Positions 1 to 37,157 of a DNA stretch of 37,157 bases are shown here, in pieces. How positions within the stretch are numbered: position 1 is the stretch's first letter; every line of letters begins with the position of its first letter. The notes beneath the pieces are model-generated. The model was not told the origin of the DNA. It worked only from the letters and a program-made list of their open reading frames with translations, and did not search any database. The stretch is from an uncultured Clostridium sp. Its GTDB lineage: Bacteria > Bacillota > Clostridia > TANB77 > CAG-465. The position numbers and the translations under genes were made by a program. Location of the stretch: NCBI GenBank assembly GCA_964617175.1, contig CAZTVT010000002.1, positions 1 to 37,157 on the forward strand. The letters are read 5' to 3'.

Positions 1-229
1 CTGGTTTATGTCCTGCGCTTGTCGTTGGTAATTTACTTACATCTACATAATCTGACGCTATTATATACACATTTTTTCCATCTGAATGGAATATCTTCCA
101 ATCGGTTACTCCATTTGCTATATAATTTGTTATACTTTTTCCATAATACTCTGTTGGATTTTCATATACTTTCTCGGCTGCTGTTTTTGTTTCTATAGAC
201 ATCATTAATCTTCTTCTAAAATTAGACAT
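1..229 (-). CDS. Hypothetical phage protein, N-terminal part only (gene runs off the left edge)
   Basis: ATG at 229 overlaps the stop of the upstream fibre gene by 8 nt. The frame is open to position 1 (MSNFRRRLMMSIETKTAAEKVYENPTEYYGK...). Position is after the tail-fibre genes. Confidence 0.5.
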   Translation of the reverse strand, partial: MSNFRRRLMMSIETKTAAEKVYENPTEYYGKSITNYIANGVTDWKIFHSDGKNVYIIASDYVDVSKLPTTSAGHKP

Positions 230-1271
230 TTGCAACACCTACCAATATTCCAATATTGTTTACAATACTACATTGATAAATTTTATTAGATTCTATAGTC
301 GGTGTTTCTAGCCATTTTATCGTATCTGGTAAAGTAAGAGTTGTTGCAGTAGTACCTGATACAAACTCAAACATAAACTCATTAAGTTGTGTTGTATCTG
401 TTATTTCTGCTAATGTTAGGTTTAATTCTGTTACTTCTCCAAATTTATAAAATTTATTTGGTTGTATTTCTAGTGTAGTTGTTGTACTTTCTACTACTTC
501 TACAGAATAGTTTTTACCGTCTTTACCATTTATTCCATCAGCACCATCTCGACCATCACTACCATTAGTCCCATTAGTTCCATCTTTTCCATCATTACCA
601 TCATGTATTGTTACTGTTGATGTTCCATTTTTATCAGTTATGTTTAGTGTTGTTATTTTTCCATTTTTTGAAGAAACTATAATTGGGCTAAATCCATCTG
701 TACCATTAGTTCCATTTTTGCCATCCTTACCATTAGTGCCGTTAATTCCGTCTTTTCCATCAGCTCCATCTTTACCGTCTACACCATCTTTTCCTGATAT
801 TCCCTGAGGACCTTGAGGTCCTCTATAGTAATCATTTGCAACTTTTTCTTCTAAATCTTGACTTATTGCATTTGCTCTTTTTGTTGCTTCATCTATTTTT
901 ACAATTAATTTATCTAATATTGGTATTTCTTCTTCTGATATTTCCTTATCTACATTAAAACTTGAGTTAAAAATTAATGTTTTTACTTCTGTTTTTATTA
1001 CTTCGTATTCAGTTTCTGATATTTGCTTTTTAAATTCTATATAAAAAAATACTCTATCATACTTTGTTATATTATTTTTTAATGTATAAGTATCTCCATC
1101 TAATATATCAAAAAAATTACCTTCTGGTGTTCTAAAATTTATTGTTTTAGTATAATCTTTCAAATTTTCCGGAAATACAAACTCAAGTAATTCAGCTCTG
1201 TTTTCGTTATTATATCCAGCAAATTTATTGTCTAATGATAGCATTCTATTTGATATTAATTTGAATTTCAT
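222..1271 (-). CDS. Collagen-like repeat tail fibre protein
   Basis: 349-aa ORF with two Gly-X-Y blocks (GPQGPQGISGKDGVDGKDGADGKDGINGTNGKDGKNGTNGTDG and GNDGKDGTNGTNGSDGRDGADGINGKDGK). It lies at the distal end of the tail module. Confidence 0.8.
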   Translation of the reverse strand: MKFKLISNRMLSLDNKFAGYNNENRAELLEFVFPENLKDYTKTINFRTPEGNFFDILDGDTYTLKNNITKYDRVFFYIEFKKQISETEYEVIKTEVKTLIFNSSFNVDKEISEEEIPILDKLIVKIDEATKRANAISQDLEEKVANDYYRGPQGPQGISGKDGVDGKDGADGKDGINGTNGKDGKNGTNGTDGFSPIIVSSKNGKITTLNITDKNGTSTVTIHDGNDGKDGTNGTNGSDGRDGADGINGKDGKNYSVEVVESTTTTLEIQPNKFYKFGEVTELNLTLAEITDTTQLNEFMFEFVSGTTATTLTLPDTIKWLETPTIESNKIYQCSIVNNIGILVGVANV

Positions 1272-1288
1272 TTATGATTTCACACCTC

Positions 1289-1858
1289 CTAGTTTTTTGT
1301 GTAGTAAATCTTAAATTCTAGAGTATAGTCTGCCCATGATATAGTATTACAAAAAATTTCTATTGCATTTTCTGTTGTATTATTACTTTTATGATAATTT
1401 ATAGATAAACAATTGGATGGATTAGAAGATGGTAAAATAGCTGTTGCTCCATTTGGATGAATTGCTGTTCCTCTTATATCAATTACTCTAACATTTGAAA
1501 GCCCAGAAATAGCTGTTTTAATATACTCATCCTTTTTAGTAGCTGTTTCTCCATTTAATTGAATTTTCATTATATAAACACGTTTTCCATCTTCATAATA
1601 ATTAGTAGCAACTTCTTGTCCTGTTACTATATTTGTTTTTAATTTATTATCTACAGCTACTGCACTATATACATTATCTGTAGTTGCATCTTTTATAGAT
1701 TGTATTATTTGAATATCAGAGCCACCACCAGCTTGACCAGTTCCTACTTTACTTGCTTTTATTTTCTTATTTTCTCCATTTTGTATAATCATTAATAAAT
1801 CATTTTCATTTGCTTCCGTAGCTTCTGTTAACTCACTTATTTTTATATTACTCATCAC
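1289..1858 (-). CDS. Tail fibre / host-recognition associated structural protein (hypothetical)
   Basis: 189-aa ORF in the fibre cluster. The N-terminus ISELTEATEANENDLLMIIQNGENKKI resembles the N-terminal pattern I recall from Firmicute phage fibre proteins. Confidence 0.5.
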   Translation of the reverse strand: MMSNIKISELTEATEANENDLLMIIQNGENKKIKASKVGTGQAGGGSDIQIIQSIKDATTDNVYSAVAVDNKLKTNIVTGQEVATNYYEDGKRVYIMKIQLNGETATKKDEYIKTAISGLSNVRVIDIRGTAIHPNGATAILPSSNPSNCLSINYHKSNNTTENAIEIFCNTISWADYTLEFKIYYTKN

Positions 1859-2042
1859 TTATCCCCCATTCTGTAACAACATTTTCACCATTTTCTGTAA
1901 TTAACTCTATATTATTTTCAGTAATAAATTTCTTTTGCAATAAATATGGGCTATCTACTTTTACTTTCAACTTAAATTCTTGATTTACATATACTTTGCT
2001 AGGCTCTACTATAATCTCAGATATTCTTAACATTAGATACAC
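1848..2042 (-). CDS. Hypothetical small tail-module protein
   Basis: 64-aa ORF whose ends overlap both neighbours (operon packing). Confidence 0.45.
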   Translation of the reverse strand: MYLMLRISEIIVEPSKVYVNQEFKLKVKVDSPYLLQKKFITENNIELITENGENVVTEWGISDE

Positions 2043-3106
2043 CTCATTACTTTACCCTTGCGTTTAATCCATACAACGGCTTTTTTTACAATACCATCTA
2101 CTTTTATAAAAACTTTAGCTTGTTTTATAATATCTTCATTCTTTATATAAGCCGTTTTTATGTTTCCAGTTGCTTGTATTTTTATTTCAACATAGTTTAA
2201 ATATGTTTTACTATTTTGTGTTGTTCTTATATAAAGTCTAGCAGTATATGAATTAGAGTTTTTTAGTTGTTTATATAGTTCTTTCATTTCACTTTCTATA
2301 ATATTGTATATCCCATTATTGTCATATTCTTTATAATTAACAATTGCAGTATTGCCATCAACTTTAAAAATTCCAGCCTCAACTTTTGCGTTAGCTGGAT
2401 TACTATATTTCATATTTAAATTATTTCCAATTTTTAGTATAGAATCATAAGTGCTTATTTTAGCTATATCATGAGTAGTTATACTAATATTACTTGATTC
2501 TGTCCAAAGTCCGCTATCAGCTCTTCTTATACGTGTTCTTATATAATAAGTAGTATTTGGATTTAAATTACTTATAACATATGTATTTCCGCCGTTACAA
2601 TCTTGCCATGCTCCACCATTAATACTATGTTGCCATGCATTTATACTACTATCTGCTTCCCAATGAATTGAAACAGTATTAATACTCTTTGCACTTGCAT
2701 AATGTTGCGTAAAATTAGCATAACGTGGTATATATGATAAATCCATCCAGCCACCACAACTCATATTTCCAGGAGTATATGAAGCACTTGAACTTTGGCT
2801 ATAACTTGCACTACAATATATTGATTTGCTACCGTCTGCATTGTGCCATACATTTTTATCACCACTTGCAATAGTTATAGCACCACCTGCACTAAGAGAT
2901 TTTTGAGAATACGCATTATAAACTTCACCGTCAACATTTACAACAATTGTACTTCCTATTGCACTAAAACTATAATTACCTGTCGCTCTTAATATAACTT
3001 CCCAATGTACACTACTATAATTTTCGGCACTTGTCCAGTTTTCCCATACATTAAGCTCTAATCTATAATTTCCGTTTATACTACCTGTTGCACTCCAACT
3101 CGCCAT
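2033..3106 (-). CDS. Baseplate/receptor-binding type structural protein (DUF859-like N-terminal domain plus fibronectin type III-like domain)
   Basis: 357 aa. The N-terminal pattern (NGNYRLELNVWENWTSAENYSSVHWEVIL...VWHNADGSKSIY) resembles the siphovirus DUF859 family. The central stretch VSIHWEADS...NLNPNTTYYIRTRIRRADSGLWTESS is FN3-like. Confidence 0.6.
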   Translation of the reverse strand: MASWSATGSINGNYRLELNVWENWTSAENYSSVHWEVILRATGNYSFSAIGSTIVVNVDGEVYNAYSQKSLSAGGAITIASGDKNVWHNADGSKSIYCSASYSQSSSASYTPGNMSCGGWMDLSYIPRYANFTQHYASAKSINTVSIHWEADSSINAWQHSINGGAWQDCNGGNTYVISNLNPNTTYYIRTRIRRADSGLWTESSNISITTHDIAKISTYDSILKIGNNLNMKYSNPANAKVEAGIFKVDGNTAIVNYKEYDNNGIYNIIESEMKELYKQLKNSNSYTARLYIRTTQNSKTYLNYVEIKIQATGNIKTAYIKNEDIIKQAKVFIKVDGIVKKAVVWIKRKGKVMRCI

Positions 3107-3117
3107 ATACTCACCAC

Positions 3118-3744
3118 CTATTCATCAAAATATTGTAAATATATCTGACCTTCATTTAGATCACTTGCTGATGGAATATCAGCACCGTCTTTTATTTTGC
3201 TTGATAACATATAAGCACTTCCGTCTTCAACTTCAGATATTATTGTTCTTAATTCTTCTATTAATGCACCAGCATCATTATTTATTTTTCCGTATATGCT
3301 TTCAAAATTCAAAAAACTTCTAGTATCTTTAAATTCTGATATTCCTACTGCACTTGTTTTAAATTGTGCAAGCTCTATTTGATAAATATTTCCTGTTTCA
3401 AACACATCTTCTTGTGTTAACTTAGGATAAGCAGTAGTACTTTTTAAAACTTTAAATTTTACTTGTTCAAAATCACTTTCTGTATTTTCTTTGCTTAAAT
3501 CTAGCTCACAAATTAATTTACAATAAGCATCATTTGCACTTACCTCTACTGTTTCATCTCCAACAACCTCAATAAAACCGCCTCTAATACAGATGTATCC
3601 CTGATTAACAGTTATACTATTACTCGTATTACTTAAATTGCAGCCTTGAATTATTCCAGAATTTCCATCCAAAAAAGTATCTATAAAAAGTCTAAAAACT
3701 TTATTAGCAAAAACTTGTTCACTATATGTATGACCTCTTAGCAT
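3118..3744 (-). CDS. Hypothetical baseplate/tail protein
   Basis: 208-aa ORF between the Tal-like and DUF859-like genes. Its start abuts the upstream stop. Confidence 0.5.
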   Translation of the reverse strand: MLRGHTYSEQVFANKVFRLFIDTFLDGNSGIIQGCNLSNTSNSITVNQGYICIRGGFIEVVGDETVEVSANDAYCKLICELDLSKENTESDFEQVKFKVLKSTTAYPKLTQEDVFETGNIYQIELAQFKTSAVGISEFKDTRSFLNFESIYGKINNDAGALIEELRTIISEVEDGSAYMLSSKIKDGADIPSASDLNEGQIYLQYFDE

Positions 3745-4991
3745 TATTTCTTCATCTCCTTTTTTAATTTATCTATAAAATCAATCCTCATATTTCCTGT
3801 TGTATACTTTATAAAAGCACCACCAGTATCTTCTATTGCAGAAATATAAGTATTTAAAATCAAATTATTATTAGTTTTAATACTTATCTTTGTTCCAATT
3901 TTCATATTTTGAATATCAAATAGTTTAGTATCTCTTTTCAAATTAAATGTAATCATATGTTTATATCTATTGGATTTAAATATATCTAAAGCCGTTTGCT
4001 TTGCATCGTCTACTTTTGCCGTATAAACAGTTTCAACAATTCCATCTGCTCTGTTTTCATCATCTTTGTTATCTGTAGTTGTTCTATCAGATAATAAATA
4101 CCAGCTATGTTCACTTTTATCCTCACAAAGAACCGTTACTTTAGCGGTTACATCTTTTTCAAACATTTCTGTGTAATTTGATACATCGCTCAATGTTGCA
4201 TCGATTTTTCTTTCTTGTTCTTCTTGTTTATAAATTGATAACTTTAATCTTTTATTTTCATACTTGAAATCTAAAGCTATATCATAATTTTGAGTACAAT
4301 TTGTAACAAATGTATGAAAATTGTATATACCGTTTTCATTATCAATTGCTTTTTGTATTTTTGTATGTGTTAATATTTCAACATCTAAAAAATCTAAATT
4401 AAGTAACTGATCATCACTTTGTGTAAATTGATTTTGTATAGTATATAAAATAAAGTCTTCAATACCTTTCTCGGATATTAAAGACTCATTTTTTAATATT
4501 ATTTTTCTATCAAAAATGTTAGATATATATTTACAAGTTATACTCTGTTTAATTTCCCCATTTTCATTTACAATATCATCTACTATTCCTATATAATCAA
4601 TGCTATTATTCCTTTTAATAAATGCAAAATCTTTATTTGATATGTTATTCTTTTTCATAATATCGAACGTTGTTTTAGCATTTGTTTCTTCATCTATGTT
4701 TATATTATAATTCTCATATTTAACTATATCTTTTATTTTAAAAGTTTTCCTATCTAAAAAGTACACTAATTGTTCTTTTAATATGATTTTTTCATATTGT
4801 TTTTTTAGTATTTGTATTTTCTTTGTTTCATAGAGTGTATCACCATAAGGTTCTGTCGCTTCAATATTAAGAATTTTTACTCCACCTATTTCGCCAGATG
4901 GTAATTCACCTTCAAAGAATCCTGAATCTTTATTATATGTAAGTATATACTCTACATCTTCAAAATTAACTTTAACTCTAACTTCATCCAT
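3744..4991 (-). CDS. Tail-associated protein (Tal-like, no obvious lytic domain)
   Basis: 415-aa ORF directly after the Dit gene. The call rests on position and size in the siphovirus tail-tip module. Confidence 0.6.
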   Translation of the reverse strand: MDEVRVKVNFEDVEYILTYNKDSGFFEGELPSGEIGGVKILNIEATEPYGDTLYETKKIQILKKQYEKIILKEQLVYFLDRKTFKIKDIVKYENYNINIDEETNAKTTFDIMKKNNISNKDFAFIKRNNSIDYIGIVDDIVNENGEIKQSITCKYISNIFDRKIILKNESLISEKGIEDFILYTIQNQFTQSDDQLLNLDFLDVEILTHTKIQKAIDNENGIYNFHTFVTNCTQNYDIALDFKYENKRLKLSIYKQEEQERKIDATLSDVSNYTEMFEKDVTAKVTVLCEDKSEHSWYLLSDRTTTDNKDDENRADGIVETVYTAKVDDAKQTALDIFKSNRYKHMITFNLKRDTKLFDIQNMKIGTKISIKTNNNLILNTYISAIEDTGGAFIKYTTGNMRIDFIDKLKKEMKK

Positions 4992-4992
4992 T

Positions 4993-5841
4993 TTACACCG
5001 CCTTATATTCTACAAAAATTGTTAATTTTGCATCTGTTATTTCACTATCCGCAGATAATCTTATTTCAGATACACCTTGTGGAATTTTTATAAAGTTGTA
5101 TTTTGCTAAGTCTAAATCATCAAAAATATTTGTTAAAGTTCCATCTTGATTTTCTTTATAAACATATAATTCATCATCTTTAGTAGAATATAATATTTTC
5201 TCATATTCTTCTAATGTCATATTAAAATTAATTTCTGCTATTTTGTTTTTATTAGAATATATAGTTAAGCAAGGATTTATAACATAACCTCCTATTTCAA
5301 GTTTTATAGGAGCTTCTACATGTCCATTATTTTCAAAAGTAAAGCTTCTATTGTCATAACTTTTAAACCTACTATCCCATTTAAAATCCCACCTAATTTC
5401 ACCCGTGTTTTTTGCCATATCATATACTGTTTCTGTTTCTTCATACCAAAGACTTTTACAATTAAAATTAATAGGAATATGTAAGAAACCATCTGTGCTT
5501 TTTTCTCCTTTTTCAACACTAGACACTTCAACAATTTTATAATATTTTGTGGTATTTTTATTAATAAATGGTATTTCATATACAAATTTTAAACTTTTTG
5601 CTTGCTCAATATAATCTACCATATTTTTATAATTATCATAATTTCTAAATATTGCCTCACCTAATATATTGCCTTGTTGCAACTTTCTTATATTAGTTAT
5701 AAAGTTATTCCCTACCTGTTCATAACTAGTATCATAAGCATATCCCAGCCCTGATGGAGAACTTAAAAAGCAATAATTGTCTCTATCCATCAAATCATAT
5801 TTTTGCCCTTTTTCATTTTCTAAATAAAATTTTCTTACCAT
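4993..5841 (-). CDS. Distal tail protein (Dit; siphovirus tail component family)
   Basis: 282 aa, the first tail-tip gene after the tape-measure region. The pattern FENNGHVEAPIKLEIGGYVINPCLTI is typical of Sipho_tail proteins. Confidence 0.7.
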   Translation of the reverse strand: MVRKFYLENEKGQKYDLMDRDNYCFLSSPSGLGYAYDTSYEQVGNNFITNIRKLQQGNILGEAIFRNYDNYKNMVDYIEQAKSLKFVYEIPFINKNTTKYYKIVEVSSVEKGEKSTDGFLHIPINFNCKSLWYEETETVYDMAKNTGEIRWDFKWDSRFKSYDNRSFTFENNGHVEAPIKLEIGGYVINPCLTIYSNKNKIAEINFNMTLEEYEKILYSTKDDELYVYKENQDGTLTNIFDDLDLAKYNFIKIPQGVSEIRLSADSEITDAKLTIFVEYKAV

Positions 5842-5862
5842 GTTTCACCTCCAAAATAGCAT

Positions 5863-5895
5863 TAAAAAAAGAGCTAAACTTTAATGTTTAACTCT
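5863..5895 (-). terminator. Intrinsic terminator after the Ltp-like gene
   Basis: Minus-sense 10-bp hairpin AGAGUUAAAC / GUUUAGCUCU (one G.U pair, 6-nt loop) followed by U7. Confidence 0.7.
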
Positions 5896-5910
5896 CTAAC
5901 TTATATATTT

Positions 5911-6684
5911 TTATTCTAAATTGTCTATAGCATATTGCGCTTCTTCTTTGGTAAATTGTTCACCATACTCAGATATTAATTGATCATATATTGCATTTTT
6001 TGACATACTCATTGTACTTTGATAAGATTTTGCTTTTGCTAACGCATTAGCATTCCAATCGGCTTTCATATTATCTATTGCGTATTGTGCAGCTTCAGCT
6101 GAAAATTGTTCACCATATTCAGATACCAATTGGTCGTAAATACCTTTCTTAGACATATGCATTGTATTCGAATAAGATTCGGCTTTCTTTAATGCATTTT
6201 TTTCTTCAATAGACGGTTCTTTTCCTAATGAATAACTGATAATTATTTTATCTCCCTGATATATTTTTTTATTAGCTTCTACACTTTGTTTTATAAATTG
6301 TCCTTTTGCTATAACATTTGAATATTCTTCGTTGATACTACATTTTACATTATTTGAATTGCACCAATTTTGAATTTCTTCTTTTGCCATAGAGCTGAAA
6401 TCAACAACTGTGACCTCAACTTTTTTTGCAGATGCATTAGATGTTGAAAGGATGCTACTATTATTACTTGAACTTTTAGAAACAGTTGGTTTATTACTTG
6501 AACTTGTAGGAACAGTTGGTTTATTACTTAAACTAATTATAAAGGACCAAAACAATATAAATCCTATAACACCTAAAATTATATTTCTAGTAACATGACT
6601 TTGCTTTTTTTTACAATTAGGACATATTTTTGCTTCCTTATTAATCTCACTTTGACAATACTTACATTTTTTATTTTCTACCAT
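5911..6684 (-). CDS. Membrane-anchored Ltp-family protein (zinc ribbon, TM helix, repeat linker, PASTA-like domain, two Ltp repeats); candidate superinfection-exclusion factor
   Basis: CKYCQSEI...CPNCKKK zinc ribbon, then TM helix IILGVIGFILFWSFIISL. Two tandem copies of the motif S(K)KxxIYDQLxSEYGEQFxxExAQYAIDN match the Ltp (host cell surface-exposed lipoprotein) repeat. Confidence 0.75.
   Translation of the reverse strand: MVENKKCKYCQSEINKEAKICPNCKKKQSHVTRNIILGVIGFILFWSFIISLSNKPTVPTSSSNKPTVSKSSSNNSSILSTSNASAKKVEVTVVDFSSMAKEEIQNWCNSNNVKCSINEEYSNVIAKGQFIKQSVEANKKIYQGDKIIISYSLGKEPSIEEKNALKKAESYSNTMHMSKKGIYDQLVSEYGEQFSAEAAQYAIDNMKADWNANALAKAKSYQSTMSMSKNAIYDQLISEYGEQFTKEEAQYAIDNLE
6461..6533. 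repeat. 30-nt tandem repeat (2.4 copies) inside the Ltp-like gene
   Basis: 6461-6490 ttattacttgaacttttagaaacagttggt; 6491-6520 ttattacttgaacttgtaggaacagttggt; partial third copy 6521-6533. It encodes the SSSNKPTV(P/S)x linker. Confidence 0.9.
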
Positions 6685-6769
6685 AAAAACAACTCCTTTA
6701 CAAAATATATTTTAAATATAACATATTTTGTCACAAGATGTTGTCGAAATTTGTCAATGAATTAATTTA

Positions 6770-9739
6770 TTATATTTGCATACCAAATCTTCTATTTACT
6801 GTATCTATTATTCTATTCATTTCATTATTATCTAAATGTTGTGTATTTATAACTATATTAGGTTGTAAAATTTTAGGTTGTAATTGTGTGCTTATTGTTT
6901 GTGATATACTATTTTGCAATTTAGGAATATTCTGCAAGGAGTTAAAGTTTAAACTCATTGTTCCATTAAACTTATTCATAAGTTCTTGACCAAATTTAAG
7001 CATATTATTTATAGTATTTGATTTTTCTTTATTAATTCCTTTTGGTATACCTTTTAGCAAATTAATAGCTGCTTTTTCTGTTTCTTTAGATGGTGAATGT
7101 TCATCCCATGCTTGTTGTCTTATTGCATTTAGTCCCTCTACACCGAAACTATGCATACTACTTAAAGCTTCTTGTCTTAATAATCTATTGTTTATACCCT
7201 TAGAAACACCCCTTATCCAATTTTTACCAGCTTCTTCAAATTTTGATGATATATTTAACTGACTTACTGCTTCTTCACCTAAATACTTAACTGCATCTTT
7301 TACGCTAATATCATTTCTAAGTGCAGCCGTTATCTCATTAATTTTATCTTGCATAGTTTTTGGCATTGTCGAAATGGCTCTTTCATATTCTTCTCTTGAA
7401 CCCTGTGCTAAATTTATCCATGCCTCTTTTACATCTGGTGCCATTTCATCTGTAGTTGATGTCATTGAAATTAATTCATCAACAAGTAATCTAAGATTTT
7501 TTTTAGATGCTTCTAAATTTGTGGCATAAGTAGAATCTTTTATGTCTTTATTATATTTTGATTCAACATTATATAATCTTATTGCTTCATTATTTGAGTT
7601 AACCAGTATTTTCATTCTTTTGTTAATTTCTGTACTAGTTGTATTTGTTATATTAGTTTGAGATGTTACAACACTTTCTTCAATTTTTTTATAACTTTCT
7701 TCTGTTCCTTCAATCATTAATTCAGAATTTTTTTCAAATTTAACTAAAGCCTCACTATACTTTTGTAATTGTGACTTTTGCTCTTTATATAAGCTAGAAA
7801 GTTGTTCTACTTGGTCTTTATATTCTTTTAATTTCAACTCGCCTTCAATTATACTATATTTCGAACCCACAAAACCTTTTTTATAATCTTCATTTAATTC
7901 ATTATAATTCTTAATAGCTTCGCTTAATTTATCTTGCGTTTTTATATAATCTTTAGTAGCCTGTGTTTTATTTTTTATTGCTTCTTTATACTCTTCTTCG
8001 TTTGCTTCCAAAATAAGTTGAGCTTTCTTTTTATCAATTAATTTATCAATACTTAAACGCATATCATTATATGAAGTTATTATATCATTATTTAACTCAT
8101 ATTCTGTCCCTAAAGCATTATTTAGTTGATTTAATATAAATTTTACTCTTGATTCATAACCTTCTTTTACTTTCCCATTTGATTCAACCAAATTATTTAA
8201 TTCTGAATATAGCCTTTGTACATTTCCAATCTCAGCTAAGTTAGCACTTTGTTGTTCATTTATTATATCTATTGAATTTTTACGTGTATTTACAGAATCT
8301 TCTAAACTCTTTATAAAACTTTGTGTTTCTTTTGCTTCTTCTTTAACTTTTTGGCTAACTAATGAAATGCCAACTGCAAAACTACTTAAAGCTAAAGTAG
8401 CAACCCCAAAAGGGCTTATAAGTCCTTTTATCCCACTCGCTAACGAATTTACACTTGCACTAGTTGATTTTGTGCCTGTTTTTACAACAGCTATTGCTTG
8501 ACTAAATTGTCCTGTTGTTTTTATAACTGTACCTATAGCACTTCCAAGCTTACCAAATATTTTCAAAACAGGTCCAGCTGCTGCAACGAACAAACCTATT
8601 CTTATAATATTATCTAATGTTGCATCATCCATATCATCTAATTTGTCTATCCATTTATCTGCTTTATCTATCCATTTATCTACTATTGGTAACAACTTTG
8701 ATGATAGTTTACTTCCCATGTTTTCTAATTTAGAAGTTAATTTTTGTACTTTAGATGTAGTATTTACATTTACTTCATCTCCATACTTTTTAGTAGTCTG
8801 CTCTAATATACCAAACAATCTAATTTGTTGTTGTGTTTGAAAATCTAATTGATTCCAACTTTTATCTCCAGCAAATCTTTTAAAAGCATCTGTACTCTCT
8901 AGTAGCGAAACATTAACGTTTACTCCTAAATCTTCAATTGCTTCAGTATTTCCAAGCAAACCAGAACGTATCCTATCCATTACGTCTTCCATTGTTCTGC
9001 CTGTCGCTGAGGCGATTACAGATGATGCTTTAAGTAAATCTTGTGTATATTGTGCATTTTTAGTTTGATCATCAGTCATAGATTGTATTAAATTACCAAA
9101 AATTTGCGAATATTTATAGGCACTTTTTGAAGACATATTATAGCTTAATGCTGTATTATTAGCAAACTCTTTTATTGTATCAGAAGCTTCTCCATATATT
9201 TTTTCAACTTGTTGAATGGAAGCTTCCTGTTCCATAGCTGATTTTGTTCCTAATGTTCCTAATGCAATAATTGGTAATGAAAATCTAGTAGTAAATTTAC
9301 TGCCCAAATTATCAATTTTAGAACTTACTTTTACTATTTTATCTCCAAACTCTTCTACTTTTTTGCCATTTACATTCCAAGCATCTTGCTCTAATAGTAA
9401 TTTGTTTAATTTTATTTTTGTATTTTCTATATCTTTTTGTAAGGCCCTCCAATTTTCTTCTGAAATTTTTGCACCATTTTTCTCAGCTTCTATAGCTTGA
9501 GCGTATATATCTTTTAATTGATTCAATTTATTTTTTGTTGTTTCAATATTTTCGCTTAATACTGCTTGTTTTTGACTTAATAGTTCCGTGTTTTTTGGAT
9601 CAAGCTTAAGCAAACGATTAATTCCAGTTAATTCCTTGCTTAAACTCGATGTTGCAGAATTAACTTTACTTAACGCTTTTTGAAGACCACTTGTATCTCC
9701 GCCTATTTCTACTATTATTCCTTTTATGCTTCCTGCCAT
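6770..9739 (-). CDS. Tail tape measure protein
   Basis: 989 aa, the largest ORF, coiled-coil rich with a central hydrophobic segment. It lies downstream of the tail chaperone pair. Confidence 0.9.
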   Translation of the reverse strand: MAGSIKGIIVEIGGDTSGLQKALSKVNSATSSLSKELTGINRLLKLDPKNTELLSQKQAVLSENIETTKNKLNQLKDIYAQAIEAEKNGAKISEENWRALQKDIENTKIKLNKLLLEQDAWNVNGKKVEEFGDKIVKVSSKIDNLGSKFTTRFSLPIIALGTLGTKSAMEQEASIQQVEKIYGEASDTIKEFANNTALSYNMSSKSAYKYSQIFGNLIQSMTDDQTKNAQYTQDLLKASSVIASATGRTMEDVMDRIRSGLLGNTEAIEDLGVNVNVSLLESTDAFKRFAGDKSWNQLDFQTQQQIRLFGILEQTTKKYGDEVNVNTTSKVQKLTSKLENMGSKLSSKLLPIVDKWIDKADKWIDKLDDMDDATLDNIIRIGLFVAAAGPVLKIFGKLGSAIGTVIKTTGQFSQAIAVVKTGTKSTSASVNSLASGIKGLISPFGVATLALSSFAVGISLVSQKVKEEAKETQSFIKSLEDSVNTRKNSIDIINEQQSANLAEIGNVQRLYSELNNLVESNGKVKEGYESRVKFILNQLNNALGTEYELNNDIITSYNDMRLSIDKLIDKKKAQLILEANEEEYKEAIKNKTQATKDYIKTQDKLSEAIKNYNELNEDYKKGFVGSKYSIIEGELKLKEYKDQVEQLSSLYKEQKSQLQKYSEALVKFEKNSELMIEGTEESYKKIEESVVTSQTNITNTTSTEINKRMKILVNSNNEAIRLYNVESKYNKDIKDSTYATNLEASKKNLRLLVDELISMTSTTDEMAPDVKEAWINLAQGSREEYERAISTMPKTMQDKINEITAALRNDISVKDAVKYLGEEAVSQLNISSKFEEAGKNWIRGVSKGINNRLLRQEALSSMHSFGVEGLNAIRQQAWDEHSPSKETEKAAINLLKGIPKGINKEKSNTINNMLKFGQELMNKFNGTMSLNFNSLQNIPKLQNSISQTISTQLQPKILQPNIVINTQHLDNNEMNRIIDTVNRRFGMQI

Positions 9740-9762
9740 TTTTTCCTCCTAAAATAAACTCA

Positions 9763-9787
9763 ACAGACTAGATTTTCTCTAGCCTGT
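9763..9787 (-). other. mRNA hairpin with GAAAA pentaloop spanning the stop codon of the chaperone-extension ORF
   Basis: Minus-sense ACAGGCUAGA-GAAAA-UCUAGUCUGU, 10 bp with one G.U pair that exists only in the minus sense. Confidence 0.5.
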
Positions 9788-10027
9788 CAACATATTTATC
9801 TGCTCTTGAGTAGGTTTTTGTTCCTCACTCTTTTTATCAATGTAACTAATTAATATTTTCATTACATCCACATAAGTTAATTCTTTTAAATCATTAATAT
9901 TAAGTCCAATTTTAAGGGCAGAGGCAATAAAAGAATGCTCAGGAAAAATATCTTCACTATCTCCTGAACATTCTATTTTATCAAGTTCTTTTATTAATTC
10001 TTCATCAACAAAATTTCTCGACCGCAA
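9779..10027 (-). CDS. Tail assembly chaperone extension ORF (gpT-like; frameshift product or TTG-initiated)
   Basis: 82-aa ORF overlapping the 3' end of the upstream chaperone gene in the +1 frame. A GAGGT lies 8 nt before the TTG. Confidence 0.5.
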   Translation of the reverse strand: MRSRNFVDEELIKELDKIECSGDSEDIFPEHSFIASALKIGLNINDLKELTYVDVMKILISYIDKKSEEQKPTQEQINMLTG

Positions 10028-10391
10028 ATTCGGTTACCTCTACTATCCAATCATCATCTATAGATAATCTTGGAATATCTTTCATAAAATCTTCATAACT
10101 TTTAAATTTGCTATTTGCAGTATAAATTAAAATATATGCAATTCTTGTAATAGCTTCTACGAAATCATCAATATAGTCTAAAAGTTCTTCATTTAGAACT
10201 TTTTCTATATCTACTTCGTTTAATCCTTTTTCTTTTAAAGCTACAATTTTTTCAGCTTGTTTTGCAAAGAAAGTCTTTAAAGTTTGTATATCTTTAAAAA
10301 TACCTACTCCAAAAACTTTTTTAAATTGCAAAAAAGTTAAAGCATTGCAATCTATATCATACTCTTTATCACATATTTTTATAGTTTTCAT
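10005..10391 (-). CDS. Tail assembly chaperone (gpG-like)
   Basis: 128-aa acidic ORF between the major tail protein and tape measure genes. Confidence 0.65.
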   Translation of the reverse strand: MKTIKICDKEYDIDCNALTFLQFKKVFGVGIFKDIQTLKTFFAKQAEKIVALKEKGLNEVDIEKVLNEELLDYIDDFVEAITRIAYILIYTANSKFKSYEDFMKDIPRLSIDDDWIVEVTEFAVEKFC

Positions 10392-10402
10392 TTATACCTC
10401 CG

Positions 10403-10984
10403 TTAGACACTTGCTACTGCATCTTTTTCGTATACTTTCTCATAAAACTTTTCATAAACTGTTTTGTTTTTATCATCTGGTTCTAATGAAGCTCTTACAA
10501 GATTATCTGTACTTCTAGCACTAGCAGTAATTGTAATTGTATCTGTTTTTGGTTCTTTTGTTGTACCAACTGTAGAAGCTTCAGCTTTTGGTCTACTTGC
10601 AGAACAATTATAGTAAACAACTCTTTTAGCATTTACATCTCCATTTACTTCAAACATTAATGCAAATTTTGATGACTTGTCTTCAGATGATTCTATTATT
10701 GCACCGTTTGTATCAACTGCTTGACCTAATATTTCTTTTAAAAATTCATCAGGTATTTTGGCAACTTCTAAATCACCAGAATATCCGTTATTAGCATAGT
10801 CACTAAAAAATATAACATCATCTGCGTTAAAGTCAGCTTTATCCCCTTGAGGATCCAGACTCAAATTTACTGCACCAGGTATTCTGACAGGTTTTGCATA
10901 ACTTATGCTTCCGTCTTCTTCTGATACAATCATTTTTGCAAAATGCACATTTTTTAATCCAAATTTAACTTTGTTTTTACTCAT
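10403..10984 (-). CDS. Major tail protein (phi13 family-like)
   Basis: 193 aa. The N-terminus KVKFGLKNVHFAKM...YAKPVRIPGAVNLSLDPQGDKADFNADD matches the phi13-type major tail pattern. Confidence 0.75.
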   Translation of the reverse strand: MSKNKVKFGLKNVHFAKMIVSEEDGSISYAKPVRIPGAVNLSLDPQGDKADFNADDVIFFSDYANNGYSGDLEVAKIPDEFLKEILGQAVDTNGAIIESSEDKSSKFALMFEVNGDVNAKRVVYYNCSASRPKAEASTVGTTKEPKTDTITITASARSTDNLVRASLEPDDKNKTVYEKFYEKVYEKDAVASV

Positions 10985-10999
10985 TGTTTTTAATCCTCC

Positions 11000-11308
11000 T
11001 TAAATCTCAAAAAAATAACTAACATTATAGACACTTTCGTCATCAATGTTAGCTTCTTCTTTACTCCATACTGTATCGTATAAAATCTCATCTTCAATTT
11101 TATTTTCCAAATCTAAGTCTTTTTTTATTGTAGTTAGTTCAAGCCTTATACTATTTACCTTTAAATAAACTTTATTATCTGCATTAAAATTGTCACTGTC
11201 TGGGCTAGTTACAACTAAATGTGGAGGCTTTACAGACTCTTCAAATCTGCCATATGCATACTTAAACCCTGCTTTCTCACATCTTATTTTTAAGTCTTCT
11301 AAATTCAC
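11000..11308 (-). CDS. Hypothetical head-tail joining / tail-terminator-position protein
   Basis: 102-aa ORF between the gp10-like gene and the major tail gene. The call is positional only. Confidence 0.4.
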   Translation of the reverse strand: MNLEDLKIRCEKAGFKYAYGRFEESVKPPHLVVTSPDSDNFNADNKVYLKVNSIRLELTTIKKDLDLENKIEDEILYDTVWSKEEANIDDESVYNVSYFFEI

Positions 11309-11706
11309 AAACTCTCCCTCCTTATAGCTTTTTTTATTTTCTCCTCAAATATTTTCTTGTATTTTTCCTCAATAGGTCTTATATGAGGTATTGCTTTAGT
11401 ATGACCACCATTAACAGTAGCATGACCAAATTCAAGCAAATGTGTAAGCTGATAATTTGTAGAATTATGAATTTTTATTCTATATTCATTTACTACTTTT
11501 CTATCTTTCTTTATTTTCCAACCTTTATAATAAGGTTTATTTCTACTACCTTTTCCATGAGGTGATTTTTCTTTTAATTCTTTTACTGCATCTTTACCAA
11601 CTTCATTCGTAACTGTTTCAACTTGTTCTTCTATATCTTCAACATAATTTTCAAGATATTCCATAACCTCTTTTGAAAGTAAATTAACATCTATTTTATT
11701 AGCCAT
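11305..11706 (-). CDS. HK97 gp10-family head-tail joining protein
   Basis: 133 aa, with the motif LLEFGHATVNGGHTKAIPHIRP and the expected position. Confidence 0.65.
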   Translation of the reverse strand: MANKIDVNLLSKEVMEYLENYVEDIEEQVETVTNEVGKDAVKELKEKSPHGKGSRNKPYYKGWKIKKDRKVVNEYRIKIHNSTNYQLTHLLEFGHATVNGGHTKAIPHIRPIEEKYKKIFEEKIKKAIRRESL

Positions 11707-12004
11707 CAGACTCTTTCCTTTCGCAAATCAATATAGTTTCATCTTGAACTGGTCTTTTAGTTCTTATTACATTATAAATAGTATCCATATATTTCAATTT
11801 TTTTTGGTTATTATAATTTAATGTACTAATTCTAAGTTGCAAACTAGGTTTTAAACCATGTTCATTTGCAGTATAAAACTCATTCATTCCTACAAATTCA
11901 TTTTTTATAATAGGCACTTCAATCTCACTTTCTACTGCGATTTGATTACCTATTTTATCAGATTCAAAGGTAGTAGAAATCAAATAACAAACTATATCTT
12001 GCAT
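11699..12004 (-). CDS. Head closure / head-tail adaptor protein
   Basis: 101 aa, the second gene after the capsid gene; position is typical of HK97-like modules. Confidence 0.6.
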   Translation of the reverse strand: MQDIVCYLISTTFESDKIGNQIAVESEIEVPIIKNEFVGMNEFYTANEHGLKPSLQLRISTLNYNNQKKLKYMDTIYNVIRTKRPVQDETILICERKESDG

Positions 12005-12295
12005 TTATTCCACCACCTTATAATCAGAACTTAGACTTAGATTATTACAAAGTAGATTATACGCCCTTTCAGACCTTTCTTTTTCTTTTATATCAACATT
12101 ACCAAAGTTCGCCTTAACATACATTATTATTGCGTTTTGAACTAAAGAATTATTTAATTTATTTATTACTTCTATACCTTGTCTTGTTAAATCATTTATT
12201 CCTGCGTCTATATACATTTTTATTTCATCATCTTTTACTGTAGATGTTTGTATTATAGATAAACTTTGTTTCGCTAATTTCATTAATTCTTGCAT
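12005..12295 (-). CDS. gp6-like head-tail connector protein
   Basis: 96 aa immediately downstream of the major capsid gene. Confidence 0.65.
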   Translation of the reverse strand: MQELMKLAKQSLSIIQTSTVKDDEIKMYIDAGINDLTRQGIEVINKLNNSLVQNAIIMYVKANFGNVDIKEKERSERAYNLLCNNLSLSSDYKVVE

Positions 12296-12317
12296 ATAAT
12301 CTACTCCTTTTTATTTA

Positions 12318-13526
12318 TTAAACACTAGCAGTTAATTTACCATAAGTGAATGATTTTGGTTTCTTGTTACCATCAGCTATTAAGTAACCACCATATACAA
12401 CTCTTCTTGGTTGTACTTTTACTTCTTTATCAATTCTTAATGATTCGTTGAAGTTTAGTACATAGTTTTGTGCATTACCAACAACTATGTCTCCTGCTTT
12501 TAAGAATGGATCAGCTTCTATTGTTGCTCCACCAGCTCTTCCAAGTCCTGCTACTAGATATGGATAATTTCCATTTTCATCTTTGTAGAATGCAATTTCA
12601 TCTGCTACATTTGATGCAACATATACTTTTGCACCTACTCTATTTTCTTCATCTAGATCACTTAGACAAGCTTTTATAAGTTCAATTGCTTTAGTATTTG
12701 TTTTTGCAGTTAATCCGTTTGTTATTCCTGTAGGTTGTGCAGATCCTGTTCCATAAATAACTGCATTTATTAATGCCTTATTCATTTTTACATTTAATTC
12801 ATCTAGTAAGAAACTTATAAATCCATCAACAGTCATTGATTCAGCTTTCCAAGTTATTTCAATAGCTTTAGCTAGTTCATGACCAGTTAATTTAATATTT
12901 TTATATTCTTGACCTTCATTTTTTGTTGTAGTCATTTCAGCATACCATTCAGCATCATCTGCAGCAAATAGATATGGAAAATCTACATTTCCATTTACAT
13001 TTAATTTTCTTATATCTCTATAAATTGGTGAAGCTTGTTCAATCATTTTTAACCAATCTAATCTTACAGATTCAGGAATTAATAATCCTAAATTGTTTAT
13101 TCCTTGTGTATTAGATGCACTCGCAGTAAATGTTGTTGAAGTAGTTCCTATAGCATCACCTAATGCTCTTTTTTCAATATCATCTAACTCTACTCCCATT
13201 AAAGTTTTTGCCCAAGCACTTCTATACTCTTTATCAGCTATTGTAAATTTTCTTTTTTCTTCCATTTCTTTTTCCTCCTTAATTACTTTTAATTCTTTTG
13301 TGTCTAAATTTCTTTGCTCAATTTCTTGAGTATCAGCTATTAGACTTCTTTCTTCTTCATGGCTTATTTCACCATCTTTTTTTTCTTCAGTTTCTTCTTG
13401 TTCTGGAACTTCTTTATTTATAGCTTCAACTTCTTTTCTTAATTCAGTTAATTCTTCTTGAGTTTTAGCCTCAGCTATTTTATTTAAAAGTTCAGCTTTT
13501 CTTTTTTCAATTTCTTTTAATGTCAT
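12318..13526 (-). CDS. Major capsid protein, HK97 family (with N-terminal coiled-coil delta-like region)
   Basis: 402 aa with a Glu/Lys-rich N-terminal ~100 aa followed by the HK97-fold region. It follows the prohead protease gene. Confidence 0.9.
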   Translation of the reverse strand: MTLKEIEKRKAELLNKIAEAKTQEELTELRKEVEAINKEVPEQEETEEKKDGEISHEEERSLIADTQEIEQRNLDTKELKVIKEEKEMEEKRKFTIADKEYRSAWAKTLMGVELDDIEKRALGDAIGTTSTTFTASASNTQGINNLGLLIPESVRLDWLKMIEQASPIYRDIRKLNVNGNVDFPYLFAADDAEWYAEMTTTKNEGQEYKNIKLTGHELAKAIEITWKAESMTVDGFISFLLDELNVKMNKALINAVIYGTGSAQPTGITNGLTAKTNTKAIELIKACLSDLDEENRVGAKVYVASNVADEIAFYKDENGNYPYLVAGLGRAGGATIEADPFLKAGDIVVGNAQNYVLNFNESLRIDKEVKVQPRRVVYGGYLIADGNKKPKSFTYGKLTASV

Positions 13527-13553
13527 AATAAAAATCCTCCTTAAACATTAAAT

Positions 13554-13632
13554 AGCAGTTCTACCACCACTTTTATAAATACTCTATTTTGTTTCTACCA
13601 ACAAAAAATGAAGTAGTTCTACCACCACTTCA
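13554..13632 (-). repeat. Three tandem mRNA-sense hairpins with identical 8-nt loop UGGUAGAA (A 13609-13632, B 13587-13606, C 13554-13571)
   Basis: A: UGAAGUGG[UGGUAGAA]CUACUUCA followed by U6. B: UUUUGU[UGGUAGAA]ACAAAA. C: AGUGG[UGGUAGAA]CUGCU. The stems differ and the loop is invariant. Confidence 0.8.
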
Positions 13633-13641
13633 CTTTCAAGA

Positions 13642-14193
13642 TTATAAACTTAATAATAATTTTAATTTTTCTTTTTCTAGTTTTAATTCTTTTTCTTTAA
13701 TAAATTCTTCTTTACTTCTAGCGACCACATTTGTAGATTCATAAAAAGGTACATCTACGACAGAAACATCAAACAATTTATCAATACTTAATATTCTTCT
13801 TGTATCTGTTTCATAATCATATTCTTCTTTATCTACTGTAAAAGCAAAACTACATTTATCTATTAGTCTTGCAAGTACCATTTTATATACATCTTTATTA
13901 CTAGATGTATCTATTAATTCAGCTCTAAACTTAAGTCCTATATCATCAACTATTAGTTTCAAGCTTCCATTTCTAGTTCTAGCTAATATTAAGAAATTAT
14001 CTTCATGATTATATTTCAATGATACATCCTGCATATTACAGTTATTAAAAGCTTTTTTATCTACTATTTCTGTATATCCGTAATGAGTTGCAGGACTATC
14101 AAACATAACTGCATATCCTTCAAGTATCATCTTATCTTCATTATCTAAAGCTCTTACTTCTAAATATCTTGATTCTTTTAAATGTTTTTCCAT
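13642..14193 (-). CDS. Prohead serine protease, HK97 family
   Basis: 183 aa between the portal and capsid genes, with LKYNHEDNFLILARTRNGSLKL...SFAF typical of Peptidase_S78. Confidence 0.85.
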   Translation of the reverse strand: MEKHLKESRYLEVRALDNEDKMILEGYAVMFDSPATHYGYTEIVDKKAFNNCNMQDVSLKYNHEDNFLILARTRNGSLKLIVDDIGLKFRAELIDTSSNKDVYKMVLARLIDKCSFAFTVDKEEYDYETDTRRILSIDKLFDVSVVDVPFYESTNVVARSKEEFIKEKELKLEKEKLKLLLSL

Positions 14194-14195
14194 TA

Positions 14196-15395
14196 TTAGT
14201 CACCTCCTTGATAATTATTTGCAATTCTTCCATCTATGTAATTTAGACTTTGTATAATCTTATTACCTTCTTCTCCTCCAATAGGCGGAAGGTCTATTAT
14301 TTCTCTTCCTTCATCTACTTTTAACATTGCTCTATCTCCTGCTTCCTTGAGTAATAATATTTTTGTTTTTAAACTTGCATATTGTAATCTATTGGCAGTA
14401 AATACAATTTTATGACCTTCTTTTCTAGCTTTTATACTAAATACTTTATTTGTAAAAGCATCACTCATTTGTATTGCACGGGGTTCAATTACTCCCTCAT
14501 AAAATGCATTCCATTCCTCTTCTGTAAAATTATTTCTAACAATACTTTCAGATATTCCAAAATAATCAAATATATTATAATTTACTTGTTCTAATTGTTC
14601 TTTATCTAATGTAATTGGTTTTAAATTTACTTCCTTAAAATCAGCTTTTGCATCCATTGCAGCAATTCCACTTTCATTTTCTAAGTTCAAGAAATCATTT
14701 ACAAAAGCCTCTTTGCTTGCTTTTAAGTCTTTGTCTTTTAGCATTGCATTTTCATATTTCAAAATACCTTTCAAGTTACTGCTTGTTTTTATAGCATTTT
14801 TTATGCCTTCGGATGCTGTGTGCGCTGTATCTATATCTGTTTTTAATACTTTATTATTTGTACCAAAAATATCATGCCTATTATAGAATAATCTTAAATG
14901 TATCAATTCTAAATAAGACAATATATATTTCTTACCATTAATAAATTTAAATTCTAAATATATATTGTTCTGACTATCTTGTAATAAATTATAGTTTGAT
15001 GCTAAAACAGGATAAAACCCTGTTATCATTCCTTCCTTATTTTTAGCTATATATACAAAAGCATTAGAATCTGTATATAGCATTGATATAACTTTATAAA
15101 TAAAATCAAACTTAGTCATTATAGGATTAGGCATATTTTGTAACAAAAAGTTTATATCACCTTTTATACAATTACTTATACTATCTTGTATATGCTTTGG
15201 GATTAACTTTGCACAGTGTGTAGCTATTCTATCTATGCACTGTCTTGCAACTTTACTATCATAAGTATTGTTTCCAAGAGTTGTAAACTCCGCATTATAA
15301 TTATTCAATAATTCTAATCTTGTTTGCGTAACTTTTTGTTTTTGATTGTTCTTTCCAAAAAACACGTTAAATAAGCTTCGTTTTTCTTTACTCAT
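14196..15395 (-). CDS. Portal protein, HK97 family
   Basis: 399 aa directly downstream of the large terminase gene. Confidence 0.9.
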   Translation of the reverse strand: MSKEKRSLFNVFFGKNNQKQKVTQTRLELLNNYNAEFTTLGNNTYDSKVARQCIDRIATHCAKLIPKHIQDSISNCIKGDINFLLQNMPNPIMTKFDFIYKVISMLYTDSNAFVYIAKNKEGMITGFYPVLASNYNLLQDSQNNIYLEFKFINGKKYILSYLELIHLRLFYNRHDIFGTNNKVLKTDIDTAHTASEGIKNAIKTSSNLKGILKYENAMLKDKDLKASKEAFVNDFLNLENESGIAAMDAKADFKEVNLKPITLDKEQLEQVNYNIFDYFGISESIVRNNFTEEEWNAFYEGVIEPRAIQMSDAFTNKVFSIKARKEGHKIVFTANRLQYASLKTKILLLKEAGDRAMLKVDEGREIIDLPPIGGEEGNKIIQSLNYIDGRIANNYQGGD

Positions 15396-15396
15396 T

Positions 15397-17097
15397 TTAT
15401 CCCTCCTGTAACGCTAAATAATCATTCATTTTATCGAATAAAACACAGTAAGCTATTATTAAACTTACTGTGCCATCTATTCTTGCTCTTTGTTTTTGCC
15501 CTTTAACAGGTCTTATATTATCATTTTCATCCCTTTTAACTGCTGTATTACATAAACACCATTTTAAAATAGGATTGTTATTATAATTTATATTTTTTTC
15601 TATTAAGTCAGCTTCTAATTGTTTCATAGGATTAGACATTGTTTTTGCTCCTTGTCTTACTTCTACCATTTCAAAACCTTGCTCCTTCATTTCTTCAACC
15701 CAATACTGAGTATTCCAAGGGTCATAACCAACCCATAAAGCTGATATATCATATTCATTATGCATTTTTAAAAACCATTGTGTTACATCACTATAATTTA
15801 CTCTAGCTCCATCACATATTGTTACAAGACCTCGTTTCTCCCATTTATCGTAAGGGATTTTATCATCTTTTATTTTAAATTCTAGTCTTTCACTAGGTAT
15901 AAAATATTGTTGTACAATGTATTTTTTCTTATTTTTCATAATTAATAAAGTAGCACAAGTCAAGTCTGTTGTACTTGATAAATCCACTCCTCCAATTGCA
16001 TAAGTATCAAATAAATCTTCTATATTGTATTTATCTTCATTGTTTGCAATATCAAAAGTCAACCATTTATCTTGGTCATTTTGTCTTATGTTAAAATCTT
16101 TACAAAGTAAATTTGTAAGTTCAGTAGGATTATTTTTCGCTCTATTTACTTTATCTCTTAAGTCTTTTATATTTTTTATTGTTCCTAATCCAGGGTTAGC
16201 TTTATACCATTTTTTCTCATCTTGCCATTCATTAGGATTATCTAATTCATATATAACTGGAAGTACTGTTTCATCTACTACTTCACTTTTATTTTCATAA
16301 CCTGCTATAATATCACTAAAATATTCGTATTCATTATCAAATACACTTTCTCTTATTGTTCCCATAGTAGAAGTTTCTAATAACATTGGCTGTTCTCTAG
16401 CACTCATAGAATCATACATTACATCCAACAAATTTTTATCTTTCCAAGCATGTACTTCATCTGCAATTACAAAGTGAGCATTTAATCCATCAAGTGAATT
16501 ACTATCACTTGCTAACGCTTTTAAAAAACTTTCTGTTGCATCGTAATATATTCCACCTACTAAACATCTAATACGTTTGTTTAGTGCTGGTGATTTTTTT
16601 ATCATTCTTTTTGCTTCATCCCAAACGACTTTTGCTTGATCTTTTTTAGTCGCCACTGAATATATTTCAGCACCACCTTCACCGTCTTTTGTTAGCATAA
16701 AATTAGCAAGTCCACTATCCATAGTAGATTTTCCATTCTTACGACCTATAAACAAAGCTCCTTTTTTATATTTTCTTATTCCTGTATCTTTATCAACAAA
16801 TCCAAATAGAGCTTGTATAAATGCTTTTTGAAATAGTTCTAACTTAACTGGTTTACCAGCCCATTTTCCTTTTGAGTGTTTACAAAATTTTTCTATAAAT
16901 TCAATAGGTAAATTACCTCTTTTTTCATCAAATATAAAGGTATGTGTTTCATTTTCTTCTGTTATAGCATTAAAAAAAGAAACCTTTTTTGGTTTCTTTA
17001 TATCATCTACTAATTTTTTATATACTGTTAAAACTTTATGACATGCTTTATCTGGATTAGTTTTTAAATATTTATAATATTCTTCTATATAAGTCAT
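15397..17097 (-). CDS. terL: Terminase large subunit
   Basis: 566 aa, Walker A-like GRKNGKST and a C-terminal nuclease region. Its start overlaps the small-subunit stop. Confidence 0.95.
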   Translation of the reverse strand: MTYIEEYYKYLKTNPDKACHKVLTVYKKLVDDIKKPKKVSFFNAITEENETHTFIFDEKRGNLPIEFIEKFCKHSKGKWAGKPVKLELFQKAFIQALFGFVDKDTGIRKYKKGALFIGRKNGKSTMDSGLANFMLTKDGEGGAEIYSVATKKDQAKVVWDEAKRMIKKSPALNKRIRCLVGGIYYDATESFLKALASDSNSLDGLNAHFVIADEVHAWKDKNLLDVMYDSMSAREQPMLLETSTMGTIRESVFDNEYEYFSDIIAGYENKSEVVDETVLPVIYELDNPNEWQDEKKWYKANPGLGTIKNIKDLRDKVNRAKNNPTELTNLLCKDFNIRQNDQDKWLTFDIANNEDKYNIEDLFDTYAIGGVDLSSTTDLTCATLLIMKNKKKYIVQQYFIPSERLEFKIKDDKIPYDKWEKRGLVTICDGARVNYSDVTQWFLKMHNEYDISALWVGYDPWNTQYWVEEMKEQGFEMVEVRQGAKTMSNPMKQLEADLIEKNINYNNNPILKWCLCNTAVKRDENDNIRPVKGQKQRARIDGTVSLIIAYCVLFDKMNDYLALQEG

Positions 17098-17429
17098 TAA
17101 TCATCACCAAATTTTTCAAACCCATCATCTTTTGTAGGCTCATTTCCAATTGGTAACATATCGTTTAATTGTTTGATAACTATTGTATAATTTTTTAAAG
17201 TAGTATTATAAGATTTTAAGGCTGGATTTTCTCTTTCAATATCATATTCGCCTTGACACATTTTAGTAATAACTCCTAAATCTTCTACTTTTTTTCTTAA
17301 TTTTTTTAATGTGTTTTCTAAAAACTCAGCTTTATCCAATAATGACAAAGCTAATTTACTTTTGCCATCACCAAGAGTTTCATAAACACTTTTTAATTCA
17401 TTTAAATCTAATGTTTTTTTCTTTGCCAT
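17097..17429 (-). CDS. terS: Terminase small subunit, P27 family
   Basis: About 110 aa directly upstream of terL. ATG at 17429 is preceded by GAAAGGA; the ORF-track start at 17447 is a TTG. Confidence 0.75.
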   Translation of the reverse strand: MAKKKTLDLNELKSVYETLGDGKSKLALSLLDKAEFLENTLKKLRKKVEDLGVITKMCQGEYDIERENPALKSYNTTLKNYTIVIKQLNDMLPIGNEPTKDDGFEKFGDD

Positions 17430-17520
17430 TATTTCACATCCTTTCAAAGGTGGGGGTCATATAAAATAACCTGCGTATTTTTCGAAGGCCCTCTCACCGT
17501 TTCCCATTCAATAGTCTTTT

Positions 17521-17767
17521 CTATCGAATATGGGGGGTATCAAATCTCCAAATATATCCTCCTGCTGTCTTTCGTCTATAATTACAACATTTACCTATAT
17601 TAGTTTTGCTTATGTTAGTTTCTCTAACCGCTTCAGCAATGCAATCATATCTCTTTATTATATTTCCCTTTAAATCATATTGCACAACTCTTTTAGCTGC
17701 TGGATTATCTTTGCCATACCTTCTTGATTTTTCCTTTATATTCTTCGATATCTTTCCATATTTCCAT
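17521..17767 (-). pseudogene. Remnant of a NUMOD4/NUMOD1-type homing endonuclease lacking the catalytic core
   Basis: ATG at 17767 gives MEIWKDIEEYKGK (NUMOD4-like start), then a stop after 20 codons. The +1 frame continues as ...KDNPAAKRVVQYDLKGNIIKRYDCIAEAVRETNISKTNIGKCCNYRRKTAGGYIWRF, a NUMOD1-like HTH. Confidence 0.55.
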
Positions 17768-17802
17768 TGTTAGTCCTTCTTTCCGTTAGCCTATAAACGC
17801 AT

Positions 17803-17835
17803 AAGAAAAAGAGAGGCGACTAACTTTCCTCTCTT
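17803..17835 (-). terminator. Intrinsic terminator after the HNH gene
   Basis: Minus-sense AGAGAGG-11 nt loop-CCUCUCU followed by UUUUUCUU. Confidence 0.65.
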
Positions 17836-17869
17836 AAACATTTGCAACTGTTCTCTTATGCAGAATTAA

Positions 17870-18173
17870 TTACTTTTTAATTAAATTTCCTTCATTGTCA
17901 AAGTAAAACTCATCTTCTTTACTAAAATGTATTTTATTATGACAGTCTTGGCAAACACTTTCTAAATTCTCTATGTTAAAAAATACATTGTCATCTTCAT
18001 AATTCTTGTCTGTTATATATTCCTTATGATGTATTATATAAGCACTGCTATATATCCCGCTTCTTTAAACATCTTTCACATAAAGGATTTAATATTAACT
18101 TTTGCTTTCTTAGCTTTTGCCATCTTTTACTTTTATATTTCTTTGCTATTTCTAGATTATCTCTGTATGTCAT
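17870..18173 (-). pseudogene. Terminase-associated HNH endonuclease interrupted by a 1-nt frameshift
   Basis: 304 nt, not a multiple of 3. Frame 1: MTYRDNLEIAKKYKSKRWQKLRKQKLILNPLCERCLKKRDI-stop (stop at 18048-18050). The next frame continues GIYSSAYIIHHKEYITDKNYEDDNVFFNIENLESVCQDCHNKIH... Together they form a complete HNH motif. The lesion is in the CGGG run at 18056-18060. Confidence 0.75.
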
Positions 18174-18174
18174 A

Positions 18175-18408
18175 TTATTTAGCTTTCTTTGTAGTCTTTT
18201 TTACAGCTTTTTCTACTTTAGGTTTAATAGTAGCTGTTTCAACTTCTTCTACTTTTTCAACAAATATAGCATTGAAAGGATTATTACCTGTTAATACTTC
18301 ATATCTTTCTTTAGATACTTCAAATATTTCACCTGCAACTGGTATTCTATCTAACTCTTTATCCTTTAAATTTCTTTTAACATATTCATCTGTTGCTTTA
18401 ACTTTCAT
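18175..18408 (-). CDS. Hypothetical late-operon protein with Lys-rich tail
   Basis: 77-aa ORF whose stop lies 1 nt before the HNH start. Confidence 0.5.
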   Translation of the reverse strand: MKVKATDEYVKRNLKDKELDRIPVAGEIFEVSKERYEVLTGNNPFNAIFVEKVEEVETATIKPKVEKAVKKTTKKAK

Positions 18409-18410
18409 TT

Positions 18411-18605
18411 TTACTTCCTCCTTTGAAAATTAATACATTTCTCATCTCGTATATTTAATCTACAACGTATTGTATTACGTTTTTCACAACTCTTACATTG
18501 TGTTTCTTTTATCTCTTTTTCATTTATTAAAAACTCTTTACTTAATTTCTCTCTTAGTATTTCATCATATATATAATTCTTATATTGTTTTGATTTTTTA
18601 CTCAT
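18411..18605 (-). CDS. Hypothetical small Cys-containing basic protein (first late-operon gene)
   Basis: 64-aa ORF with CKSCEKRNTIRCRLNIRDEKC, tightly packed with the next gene. Confidence 0.45.
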   Translation of the reverse strand: MSKKSKQYKNYIYDEILREKLSKEFLINEKEIKETQCKSCEKRNTIRCRLNIRDEKCINFQRRK

Positions 18606-18651
18606 TTGTTTACCACTACCTTTTTATTACTCATTTCTTAAAATAAGCATT

Positions 18652-18677
18652 AAAAAAGCAGCCCGTTATTGGACTAC
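18652..18677 (-). terminator. Intrinsic terminator just upstream of the late operon
   Basis: Minus-sense GUAGUCC-AAUAAC-GGGCUGC (two G.U pairs) followed by U6. Confidence 0.5.
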
Positions 18678-18704
18678 ATTGTATTTTTTTATTGTCTAAT
18701 TTTG

Positions 18705-18734
18705 TTGACTTGTAATATTACAACATGTTATAAT
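18705..18734 (+). promoter_or_regulatory. Sigma-A-type promoter of the candidate toxin gene
   Basis: TTGACT (18705-18710), 18-nt spacer, TATAAT (18729-18734), with TG at the extended -10 position. Confidence 0.65.
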
Positions 18735-18776
18735 TAATTTGGCTCCAATCTGTTAGCCAGAAAGGAGGTACAATTA

Positions 18777-18866
18777 ATGTTTCTATTTATTGTGTTTGTG
18801 AATGCGATAACTGATTTTATTAATGCTATTAGCAATTTTATTTCAATTATTCGCAAACACAAATAA
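18777..18866 (+). CDS. Candidate type I toxin: 29-aa hydrophobic peptide with basic C-terminus
   Basis: SD AGAAAGGAGGT (18759-18769) lies 7 nt before the ATG. Peptide MFLFIVFVNAITDFINAISNFISIIRKHK. It has its own promoter and a strong terminator. Confidence 0.6.
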   Translation: MFLFIVFVNAITDFINAISNFISIIRKHK

Positions 18867-18870
18867 GGCC

Positions 18871-18904
18871 AATAGCTTGAGCGCCAACTCAAGCTATTTT
18901 TATT
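18871..18904 (+). terminator. Intrinsic terminator of the toxin transcript (loop CGCCAA)
   Basis: 11-bp stem AATAGCTTGAG / CTCAAGCTATT, loop CGCCAA (18882-18887), then a T-run. Confidence 0.85.
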
Positions 18905-18929
18905 ATATGCAATAAATTTATATTTATAC

Positions 18930-19073
18930 GAAAAATGAGAGAGTAGCGCCAACTACTCTCTTACAACTAAATGTTTCTATTTATTTTACCCTTTCAAGAA
19001 AGGAGGTGAATAAAAAAATGAATTTTCATTTCACCATTGTGCAATAAGATTACATAACTTGTTTTCTTACTGT
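18930..19073 (-). ncRNA. Candidate antitoxin sRNA (~140 nt), convergent with the toxin gene
   Basis: Bounded by the minus-strand promoter at 19080-19108 and a 9-bp terminator hairpin at 18938-18961 followed by U5. There is no SD-led ORF. It contains perfect antisense to the toxin SD block (18997-19007) and to the toxin start region (18970-18985). Confidence 0.55.
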
Positions 19074-19079
19074 ACTTAC

Positions 19080-19108
19080 AGTATAACATAACCGTTATAC
19101 ATTGTCAA
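19080..19108 (-). promoter_or_regulatory. Sigma-A-type promoter of the candidate antitoxin sRNA
   Basis: Minus strand: TTGACA (19108-19103), 17-nt spacer, TATACT (19085-19080), with a TG extended -10. Confidence 0.7.
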
Positions 19109-19437
19109 GTGTTTTATGTAATCTTATAAAAATTATTTGACACCTCATGAAATTTGTATGAATAATAGCACTACCATAATAGATAGTGCTATATAAGAGG
19201 ATGATATGAAAACTAAGGTTTCCCTTGTCTGTATTTTATATTATAATTTTTAGCCTTTAAAACAGAAAAACTTGACTAAATTGAAAACGAGTTCCTTTTC
19301 TCTCATTCACATTTGTACTTACCACCAATTTCAAATGCTTATATTCAGTTTTTACTATGATTCGTGTGGTTCAATCACCTCATAGATTTCTTGGTACCTG
19401 TTATCTAATCAGTATAAATACTTGTTATTAGATATGG

Positions 19438-19471
19438 TGGTAGTAATTAGCGTACTACCAATGCTTTTTTT
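19438..19471 (+). terminator. Plus-strand intrinsic terminator in the ORF-free island
   Basis: TGGTAGTA-ATTAGCG-TACTACCA, then ATGC and T7. Confidence 0.55.
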
Positions 19472-19571
19472 ATCAATTTTTATTAACAAGAGACCTTTTT
19501 TCAAGATAGTTAATTTTCTTAGAGAAGTTTTCCGATACTTCTCACTATACTAATTATAACACGTTTGTTTT

Positions 19572-19592
19572 AAAAAAGTGCGGCACTTTTTT
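19572..19592. terminator. Bidirectional terminator at the end of the early/middle operon
   Basis: AAAAAAGTG-CGG-CACTTTTTT, overlapping the stop codon of the 218-aa gene. Confidence 0.5.
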
Positions 19593-20247
19593 ATTTTTTG
19601 CATATTTTTTCAAATATTTTTCTTTTTATAACAGCCATTTTCTTTTTTATTTGGTCAATACTAAACTCATAGTTATATTTTTTCTTATAAGATAATATAG
19701 TGTCATTAAAACTAAGTTTTGATTTACCATATTTACAATCTATTATAAACCTATCTTTTTCAGATAAACTATCAAGTGCTTTTTCTAATATATAATATCT
19801 TCTTTTTACTCCTCTTAATCTTTCTTCTTCAAGTTCTATAAAATCAGATATTTTCTTTCTTATATTTTCTCTATTAATTGTTTCATTTTCAAGTACTGAA
19901 TATACTCCACCTTTCTTTTTAGGCATTCCAAAAGTATCACAACTTTTTAAATCAGAATACCATTCATTTAAGTAATCGTCGTCGTTCCACTTTTCATTCA
20001 ATTCTTTTCGCCATATTTTTATTTTTTCAGTGTTAACTTTTATATATTCTTTATCATCTTGATGTTTTTTTAACATATTAGTTACATCCTTCATATCTAT
20101 ATAAGCATCTGCACAAGGTGTATCACTTGTCCTATAAATAGTTACTGGTTCTTTACAAAACTTACAATAATTATAACTTTCACACATTCCGCCATTTTTA
20201 TTGCAAGCATCCCTTTCTAATATTTCTTGTAATAAATTTTTATCCAT
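19591..20247 (-). CDS. Putative late-gene transcriptional regulator (Cys-rich N-terminus, sigma-70 region-4-like / ArpU-RinA-like C-terminus)
   Basis: 218 aa, the last gene before the late block. The C-terminal stretch LEKALDSLSEKDRFIIDCKYGKSKLSFNDTILSYKKKYNYEFSIDQIKKKMAVIKRKI resembles region 4. Confidence 0.4.
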   Translation of the reverse strand: MDKNLLQEILERDACNKNGGMCESYNYCKFCKEPVTIYRTSDTPCADAYIDMKDVTNMLKKHQDDKEYIKVNTEKIKIWRKELNEKWNDDDYLNEWYSDLKSCDTFGMPKKKGGVYSVLENETINRENIRKKISDFIELEEERLRGVKRRYYILEKALDSLSEKDRFIIDCKYGKSKLSFNDTILSYKKKYNYEFSIDQIKKKMAVIKRKIFEKICKK

Positions 20248-20263
20248 ATACCACCCTCCTAAT

Positions 20264-20479
20264 TTATTTTTGTAATCCTAAACTAAGATTTTCTTCTATT
20301 AAACTCAAATTTCTTTCTTTCAACTCTTTATTTTCTTTTATTAATTCTGTATTAGTAGCTTGTACTCTTTTATATTCACTTACTACATAATCTAATTGTT
20401 TTTTATCTGCTATTGCATTTATTATAAATAGTATTATAAATATAATTAGTATTGCTATTATGTAGATGTATTTTTTCAT
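20264..20479 (-). CDS. Small membrane-anchored coiled-coil protein
   Basis: 71 aa with an N-terminal TM helix (YIYIIAILIIFIILFIINAI), then heptad-like sequence. Confidence 0.5.
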   Translation of the reverse strand: MKKYIYIIAILIIFIILFIINAIADKKQLDYVVSEYKRVQATNTELIKENKELKERNLSLIEENLSLGLQK

Positions 20480-20493
20480 ATTACTTGTCCCTC

Positions 20494-20637
20494 CTATTTA
20501 AATAAACCAACGATTAAGTTAAATATTAATGTTGCCCACACGATTATAAAATCGAATTTGTCTATTTTACCTTTTATTAATATAAGTATTCCTGCTAATA
20601 TCCATAATGCTATTGTTACTATTTTTATAATTAACAT
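20494..20637 (-). CDS. 47-aa two-TM membrane peptide (below the ORF-track cutoff)
   Basis: GAGGGGGAAG lies 6 nt before the ATG at 20637. Peptide MLIIKIVTIALWILAGILILIKGKIDKFDFIIVWATLIFNLIVGLFK. Its stop lies in the RBS region of the next gene. Confidence 0.5.
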   Translation of the reverse strand: MLIIKIVTIALWILAGILILIKGKIDKFDFIIVWATLIFNLIVGLFK

Positions 20638-20762
20638 TTTATTCTTCCCCCTCTAACATATTTTCTAATAGTTGAACTACTTCTACATCATTCCATTCAT
20701 AACCAACATATTATCAGTTCTTTAAAATGTTCAACTGTTTTCTTTTCTTCTTCGTTCATTTT

Positions 20763-21170
20763 TTATTCCTCGATTTCTAATACCTTTTTAAAATTTCTAA
20801 TTAAATCCCAATAATAATTAGCTCTATCTTCATCATTTTTCCTTTTTGCTTTTTCAAATTCATAATCGAATTTATCTATTTTATCTTCTATTTTATTTAT
20901 TAAATCAAAATATTTTTTCTGTTCTTCTGCTCTACCTTGTATATAAGAATTTTGTTGAATATTTATATATTTAGTAGCTGTCATTTCATCTAAATTTGGT
21001 GCTAGTGCTATATATTCTTTTAACCCTTCATTCTCTTTTTGTAGTTTTTCTATTAGATTTAATAATATTTCAGCATTTTTACTATCACTAGACATTATAT
21101 ATTTTGTTGTCCAGCTCTCATCTTTTATATTTTCTAATAATTCAACTGCTTTCTTTTCTTCATTATTCAT
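20763..21170 (-). CDS. Hypothetical coiled-coil protein
   Basis: 135-aa ORF. The 5' end is partially duplicated just downstream at 20640-20762. Confidence 0.5.
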   Translation of the reverse strand: MNNEEKKAVELLENIKDESWTTKYIMSSDSKNAEILLNLIEKLQKENEGLKEYIALAPNLDEMTATKYINIQQNSYIQGRAEEQKKYFDLINKIEDKIDKFDYEFEKAKRKNDEDRANYYWDLIRNFKKVLEIEE

Positions 21171-21172
21171 AC

Positions 21173-21565
21173 TTATTCCTCACTTTCTTTTAGTAATTCT
21201 TGTAAAAAAAATCTAGCAAATATTATCTCACTATCACTTGCTTTTAGTTCTCTATCTTCTAGCCATTGCTTTTGCTGCTTATCTAAATATTCTATCTTGT
21301 CTTTTATTTTTTGTCTTGGAATAAGCTGACCTGTTTTCCAATCTTCAACTAATTTATATAAATCTAAACTTTTCATTCGGTCTATTTCTTTGTGCAATTC
21401 TTCATTCTCTTTTTTTAGTCTATCTAATTCATTTAATATGTTAGATATTGCCAAACTTTTCCTATGTGCATTTAAATATTCTTCATTTGTTAAATTAGTT
21501 CTGTGTTCTAAACTATACTCAAAATTTTCTTTTATATCTTCTAAATGTTTTATATCTTCTTCCAT
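21173..21565 (-). CDS. Hypothetical coiled-coil protein
   Basis: 130-aa ORF, tightly packed in the operon. Confidence 0.5.
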   Translation of the reverse strand: MEEDIKHLEDIKENFEYSLEHRTNLTNEEYLNAHRKSLAISNILNELDRLKKENEELHKEIDRMKSLDLYKLVEDWKTGQLIPRQKIKDKIEYLDKQQKQWLEDRELKASDSEIIFARFFLQELLKESEE

Positions 21566-21566
21566 A

Positions 21567-21764
21567 TTATTTATCTCCTATAATTTTATATAACCTTTGC
21601 ATTTCTTCATCTCTATCATCTTTTGTATCAAAATTTTCTATTTTTTCTTCATTATTATTTAAATATACTTCTATAGTATAGCTATTAAACCACATGTTTG
21701 GTCTTATAGCTTTTATATTTTCTGAATTAAATATACTTTTGCCTACTTTTATTAATTTACTCAT
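21567..21764 (-). CDS. Hypothetical small protein
   Basis: 65-aa ORF, tightly packed in the operon. Confidence 0.45.
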   Translation of the reverse strand: MSKLIKVGKSIFNSENIKAIRPNMWFNSYTIEVYLNNNEEKIENFDTKDDRDEEMQRLYKIIGDK

Positions 21765-21781
21765 ACTTACCTCCTAACTTT

Positions 21782-22994
21782 CTAATTTTTAGATTTAAAA
21801 TTATAAATAGGTTTTATAATTCTTTCTACTTCTACAGTATCTTTTATATTGTCTAATATTTCGTGCATTGGCTTATAAACAAATGGTGATTCGTCTATTG
21901 TTTCCTCAACTACACTTGTTGTATATATACCTTTCATACTTTCTTTAAAATCTTCTAACTTAAATGTTTCTTTAGCTTTCATTCTTGACATTATTCTTCC
22001 TGCTCCATGAGGTGCTGAACAATTCCAATCTTCATTTCCTTTACCTACTGCTATTATTGAACCATCTCTCATATTTATTGGTATTAATACCCTTTCACCT
22101 TTTTTAGCACTTATTGCTCCTTTTCTTACTATGTTATCATCAAAAGAAATATAATTATGTATTGTTTCAAATCCATTATTTGTAAAATATAATGCCATTG
22201 ATACACCTGAATATTCTTTTAATATTGTATCTGCTATCATTATTCTATTTATAGTTGCATATTCTTGACATATTTTCATATCGTGCAAATACATTTCTCT
22301 ATATTTACCTTCTAAATAACAAAGTTCATTTGGTAAATCAGATTTATTATTTATATATTCTTTTTCTAACTCTTTCAAAGCCTTTTGTATTTCTGACTTT
22401 CTACCTTGTTTTTTATATGTATTTATTATTTCTTCTTTTCTTTTAAACATTTCTTCTTTTCCAGAACATAACTGTATAGCTAAATTTTGATAATAATCTG
22501 CAACTTGTTTACCTAAATTTCTGCTGCCAGTATGTATAACTAAATATTTATTATTATCAGTATCTACATCTATTTCTATAAAATGATTTCCACCACCTAA
22601 AGTGCCTATTGCTCTATTGAATTTTTTAGTTTCTTTTAATTCTCTTAAACAATATAATTCATTTATAGGCGTAAACTCTTCTAATTTATGTTCTCTTATA
22701 TTTCTTCCACTAGGTATATTTTCATTGATTACTTTATCTAATTTTTCTAAATCTAAATCAATATTCCCTAATTCAACACATAACATACCGACAACCTATA
22801 TCTACTCCTACAATATTAGGTATTACTTTATCACCTAAATCAGCTGTAAATCCTATTACACACCCTTTTCCAGCATGGACATCTGGCATAATTCTCACTT
22901 TACAATTTTTAAATGGTTTTTGTTCTAACAATAAATTAATTTGTTCTACTGCCTCTTGCTCTATATTGCTAGTAAATATTTTTAAATCACTCAT
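21782..22994 (-). pseudogene. rtcB: RtcB-family 3'-phosphate RNA ligase split by a 1-nt frameshift
   Basis: 1213 nt, not a multiple of 3. The upstream ORF carries MPDVHAGKG and ends VGVDIGC-RYVMC-stop. The downstream ORF starts MLCVELG and carries GGGNHFIE and SAPHGAGR. Removing one base at 22790 restores VGVDIGCGMLCVELG. Confidence 0.85.
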
Positions 22995-22997
22995 ATC

Positions 22998-23273
22998 TTA
23001 TTTACTCCTCTCTTTTAATTCTTTCCAATCTATTTTTTTACCGCAATATGGGCAATAATTAAATCTATTAAAATTAGTATTTTTCCTTTTGTCAAAATAA
23101 TCATTTATCTTTAATTCTTTCATAAGCCCATTCATAAAATTTTCGCCATATGTGCTTAATCCATATCCAAATGTTTCATTATTATTTTTTACCTTTTCTT
23201 TTAAATCATTATATGTTACTAATTCAGCATTTTCATAATCTAACCATTCTCCTATATAGCAATTATGTTTCAT
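22998..23273 (-). CDS. Hypothetical protein with C-terminal zinc-ribbon-like CPYCGKK
   Basis: 91-aa ORF. Confidence 0.45.
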   Translation of the reverse strand: MKHNCYIGEWLDYENAELVTYNDLKEKVKNNNETFGYGLSTYGENFMNGLMKELKINDYFDKRKNTNFNRFNYCPYCGKKIDWKELKERSK

Positions 23274-23285
23274 ATCTATTCCCCC

Positions 23286-23714
23286 CTAATCTGTCATACA
23301 ATTTGTTTCTTTATCACAATCATTTCCATAATCAACACCTATTGCTAAAAAATCTTTTTTTATTTGGTTAATTGCTCTTACTAATTCATTAAATTTATTT
23401 ACAAATGCAATATCCATTTTTCTACCTTTAAAACTTCCTAATTCAGTATGAATAAAATTATTTCTATCAACTTTTATTTCTTCTATTTCTTCTGTTTTAT
23501 CTTCTAGTATTTCTACTTCATAATTCAAAATTCTCATATGGTCTATTTTATAATTAAAGCTACATTCACTTTCTTCATTTAATACCCATATTTCACCTGG
23601 ATAGCTATCATCATATCTGCATAAAAAACTATTATCATAACTTATAATTTTAAATTTTGTATTATGAGGTAAATCATTATTTGCTATCTTATTTAATAAA
23701 TCAATTACTTTCAT
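23286..23714 (-). CDS. Hypothetical protein
   Basis: 142-aa ORF whose start overlaps the upstream gene. Confidence 0.45.
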   Translation of the reverse strand: MKVIDLLNKIANNDLPHNTKFKIISYDNSFLCRYDDSYPGEIWVLNEESECSFNYKIDHMRILNYEVEILEDKTEEIEEIKVDRNNFIHTELGSFKGRKMDIAFVNKFNELVRAINQIKKDFLAIGVDYGNDCDKETNCMTD

Positions 23715-23991
23715 TTTCTATCCTCTCCTTTTGTCTTAATAACTTATATTCAATTGCCCCTAAAAGCTTATTTCCATCTATTTTATATATTTCTATTAAT
23801 TGCATTAACATTATTTGTACATCAGCCAATTCAAGTGTTATTTCTTTTTCATTATCCTTGTTTCTATTTATATTTTTAATAAGTTCTTTTGTAAGTTCGC
23901 TCATTTCTTCAACTGCTTGTAGAACTTGATCTTCTTTTTTATAATGATTTATAATATCTTGAATTATTTTTATATACTTCTCACTTAACAT
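23701..23991 (-). CDS. MazG-like nucleotide pyrophosphohydrolase (small phage type)
   Basis: 96 aa with EEMSELTKE...LELADV, matching the EExxE...ExxD metal-binding pattern. Confidence 0.6.
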   Translation of the reverse strand: MLSEKYIKIIQDIINHYKKEDQVLQAVEEMSELTKELIKNINRNKDNEKEITLELADVQIMLMQLIEIYKIDGNKLLGAIEYKLLRQKERIENESN

Positions 23992-23994
23992 ATA

Positions 23995-24132
23995 CTACCC
24001 CCACTGATTTTTCTTTTTATAATTATCTTTTATTGTACTTTCACAAGTTTTATATAATAATTTTTTATCTTTATATATTCCATATAAATTAAAATTTTTG
24101 TATTCTTTTATTAATTTCTTTTTAATTATCAT
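23995..24132 (-). CDS. Possible 45-aa Lys-rich peptide
   Basis: ATG at 24132 overlaps the RuvC-like stop and fills the gap before the MazG-like gene. Confidence 0.3.
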   Translation of the reverse strand: MIIKKKLIKEYKNFNLYGIYKDKKLLYKTCESTIKDNYKKKNQWG

Positions 24133-24592
24133 ATTCTACCTCTAAACTATTTCCAAATTCTGCAATACATATTGCTTCTGATTCATCATCGTTTACATTA
24201 ATGTTATAAACATTTTTAACATGTTGTATTGCATTAGCTTTAAGTTCTTTTCTACACTTGCCTTTTATTTTACAAACTTTTCTCCATTCGCTAGGTCTAG
24301 CTTGTACTACAAGTAGCTCTCTTTTTCTAAACTCTACTAATAAATCATATAGTAATCCAGACAATGCTTTTGTTGTACTAGCACTTCTTGTTACTGCTAA
24401 ATCTTCTATTACTATAAACTCTACTTCTTTTGCTTTAATAATTTGTTTTATATGTTCTTCTATAAAAATTATTTTGTCTATTAAATCAGCCTTTTTAGGC
24501 GTCTTTATTGTTCCATAACTTATTAATTTATTATTATCTAATATTGCATATCCTGTACTTGTAGTACTTGTATCTAAACCTAATATTCTCAT
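24122..24592 (-). CDS. RuvC-like Holliday junction resolvase
   Basis: 156 aa with MRILGLDTSTTSTGYAIL, VIEDLA and DDESEAICIA, which are RuvC catalytic acidic motifs. Confidence 0.8.
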   Translation of the reverse strand: MRILGLDTSTTSTGYAILDNNKLISYGTIKTPKKADLIDKIIFIEEHIKQIIKAKEVEFIVIEDLAVTRSASTTKALSGLLYDLLVEFRKRELLVVQARPSEWRKVCKIKGKCRKELKANAIQHVKNVYNINVNDDESEAICIAEFGNSLEVEYDN

Positions 24593-24601
24593 TTGTTCCC
24601 C

Positions 24602-24886
24602 CTATAAATAATTTTTTCCAAATATCTTTATAAAATCGTTTATACTCCTATCATAATCATATAAAAGCCACTTTATTTCAGCTTGTTTTTTTAATTCGTC
24701 ATCTAAATATGCATTATTATGTACTCCATTATCTCCTGTATGATGTTCTAAACATACCCATACTTTTAAGCCATATTTTTCTGATAATTTTCTATTTGCA
24801 TTTCCGTGTATAACGTGATGTTCGTGCAAATTATTTGTTGTTCCACAAATGCAGCATCTTTTTTCTTCTTGCATTATACTTTTCAT
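24602..24886 (-). CDS. Cys/His-rich zinc-binding protein common in Firmicute phage recombination modules (function unknown)
   Basis: CCICG...HEHHVIHG...CLEHHTG. ATG at 24886 is preceded by AAGGAGG; the ORF-track start at 24892 is a TTG. Confidence 0.55.
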   Translation of the reverse strand: MKSIMQEEKRCCICGTTNNLHEHHVIHGNANRKLSEKYGLKVWVCLEHHTGDNGVHNNAYLDDELKKQAEIKWLLYDYDRSINDFIKIFGKNYL

Positions 24887-24993
24887 TTCCAAGCCTCCTT
24901 ATATCTTGCTATCTGCTCAGGCGTATCTGTAGGTATTCCTTGTAATTTGCAATCTTCTATTTTGCTACTTCCCATTGCACTTTGTTTTTTCAT
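24883..24993 (-). CDS. Possible 36-aa peptide
   Basis: GAAGGTG lies 5 nt before the ATG at 24993. It has an ATGA stop-start overlap with the next gene. Confidence 0.4.
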   Translation of the reverse strand: MKKQSAMGSSKIEDCKLQGIPTDTPEQIARYKEAWK

Positions 24994-25004
24994 TTTTACA
25001 CCTT

Positions 25005-25472
25005 CTACAGTTCATATTTAATTGCTTCTATTTTCTTCTTTAAAGCATTTTGTTTTGATTCTATACTCTCATATGCTTTTTTAAATCTAAACAGCTTAGA
25101 GCCTAATTCTGCTAGTTTCTTACTATCTTCTTTTACATATTCTTTTGCCATAGCCTCAAAATAACTCATAGCTGGTGCTTTTTCTGTATTAGTTTCTTTC
25201 CATTGTTTCCTTTGCATATATACTTGTTTATTCTCAGTTATACTTATTTCAGTTCTTAATAGGTCATATTCTCTTTGTATTCTTGCAATCATTTCACCTA
25301 ATAAAAAATTCATATTTGCATATACTTCAATATTCTGAGCTATTTGATATGGTGTATCTGTTTCTTTGTTTAATTTTTCTTGTAAACTTGCATATGTTAT
25401 TCCTATAGATTGACTATCTGCATTTTCTATTGTAAAAGGATTAAACATATATACCTTTTCAAATTGTTCCAT
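25005..25472 (-). CDS. Hypothetical coiled-coil protein next to the Sak4-type ATPase
   Basis: 155-aa ORF. No motif recognised with confidence. Confidence 0.5.
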   Translation of the reverse strand: MEQFEKVYMFNPFTIENADSQSIGITYASLQEKLNKETDTPYQIAQNIEVYANMNFLLGEMIARIQREYDLLRTEISITENKQVYMQRKQWKETNTEKAPAMSYFEAMAKEYVKEDSKKLAELGSKLFRFKKAYESIESKQNALKKKIEAIKYEL

Positions 25473-25534
25473 ATTCCCTCCTAAAATATAAGCACTCTCA
25501 TACTTTGTTGCTACGTATAAAAGTGCCGTTTTTA

Positions 25535-26266
25535 TTATTTAATTTCCTTTGCTATTTTATCTTTATTTTCTTTTAATGCATTTAGTATTGAATCAAAATT
25601 TTGTACTTCCAATATTTTTGGCAAATTTCCAAGTCTTGATTTTTTTACTATTGCTGTTGTTCCATTTTCTGTTTTTTCTAGTTGTATAACTATATCCATT
25701 AGATATTCAATTATTTCTAATGCATCATATGTTTGCCCAACTGGTTGTAATTTACCATCCTTGTTATCCCAAACATTTTTACTTCTTGCTACTAAAATCA
25801 AGTTCATAGGTATATCTTTTAGATTATTTAAAACTTTTCTTACCATATCTCTTCTATATGCATACCATTTCGTTTTTTGAACTGCATTCAAAGTATCTAC
25901 TTTCTTACCTATATTTTTTTCATATTGTGTTGCACAACTACTTTCTATAGTATCGAGTAAATCTGTGACTGGGTCAATTATTAAAGTTTTTCTATCCGTA
26001 TACTCTCCTTTTATTATTTCATCAATTATACTCATTGTTAAAGTTGCTGGATTATTTGCTCTTTCATTTGTTTTATCTACTTCTGCTTTCCAGAAGTCAA
26101 AATCGTTTGCATATAATCTTGTGCTTCCCTCTAAATCTACTACTATAGGATTAGGTGATGATAGTGCAAATCTACTTTTTCCACTTCCACTTTCTCCCCA
26201 TACCATAACCTTTAAGTTAATATCATCTAATGTTGCTTTTTTGGCTAACATATTTAATTCCTCCAA
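25535..26266 (-). CDS. AAA_24 / Sak4-type RecA-like ATPase (recombination)
   Basis: 243 aa with Walker A GESGSGKS near the N-terminus. Size and context are typical. Confidence 0.75.
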   Translation of the reverse strand: MEELNMLAKKATLDDINLKVMVWGESGSGKSRFALSSPNPIVVDLEGSTRLYANDFDFWKAEVDKTNERANNPATLTMSIIDEIIKGEYTDRKTLIIDPVTDLLDTIESSCATQYEKNIGKKVDTLNAVQKTKWYAYRRDMVRKVLNNLKDIPMNLILVARSKNVWDNKDGKLQPVGQTYDALEIIEYLMDIVIQLEKTENGTTAIVKKSRLGNLPKILEVQNFDSILNALKENKDKIAKEIK

Positions 26267-26272
26267 TCTAAT

Positions 26273-26413
26273 CTAATTTAATTCAAGTTCAAATCTTCTG
26301 AACATTTCTTCTTCTATTTCTTTTTTATTTTTATAAGCGTTATTATATTGTCTGCAAGCTACTACATATGCTTGTCTTAATTCTTTATCATCTAACTCTT
26401 TTACAGTTCTCAT
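26273..26413 (-). CDS. Possible 46-aa protein
   Basis: ATGA overlap with the upstream stop. Peptide MRTVKELDDKELRQAYVVACRQYNNAYKNKKEIEEEMFRRFELELN. Confidence 0.4.
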   Translation of the reverse strand: MRTVKELDDKELRQAYVVACRQYNNAYKNKKEIEEEMFRRFELELN

Positions 26414-26655
26414 GATATCACTTCTCCTTCAAATATTTCGTTTATTACTTCTATTTCCTCATCTGTAAAATTATCATGTAGTAATGTACTAAATTGTTTT
26501 TTTAAATCATTTTTACATACATCGCACATTTTTTCATCTATATCAATTTTTCTACCACATTCACATTCTTTTTTATCCTCTTCACCATAATCGTCAAATC
26601 TATCTCTAAACTTTAATGCGTAATGTTGTTGTACTATTGTATCTACATTAAACAT
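26410..26655 (-). CDS. Small zinc-ribbon protein
   Basis: CECGRKIDIDEKMCDVC. ATG at 26655 is preceded by GGAGGT, so the ORF-track start is probably too far upstream. Confidence 0.5.
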   Translation of the reverse strand: MFNVDTIVQQHYALKFRDRFDDYGEEDKKECECGRKIDIDEKMCDVCKNDLKKQFSTLLHDNFTDEEIEVINEIFEGEVIS

Positions 26656-27199
26656 TGCTTGTACCTCCAATTTGTTTAACTTCAAAATTATTAACAAGTT
26701 TTTGTATCATTTCGTTATAAGTTTTTGGTAACATCATATTTTCTTTTTCTCGTTTTTTATAATTTTCTGCATATTTTAAAAATCTTGGTTGTATATTATT
26801 TATTATTTCTTGCCTTTCCATTACACCATAACTTCTTAAATTATCTACATTACCAAAAAATCTTTTACATATATCAGAATACTTATCAAATTCTTCTTTT
26901 TGCATATAATTTGCATTACACATCATTTTAAATGCCTCTTGCCAATAATCTATATTACTTTCTTGTTTTGTAGTTATTTTTAATATTTCTTTTTTTACAT
27001 CTGCAATTGTTGGAGGAAATTCAAAATGAGTTATTAATCTTTTAACTGCAATAGTTAATATTCTAATATCTGTATCAATAAACATTTCTTTCCATAAAGC
27101 AATTGTTTCTTCTGCTTCGCTTTTTGTCATGTTAGCATAAAATCTAGGATAAGCTGTTTTTAATATACCTAGTATTGCAATTATATTATCTCTACTCAA
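26648..27199 (-). CDS. G39P-like replicative helicase loader/inhibitor family protein
   Basis: IAILGILKTAYPRFYANMTKSEAEETIALWKEMF...FEFPPTIADV resembles the SPP1 G39P N-terminal domain. Confidence 0.6.
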   Translation of the reverse strand: MSRDNIIAILGILKTAYPRFYANMTKSEAEETIALWKEMFIDTDIRILTIAVKRLITHFEFPPTIADVKKEILKITTKQESNIDYWQEAFKMMCNANYMQKEEFDKYSDICKRFFGNVDNLRSYGVMERQEIINNIQPRFLKYAENYKKREKENMMLPKTYNEMIQKLVNNFEVKQIGGTSNV

Positions 27200-27870
27200 T
27201 TCATTTTCCCCTCTTCTCTTAAAATATCAAAAAATACATTTCCACCTTTAAGTTGCCTGTAACCATTTTCTTTTTTTCTTCTTTCCCAAGTTCTCACACA
27301 AGCTTTCCAATCTTTCATGTTGTTTTTGCCAACTTTCCAGTCTTTGCTTTCGTAGAAATCGAAAAACATATCTGCATCTACGTCGTTTTTTCTTTCGATA
27401 CAGTATTGTTTTATCTCCTCTTTGGTCGGCTTTATGAATTTTTCTTTTTTTATATTTTTTTCTTTATTCTCATCTATATTATTAATATCTTTGTTATAAT
27501 CTATATTATTATCCTTTAACTTTTGTTGGATAGGGTCTTTAACTTTTGTTATATACCCCTCATTAACATTTGTTGGATAGGGTGGTCTACAAATGTTTAA
27601 TACCCTATTTAATATTTGTTTAGTACCCTCTTTGTAAATTATTTTGCTACTAAGATATCCTTTTTCTATTAAATTATTTAGTACAATACTAACTCTTGTT
27701 TTAGATATTCCAAAAAAATCAGCTAAGTATTTATTTGTAGCAAAACATCCACTTTCGTTATCTAAGCTATCTATTTCAACTAACATTATTTTTTCTTGCA
27801 TAGTTAATTCTTGTGATAACCATATCTCCTTTGGTATCCATATACCTTTAAAAGCTCTTTCTTGCTCCAC
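27196..27870 (-). CDS. Replication initiator / replisome organiser (N-terminal wHTH)
   Basis: 224 aa. The N-terminus is IWIPKEIWLSQELTMQEKIMLVEIDSL...FGISKTRVSIVLNNLIEKGYL. The C-terminal motif FYESKDWKVGKNNMKDWKACVRTWERR is typical of phage replication proteins. GTG start after AAGGGGG. Confidence 0.6.
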   Translation of the reverse strand: MEQERAFKGIWIPKEIWLSQELTMQEKIMLVEIDSLDNESGCFATNKYLADFFGISKTRVSIVLNNLIEKGYLSSKIIYKEGTKQILNRVLNICRPPYPTNVNEGYITKVKDPIQQKLKDNNIDYNKDINNIDENKEKNIKKEKFIKPTKEEIKQYCIERKNDVDADMFFDFYESKDWKVGKNNMKDWKACVRTWERRKKENGYRQLKGGNVFFDILREEGKMN

Positions 27871-27930
27871 ATCTCAACCCCCTTGACATATGTGATATAA
27901 TATAAATATAAGTATTTTTCAAATTGGTAT

Positions 27931-28143
27931 TTATATGTTAGAAGCTGTTTTACTTTCCACTGTAGTAGCTTCTAATTTTTGTTTTAAGATATATACTTCA
28001 TCTTTATATTTAAATAATTCATCTGCTAAAAATTTTTCGTATTTTCTTGATGCTTTTATATGTTCTTGTAGTTTTAAATTTTCTTCTATTAACATTTTCT
28101 TTTCTTTGTGTAATTTAGCTTTACTCTTTAAATAATCAAACAT
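27931..28143 (-). CDS. Hypothetical coiled-coil protein
   Basis: 70-aa ORF with an 8-nt overlap with the upstream gene. Confidence 0.45.
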   Translation of the reverse strand: MFDYLKSKAKLHKEKKMLIEENLKLQEHIKASRKYEKFLADELFKYKDEVYILKQKLEATTVESKTASNI

Positions 28144-28420
28144 TACTTTTCACCTCTTCCTTTACTAATCTATATACTGTAATTTCTCTATTTGTAATGT
28201 AATCGTAAGTTTTACCTATTTCTTCTATTTTTCCTTTATCTTTTAATTCTGTACACCTTGGTGCTATATAATTTCTTTCATTAAAATTTAAATTATTCAT
28301 CAATTCCCTAACAGATAAACCTTTAGGATAAACTTTATCTAATTCATTTATTATTTGAGAATATCTTATTTTTCTTTTCACTTTTAAATTACTATCTGCT
28401 CTTGTTTCCTTAGTTATCAT
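28136..28420 (-). CDS. Small winged-helix-like DNA-binding protein (hypothetical)
   Basis: 94-aa ORF with LSVRELMNNLNFNERNYIAPRCTELKDKGKIEE. Confidence 0.45.
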   Translation of the reverse strand: MITKETRADSNLKVKRKIRYSQIINELDKVYPKGLSVRELMNNLNFNERNYIAPRCTELKDKGKIEEIGKTYDYITNREITVYRLVKEEVKSNV

Positions 28421-28428
28421 ATAATCCC

Positions 28429-28626
28429 CTACCCCTCTAATACAAATTTTTCTATTTCATTGTAAATACTGTAACCTTTACCAAATATCTTTTTTGTAAT
28501 CTGATATATTACAGTTTGTACTATTCCAGCAAATGTAAAAGCAATTGCTACTGCTCTTATACTTGCTATTAGTATTGCAAATATTAATTCTCTGTTACTT
28601 ATTAGATAATTGTACATATATATCAC
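28429..28626 (-). CDS. Small membrane protein
   Basis: 65-aa ORF with a central TM helix. Confidence 0.45.
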   Translation of the reverse strand: MIYMYNYLISNRELIFAILIASIRAVAIAFTFAGIVQTVIYQITKKIFGKGYSIYNEIEKFVLEG

Positions 28627-28652
28627 CTCCTTAAACTTGTCCTATTTTTTTA

Positions 28653-28784
28653 TTATTCTTTTGTTTCACTTTCTGAATATTTATTATAAATTTCTATTAA
28701 CATATTTCCTAAGTTTTTATATACTATTTCTTCTTGTTCCTTTGTTAACTTAGGATGTACTTCTTTTATATTATCTTTCCACAT
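28653..28784 (-). CDS. Possible 43-aa acidic protein (below the ORF-track cutoff)
   Basis: AAAGGTGA lies 5 nt before the ATG at 28784. Peptide MWKDNIKEVHPKLTKEQEEIVYKNLGNMLIEIYNKYSESETKE. Confidence 0.45.
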   Translation of the reverse strand: MWKDNIKEVHPKLTKEQEEIVYKNLGNMLIEIYNKYSESETKE

Positions 28785-28907
28785 TTTTATCACCTTTTTA
28801 ATTATATTTATCTATACTTGTACTTTTTACTAATTTGTTATCCACACTCTCCACCTACTTTGCTTTAGTGTCAGTACGCTTTTTTCGTTTTTTCTTTTTT
28901 ATTATTA

Positions 28908-28936
28908 TTTACAAATATCATTCAGAATGGTATAAT
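28908..28936 (+). promoter_or_regulatory. Plus-strand promoter inside the ORF-free early-region gap
   Basis: TTTACA (28908-28913), 17-nt spacer, TATAAT (28931-28936), with a TGG extended -10. Confidence 0.55.
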
Positions 28937-28942
28937 TGTATT

Positions 28943-29337
28943 GACTTAATACCCTATGAGGTATTGTCGAAAGGATGTGATTATTTTGACAAAACTTTTG
29001 ACTTTACCCTGCTTCTTAAAGATTAGTGATTTATATGGTGGTAGAACTATATAAATCAGCTGGATAGCTTAAAATCTAAAATTCTAACTGCTATGGGGTA
29101 ACTTATTACTTATTTATTTGCAGAACTACAACTGCATAAGTGTTAGAGCTTTCATAGAATTTACGAGTGCTAGTTGTAATATTAGTTGAATATGTATGGG
29201 CATACTGATGACATGGAATGTCGTAAAATAAACGTACTGTATGAATGTATGGGCTATATACTAATTGCAAAAGTTTAAGATATACAAATTGTAGAGAAAT
29301 ACTAATCATACTAGCACTATGGTTAGTATTTTCTATT
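28943..29337 (+). ncRNA. Candidate ~0.4-kb non-coding transcript antisense to the early operon
   Basis: Starts at the promoter above and has no SD-led ORF. It contains hairpins at 28948-28965 and 29027-29058. It ends at a 10-bp hairpin (29298-29330) followed by a U-rich tract. Confidence 0.35.
29027..29058 (+). repeat. Fourth UGGUAGAA-loop hairpin (12-bp stem)
   Basis: UGAUUUAUAUGG[UGGUAGAA]CUAUAUAAAUCA. The G.U pair forms only in the plus sense. Confidence 0.8.
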
Positions 29338-29518
29338 GCCATATATCTGTAACTCTAACACCCAAATATTTTGCTAATTCGTATGCTTTTTTTAAATTAG
29401 GTATATTTTTATTGTTTTCCCACTCTGATATAGTTGTTTGCCCTATATTAAGTTCTTTTGCTATATTATTTTGTGATATTTGTTTTGTTTTTCTAATCTC
29501 TTTTAATTTACATATCAT
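29333..29518 (-). CDS. XRE-family HTH protein (second Cro-side regulator)
   Basis: 61 aa with QISQNNIAKELNIGQTTISEWENNKNIPNLKKAYELAKYLGV, a classic HTH_3 pattern. Confidence 0.8.
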   Translation of the reverse strand: MICKLKEIRKTKQISQNNIAKELNIGQTTISEWENNKNIPNLKKAYELAKYLGVRVTDIWQ

Positions 29519-29553
29519 CTACTCACCTCTTTTCTATATTTGATAATTCACTT

Positions 29554-29751
29554 TTAGTGTTGTGAAATATCAAAAAAAATATTAGTATCAAATTGAGGGA
29601 ATTGTATTTTTAGTTTCTTTATAAAATTAGAACTAGGTACTCTTATTCCCATCTCAATTTTTTCATAAAATGATTTTGAAACACCTATTTTTTCAGACAT
29701 TTCATTAATTGTAAGCCCAATTGATATTCTAAAATCTTTTAATTCTTTCAA
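29554..29751 (-). CDS. XRE-family HTH protein (Cro-like)
   Basis: 65 aa with LTINEMSEKIGVSKSFYEKIEMGIRVPS. TTG start after GGGGGTGG. It is the first gene of the rightward-to-leftward early operon. Confidence 0.75.
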   Translation of the reverse strand: MKELKDFRISIGLTINEMSEKIGVSKSFYEKIEMGIRVPSSNFIKKLKIQFPQFDTNIFFDISQH

Positions 29752-29767
29752 AATGCCACCCCCTTAT

Positions 29768-29891
29768 TTCACTCTCTGTGAATTTTATATTCATATTATA
29801 CACTTCACTATTTGTGTTGTCAATACTTTTTTATAAACTTTTTTCACTTTGAGTGAATTATGTTGACTTATATCACAAATAGTGTTATTAT
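29768..29891. promoter_or_regulatory. Genetic switch: two divergent sigma-A promoters and four TTCAC-N5-GTGAA-type operators
   Basis: O1 29768-29782 TTCACTCTCTGTGAA; O2 29804-29818 TTCACTATTTGTGTT; O3 29843-29857 TTCACTTTGAGTGAA; O4 29872-29886 ATCACAAATAGTGTT. Minus promoter: TTGACA (29823-29818), 17 nt, TATAAT (29800-29795). Plus promoter: TTGACT (29863-29868), 17 nt, TATTAT (29886-29891). Confidence 0.7.
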
Positions 29892-29936
29892 ATAAGTAAA
29901 TAAAATTTTTAATTTTTTTGAAAGGAATTAAATATT

Positions 29937-30302
29937 ATGAGTTTTGGTGAAAGATTAAAATATTTAAGAGAAAGAGATAAAATGTATCAATCAGAATTGG
30001 CTGAAAAATTAAATTTAGCACCTAGTTCAATAAGTATGTATGAGCGTGGCGATAGAGATCCTGATACTTCTACCTTATCAAAAATTGCCGAGATTTTTAA
30101 CGTGACTACAGATTACCTACTAGGACGTACTGATGAAACTAATACTGTAAAAGAAATAGACAAAAAATTAAAAGAAAATAATTTACATATTGCAGCTAAT
30201 TCTAAAGTAGACTTAGGTAAATTAGCAAAACTAGATGATAAACAAGCTAAGATTATAAATAACTTAATTGATGACTTTTTAGAGGATGAGGATGATTTGT
30301 GA
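29937..30302 (+). CDS. XRE-family repressor (CI/ImmR-like)
   Basis: 121 aa with an N-terminal HTH_3 (ERLKYLRERDKMYQSELAEKLNLAPSSISMYERGDRDPD...DYLLGRTDE). It is divergent from the Cro-like genes. Confidence 0.85.
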   Translation: MSFGERLKYLRERDKMYQSELAEKLNLAPSSISMYERGDRDPDTSTLSKIAEIFNVTTDYLLGRTDETNTVKEIDKKLKENNLHIAANSKVDLGKLAKLDDKQAKIINNLIDDFLEDEDDL

Positions 30303-30748
30303 TGGAAGATGAAAAACTAACAACGAAAGAAGCTTTAGAACTAATCGATTTGCTAAAAAATATATGTGAGAAAGAAAACTTAGTACTTCCTAATCACGGT
30401 CAAAAATCAGAGTTTTATGTTGAAGCTGATGAAAACAAAAAGCAATTCATTGTTAATATAAACCATTGCAATCGAAATATTAACAAATATACTTTTCAAA
30501 GTAGAACTGCTTTAAATCATATCCCTTTACTTAGGTTAGATATAAACCCTAACGGAGTTCACATGAACCCTGATGGTAAAAAAATATACGGAACACACTT
30601 GCATATATATAATCAAGATTTTGGATTAGATGAAGCTATAAAGTTTGATATCAATGAACCAAATTTATACAATCATTGCTTAGCTTTTTTCAAAAAATTC
30701 AACATTTTGCATAACAATTGTGATATAATATATCAAGAAGAGTTTTAA
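30302..30748 (+). CDS. Unknown 148-aa protein translationally coupled to the repressor (His-rich motif HMNPDG...GTHLHIY)
   Basis: The ATG overlaps the repressor TGA (TGATG); a GTG at 30299 is an alternative start. I faintly recall a similar uncharacterised family paired with XRE genes, but this is unverified. Confidence 0.7.
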   Translation: MEDEKLTTKEALELIDLLKNICEKENLVLPNHGQKSEFYVEADENKKQFIVNINHCNRNINKYTFQSRTALNHIPLLRLDINPNGVHMNPDGKKIYGTHLHIYNQDFGLDEAIKFDINEPNLYNHCLAFFKKFNILHNNCDIIYQEEF

Positions 30749-30760
30749 GGAGGTTTTTTC

Positions 30761-31531
30761 ATGGAAGTTTTAAATGCAGTTCAATTAAAAAAATATTACG
30801 TTGACTGGTTAAATGAAGAAATAAAATTAAATAAACTTAATAATAATTACATTGAAATTACAAGTCCACTTCTAGATATAAACAATGACTATCAACAAGT
30901 ATATGTTAATATTTCAAATCCAAACGAACTTTGTATATCTGATGATGGTTATACAATTAATAACTTATATATGCTTGGTATTGATATAAAAACAGGAAAA
31001 AGAAAAGAATTATTAAATCAAATATTAAAAAAATTTGGTGTGCATTTCGTTAACAATGAAATTTTAGTATATTGCAATTCACATGATTTCGCACAAAAAC
31101 TATTTTTACTTTCACAAGCTATGTCAAAAATAGAAGATATGTTTATGCTTTCAAAAAATAAAGTCGCATCATTTTTTCAAGAAGATGTAAAAAATTATTT
31201 AAATAAACATGAAATTTACTATAGCCAAGATGTAAACTTTGTAGGTAAATCAGGACTTCTTCATTCATACGACTTTTTGTTCCAAAAAACAAAAACTAAA
31301 CACGAAAGACTTTGCCAAACAATTAATAATCCAGATATGCAAAGCTTTAAAAATTGTGCATTCAGTTGGAATGATACCAAAGATAAAAGAGATAAAAATA
31401 GCGAGTTTATCGTTTTGTTAAATGATAAAAAAAGTATATCTCAAAACGTATTAAATGCGTTTAATAATTATGACATTAAAACAATATTATGGTCTCAAAT
31501 AGACAAAAACATTGATTTATTAACGGCTTAA
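30761..31531 (+). CDS. DUF1828/DUF1829-like two-domain protein (function unknown)
   Basis: 256 aa with a strong RBS (AAGGAGG). N-terminal pattern ITSPLLDINNDYQQVYV...ISDDGYTINNL. C-terminal pattern GKSGLLHSYDFLF...FSWNDTK. These match my memory of those Pfam domains. Confidence 0.65.
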   Translation: MEVLNAVQLKKYYVDWLNEEIKLNKLNNNYIEITSPLLDINNDYQQVYVNISNPNELCISDDGYTINNLYMLGIDIKTGKRKELLNQILKKFGVHFVNNEILVYCNSHDFAQKLFLLSQAMSKIEDMFMLSKNKVASFFQEDVKNYLNKHEIYYSQDVNFVGKSGLLHSYDFLFQKTKTKHERLCQTINNPDMQSFKNCAFSWNDTKDKRDKNSEFIVLLNDKKSISQNVLNAFNNYDIKTILWSQIDKNIDLLTA

Positions 31532-31626
31532 TAGTAGATATAAATTTTTATTAAAAATGAACCTAATATATAATTACAAAATAACCATAAATTATGTAAA
31601 AAAATTATCGGGCATTAGAAAATTAT

Positions 31627-31654
31627 TAGCGGTTCATTGCAACCGCTATTTTTT
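31627..31654 (+). terminator. Intrinsic terminator ending the repressor operon
   Basis: TAGCGGTT-CATTGC-AACCGCTA followed by T6. Confidence 0.8.
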
Positions 31655-31754
31655 ATACCAAAACAAATTTAACTAATGATAAAGCACTACAAAGTAAGTA
31701 GTGCTACTATATAATTTTCAAAAAGAACAAATGTTTTGTGATTAGGAGGTACAA

Positions 31755-32192
31755 ATGAAAAATTTAAATGACTTATATTCTTTAACTGAAAAAGAAAATA
31801 TAAAAGTTAAGAAAAAAGATTTTAAAGAATTTCAAGCAAATGGTTTATGTTTATATAACACAGATAAATGTAATATTTACTTAAATAAAAATATATCAAC
31901 AGAAACTGAAGAAAAATGTATACTTGCAGAAGAAATCGGTCACTATAAAACTGGAATAGATTTTAATTTATTAAGTACTAATAAAGAAAATGATAAAATT
32001 ACACGCTCTATAAATGAATTTAGAGCAAAAAAGTGGGCAGTTAATGAACTTATACCTTTTGAAACTTTTAAACGATTTTTAGGCTCAAATTACTCAAATT
32101 TCGAGGTAGCAAATGAAATAGGTGTAACTGAGGAAATGATAAACATGGCCTGTTTTATTTATGAGCCTATGTTATATGAAGAAAGGGGCTAA
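31755..32192 (+). CDS. ImmA/IrrE (DUF955)-like protein with non-canonical EEIGH in place of HExxH
   Basis: 145 aa with a strong RBS (AGGAGG). It contains CILAEEIGHYKTG and sits immediately upstream of the integrase, as in immR-immA-int modules. Confidence 0.6.
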   Translation: MKNLNDLYSLTEKENIKVKKKDFKEFQANGLCLYNTDKCNIYLNKNISTETEEKCILAEEIGHYKTGIDFNLLSTNKENDKITRSINEFRAKKWAVNELIPFETFKRFLGSNYSNFEVANEIGVTEEMINMACFIYEPMLYEERG

Positions 32193-32195
32193 AAA

Positions 32196-33713
32196 ATGGT
32201 TGCTTTATATGCAAGACAAAGTATAGATAAAAAAGATTCTATAAGTATAGAAACTCAATTAGAATATGGAAAAAATATCTGTAAATTAGAAAATCTAGAA
32301 TATAAAGAATACTTTGATAAAGGTTTTAGTGGAAGTAATTTAGATAGACCTAAATTTAAAGAGTTGCTAAAAGACATAGAAAGTGGTAAAATAAATAAAG
32401 TAGTTTGTTATAGATTAGATAGGATTAGTCGTAGCTTAGTTGATTTTTCTAATTTACTAGTATTATTCCAAAAATATAATGTTGAATTTGTATCTGCTAC
32501 TGAGCAATTTGATACAAGTACACCTATTGGCAGAGCTATGATTAATATTATAATGGTATTTGCACAACTAGAAAGAGAAACTATTCAACAACGTATAACA
32601 GATAACTATTATGCAAGGGCAAAAAATGGATCCTTTGCTGGAGGTAATATTCCTTTAGGATATACTAATAAAAAAATACTGATAAACAACAAGAAAGTTT
32701 CCGTTTTAGAACAAGACAGCGAACAAATACAATATGTTAAAGAAATATTTGAACTATATATTCAGAACAAAACAATAAGAAATATTGCAAGTTACTTTTC
32801 AAAAAAACTTAATAAATTAATTACAGATAAATATATTAGAAGGATTTTAATGAATCCTATATACGTAAAATCTGATGTTAAAATATATAACTATTTCAAA
32901 AATAAAGGTTATATAATACACAACAAAATAGATGAATTTGATGGTACACATGGTATTATAATATATGGAAAAGAAAAAGGTAAAAAAGGAAGAGTATATA
33001 CTGATATATCAGAACAACTTATTATACTTTCTAATAGCGAACCCATAATCGAATCCAACCAATTTTTATATGTACAGGAGAAATTAGATATGAATAAACT
33101 CAAAACTACAGCAAAAAAACAAGGAAAATATACATGGTTAACTGGCTTAATAAAATGCAAAGATTGCAATCATAGTATAGGAATTAAATTAACTAAAGGA
33201 TATAAATACCTATTATGTTCTAGACATAGATTATATAATGCATGTACAAATAAAACTTCATTTAAATTAGATGAAGTAGAAGATATAGTATATAATAACA
33301 TTTGCAATTACATAAAAGGTTTAGATTTAGAAAAAATAGAAAATAAAAAAGTAGATAATTCTTTATTACTTAACCTTAATACACTTAATATAGAAAAAAT
33401 TAAAGAACATGAAAAATTAAATAATATTATTGAAGCAATAGCAAATGGTGATAAATTAAGTGATATATTAAAAGATAAAGCTATTGAACTTGATAATAAT
33501 ATAAAAGAACTTGATAAAAAAATATTAAATATTCAAACAAAAATTGATAACAACAATTCTAATATAAATTTAGAATTATATAAAAAATCTATGGACTTAT
33601 TGCTAAATAAATTTAGCACTTTAACTATTGAAGATAAACAAAGTGTGATTAAAACTTTTGTTAGTGAAATTTTACTAAATAAAGATACATTAGAAATAAA
33701 ATATAACTTATAA
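32196..33713 (+). CDS. Large serine recombinase (prophage integrase)
   Basis: 505 aa with an N-terminal resolvase domain (VALYARQSIDKKDSISIETQ...YRLDRISRS), a recombinase domain, a Cys cluster (CKDCNH...CSRHRLYNAC) and a C-terminal coiled coil. Confidence 0.9.
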   Translation: MVALYARQSIDKKDSISIETQLEYGKNICKLENLEYKEYFDKGFSGSNLDRPKFKELLKDIESGKINKVVCYRLDRISRSLVDFSNLLVLFQKYNVEFVSATEQFDTSTPIGRAMINIIMVFAQLERETIQQRITDNYYARAKNGSFAGGNIPLGYTNKKILINNKKVSVLEQDSEQIQYVKEIFELYIQNKTIRNIASYFSKKLNKLITDKYIRRILMNPIYVKSDVKIYNYFKNKGYIIHNKIDEFDGTHGIIIYGKEKGKKGRVYTDISEQLIILSNSEPIIESNQFLYVQEKLDMNKLKTTAKKQGKYTWLTGLIKCKDCNHSIGIKLTKGYKYLLCSRHRLYNACTNKTSFKLDEVEDIVYNNICNYIKGLDLEKIENKKVDNSLLLNLNTLNIEKIKEHEKLNNIIEAIANGDKLSDILKDKAIELDNNIKELDKKILNIQTKIDNNNSNINLELYKKSMDLLLNKFSTLTIEDKQSVIKTFVSEILLNKDTLEIKYNL

Positions 33714-33721
33714 ACGTTGAT

Positions 33722-37157: not shown

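Follow-up and report, generated by a model that had tools for sequence, protein, structure and literature searches.

What do three hairpins with one and the same loop, the first of them built like a transcription terminator, do directly in front of the gene for the major capsid protein of a phage? The question arose from a stretch of 37,157 nucleotides (the whole stretch of DNA that was analyzed, hereafter the window), which represents a temperate siphophage or prophage of low GC content (26.7%) carrying its lytic genes on the minus strand. The array lies between genes four and five of the late module and is not promoter-proximal. The features of this region, read 5′ to 3′ along the minus strand, are the following:

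17097-17447, minus strand: small terminase-like gene (terS)
15397-17097, minus strand: large terminase gene
14196-15395, minus strand: portal gene
13642-14193, minus strand: S78/HK97-type prohead protease gene, separated from the capsid gene by a spacer of 115 nt
13638-13648, minus strand: 5′ strand of the closing helix P1 (UUUAUAAUCUU), including the protease stop codon UAA (13644-13642) and followed by the junction bases GA(AA)
13603-13637, minus strand: hairpin A with its U-tract, intrinsic-terminator-like
13632-13609, minus strand: core of hairpin A, UGAAGUGG[UGGUAGAA]CUACUUCA followed by U6 (stem 13632-13625 with 13616-13609; loop UGGUAGAA 13624-13617; U6 13608-13603)
13587-13606, minus strand: hairpin B, UUUUGU[UGGUAGAA]ACAAAA (loop 13600-13593), whose 5′ arm is the U-tract of A
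13572-13586, minus strand: junction bases UA (13586-13585) and 3′ strand of P1 (GAGUAUUUAUAAA), together the entire spacer between B and C
13554-13571, minus strand: hairpin C, AGUGG[UGGUAGAA]CUGCU (loop 13566-13559)
13524-13542, minus strand: Shine-Dalgarno sequence AAGGAGGA and ATG of the major capsid protein gene
12318-13526, minus strand: HK97-type major capsid protein gene
downstream of the capsid gene, minus strand: connector and tail genes

The coordinates and sequences of the three hairpins, and of a fourth copy of the loop (hairpin D) elsewhere in the window, were all as first claimed in the preliminary description of the locus. The repeat TGGTAGAA occurs seven times in the window versus 1.26 times expected, a number reached by none of 100 shuffles. 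Four of the seven copies cap hairpins (A, B and C at 13554-13637 on the minus strand, D at 29027-29058 on the plus strand), and the remaining three lie inside coding sequence and have no stem. The folding z-score of the 118-nt region was −3.2.

Relatives of the locus came from viral contigs and species genomes by way of the capsid protein, from metagenomes by way of a protease alignment, and from a search with a triple-loop DNA pattern. At least 128 loci (about 130), found in viral contigs, metagenomes, and metagenome-assembled genomes (MAGs) and belonging to gut and rumen phages or prophages, carry the module directly after the gene for an HK97-type (S78) prohead protease and before the capsid gene. 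About 70 of the 89 distinct sequences downstream of the protease stop have it, and it is absent where that stop abuts or overlaps the next gene. Conservation at the syntenic position, set beforehand as the test of the proposal, was observed in all related lineages with an intergenic region. With 29 sequences, a covariance model was built that matched each of 88 loci exactly once, in every case on the sense strand and downstream of the protease gene. Pattern searches gave the same placement: a first scan with two loops was swamped by chance and coding-repeat matches, all 40 true triple arrays found by the pattern scan of viral contigs lay after the S78 protease gene (40 of 40), and the four triple-pattern matches outside the protease context were coding tandem repeats. 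The covariance model had no match in 80 unrelated phage loci centered on RtcB (10-kb flanks, 1.2 Mb); a link to phage RtcB RNA ligase, by which loops would be cut and ligated in a form of splicing, was rejected because these 80 RtcB-bearing loci have no array.

The product of the gene that follows the array is always a capsid protein; its N-terminal coiled-coil (delta) domain is conserved, and the body of that protein may drop below 30% identity among array loci or become undetectable. In one locus (L357), an extra gene follows the protease gene and precedes the element, which still adjoins the capsid gene and is thereby linked to it. Named hosts of array loci are uncultured Clostridium, Candidatus Onthousia, and MAGs of Bacilli. 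No cultured phage with the element was found; the closest cultured phages (Butyrivibrio phage Bo-Finn, Staphylococcus phage PhiSepi-HH1, and Enterococcus phage SANTOR1) gave no match to the model, and their protease-capsid regions consist of overlapping genes or an unrelated short spacer.

The relatives permit the fold to be read from base changes. In a MAFFT alignment, 93.6% of the positions assigned to stems were paired, with compensatory changes in 16 of 23 pairs, versus 32-53% paired in slid controls, in which partners were moved by 1-3 columns. In a model-fitted alignment of 65 distinct sequences, which leans towards the structure, the value was 94.7%. Overall, compensatory changes affect 16-20 pairs; the stems vary freely and the loops are kept. 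RNAalifold, applied to the model-fitted alignment and not supplied with the structure, recovered A, B, and C. Among the 65 distinct sequences, the helix of hairpin A is 99% paired with compensatory changes in eight of nine pairs, and that of hairpin B has them in all pairs; across relatives, hairpin C has them in five of five. The stems had initially been called covarying from the window itself, which did not hold, as the stems of A and C there are parts of a 16-19-nt direct repeat with one base different; among relatives, covariation is strong. Consistent with the earlier claim that G.U pairs form in the mRNA sense only, they make up 14% of 1218 stem pairs. Since a G.U pair becomes an A.C mismatch on the other strand, the element is a sense-strand RNA, and the original view of it as RNA hairpins with a selected loop on free stems is supported.

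The element proved larger than first described, spanning about 95-105 nt (about 13554-13648 of the window, minus strand), due to a newly found closing helix, P1. Here, the last protease codons and the stop codon pair with the whole spacer between B and C; the core of P1 is formed by the bases before the junction GA and those after the UA that follows B, and it extends into A/U-rich flanks. Its inner pairs covary (CG 44, UA 7, AU 6; UA 40, CG 11, GC 4; CG 41, UG 13), and 84.5% of its positions are paired in the MAFFT alignment. When the 5′ and 3′ flanks of the same locus were paired, the median energy was −6.15 kcal/mol versus −3.7 with partners from other loci (p = 2e-12). In the resulting structural model, A and B sit on a three-way junction closed by P1, with C directly after it. 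Read-through of the stop codon, or a small ORF across the array, was also considered and rejected; frames and stops are not conserved and the length of the U-tract varies.

If the stems are free, what is kept is the loop. Positions 1 and 8 of the 8-nt loop pair with each other (in hairpin B, by RNAalifold, UA 43 and CG 13 times, the CG form being CGGUAGAG), and because this pair changes from U-A to C-G, the real loop is the hexaloop GGUANA. The dominant form, UGGUAGAA, caps all three hairpins in 27 distinct arrays, i.e., these carry TGGTAGAA three times. Its sixth base is variable, being C in all three hairpins of one array (L298), A in hairpins A and C of another (L308), and U in some hairpins of four more (L328, L348, L349, and L319). 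Other lineages have UGGANA, which is a GGAN tetraloop closed by U-A, and further ones GGACUU or the pentaloop GNGAG. Whole arrays switch in concert: TGGTACAA, TGGACA, TGGATA, and TGGAGA each occur as sets of three. The class of loop tracks the clade of the protease rather than the N-terminus of the capsid protein, as linkage predicts. Mixed arrays of the order TGGAGA, TGGTAGAA, TGGAGA were found in three distinct sequences, and their composition suggests that one reader accepts both the 4-nt and the 6-nt form. The pairs that close the loops vary (G-C 70, U-A 20, C-G 13, A-U 5) while the loop is kept; judged by this pattern, selection acts on the loop and not on the stem. In L308 and L348, the variable base is changed in A and C and unchanged in B, and their protease is 86-87% identical to that of arrays (L358; L329 with its identical copies) in which every TGGTAGAA-type loop has G at the variable position. 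The identity of A and C may therefore stem in part from gene conversion between direct repeats.

Every sequence feature of an intrinsic terminator is present in hairpin A, as had been proposed from the window. Its stem of 8-13 bp, extendable to 13 bp (13637-13604) with a ΔG of −16.2 kcal/mol, contains GC pairs and is directly followed by 5-8 U. Of 60 arrays, 54 have a T-run of at least five after hairpin A; the median ΔG of A is −13.4 kcal/mol. The loop of A begins a constant 20-24 nt past the protease stop; the loops of A and B are 21-25 nt apart, those of B and C 29-34 nt. What sets A apart from ordinary intrinsic terminators is that the latter have no conserved loop, no closing helix, and no two subsequent hairpins that repeat the loop. 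A competition between A and B had also been suggested; it does not take place, because B overlaps only the U-tract of A and is transcribed after the termination decision. Two more terminator-like hairpins, with unrelated loops, occur later in the late operon (9790-9760 and 5897-5868). Hairpin C is separated from the Shine-Dalgarno sequence by a variable A-rich linker of 10-60 nt among relatives and never overlaps it; with C clear of the ribosome-binding site, a simple repression of translation is unlikely.

A terminator upstream of the gene for the most abundant virion protein calls for compensating control. The explanation that we favor, with a confidence just short of even, is that the array is a cis-regulatory element of the mRNA with three loops on which a single trans-acting reader docks; the reader, probably a protein, would set read-through, processing, or stability of the capsid message. 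The fold, its conservation, strand, terminator features, and constant genomic context, as well as the selection on its loop, are observed; that there is a reader, what it is, and at which step it acts are inferred. An identical, selected loop that is presented three times on free stems and comes in lineage-specific variants is the signature of recognition in trans, as for boxB and N, LoaP, CsrA, or the iron-responsive elements. P1 closes the junction bearing A, with its terminator features, and B; C, the A-rich linker, and the ribosome-binding site of the capsid gene follow, and all three hairpins display the same small purine-rich loop (GGUANA here, GGAN or GNGAG elsewhere). On these loops, according to our explanation, a single multivalent reader would dock, most likely an RNA-binding protein. 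This reader would decide the fate of the transcript; it might let transcription pass terminator A and perhaps the other terminator-like hairpins later in the operon. Alternatively, it might direct processing and protection of the 5′ end of the capsid message. Either way, capsid expression would be uncoupled from that of portal and protease.

As to the source of the reader, tblastn searches showed that only the structural module, from terS through the tail genes, is common to the window and other array-bearing loci; its early and regulatory genes are all missing from the shared set. Because nothing but this module is co-inherited with the element, the reader would be a host component or a protein of the structural module itself. 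Pfam and PHROGs scans of about 40 ORFs of the window returned no RNA-binding, antiterminator, or N-like arginine-rich family.

The N protein of phage lambda and its boxB target are the precedent for a hairpin loop that is read by a protein, and the comparison with boxB and N, or with a coat-protein operator, already drawn when the array was first described, remains the best working model. Like the nut sites of lambda, the array consists of small hairpins with a free stem and a short, purine-rich, conserved loop, present in several copies per genome, with loop variants that are specific to lineages and a tie to terminator read-through. The loop of boxB is 5 nt long and GNRA-like; the readings GNGAG and GGA(N)A would be compatible with such a shape, and the majority loop is the GGUANA hexaloop closed by U-A. 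In contrast to nut sites, the array has no boxA (apart from the loops, its conserved single-stranded bases are the junction GA, the UA, and the U-tract), no N-like arginine-rich protein was found for the array phage (Pfam and PHROGs, in the window), the array lies inside the late operon with a terminator as its first hairpin rather than being promoter-proximal, and its three copies are arranged on a three-way junction in phages of low-GC Firmicutes. For loading of the N type, it would be awkward that the first binding site is itself a terminator.

Closer to the hosts considered here is LoaP, a factor of Firmicutes that binds a small leader hairpin, upon which intrinsic terminators are bypassed (PMC12691694). 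In Bacillus, this NusG paralog is recruited by a leader hairpin of the UNCG type (PMC12691694). The likeness lies in a Firmicute system in which a small hairpin recruits a factor so that RNA polymerase passes terminators within a long operon; the differences are that the LoaP system has a UNCG-type loop on a single hairpin upstream of the terminator, is not of phage origin, and requires a loaP gene; no loaP gene was seen in the window. The targets of CsrA/Rsm proteins (CsrB/RsmZ and 5′ UTRs) resemble the array in that multiple hairpins, whose stems are free and whose G-rich loop is conserved, precede a ribosome-binding site, and the 6-nt class UGGANA of the array does contain GGA. The dominant GGUAGA and the GNGAG loops, however, do not contain GGA, no array site overlaps the Shine-Dalgarno sequence, and hairpin A is a terminator.

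Could the element work with no reader at all? It would then be a self-contained RNA fold, its loops being a stable GNRA-like cap, which would terminate upstream transcription in part and, after cleavage by a host RNase or trimming by a 5′-exonuclease, leave a protective, structured 5′ end on the capsid mRNA. This we consider unlikely, although several observations are in line with it. P1, the three-way junction, and the adjacent hairpin C are conserved; GNGAG, and GGANA if read as G-N-R-(N)-A, resemble GNRA, with the variable base presumably at the extruded position; P1 stacked on A would be about as long (20 bp) as a substrate of RNase III; and no reader gene is co-inherited with the element. 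Firmicutes mRNAs are stabilized by 5′ stem-loops. Despite these points, a stable cap need not be identical in three hairpins, and a mere cap would not switch in concert within an array. Moreover, UGGUAGAA is not a known extra-stable loop, and no helix contains a conserved receptor motif, the stems and closing pairs varying freely.

A reader made of RNA rather than protein is quite improbable. The loops would pair with another RNA, for which candidates are the 3′ NCCA end of uncharged tRNA, similar to a T-box, or a complementary loop such as the antisense of hairpin D (UUCUACCA) on a minus-strand early transcript. Most loops do begin with UGG followed by U or A, and the sole perfect complement of the loop in the window is indeed the antisense of D. 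Contacts between GGU and CCA are used by T-boxes and RNase P. The idea of an interaction between UGGU and the ACCA end of tRNA, first voiced as speculation, is nevertheless disfavored, since the pairing of position 1 with position 8, which switches to C-G (as in CGGUAGAG), leaves position 1 unavailable to A76 of the tRNA, and since the GNGAG lineages have no UGG. Features of a T-box are absent as well: the UGG of the array is in terminal loops, there is no Stem I, specifier loop, or 14-nt T-box with UGGN in an antiterminator bulge, and neither a T-box nor any other relevant Rfam family matched even at E = 10. A tRNA scan of the window and ten relatives found none. For pairing within the phage, no complement is conserved in cis, and one relative shares hairpin D but has no capsid array. 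A recurrent near-match to the loop complement, TTCTACNA, about 2.7 kb upstream, was rejected as a candidate; it encodes the ETSTMG motif of the large terminase subunit. Resemblances to a T-loop, the D-loop of tRNA, loop E of 5S RNA, SRP RNA, or helix 45 of 16S rRNA were likewise set aside as inconsistent across loop classes.

Several hairpins that repeat one loop on free stems have their clearest precedent in the guanidine-II riboswitch (mini-ykkC). Like it, the array consists of tandem hairpins with identical loops and unrelated covarying stems, and one hairpin here is a terminator, so identical loops might bind a ligand or ion, associate, and thereby alter terminator A or the fold. We regard this as highly improbable. 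The ACGR loops of guanidine-II kiss around the ligand, and its second hairpin overlaps the ribosome-binding site, whereas the loops of the array (GGUANA, GGAN, or GNGAG) are three in number, sit on a junction, and lack a self-complementary core. Conservation does not extend to the closing pairs, and a variable base as well as interchangeable loops of 4, 5, and 6 nt argue against a precise ligand pocket. In addition, termination is decided before B and C are transcribed, and the element controls no metabolic gene.

Least credible of all is a signal at the level of the DNA, in which the three direct TGGTAGAA repeats bind a protein (a late activator or the small terminase) or the P1 boxes and TTGGTA in B form an internal capsid promoter: direct repeats at fixed spacing, TTGGTA and TATAAA readable across B and P1 of the window with an 18-nt spacer, a relative with a 17-nt spacer and TATAGA as the second box (L227), and, in L125, an insertion immediately upstream of the element that brings a terminator of its own would suit it, but the stems covary with G.U pairs on the sense strand only, the second hexamer has no conserved final T, a −35-like box is absent from the GNGAG lineages, one would not expect packaging sites between protease and capsid genes, and an internal sigma-70-type promoter was rejected because the promoter scan reported none there and the A/T-rich −10-like boxes are explained by P1 pairing.

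The loop reader acting on the capsid message remains our preferred explanation, and the fourth copy of the loop bears on who that reader might be. Hairpin D is part of a different transcript, with the following features:

28908-28936, plus strand: strong promoter-like TTTACA-17-TATAAT, about 85 nt upstream of D
29027-29058, plus strand: hairpin D, 12-bp stem, loop UGGUAGAA (29039-29046)
29058-29069, plus strand: mini-hairpin E, AGC[UGGAUA]GCU, 3-bp stem
29083-29332, plus strand: FuFi-1 RNA (RF02986), Rfam match, 92 bits

D ends 25 nt upstream of FuFi-1; both D and E are located in the FuFi-1 leader, 14-56 nt upstream of model position 1 and outside the family model. The end of a short ORF, which is conserved in front of FuFi-1 RNAs, overlaps D. 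At most other FuFi-1 loci, the upstream hairpins are unrelated, and the covariance model of the capsid element, when run on 45 FuFi-1 loci, gave only a chance-level match, on hairpins D and E. The sole relatives of the D/E locus (L234, L249, and L277) carry the loops UGGUAUAA and UGGACA, and an anchor-pattern scan for further ones found none beyond the two already known. Both of these loop changes hit the one position that is variable in the capsid arrays. By their loop sequences, D and E are probably members of the same hairpin-loop family (rough chance estimate <1e-3). The phage of the D/E relative, however, has an unrelated head module and no capsid array. The proposed link between the fourth copy and the array is no more than suggestive, as the nearest relative of the D/E locus keeps D but has no array. 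On this comparison, D is neither part of the capsid element nor a partner specific to it. As D is kept in a phage with an unrelated head module, a reader encoded in the head module would not explain D. It is possible, if doubtful, that GGUANA, GGAN, and GNGAG are the code of a host or structural-module reader, similar to N on boxB or to LoaP, which in some phages would also read the FuFi-1 leader through D and E. If true, this would be the first functional handle on both the capsid element and FuFi-1.

The statement in the preliminary description that no motif with this loop has been described agrees with the searches, which found no Rfam 15 family and no matching paper. Rfam 15 gave only chance-level matches (E ≥ 1, searched to E = 10) over 13450-13720, and nine relatives had no match at gathering score. 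When the literature was searched for the loop sequence and for intergenic RNA motifs between protease and capsid genes, no match was returned, nor was control by a hairpin loop, in the manner of lambda N and boxB, found for structural operons of Firmicute phages. The element is a new, widespread, structured RNA of the sense strand at the protease-capsid junction. By its architecture, it is a new RNA motif family and a candidate new Rfam family; by its presumed logic, compared with the systems above, it would be a variant of hairpin-loop-directed control of transcript fate.

How the dosage of late genes is controlled in Firmicute phages is poorly understood. The element is common, its support from covariation is very strong, its architecture is clear, and its recognition signature is unusually explicit. 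The reader, if found, would define a new recognition pair of RNA and protein (or RNA and RNA). It might also account for the over-production of capsid protein from a gene that lies behind a terminator, and might provide a connection to the unexplained FuFi-1 RNA.

The position of the RNA element (hairpins A, B and C) directly behind the S78 prohead protease gene is not invariant among the related phage and prophage loci. Additional DNA separates the two in the following loci:

L125, ~3700-3870: ~165 nt between protease stop codon and element
L025, ~7360-7470, minus strand: ~165 nt between protease stop codon and element
L357, 3033-3509: gene of unknown function (145-158 aa) between protease gene and element

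The ~165-nt insert of the two lineages L125 and L025, flanked by a duplicated AGTTTATAA in L125, combines a promoter-like site with a tRNA-like RNA and a terminator. The tRNA-like RNA possesses an acceptor-like stem, a D-arm (GCGGAAUAGGUAGACGC), a long variable arm and a T-arm with the loop UGCAAAU, lacks a normal anticodon arm, and was called by neither ARAGORN nor Rfam. In L357, the 5′ strand of P1, the helix closing the A/B junction, is retained ahead of the element (AAGTTTATAAT) as a remnant of the usual 3′ end of the protease gene.

L126, L127, L025, L349 and L280 bear an optional extra hairpin ahead of the Shine-Dalgarno sequence of the capsid gene, situated downstream of hairpin C or, in L025, standing in its place. 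The 5-bp stem of this hairpin covaries, and its 8-nt loop is conserved as UAAWWRUG, with GAAAA after it (as in GGUUCG-UAAAUAUG-CGGACGAAAA). The capsid gene of L134 is a recombinant: its N-terminal domain, like the protease gene and the element (loop class TGGATA in all three hairpins), resembles that of the L138 lineage. From residue 94 onwards, the capsid body shares 74% identity with its counterpart in the window; the breakpoint is located directly past the delta domain.

The FuFi-1 RNA, whose leader contains hairpin D with the same loop as A, B and C, is present at full length:

28908-28936, plus strand: promoter-like site
28977/28986-29054, plus strand: short ORF preceded by a Shine-Dalgarno sequence of its own
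29083-29332, plus strand: FuFi-1 RNA (RF02986, 92 bits)
29333-29751, minus strand: Cro-like genes

In the window, FuFi-1 is flanked by these Cro-like genes and the first early genes, its terminator adjoins the stop codon of the HTH gene at 29333-29518, and the lytic genes run opposite to its direction of transcription. The upstream ORF, seen also in L232-L276 and not mentioned in the consulted passages of the FuFi-1 paper, comprises 12-25 codons (product ..LL(N/T)LP(C/V)xL..); among 45 viral loci, the majority retain it ahead of FuFi-1. The window copy, VIILTKLLTLPCFLKISDLYGGRTI followed by a stop codon, extends into hairpin D.

Further features of the window are:

5897-5868, minus strand: terminator-like hairpin before gene 4993-5841
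9790-9760, minus strand: terminator-like hairpin before the tape-measure gene
17521-17685 and 18048-18173, minus strand: two short ORFs upstream of the small terminase gene
18640-19590, notably 18871-18961: non-coding stretch of ~1 kb located 5′ of the late genes
18777-18866, plus strand: hydrophobic 29-aa ORF (MFLFIVFVNAITDFINAISNFISIIRKHK) with a strong Shine-Dalgarno sequence
21782-22786 and 22773-22994, minus strand: phage RtcB RNA ligase (Pfam E = 2e-48)

RtcB, relatives of which are present in 334 viral contigs, apparently occupies two overlapping frames, its N-terminal PDVHxGxG portion being a separate ORF of 73 aa; this split could reflect a frameshift or pseudogenization, or else an error in sequencing. 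The 29-aa ORF looks like a type I toxin. The ORFs near the terminase gene match only HNH/homing endonuclease fragments and are probably the decayed remains of a terminase-associated HNH gene. A second hairpin pair, in the non-coding stretch, shares an identical loop (UUGGCG, minus strand) on differing 10-12-bp stems, and both members are terminator-like. The hairpins before the tape-measure gene and gene 4993-5841, with loops unrelated to the array, are both located inside the late operon, and suggest graded termination or processive antitermination there.

Follow-up and report, generated by a model that had tools for sequence, protein, structure and literature searches.

Is the region at about positions 18679 to 19150 of the window (the whole stretch of 37,157 nucleotides analysed here) a type I toxin-antitoxin module, or do its promoters, repeats and hairpins have another explanation? 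Judging from its signals, its predicted structures and the co-variation of its RNA contacts, as obtained from sequence, folding and comparison, we consider it likely that the region is a type I toxin-antitoxin-like module and an accessory cassette of a temperate phage, and it is a probable new family of RNA-controlled toxin-antitoxin modules. Homologous modules were found in seven other contigs (loci L011, which is identical, L023 and L027-L032). Including the window (type A), they form four types, A to D; the independent types number four and come from a narrow set of metagenomes.

A variable prophage slot and its two predicted transcripts

The module lies in a variable slot of a prophage, with a late regulator gene on one side and the terminase genes on the other. 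The following features were assigned to the slot and its borders.

18658..18677, minus strand: intrinsic terminator, left border of the cargo slot (terminator scan; conserved)
18705..18734, plus strand: toxin promoter TTGACT-18-TGtTATAAT with TG extension (11/12 consensus match; conserved in types B and C)
18742..18767, plus strand: predicted 5' stem-loop of the toxin mRNA (minimum free energy and partition function)
18759..18769, plus strand: extended Shine-Dalgarno sequence (SD) AGAAAGGAGGT, copy 1 of the 11-nt repeat, 8 nt before the ATG
18769..18791, plus strand: stretch of the toxin mRNA predicted to bind the sRNA, from -8 to +15 relative to the AUG (complementary to the sRNA; co-varies in types B-D)
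18777..18866, plus strand: 29-codon ORF MFLFIVFVNAITDFINAISNFISIIRKHK, putative toxin (SD-led; ORF kept in the other types)
18871..18898, plus strand: toxin mRNA terminator, 11-bp stem, loop CGCCAA (18882-18887), then a T-tract (terminator scan, fold)
18930..19073, minus strand: predicted ORF-less antitoxin sRNA of ~144 nt (fold energy -36.3 kcal/mol, z = -4.1 against shuffles)
18938..18961, minus strand: sRNA terminator, 9-10-bp stem, RNA loop UUGGCG (18952-18947) (scan, fold)
18985-18962, minus strand: sRNA anti-start block, mostly single-stranded (fold)
19004-18989, minus strand: sRNA hairpin 3 (fold)
18997..19007, minus strand: anti-SD block ACCUCCUUUCU (exact repeat only in type A)
19035-19005, minus strand: sRNA hairpin 2 (fold)
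19072-19042, minus strand: sRNA 5' hairpin (conserved in four types, with G-U-compatible changes)
19044..19127, no strand: perfect 14-nt inverted repeat (19044-19057 / 19114-19127) bracketing the sRNA promoter, the longest perfect inverted repeat of the window
19080..19108, minus strand: sRNA promoter TTGACA-17-TGtTATACT with TG extension (11/12 match; highly conserved in all module types)
19137..19192, plus strand: divergent promoter-like site TTGACA-18-AATAAT and 9-bp hairpin (19165-19192) (scan and comparison)
19438-19460, plus strand: right flanking terminator (terminator scan)

The host element is a temperate phage of gut Clostridia-like bacteria, and the module is its accessory cassette. 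In most sister phages the same slot carries tRNAs and no module, and more than 20 sister loci have both flanks in common with the window and lack the module, which marks it as an accessory cassette and not a packaging or regulatory site. Homology to the sister phages stops at 18677/18678 in at least 20 loci; the left-border terminator is located directly upstream of a 64-aa gene and the terminase operon, and the module starts right after it. The right border adjoins the platform at 19137..19192, which is conserved in all module types and in locus L014. In L014, an accessory gene that codes for a protein is transcribed from the corresponding minus-strand promoter. Elsewhere, the slot holds other accessory genes and tRNAs. 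Beyond the platform, positions 19204-19434 folded without a structural signal (z about 0) and matched nothing in Rfam, and a small ORF at 19206 (MKTKVSLVC...) was dismissed as a gene, being a conserved trailer found 3' of tRNA genes in sister phages. The original prediction that minus-strand terminators bracket the module holds for the left one (18677-18658), but the right one is on the plus strand.

This distribution also bears on the reading in which no functional module exists and the region is the decayed remains of a duplication, an arrangement that arose by chance or a DNA site acting in cis, such as cos/pac or repeats bound by the terminase. The region stands immediately upstream of the terminase region, a frequent place for cos/pac sites and repeats, which would suit such a site, as would the fact that the blocks described below are direct repeats in the DNA. 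However, more than 20 sister phages carry the same flanking and packaging genes without the module, for which reason the cis-acting site was rejected, and the module is found beside at least two different terminase types. With the evidence on duplication and chance given below, we regard this reading as hardly credible.

The promoters, SD-led ORF, terminators and repeats that the original prediction had placed here were all found again at its coordinates, among them the plus-strand promoter, the strong SD with its 29-codon ORF and the 11-bp terminator behind it, as well as the minus-strand promoter and terminator, the latter with a 9-10-bp stem and the same DNA loop, CGCCAA. In the whole window, three sites match the promoter consensus at 11 or more of 12 positions and carry a TG extension, and two of these are the promoters of the module; in type B, the sRNA promoter matches at 12/12. 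The transcription start of the toxin mRNA is predicted at G18741/G18742. An 18-bp near-palindrome (18717-18734) overlaps the spacer and the -10 element of the toxin promoter.

The predicted toxin mRNA (about 165 nt) folds more stably than its shuffles (z = -4.5). At its extreme 5' end, CUCC (18743-18746) is predicted to pair with GGAG of the SD (18764-18767), leaving GAGG with an unpaired probability of about 0, while the terminator loop has an unpaired probability of 1.0. If the predicted transcription starts are assumed, the SD core is paired in all four mRNA types through differing anti-SD sequences, which in types A, C and D are situated at the extreme predicted 5' end. The sequence AGGAGG is followed after 8 nt by the ATG at 18777, and the ORF that begins there is the only plus-strand ORF of more than 3 codons with a GGAGG and a start codon across the lytic half of the phage; in this genome, GGAGG followed by a start codon nearly always indicates a real gene. 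The peptide is hydrophobic at its N-terminus and ends in a basic tail. Its helix has one polar stripe, which includes Asp13, so that the peptide may be amphipathic and not transmembrane.

On the minus strand, the predicted sRNA is about 140-160 nt long across the types. The type C sRNA terminator forms a perfect stem when read from the minus strand but not from the plus strand, since what is an A/C mismatch in the one reading turns into G-U in the other. The inverted repeat that surrounds the sRNA promoter is a possible operator pair. Both of its arms changed together in type B (ACAAG...CTTGT), and types C and D show a T/G position. Because just 56 bp separate the arms, an invertible promoter between them was regarded as unlikely. 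We also rejected the idea that the SD-like block within the sRNA gene serves another plus-strand mini-gene, as the reading frame that follows it has 9, 4, 0 and 34 codons in the four types.

Repeats and predicted pairing of the two RNAs

The two predicted genes do not overlap, and the proposed antisense contact between them runs through dispersed repeats. Both direct repeats that the original prediction had noted inside the sRNA gene were recovered, one of 16 nt at the start codon (18776/18970) and one of 11 nt at the SD (18759/18997). The start repeat extends to 23/24 nt (18769-18791 versus 18962-18985) with one mismatch and one indel. The terminator loops belong to a 10-nt repeat, AGCGCCAACT (18880/18945), and the complementarity between the toxin loop 5'-CGCCAA-3' and the sRNA loop 5'-UUGGCG-3', first described as a 6-nt pair, grows to 10 nt when the closing pairs are included. 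These three repeat blocks occur nowhere else in the 37-kb window on either strand, and CGCCAA is found in the two loops only. None of 2000 dinucleotide shuffles produced a block of at least 16 nt or three blocks of at least 10 nt [0/2000]. These shuffle statistics and the four-way cognate co-variation described below speak against chance. A simple tandem duplication or inversion was rejected as the origin, as the blocks stand in mirror order yet in direct orientation, an arrangement that neither event alone can produce.

The cofolding of the two RNAs that the original prediction had called for gave a ddG of -20.7 kcal/mol for type A against -5.0 +/- 2.5 for shuffles [z = -6.4]. The duplex at the start block has a predicted energy of -21.0 kcal/mol, or -16.6 after the costs of opening, compared with accessibility-corrected energies of -6.2 for the loop and -1.9 for the SD block. 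Thus, of the predicted antisense to the ribosome-binding site and the first codons, the start block stands, but the SD block does not carry the same weight. The anti-SD block forms one arm of sRNA hairpins 2 and 3 and so is buried within the sRNA itself, its net energy is only -1.9 kcal/mol and its exact repeat is confined to type A, for which reasons the 11-nt SD/anti-SD match is unlikely to be a principal contact. The swapped order of the blocks was also borne out: they run in parallel, non-colinear order, so that the SD and start duplexes cannot coexist as one helix.

Four module types and their predicted cognate contacts

The peptides of types A to D are MFLFIVFVNAITDFINAISNFISIIRKHK, MTEFTDFIVAITGLLTIIYTIIVFFSNKLK, MAEAILFTVVLTILAKVLLK and MVENIILIVVLIFFIRELKH (29, 30, 20 and 20 aa). 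All four are hydrophobic with a basic C-terminal tail (GRAVY 1.1-1.9), and each is preceded by an SD sequence 7-10 nt before the ATG. The SD-led ORF is maintained across the types despite an amino acid identity of about 33% or less. The hydrophobic stretch of peptides C and D comprises merely 12-16 residues, which is short for a transmembrane helix.

Each of the four sRNA genes contains blocks identical to the start and early-codon region of its own toxin. In the matrix of cofold ddG values, the cognate pairs on the diagonal reach -20.0, -15.1, -25.2 and -30.9 kcal/mol, while the off-diagonal pairs range from -2.2 to -12.9. The terminator loops behave in a similar manner, with complementarity over 10, 8, 8 and 7 nt in cognate pairs and 2-4 nt in non-cognate pairs [shuffle P per type = 1e-4 to 6e-3]. 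The exact SD repeat, by comparison, is present in type A only; types B and D have part of the block, and type C has none of it. The separate, non-overlapping terminators hold in types B-D too. Across the four diverged types, which belong to related phages, the start block and the loop complementarity have changed together, and this co-variation supports the originally predicted convergent, non-overlapping mRNA/sRNA pair that communicates through start repeats and loops. Short direct-repeat identity could in principle come from gene conversion and not from selection on RNA pairing, although this is unlikely for blocks of 7-16 nt.

Conservation is far higher in the sRNA promoter and in the first ~35 nt of its transcript than in the remainder of the gene. 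This would be expected if the main target of the sRNA were elsewhere, in the host or the phage, and were reached through the conserved 5' domain, with the peptide mRNA acting as a decoy or sponge, or if both transcripts were non-coding. The inverted repeat that brackets the sRNA promoter fits this reading as well, and so does the anti-SD stretch, which resembles the 3' tail of 16S rRNA and could bind many SD sequences. Against it, a well-spaced SD and an ORF are kept in 4/4 types through near-complete sequence turnover, always encoding a hydrophobic, basic-tailed peptide; the variable portion of the sRNA follows the start codon region of its own toxin, and no other convincing sRNA target was found in the window. 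We therefore hold this reading, in either form, to be highly improbable.

Neither the module nor its peptides were found in the INPHARED phages or the PLSDB plasmids, and patterns made from the degenerate peptide and the exact repeats returned nothing relevant from viral, genome and metagenome collections; the hits to L013, which is a phage of high GC, and to L016, which is an unrelated repeat, were set aside as chance matches. Exact look-ups of the spurious ORFs overlapping the module gave no match. None of the four peptides matched Pfam, NCBIfam, PHROGs, PADLOC or PDB (Pfam, NCBIfam and PDB at E<=10), and Rfam 15 gave only noise across 18550-19300 (E>=0.36, far under the gathering scores), with no hit at the gathering threshold in the module.

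That the peptides match no toxin family is one of the points in favour of a non-toxic product, namely a small membrane peptide (for example one for superinfection exclusion, a lysis-timing modulator or a membrane-protein regulator) whose expression in the lysogen is tuned by the antisense RNA. The RNA-level evidence fits this equally well, peptides C and D are very short, and the other accessory genes and tRNAs of the slot are not addiction modules. However, a self-sequestered SD and a dedicated, cognate antisense RNA made from a consensus promoter amount to tight, multi-layer repression, and their combination with hydrophobic, basic-tailed peptides of 20-30 aa and a prophage site is the hallmark of type I toxin-antitoxin systems (PMC7472228, PMC6563280). 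Diversification into cognate pairs that do not cross-react is also typical of toxin-antitoxin systems. We give the non-toxic peptide a small but appreciable probability and retain the toxin-antitoxin reading.

Proposed mechanism and comparison with known systems

In the mechanism that we propose for the toxin-antitoxin reading, a strong sigma-A-type promoter would drive an mRNA of ~165 nt for the 29-aa hydrophobic, basic-tailed peptide. With its SD locked in a hairpin with the 5' end, the mRNA alone would be poorly translated. A convergent and equally strong promoter would produce the ~144-nt non-coding sRNA, which does not overlap the toxin gene. The two RNAs would make first contact through their terminator loops, 5'-CGCCAA-3' with 5'-UUGGCG-3', and the mostly single-stranded stretch of the sRNA would next pair with the start codon region from -8 to +15 and block ribosome binding; the duplex may also trigger decay, and the 11-nt SD/anti-SD match would be at most an auxiliary or alternative contact. 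As long as the prophage is present, the sRNA would keep the peptide off. If the supply of sRNA were lost, through loss of the element or shut-off of the promoter, the peptide would be made and the membrane damaged, provided that the peptide is toxic and the sRNA labile. Toxicity, expression in the lysogen and a role in stabilisation or defence are what we infer for the module.

We tentatively add a wider proposal, which we think rather unlikely, that the module is a specificity-cassette system. A conserved antitoxin platform (promoter, co-varying inverted repeat and sRNA 5' domain) would be kept while the toxin, its matched start block and the kissing loop are swapped or diversified, giving mutually non-cross-protecting addiction or exclusion types that compete among related prophages. 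The promoter flanked by the inverted repeat would act as the switch that frees the toxin at induction, curing or superinfection, and the kissing loops would form an 'address code' between two separate terminators.

If confirmed, the module would represent a new phage-borne type I toxin-antitoxin family of uncultured gut Clostridia-like hosts, with peptides that have no detectable relatives. It would imply that the par design (a loop-loop kiss, start-codon pairing and a self-masked SD) is possible without a shared terminator, and that co-evolution alone can keep two independent terminator loops complementary. With its four natural cognate types, the family offers a ready compensatory-mutation series for how kissing loop and seed block set the specificity of the antitoxin, and it could be used to ask whether the modules serve in prophage maintenance or in competition among related phages. 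Such cargo slots, and ORFs of 20-30 codons that gene callers skip, can conceal modules of this kind.

Type I toxin-antitoxin modules are known in prophages of Clostridia (PMC6563280, PMC7699646), and two generic features of type I systems are present here in silico: a hydrophobic, charged-end peptide of <60 aa encoded by a dedicated mRNA, and an sRNA with specific predicted pairing. The pAD1 par locus of Enterococcus faecalis (RNA I/Fst and RNA II), together with the par-like loci of Firmicutes, resembles the module in its convergent promoters and mobile-element location, in an sRNA transcribed across DNA direct repeats (DRa/DRb in par) and complementary to the toxin translation initiation region, in complementary terminator loops that provide a separate contact, and in a small hydrophobic peptide with a charged C-terminus (PMC7472228). 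Similar to the module, par has a 5' stem-loop (5'-SL) that sequesters the SD, and it also has a helix shielding the 5' end (5'-UH) (PMC7472228); with the predicted transcription starts, both 5'-SL sequestration of the SD and a 5'-UH are predicted in the four module types.

The differences from par are in the layout and in the peptide. In par, a shared bidirectional terminator makes the RNAs overlap at their 3' ends, whereas the module has, as originally described, separate terminators whose stems differ, one at 18871-18898 and the other at 18938-18961, which are spaced by 39 nt and do not overlap. Since these terminators differ in their stems and have only the loop in common, the complementarity of the loops must be kept by selection. 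The blocks are non-colinear, unlike those of par; the sRNA is about 140-160 nt long with a conserved 5' domain, compared with about 40-65 nt for RNA II; and the YUNR motif, where present (types A and C), is in the sRNA loop. The signature of Fst/Ldr toxins comprises a transmembrane helix, a P/D/S/TxxxG(C) motif and a conserved Trp that precedes a strongly charged C-terminus (PMC7472228). The Trp and the motif are absent in 4/4 peptides, and the residues W, G, C and P are all missing from peptide A. Judged by sequence, the module is not a member of the Fst family, since it has neither the shared terminator nor the Fst signature. The description of the locus as par/Fst-style is thus supported for its par-like type I logic, but the peptide is no Fst homologue.

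The SprA1/SprA1AS and SprA2/SprA2AS systems of Staphylococcus aureus have, as is predicted for the module, a trans-acting antitoxin whose non-overlapping domain pairs with the ribosome-binding site and start codon, and their peptides PepA1 and PepA2 are ~30 aa long and hydrophobic, as in the module (PMC6393315). Pairing of the SprA antitoxin blocks ribosome loading, and the cognate pairs show no cross-regulation (PMC6393315). The Spr genes overlap at their 3' ends, while those of the module do not, and the active part of the Spr antitoxin is its 5' end, whereas in the module it is predicted to be a block in the 3' half, by the terminator, plus the loop-loop contact. The prophage-borne pairs CD0977.1-RCd11 of Clostridioides difficile and bsrG-SR4 and txpA-RatA of Bacillus subtilis also combine a small hydrophobic toxin that has a charged C-terminus with an antisense RNA, and a role in maintenance of the element has been proposed or shown for such modules (PMC6563280, PMC7699646). 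Their antitoxins are cis-encoded and overlap the toxin gene and their toxins have 34-60 aa, in each of which the module differs; it has no sequence similarity to them, and they lack the dispersed-repeat architecture. The Escherichia coli pairs tisB-istR-1, shoB-ohsC, zorO-orzO and dinQ-agrB are non-overlapping with a limited complementarity of ~18-23 nt, as in the module (PMC4147584), but they are divergent, chromosomal and Gram-negative, their antitoxins target a long 5' UTR or standby site and not the start codon as predicted here, and they have no terminator-loop contact. Taken as a whole, the predicted logic of the module matches that of the published par and SprA systems (PMC7472228, PMC6393315).

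Signals and predicted pairing of the two convergent genes

The original prediction placed in the window a small toxin gene facing the gene of an antitoxin sRNA without an ORF, and we recovered each of the following elements:

18705-18734 (+), toxin promoter, TTGACT-18-TGtTATAAT
18759-18769 (+), Shine-Dalgarno (SD) block AGAAAGGAGGT, 8 nt ahead of the start codon
18777-18866 (+), toxin ORF, ATG at 18777, 29 codons
18871-18898 (+), toxin terminator, 11-bp hairpin with the loop CGCCAA
19108-19080 (-), sRNA promoter, TTGACA-17-TGtTATACT
18961-18938 (-), sRNA terminator, 9-10-bp hairpin with the same DNA loop as the toxin terminator

The sRNA contains no SD-led ORF, as had been proposed. Promoter-like sites that match at least 11/12 and carry the TG extension number three in the whole window, and two of them belong to the module. 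In this genome GGAGG followed by a start codon is almost always the sign of a genuine gene, and in the lytic half the plus strand has no GGAGG-led ORF of more than 3 codons besides the toxin ORF. Over 19 residues the Kyte-Doolittle maximum of the encoded peptide is 1.84; the peptide ends in RKHK, and on a helical wheel its polar residues N9, T12, D13, N16, S19, N20 and S23 all fall inside a 120-degree arc. Within the toxin promoter, 18717-18734 is an 18-bp near-palindrome, ATTACAACATGTTATAAT, overlapping the -10 and the spacer; it has no second copy in the window and could be a repressor site.

A repeat search returned the 16-nt and 11-nt direct repeats of the original prediction, extended the start repeat to 23/24 nt (18769-18791 against 18962-18985), and added a 10-nt repeat, AGCGCCAACT, that contains both terminator loops. 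None of the three repeat blocks occurs again on either strand of the 37-kb window, where CGCCAA is confined to the two terminator loops, and dinucleotide shuffles of the sRNA region never gave a shared block of at least 16 nt or three blocks of at least 10 nt (0/2000). The promoters, ORF signals and repeats of the module are not due to chance.

From its predicted start, the toxin mRNA (18742-18906) has a fold energy of -43.3 kcal/mol (z = -4.5), with the GGAG of the SD sequence paired to CUCC at the extreme 5' end [P(unpaired) ~0] and codons 5-9 joined to codons 25-29 by a predicted long-range stem of 14 bp. The predicted sRNA (19073-18930; -36.3 kcal/mol, z = -4.1) forms three hairpins and the terminator, leaving the anti-start block mostly single-stranded (mean unpaired probability 0.62) and the anti-SD block buried in hairpins. 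Its stretch UCACCUCCUUUCU matches an optimal SD sequence because it is identical to the 3' tail of Firmicute 16S rRNA. The cofolding check suggested for the two RNAs gave a ddG of -20.7 kcal/mol; shuffled sRNAs reached -5.0 +/- 2.5 (z = -6.4).

Predicted contacts between toxin mRNA and sRNA (net energy, interaction minus opening energies)
Start block: -16.6 kcal/mol
6-nt loop: -6.2 kcal/mol
SD block: -1.9 kcal/mol

The three blocks have equal 5'-to-3' order in both RNAs (mirror order and direct orientation in the DNA), and therefore the duplexes must be separate helices; on these models the adjoining SD and start blocks of an mRNA could hardly both pair with one sRNA molecule.

Four diverged types of the module

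The decisive evidence comes from the comparison of module types. One further contig (L023) was reached via a homologue of the 64-aa protein encoded beside the module, and six IMG/VR contigs (L027-L032) by a scan with the conserved sRNA-promoter sequence.

Module types and their peptides
Type A: window and L011; MFLFIVFVNAITDFINAISNFISIIRKHK, 29 aa
Type B: L023, L028, L029, L031 and L032; MTEFTDFIVAITGLLTIIYTIIVFFSNKLK, 30 aa
Type C: L027; MAEAILFTVVLTILAKVLLK, 20 aa
Type D: L030; MVENIILIVVLIFFIRELKH, 20 aa

The types have in common the sRNA promoter (12/12 in B), the sRNA 5' hairpin, the promoter inverted repeat, and an adjacent plus-strand promoter and hairpin, and are almost wholly different in toxin ORF, recognition block and terminators. 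All four nevertheless have an SD-led small ORF for a hydrophobic peptide with a basic tail, and in predicted folds the SD core is self-paired in each, with an anti-SD sequence that differs by type. In every type the sRNA gene has blocks matching the start and early codons of its own toxin (GATATTCAAT and ACTGAATTTAC in B; GATAATATTAT and CAATTTTATTTACT in C; three colinear blocks including the start codon in D), and there are two separate terminators whose loops carry a common motif (CGCCAA, CGGCAA, TTCCAAG, TTTGCCC). The 11-nt SD repeat of the original prediction is exact in the window and is not a family feature: types B and D have part of it, and C lacks it.

When each toxin mRNA was cofolded with each sRNA, the cognate pair was best in every row and column of the matrix (diagonal -20.0, -15.1, -25.2 and -30.9 kcal/mol; off-diagonal -2.2 to -12.9). 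Loop-to-loop complementarity shows the same pattern, reaching 10, 8, 8 and 7 nt in the cognate pairs and 2-4 nt in the others (P = 1e-4 to 6e-3 per type, composition-preserving shuffles). Between types A and B, at least 5 positions 3' of the AUG and 1 loop position have changed on both partners with Watson-Crick pairing kept. In type C the stem of the sRNA terminator is perfect on the minus strand and imperfect on the plus strand, in support of the strand assigned to the sRNA. In type D, the plus strand inside the sRNA gene (L030, ~1007-1169) has a 34-codon ORF after an SD-like block; its counterparts in types A-C have 9, 4 and 0 codons, which makes a chance ORF probable.

The inverted repeat flanking the sRNA promoter (14 nt, 19044-19057 / 19114-19127) is the longest perfect one in the 37-kb window. 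Both arms have changed in concert in type B, with a T/G intermediate in C and D. The repeat may serve as a pair of regulatory operators, or else form an RNA stem or a tiny inverton.

An accessory slot in a temperate phage

The window is an integrated temperate phage (~26-28% GC) with lytic genes on the minus strand (portal, large terminase, RtcB-like ligase and others) and lysogeny genes on the plus strand at 29937-34378 (HTH_3 repressor, DUF6978, DUF1828/1829, ImmA/IrrE-like peptidase, large serine recombinase), followed by host-like genes. Directly after the lysogeny module lies a peroxiredoxin-like ORF of 218 aa that starts with TTG, and the phage may have integrated in or next to a peroxiredoxin gene. 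A full-length FuFi-1 RNA (RF02986; 92 bits, gathering score 59.6) lies at 29083-29332 (+), between the early lytic genes and the repressor; the third TG-extended promoter-like site (28908-28936, +) lies ahead of it.

The ORF-free island described for the module is a 985-nt slot, bordered on one side by a 218-aa gene (19591-20247, weak DUF722 match) and on the other by the 64-aa gene, whose nearest genome match is a rabbit-gut MAG of uncultured Clostridia, and the terminase operon. Among 26 related loci retrieved via the flanking proteins, both flanks are conserved, the left one as far as the minus-strand terminator 18658-18677 and the right one as far as ~19435, where homology stops. Between these borders the slot is empty or holds tRNA-Met, tRNA-Pro with tRNA-His (tRNAs at L003 2776-2851, L009 1552-1627 and L004 2722-2876), a GC-rich segment or a protein-coding accessory gene. 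Because the flanks are kept while the content varies, the module proper (~18679-19150) is an accessory cassette, which excludes a packaging site as its explanation. L011 is 100% identical to the window over 18614-19516, with diverged flanks and a terminase of another type, indicating recent cassette exchange.

Of the tRNA unit of the sister phages, the window retains just the 32-nt trailer (19204-19235), and a short ORF at 19206 (MKTKVSLVC...) was rejected as part of this conserved trailer. The RtcB-like RNA ligase (21782-22786, -; Pfam model positions 138-425) is of interest given the tRNA genes of sister phages, a combination that suggests a theme of tRNA repair or counter-defence. The GC-rich cassette of ~428 nt (L001 4815-5242, also the right part of L032) has a weak manA-RNA match that falls short of the gathering score (19.5 bits, E 0.011); the cassette may represent a structured RNA not described before. 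In L014, a prophage of a Clostridia MAG, a 75-aa Ser/His/Asp-rich protein (807-1034, +) with no Pfam or PADLOC match takes the place of the sRNA under the equivalent minus-strand accessory-gene promoter. A divergent plus-strand promoter-like site with a 9-bp hairpin (19137-19192, +) is kept in all module types and in L014; together with the plus-strand terminator 19438-19460, conserved in all sister loci, it would define a transcript of ~300 nt (19173-19470), a stretch with no structure signal (z ~-0.6) and no Rfam match.

Proposed mechanism and relation to known systems

A par-like type I toxin-antitoxin module is the model best supported by the signals, predicted structures and cognate co-variation observed here. 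Two constitutive convergent promoters would give the toxin mRNA, its translation masked by its own 5' hairpin, and the sRNA; the terminator loops would make the initial kissing contact, and stable pairing over -8 to +15 of the start codon would then block initiation. If the sRNA were lost or shut off, a putative membrane-active peptide would be made. What the model proposes on transcription, binding order, toxicity and RNA half-lives follows from analogy to par, to SprA and to the prophage systems of C. difficile (PMC7472228, PMC6393315, PMC6563280, PMC7699646), and the same systems point to a possible role in prophage maintenance, exclusion or defence. We consider it likely that the locus is an sRNA-repressed small-peptide (type I TA-like) module.

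The core of the par-like reading stands, supported by four types and their cognate co-variation, while details have been corrected and two defining features of par/Fst are missing. HMM searches gave no match for the module peptides, and no Rfam family matches the toxin mRNA or the sRNA. Like par, the module has convergent promoters with repeats across the translation initiation region, complementary terminator loops, and a predicted 5' stem-loop over the SD sequence; unlike the par/Fst family, it has neither the shared bidirectional terminator nor peptides with the Fst/Ldr toxin signature (PMC7472228). The proposed trans action at the RBS and start codon and the cognate specificity resemble SprA1/SprA2 of Staphylococcus aureus, although the 3' overlap of the Spr genes is absent, and the trans-encoded pairs of E. 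coli differ in being divergent and aimed at the 5' UTR (PMC4147584). Set beside these systems, the module is a candidate new type I TA family, in which the two genes do not overlap at all and the kissing terminator loops co-evolve.

Follow-up and report, generated by a model that had tools for sequence, protein, structure and literature searches.

A DUF6978 and DUF1828-DUF1829 Gene Pair in the Repressor Operon of a Clostridial Prophage, a Candidate Anti-Phage Cassette of the PDC-M24 Family

Organization of the Prophage Repressor Operon

The window analyzed here is the whole stretch of 37,157 nucleotides from an uncultured Clostridium sp. (contig CAZTVT010000002.1), and the region under study is the lysogeny module of a prophage. 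On the forward strand, an ImmR-like prophage repressor of the XRE family (29937-30302; 121 aa; HTH_3, 4e-16; phrog_8, 1e-27) was followed by gene A (30302-30748; 148 aa), gene B (30761-31531; 256 aa), a terminator, an ImmA-like metalloprotease of the Peptidase_M78 family (31755-32192; Pfam, 1.6e-10; phrog_87, 1.4e-16) and a large serine recombinase, the prophage integrase, with Resolvase, Recombinase and Zn_ribbon_recom domains (32196-33713). The repressor also resembled the RstR family in NCBIfam, at 3e-21, a match that falls short of the curated cutoff. On the reverse strand, two small Cro/XRE-like HTH genes (29554-29751 and 29333-29518; HTH_3, 1.7e-8 and 2.6e-15, respectively) headed the divergent early lytic operon. 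The open reading frames were confirmed at the positions given to them in a preliminary description of this DNA.

The window shares with the ImmR-ImmA-Int module of Firmicute phages and ICEBs1 the order of HTH repressor, M78 protease and integrase, which here lie on one strand and diverge from the early lytic genes. The usual module, however, lacks genes A and B, whereas in this phage the pair was found as cargo between immR and immA, with a terminator preceding immA-int, so the earlier observation that two extra genes interrupt this layout was borne out. The ATG of gene A shares its A with the TGA of the repressor (TGATG), an in-frame GTG at 30299 being the alternative start, and gene B, on the same strand, begins after a spacer of 12 nt, with a GGAGG sequence located 8 nt 5' of its start.

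The approximate phage-host junction (attR) was placed at 33765-33780, within a peroxiredoxin gene. The window is identical to the locus L036 up to about 33772 and diverges beyond it, and the peroxiredoxin ORF begins at position 33 of 124 in the AhpC-TSA profile. No match to the module was obtained among GenBank phages by megablast, and no relatives were found when versions of the phage without the cassette were sought in IMG/VR through its serine recombinase.

Two facing promoters were located between the repressor and the cro-like genes. The divergent, lytic-side promoter on the reverse strand (TTGACA-17-TATAAT; 29795-29823) showed 12/12 consensus matches, and a candidate lysogenic promoter on the forward strand, sigma-70-like with a TG extended -10 (TTGACT-17-TATTAT; 29863-29891), could be read 46 nt 5' of the repressor ATG, promoter-like sites as a class being at the chance level in this AT-rich window (40 versus 38 expected). 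Putative operator repeats extended over 29763-29884. They included a perfect 11-nt inverted pair, CACTATTTGTG / CACAAATAGTG (29806-29816 and 29874-29884), and two TTCAC-N6-GTGAA palindromes at about 29768-29782 and 29843-29857. Since each of the two facing promoters holds one arm of the 11-nt inverted repeat, it is reasonable to consider the promoter of the operon as the lysogenic one, as had been proposed; internal promoters may also be present within the unit.

An intrinsic terminator was detected by scanning and folding at 31627-31654 on the forward strand, its hairpin (31627-31648) plus T-run reaching -11.9 kcal/mol (z = -4.15), and the scan of the window yielded 3 such sites against 0.7 +/- 0.8 expected. 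This supported the view that the repressor, gene A and gene B constitute one operon closed by a strong terminator. From their placement in the repressor operon, both proteins should therefore be made in the lysogen together with the repressor, in agreement with the previous prediction.

The Pair Belongs to the PADLOC Family PDC-M24

The preliminary description had matched the pair to no described defence system, but both proteins matched a candidate in PADLOC. Gene A was recognized by the PDC-M24A profiles PDLC04536 (6.3e-33, covering residues 1-147 of the 148-aa protein with a profile of 148 positions) and PDLC04538 (1.1e-25), and gene B by the PDC-M24B profile PDLC04539 (7.8e-86, residues 7-256, 255 positions). 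As both models were matched and the two genes are adjacent, the pair is, by sequence, of the same family as the "phage defence candidate" PDC-M24.

PDC-M24 is a computational candidate only, with neither function nor mechanism attached, and its name appeared nowhere in the literature searched. The PDC-x systems have been described as unpublished candidates (PMC11811056), and when other candidate systems were tested in E. coli only 4/8 were protective (PMC12881386). The pair had thus already been flagged computationally; it represents no new kind of system, and its defence function has the standing of a candidate. The preference for lysogeny modules, the histidine cluster preserved in A and the resemblance of the B model to nucleases, all presented below, are apparently undescribed for PDC-M24.

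Gene A Contains a Conserved Histidine Cluster

The sole Pfam family matched by gene A, to which the preliminary description had assigned none, was DUF6978 (7e-32), which comprises 773 clusters at 50% identity. Conservation was scored among 49 diverse members of this family, and the patch rich in His and Asp that had been noticed as conserved-looking proved to be so: H99 was invariant and H87, N89, P90 and H101 were conserved in at least 90% of the sequences. K19 was also conserved.

The predicted model of A was of moderate confidence (pLDDT 76), and its comparison with the PDB and BFVD by Foldseek gave nothing below E = 0.01; a profile search against the PDB gave no match either. A PDB sequence search returned 1l0q (1.9e-11), which was rejected as motif mimicry because six weak matches of NPxGVxxxPDGKxxY to YVTN beta-propeller repeats had been summed and the profile search was empty. 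Readings of the histidine patch as HIT-like (H-phi-H-phi), cupin-like (G-x6-HxH-x3-E) or HNH were likewise unsupported by the fold or profile results. With regard to known toxin families, Pfam gave only DUF6978, PADLOC none and NCBIfam two matches far under their curated cutoffs. A showed no relationship to either domain of B by hhalign.

Gene B Is Predicted to Have a Nuclease-Like Fold

The two-domain layout recognized previously in gene B agreed with Pfam, where DUF1828 and DUF1829 were matched at 1e-20 and 1.5e-29, respectively. Its predicted model reached a pLDDT of 92. The structure searches that had been suggested for both proteins had divided outcomes, with no structural neighbour for A and nuclease-like folds for B. 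The best Foldseek matches of B in the PDB were VC1899 (4e-4), Cdn1 (9e-4) and Can2 (1e-3), followed by Bax1, the R2 restriction-like endonuclease, PspGI and MspJI; these nuclease matches had a probability of ~1.0, but a TM of only ~0.3 and an identity of 9-13%. The C-terminal half of the model (H110-149, E155-161, E167-174, E183-188, H193-209 and E215-220) was compared with the restriction-endonuclease-like alpha-beta-beta-beta-alpha-beta core, and the model as a whole resembles the PD-(D/E)xK nucleases. The DUF1828 domain was modelled mainly as consecutive beta-strands and not as alternating beta-alpha-beta units.

Residues D142, K163 and E182 of B were conserved, and nearly every sequence had an acidic residue, D or E, at position 170. 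Nevertheless, the canonical D...(D/E)xK triad could not be cleanly mapped: the residue two after E182 was hydrophobic, K186 was variable (Q in the window) and the expected Lys position was unconserved. Given this imperfect triad, the variable Lys position and the TM of the matches, B may be a non-catalytic protein with a nuclease fold. Neither sequence nor profile searches of B against the PDB gave a match, 36 B homologues compared with Pfam at E <= 10 retrieved no consistent remote family and no nuclease family, and no relationship between the N- and C-terminal domains of B was detected by hhalign.

A and B Form a Nearly Constant Pair

The survey of co-occurrence that the preliminary description had proposed revealed that the two families are conserved together. 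B was directly 3' of A in 20/21 genomic loci found with A, the remaining locus being cut by the end of its contig, and A adjoined B in 53/56 evaluable viral loci found with B. A was also upstream of B for 8/8 B homologues that were looked up, down to 30% identity, and the pair was present in Staphylococcus phage 37, in the Lactobacillus prophage Lj965 and in the satellite Javan357. Its distribution was sporadic and mobile, comprising prophages, satellites, plasmids and chromosomal islands. In three loci A and B were convergent and not co-transcribed, and decayed copies were also found, with A split or truncated or with only fragments of B.

Selfish or addiction cassettes typically decay in this way too, and the pair could be a toxin-antitoxin or addiction module that stabilizes its mobile element and has no primary role against phages. 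The compactness of the operon, with its two genes joined tightly or by an overlap, the sporadic and mobile distribution and the decayed copies would all fit such a module, as would the PemK toxin that adjoins the pair, together with PBECR, in locus L024, and the antitoxin-like role proposed for the DUF1829 protein of HipAD (see below). However, no family of toxins or antitoxins in Pfam, NCBIfam or PADLOC was matched by either A or B, an antitoxin with the 256 aa and two domains of B would be a large one, and the convergent genes of the three loci are awkward for stoichiometric control. This explanation is considered rather unlikely, and a toxin-antitoxin role and a role in defence are not mutually exclusive.

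The XRE Repressor Is Not a Component of the Cassette

The TGATG overlap between the repressor and gene A had been taken as an arrangement typical of XRE-antitoxin/toxin pairs. Under this model A would be a toxin and the repressor either its antitoxin or a regulator devoted to it, as in XRE-toxin pairs or in defence operons under CapH/CapP control, and cleavage by ImmA would release A-B on induction. Besides the overlap itself, weak PADLOC matches of the repressor to CapH (3e-14) and of the protease to CapP (4e-8) speak for it, and the order XRE-A-B-M78-integrase was found again in loci L031/L032 and L069.

Nevertheless, an XRE gene was directly upstream of A in only 8/28 viral clusters, and of the 15 genomic clusters only 2 had one within 3.5 kb and none had one immediately before A. 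The upstream partner of A varied, being an S24 repressor, an M78 protein, a zinc-ribbon protein or an integrase. Even in the relatives with the same layout, the junction between XRE and A was a gap of 11-106 nt with no overlap, so the TGATG overlap is local to this phage. Furthermore, the XRE gene faces the cro-like genes across the divergent promoters with their putative operators, which identifies it as the switch repressor of the phage. The comparative data on these sequences largely refute the antitoxin model and make it very unlikely; the XRE repressor serves the switch of the phage itself and stands outside the cassette.

Genomic Contexts of the Pair

An integrase was present within 3.5 kb of the pair in 19/28 viral clusters and directly downstream of it in 13/28, and the viral copies, carried by unrelated phages, were accompanied by repressors of the XRE, XRE+M78 or S24 type and by integrases of the tyrosine or the serine type. 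This frequent location between repressor and integrase in temperate phages would agree with an accessory function in lysogeny control or site-specific recombination, for example as a recombination directionality factor or a modulator of the switch. Such a function is highly improbable, since the association with both integrase types and three repressor types implies that the pair tracks no single recombination or switch chemistry. Moreover, integrase and repressor were absent near most chromosomal copies, with neither XRE nor integrase in the vicinity for the majority of the 15 genomic clusters, and some copies were located inside type I restriction-modification (R-M) operons.

In locus L021 the pair was inside one of these operons, in the order hsdM...hsdS-A-B-hsdR, and in L015 the order was A-B-hsdR. 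A divergent HSDR_N protein was encoded near the pair in L028/L029, and the PemK and PBECR neighbours in L024 likewise count among the contexts of defence type. In L013 the pair was adjoined by AbiD/Abi_2, with an AbiD match in the PADLOC scan, and in Lj965 it shared the interval between repressor and integrase with an Ltp superinfection-exclusion lipoprotein. Many chromosomal copies, on the other hand, were flanked by housekeeping genes and had no defence gene beside them. The PADLOC scan of the uncharacterised flanking genes of L021, L015, L016, phage 37, Lj965 and L030 gave no matches, and the literature searched contained nothing usable on lysogen transcription for Lj965. Taken together, the comparative context of these sequences points to defence, the niche that had been suggested for the pair.

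Within the EcoprrI type I R-M operon lies the gene for the PrrC anticodon nuclease. Its position is that of A-B in L021, between hsdS and hsdR, and this suggests that the pair could accompany R-M as a second line of defence. PrrC differs from A-B in that no relationship of sequence or fold exists between them and most copies of A-B are outside R-M operons.

Proposed Function of the Cassette

On this evidence, A-B is probably a self-contained mobile cassette (PDC-M24), carried as lysogen-expressed cargo in the repressor operon, with anti-phage defence as its most likely role. In this phage the cassette would have been inserted between immR and immA-int, and it would protect the lysogen against other phages. 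B is envisaged, from its model, as a component that binds or cleaves nucleic acids, and A as its small, stand-alone obligate partner, carrying the conserved histidine cluster.

A close parallel is HipAD/DS-6, a validated two-gene defence system (DefensePredictor, Science 2026) for whose second protein, which contains DUF1829, binding to DNA and to its partner has been proposed (PMC13092281). As in the window, there are two genes, with the effector first and the DUF1829 protein second. In HipAD, however, the partner is a HipA-family kinase instead of a DUF6978 protein, and the N-terminal domain of the second protein is DUF3037 instead of DUF1828; no kinase domain was found by Pfam in A, B or their neighbours. 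By analogy with HipA and the DUF1829-containing DS-6B, A could be a metal-dependent effector restrained by B; alternatively, A could regulate B or act as its sensor. The Can2/Card1/Cdn1-type and other PD-(D/E)xK nucleases, the best Foldseek matches of the B model, offer a second comparison. Can2/Card1 have a CARF sensor domain and a cyclic-oligoadenylate/CRISPR context, and neither was found for B, whose N-terminal domain is DUF1828; no cyclase or cas gene was seen among the neighbouring genes examined at any locus.

A more ambitious and only tentative reading is that DUF6978 and DUF1828-DUF1829 constitute a two-component immune system that works by a new mechanism. A three-histidine A protein of new fold would act in it with a divergent nuclease-fold B protein, and the pair would have been captured repeatedly by temperate phages, satellites and R-M operons in Firmicutes, Spirochaetes and other phyla. 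In many phages it would have been joined directly to the transcript of the repressor, and lysogeny would then bring with it the expression of immunity against other phages.

If PDC-M24 works as a defence system, a module widespread in prophages and satellites, one component of which has no recognisable fold, would join the bacterial immune repertoire. The survey provides a list of conserved residues, and it identifies homologues in organisms amenable to experiment, namely those of the Streptococcus Javan satellites, of S. aureus phage 37 (ORF031/ORF014) and of L. johnsonii prophage Lj965 (Ljo_0292/0291). In addition, it documents that the interval between repressor and integrase in Firmicute phages repeatedly receives cargo.

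Organization of the repressor operon

Downstream of an XRE-family repressor gene (29937-30302, + strand, 121 aa), two further genes were found on the same strand, here called A (30302-30748, 148 aa) and B (30761-31531, 256 aa). They were followed by a terminator hairpin with a T-run (31627-31654, +) and by two ORFs with domain matches, an ImmA-like Peptidase_M78 gene (31755-32192, +) and a large serine recombinase gene (32196-33713, +). This is the gene layout, strong terminator included, of the preliminary description. The TGA of the repressor and the ATG of gene A have one base in common (TGATG), a GAGG lies within the final codons of the repressor gene, and the 12-nt spacer between A and B contains GGAGG. 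The hairpin, detected by terminator scan and folding (-11.9 kcal/mol, z = -4.15), was one of three terminator-like sites in the scan, against 0.7 expected. A second perfect 8-bp hairpin (31683-31705, AGCACTAC...GTAGTGCT), listed by the scan on the minus strand only, lies between this terminator and immA.

The promoter scan placed a promoter facing the repressor (TTGACT-17-TGnTATTAT, 29863-29891, +) and a perfect-consensus promoter on the other strand (29823-29795, -), driving two small Cro-like HTH genes. The two arms of a perfect 11-nt inverted repeat are split between these divergent promoters, which are flanked by two TTCAC-N6-GTGAA palindromes, 75 nt apart (switch region 29763-29884). The two kinds of operator-like repeat suggest two different DNA-binding proteins, the repressor and Cro. 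Promoters and repeats together make up a standard divergent switch, from which lysogenic expression of the repressor-A-B unit, as proposed earlier for both genes, can be soundly predicted. Promoter-like matches overall occurred at chance frequency in the AT-rich DNA of the window (40 vs 38 expected); internal promoters are therefore possible, and none is claimed.

Genes A and B form an obligate pair

Gene A was assigned to Pfam DUF6978 (7e-32), and gene B had the DUF1828 plus DUF1829 layout already recognized in the preliminary description. The co-occurrence of both families, a check proposed there, was surveyed with either gene as seed. The A-seeded survey, with one genome per species, yielded 21 loci from Clostridia, Erysipelotrichales, Faecalibacterium, Gastranaerophilales, Spirochaetes, Treponema and Endomicrobiaceae. 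In 20 loci B lay 3' of A and in the same orientation; the remaining locus ended at a contig edge. The junction ranged from an ORF overlap of ~40 nt to a 31-nt gap. The B-seeded survey of IMG/VR gave 63 loci (28 clusters at 80% identity), 56 of which could be evaluated, having B in full length and sufficient DNA 5' of it. A adjoined B in 53 of these 56 loci, 50 in tandem and 3 convergent; in the three others A was lost, truncated at its N-terminus or degenerate, one locus each. In the convergent loci (L047, 3266-4677; L063, 2781-4059; L083, 4965-6255), B is inverted, the 3' ends overlap by 4-8 nt, and the other lysogeny-module genes lie on the strand of A.

When B homologues were found by exact sequence, A was immediately upstream in all eight, down to 30% identity and including a high-GC organism. 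The pair was also present in Staphylococcus phage 37 (ORF031/ORF014) and Lactobacillus prophage Lj965 (Ljo_0292/0291). The Streptococcus satellite Javan357 (L102, MK448450.1) carries an unannotated 154-aa DUF6978-like ORF (3026-3490) directly 5' of B, which is annotated there as 'Lj965 prophage protein'. An exhaustive profile search returned 773 DUF6978 clusters at 50% identity; among the 150 clusters listed, nearly all had a length of 140-170 aa and no domain fusions were evident. A and B are thus an obligate pair.

The repressor is not part of the cassette

The TGATG overlap had been read as the mark of an XRE-antitoxin/toxin pair, and this reading was rejected after comparison of the upstream genes. 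An XRE-type gene was directly upstream of A in 8/28 viral clusters; in the others this position was taken by an integrase, an M78 protease or a zinc-ribbon protein following an S24 repressor, or was empty. In the genomic set an HTH gene was almost never found 5' of A: the cassette stood alone behind an intergenic region of 300-600 nt, often amid housekeeping genes (e.g., rpsI-rplM), and a single one of the 15 clusters had an integrase nearby. The exact order of the window, XRE-A-B-M78-integrase, recurred with tyrosine integrases in L031/L032 and L069, and there the XRE-A junction was a gap of 11-14 nt with no overlap. Judged from gene order, the XRE repressor is not part of the cassette, and the overlap is a local result of tight grafting of the cassette into the repressor transcript of this phage.

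The pair is recurrent cargo of mobile elements

An integrase was found at most 3.5 kb from the pair in 19 of the 28 viral clusters, and directly downstream in 13. The accompanying repressors were of XRE, XRE+M78 or S24 type, and the integrases were tyrosine or serine type. The pair thus recurs as cargo between the repressor and integrase genes of unrelated temperate phages, and phage satellites and plasmids host it as well. In prophages, its neighbours include PemK toxin and PBECR proteins (L024) and the Ltp superinfection-exclusion lipoprotein (Lj965). Outside phages, the pair lies directly 5' of hsdR in L015 and adjoins an HSDR_N protein in L028/L029 and AbiD in L013. In L021, likewise not a phage, it is embedded in a type I R-M operon with the order hsdM, three ORFs, hsdS, A, B, hsdR. 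The three ORFs (244, 202 and 299 aa; hsdM to hsdS, 2295-4641) had no Pfam or PADLOC match and may be further embedded cargo.

DUF1828-only remnants of B were detected beside integrases (L095-L099), a B fragment (5394-5528) 5' of the intact pair in L005, a half-length A with its start codon overlapping the end of the XRE gene in L053 (4695-4955), and two complete pairs on one contig in L079. As far as can be read from sequence, these decayed, fragmented and doubled copies indicate turnover at cargo hotspots. This pattern of turnover and contexts fits the expectation for a defence or addiction cassette and speaks against direct participation of the pair in the switch or in recombination.

Family assignment and predicted structures

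The PADLOC models of PDC-M24 were matched essentially end to end by A (6e-33) and B (8e-86). The pair is therefore already catalogued, as a candidate only, and the earlier statement that it matched no described defence system was wrong in this narrow sense. PDC-x systems are unpublished candidates of the PADLOC authors (PMC11811056), and the name 'PDC-M24' was not found in any paper in the literature search. Both proteins matched PHROGs of unknown function, and NCBIfam had no model for either. Eight other candidate systems have been assayed in E. coli, of which four were protective (PMC12881386). The only functional literature found on DUF6978, DUF1828 or DUF1829 was the DefensePredictor study (PMC13092281). 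There, DUF1829 is listed among domains newly linked to defence on account of DS-6B, a DUF3037+DUF1829 protein that partners a HipA-like kinase in HipAD.

The model of B, of high confidence (pLDDT 92), had a pTM of 0.53 because its two domains are loosely oriented. Its C-terminal half follows an alpha-beta-beta-beta-alpha-beta order, and the closest PDB neighbours in Foldseek were proteins with PD-(D/E)xK-type nuclease domains (VC1899, Cdn1, Can2, Bax1, R2 restriction-like endonuclease, PspGI and MspJI; probability ~1, TM ~0.3, identity ~10%). Residues conserved in the C-domain include D142, K163-S164-G165, E182-R183, N221-D222 and, at 170, an acidic residue; the N-domain contributes an acidic cluster (E32, D39, D43, D61, D62). 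A textbook D...(D/E)xK triad could not be placed among them, so B could be an atypical nuclease or could bind nucleic acids without catalysis.

The model of A, of moderate confidence (pLDDT 76), has some eight antiparallel strands with a helix at either terminus, and had no significant Foldseek neighbour in PDB or BFVD. The His/Asp patch noticed earlier was confirmed: H99 and K19 were invariant in 49 diverse members, H87, N89, P90 and H101 were conserved in at least 90%, and the block reads LLRLD-x6-HxNPDGxxIxGxHxHIY. Two of the three histidines lie on the same face of a strand, and the cluster suggests a putative site for metal binding or catalysis; neither fold nor profile results linked it to the HNH, HIT or cupin families. 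A PDB match of A to 1l0q (1.9e-11) was discarded as a misleading sum, in which residues 72-102 (30518-30606, NPNGVHMNPDGKKIYGT) mimic a YVTN beta-propeller repeat.

Proposed function

The preliminary description holds as regards a lysogen-expressed, probably defensive cargo, and not as regards a novel pair or a repressor acting as antitoxin. We lean towards the cassette being a defence system, and hold any specific mechanism with low confidence. A and B are envisaged as a complex: one of them would be an effector directed at nucleic acids, and its partner would hold it in check or switch it on upon infection. If HipAD is a guide, the effector may be A, with B, the DUF1829 protein, as its DNA-binding partner; the reverse assignment would be equally possible, given the nuclease-like fold modelled for B. 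The present analysis adds the statistical strength of the pairing, its repeated occurrence in lysogeny-module and R-M surroundings, tractable model phages, a nuclease-like predicted fold for B and, for A, an orphan fold with a conserved His cluster.

Boundaries of the prophage

The window is a prophage, with structural and replication genes filling the left-hand part of the minus strand. Among them, a 135-aa ORF of opposite orientation (18026-18433, +), with no Pfam match, may be spurious or represent a second cargo gene. A metagenomic contig of 35,003 nt (L036, Logan SRR17241640) carries the same module with ~99.7% identity to the window and is the same phage. Its lysis and tail genes come directly after the recombinase, as expected of a circularly assembled phage genome, and it is probably a circular or excised form, which would yield attP.

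The right phage-host junction falls inside a peroxiredoxin gene (33714-34378), whose leftover ORF begins at position 33 of 124 of the AhpC-TSA profile. The phage side, common to L036, contributes ~58 nt whose reading frame continues to the DFTPVC active-site codons, and divergence from L036 begins at ~33772; together these place attB in the most conserved part of the peroxiredoxin gene. The host DNA just past this gene contains a 49-aa Cys-/Asn-rich ORF (34392-34541, +; MNNNSCCCSNSGNG...CCCSSGHSNNNNNCCLF).
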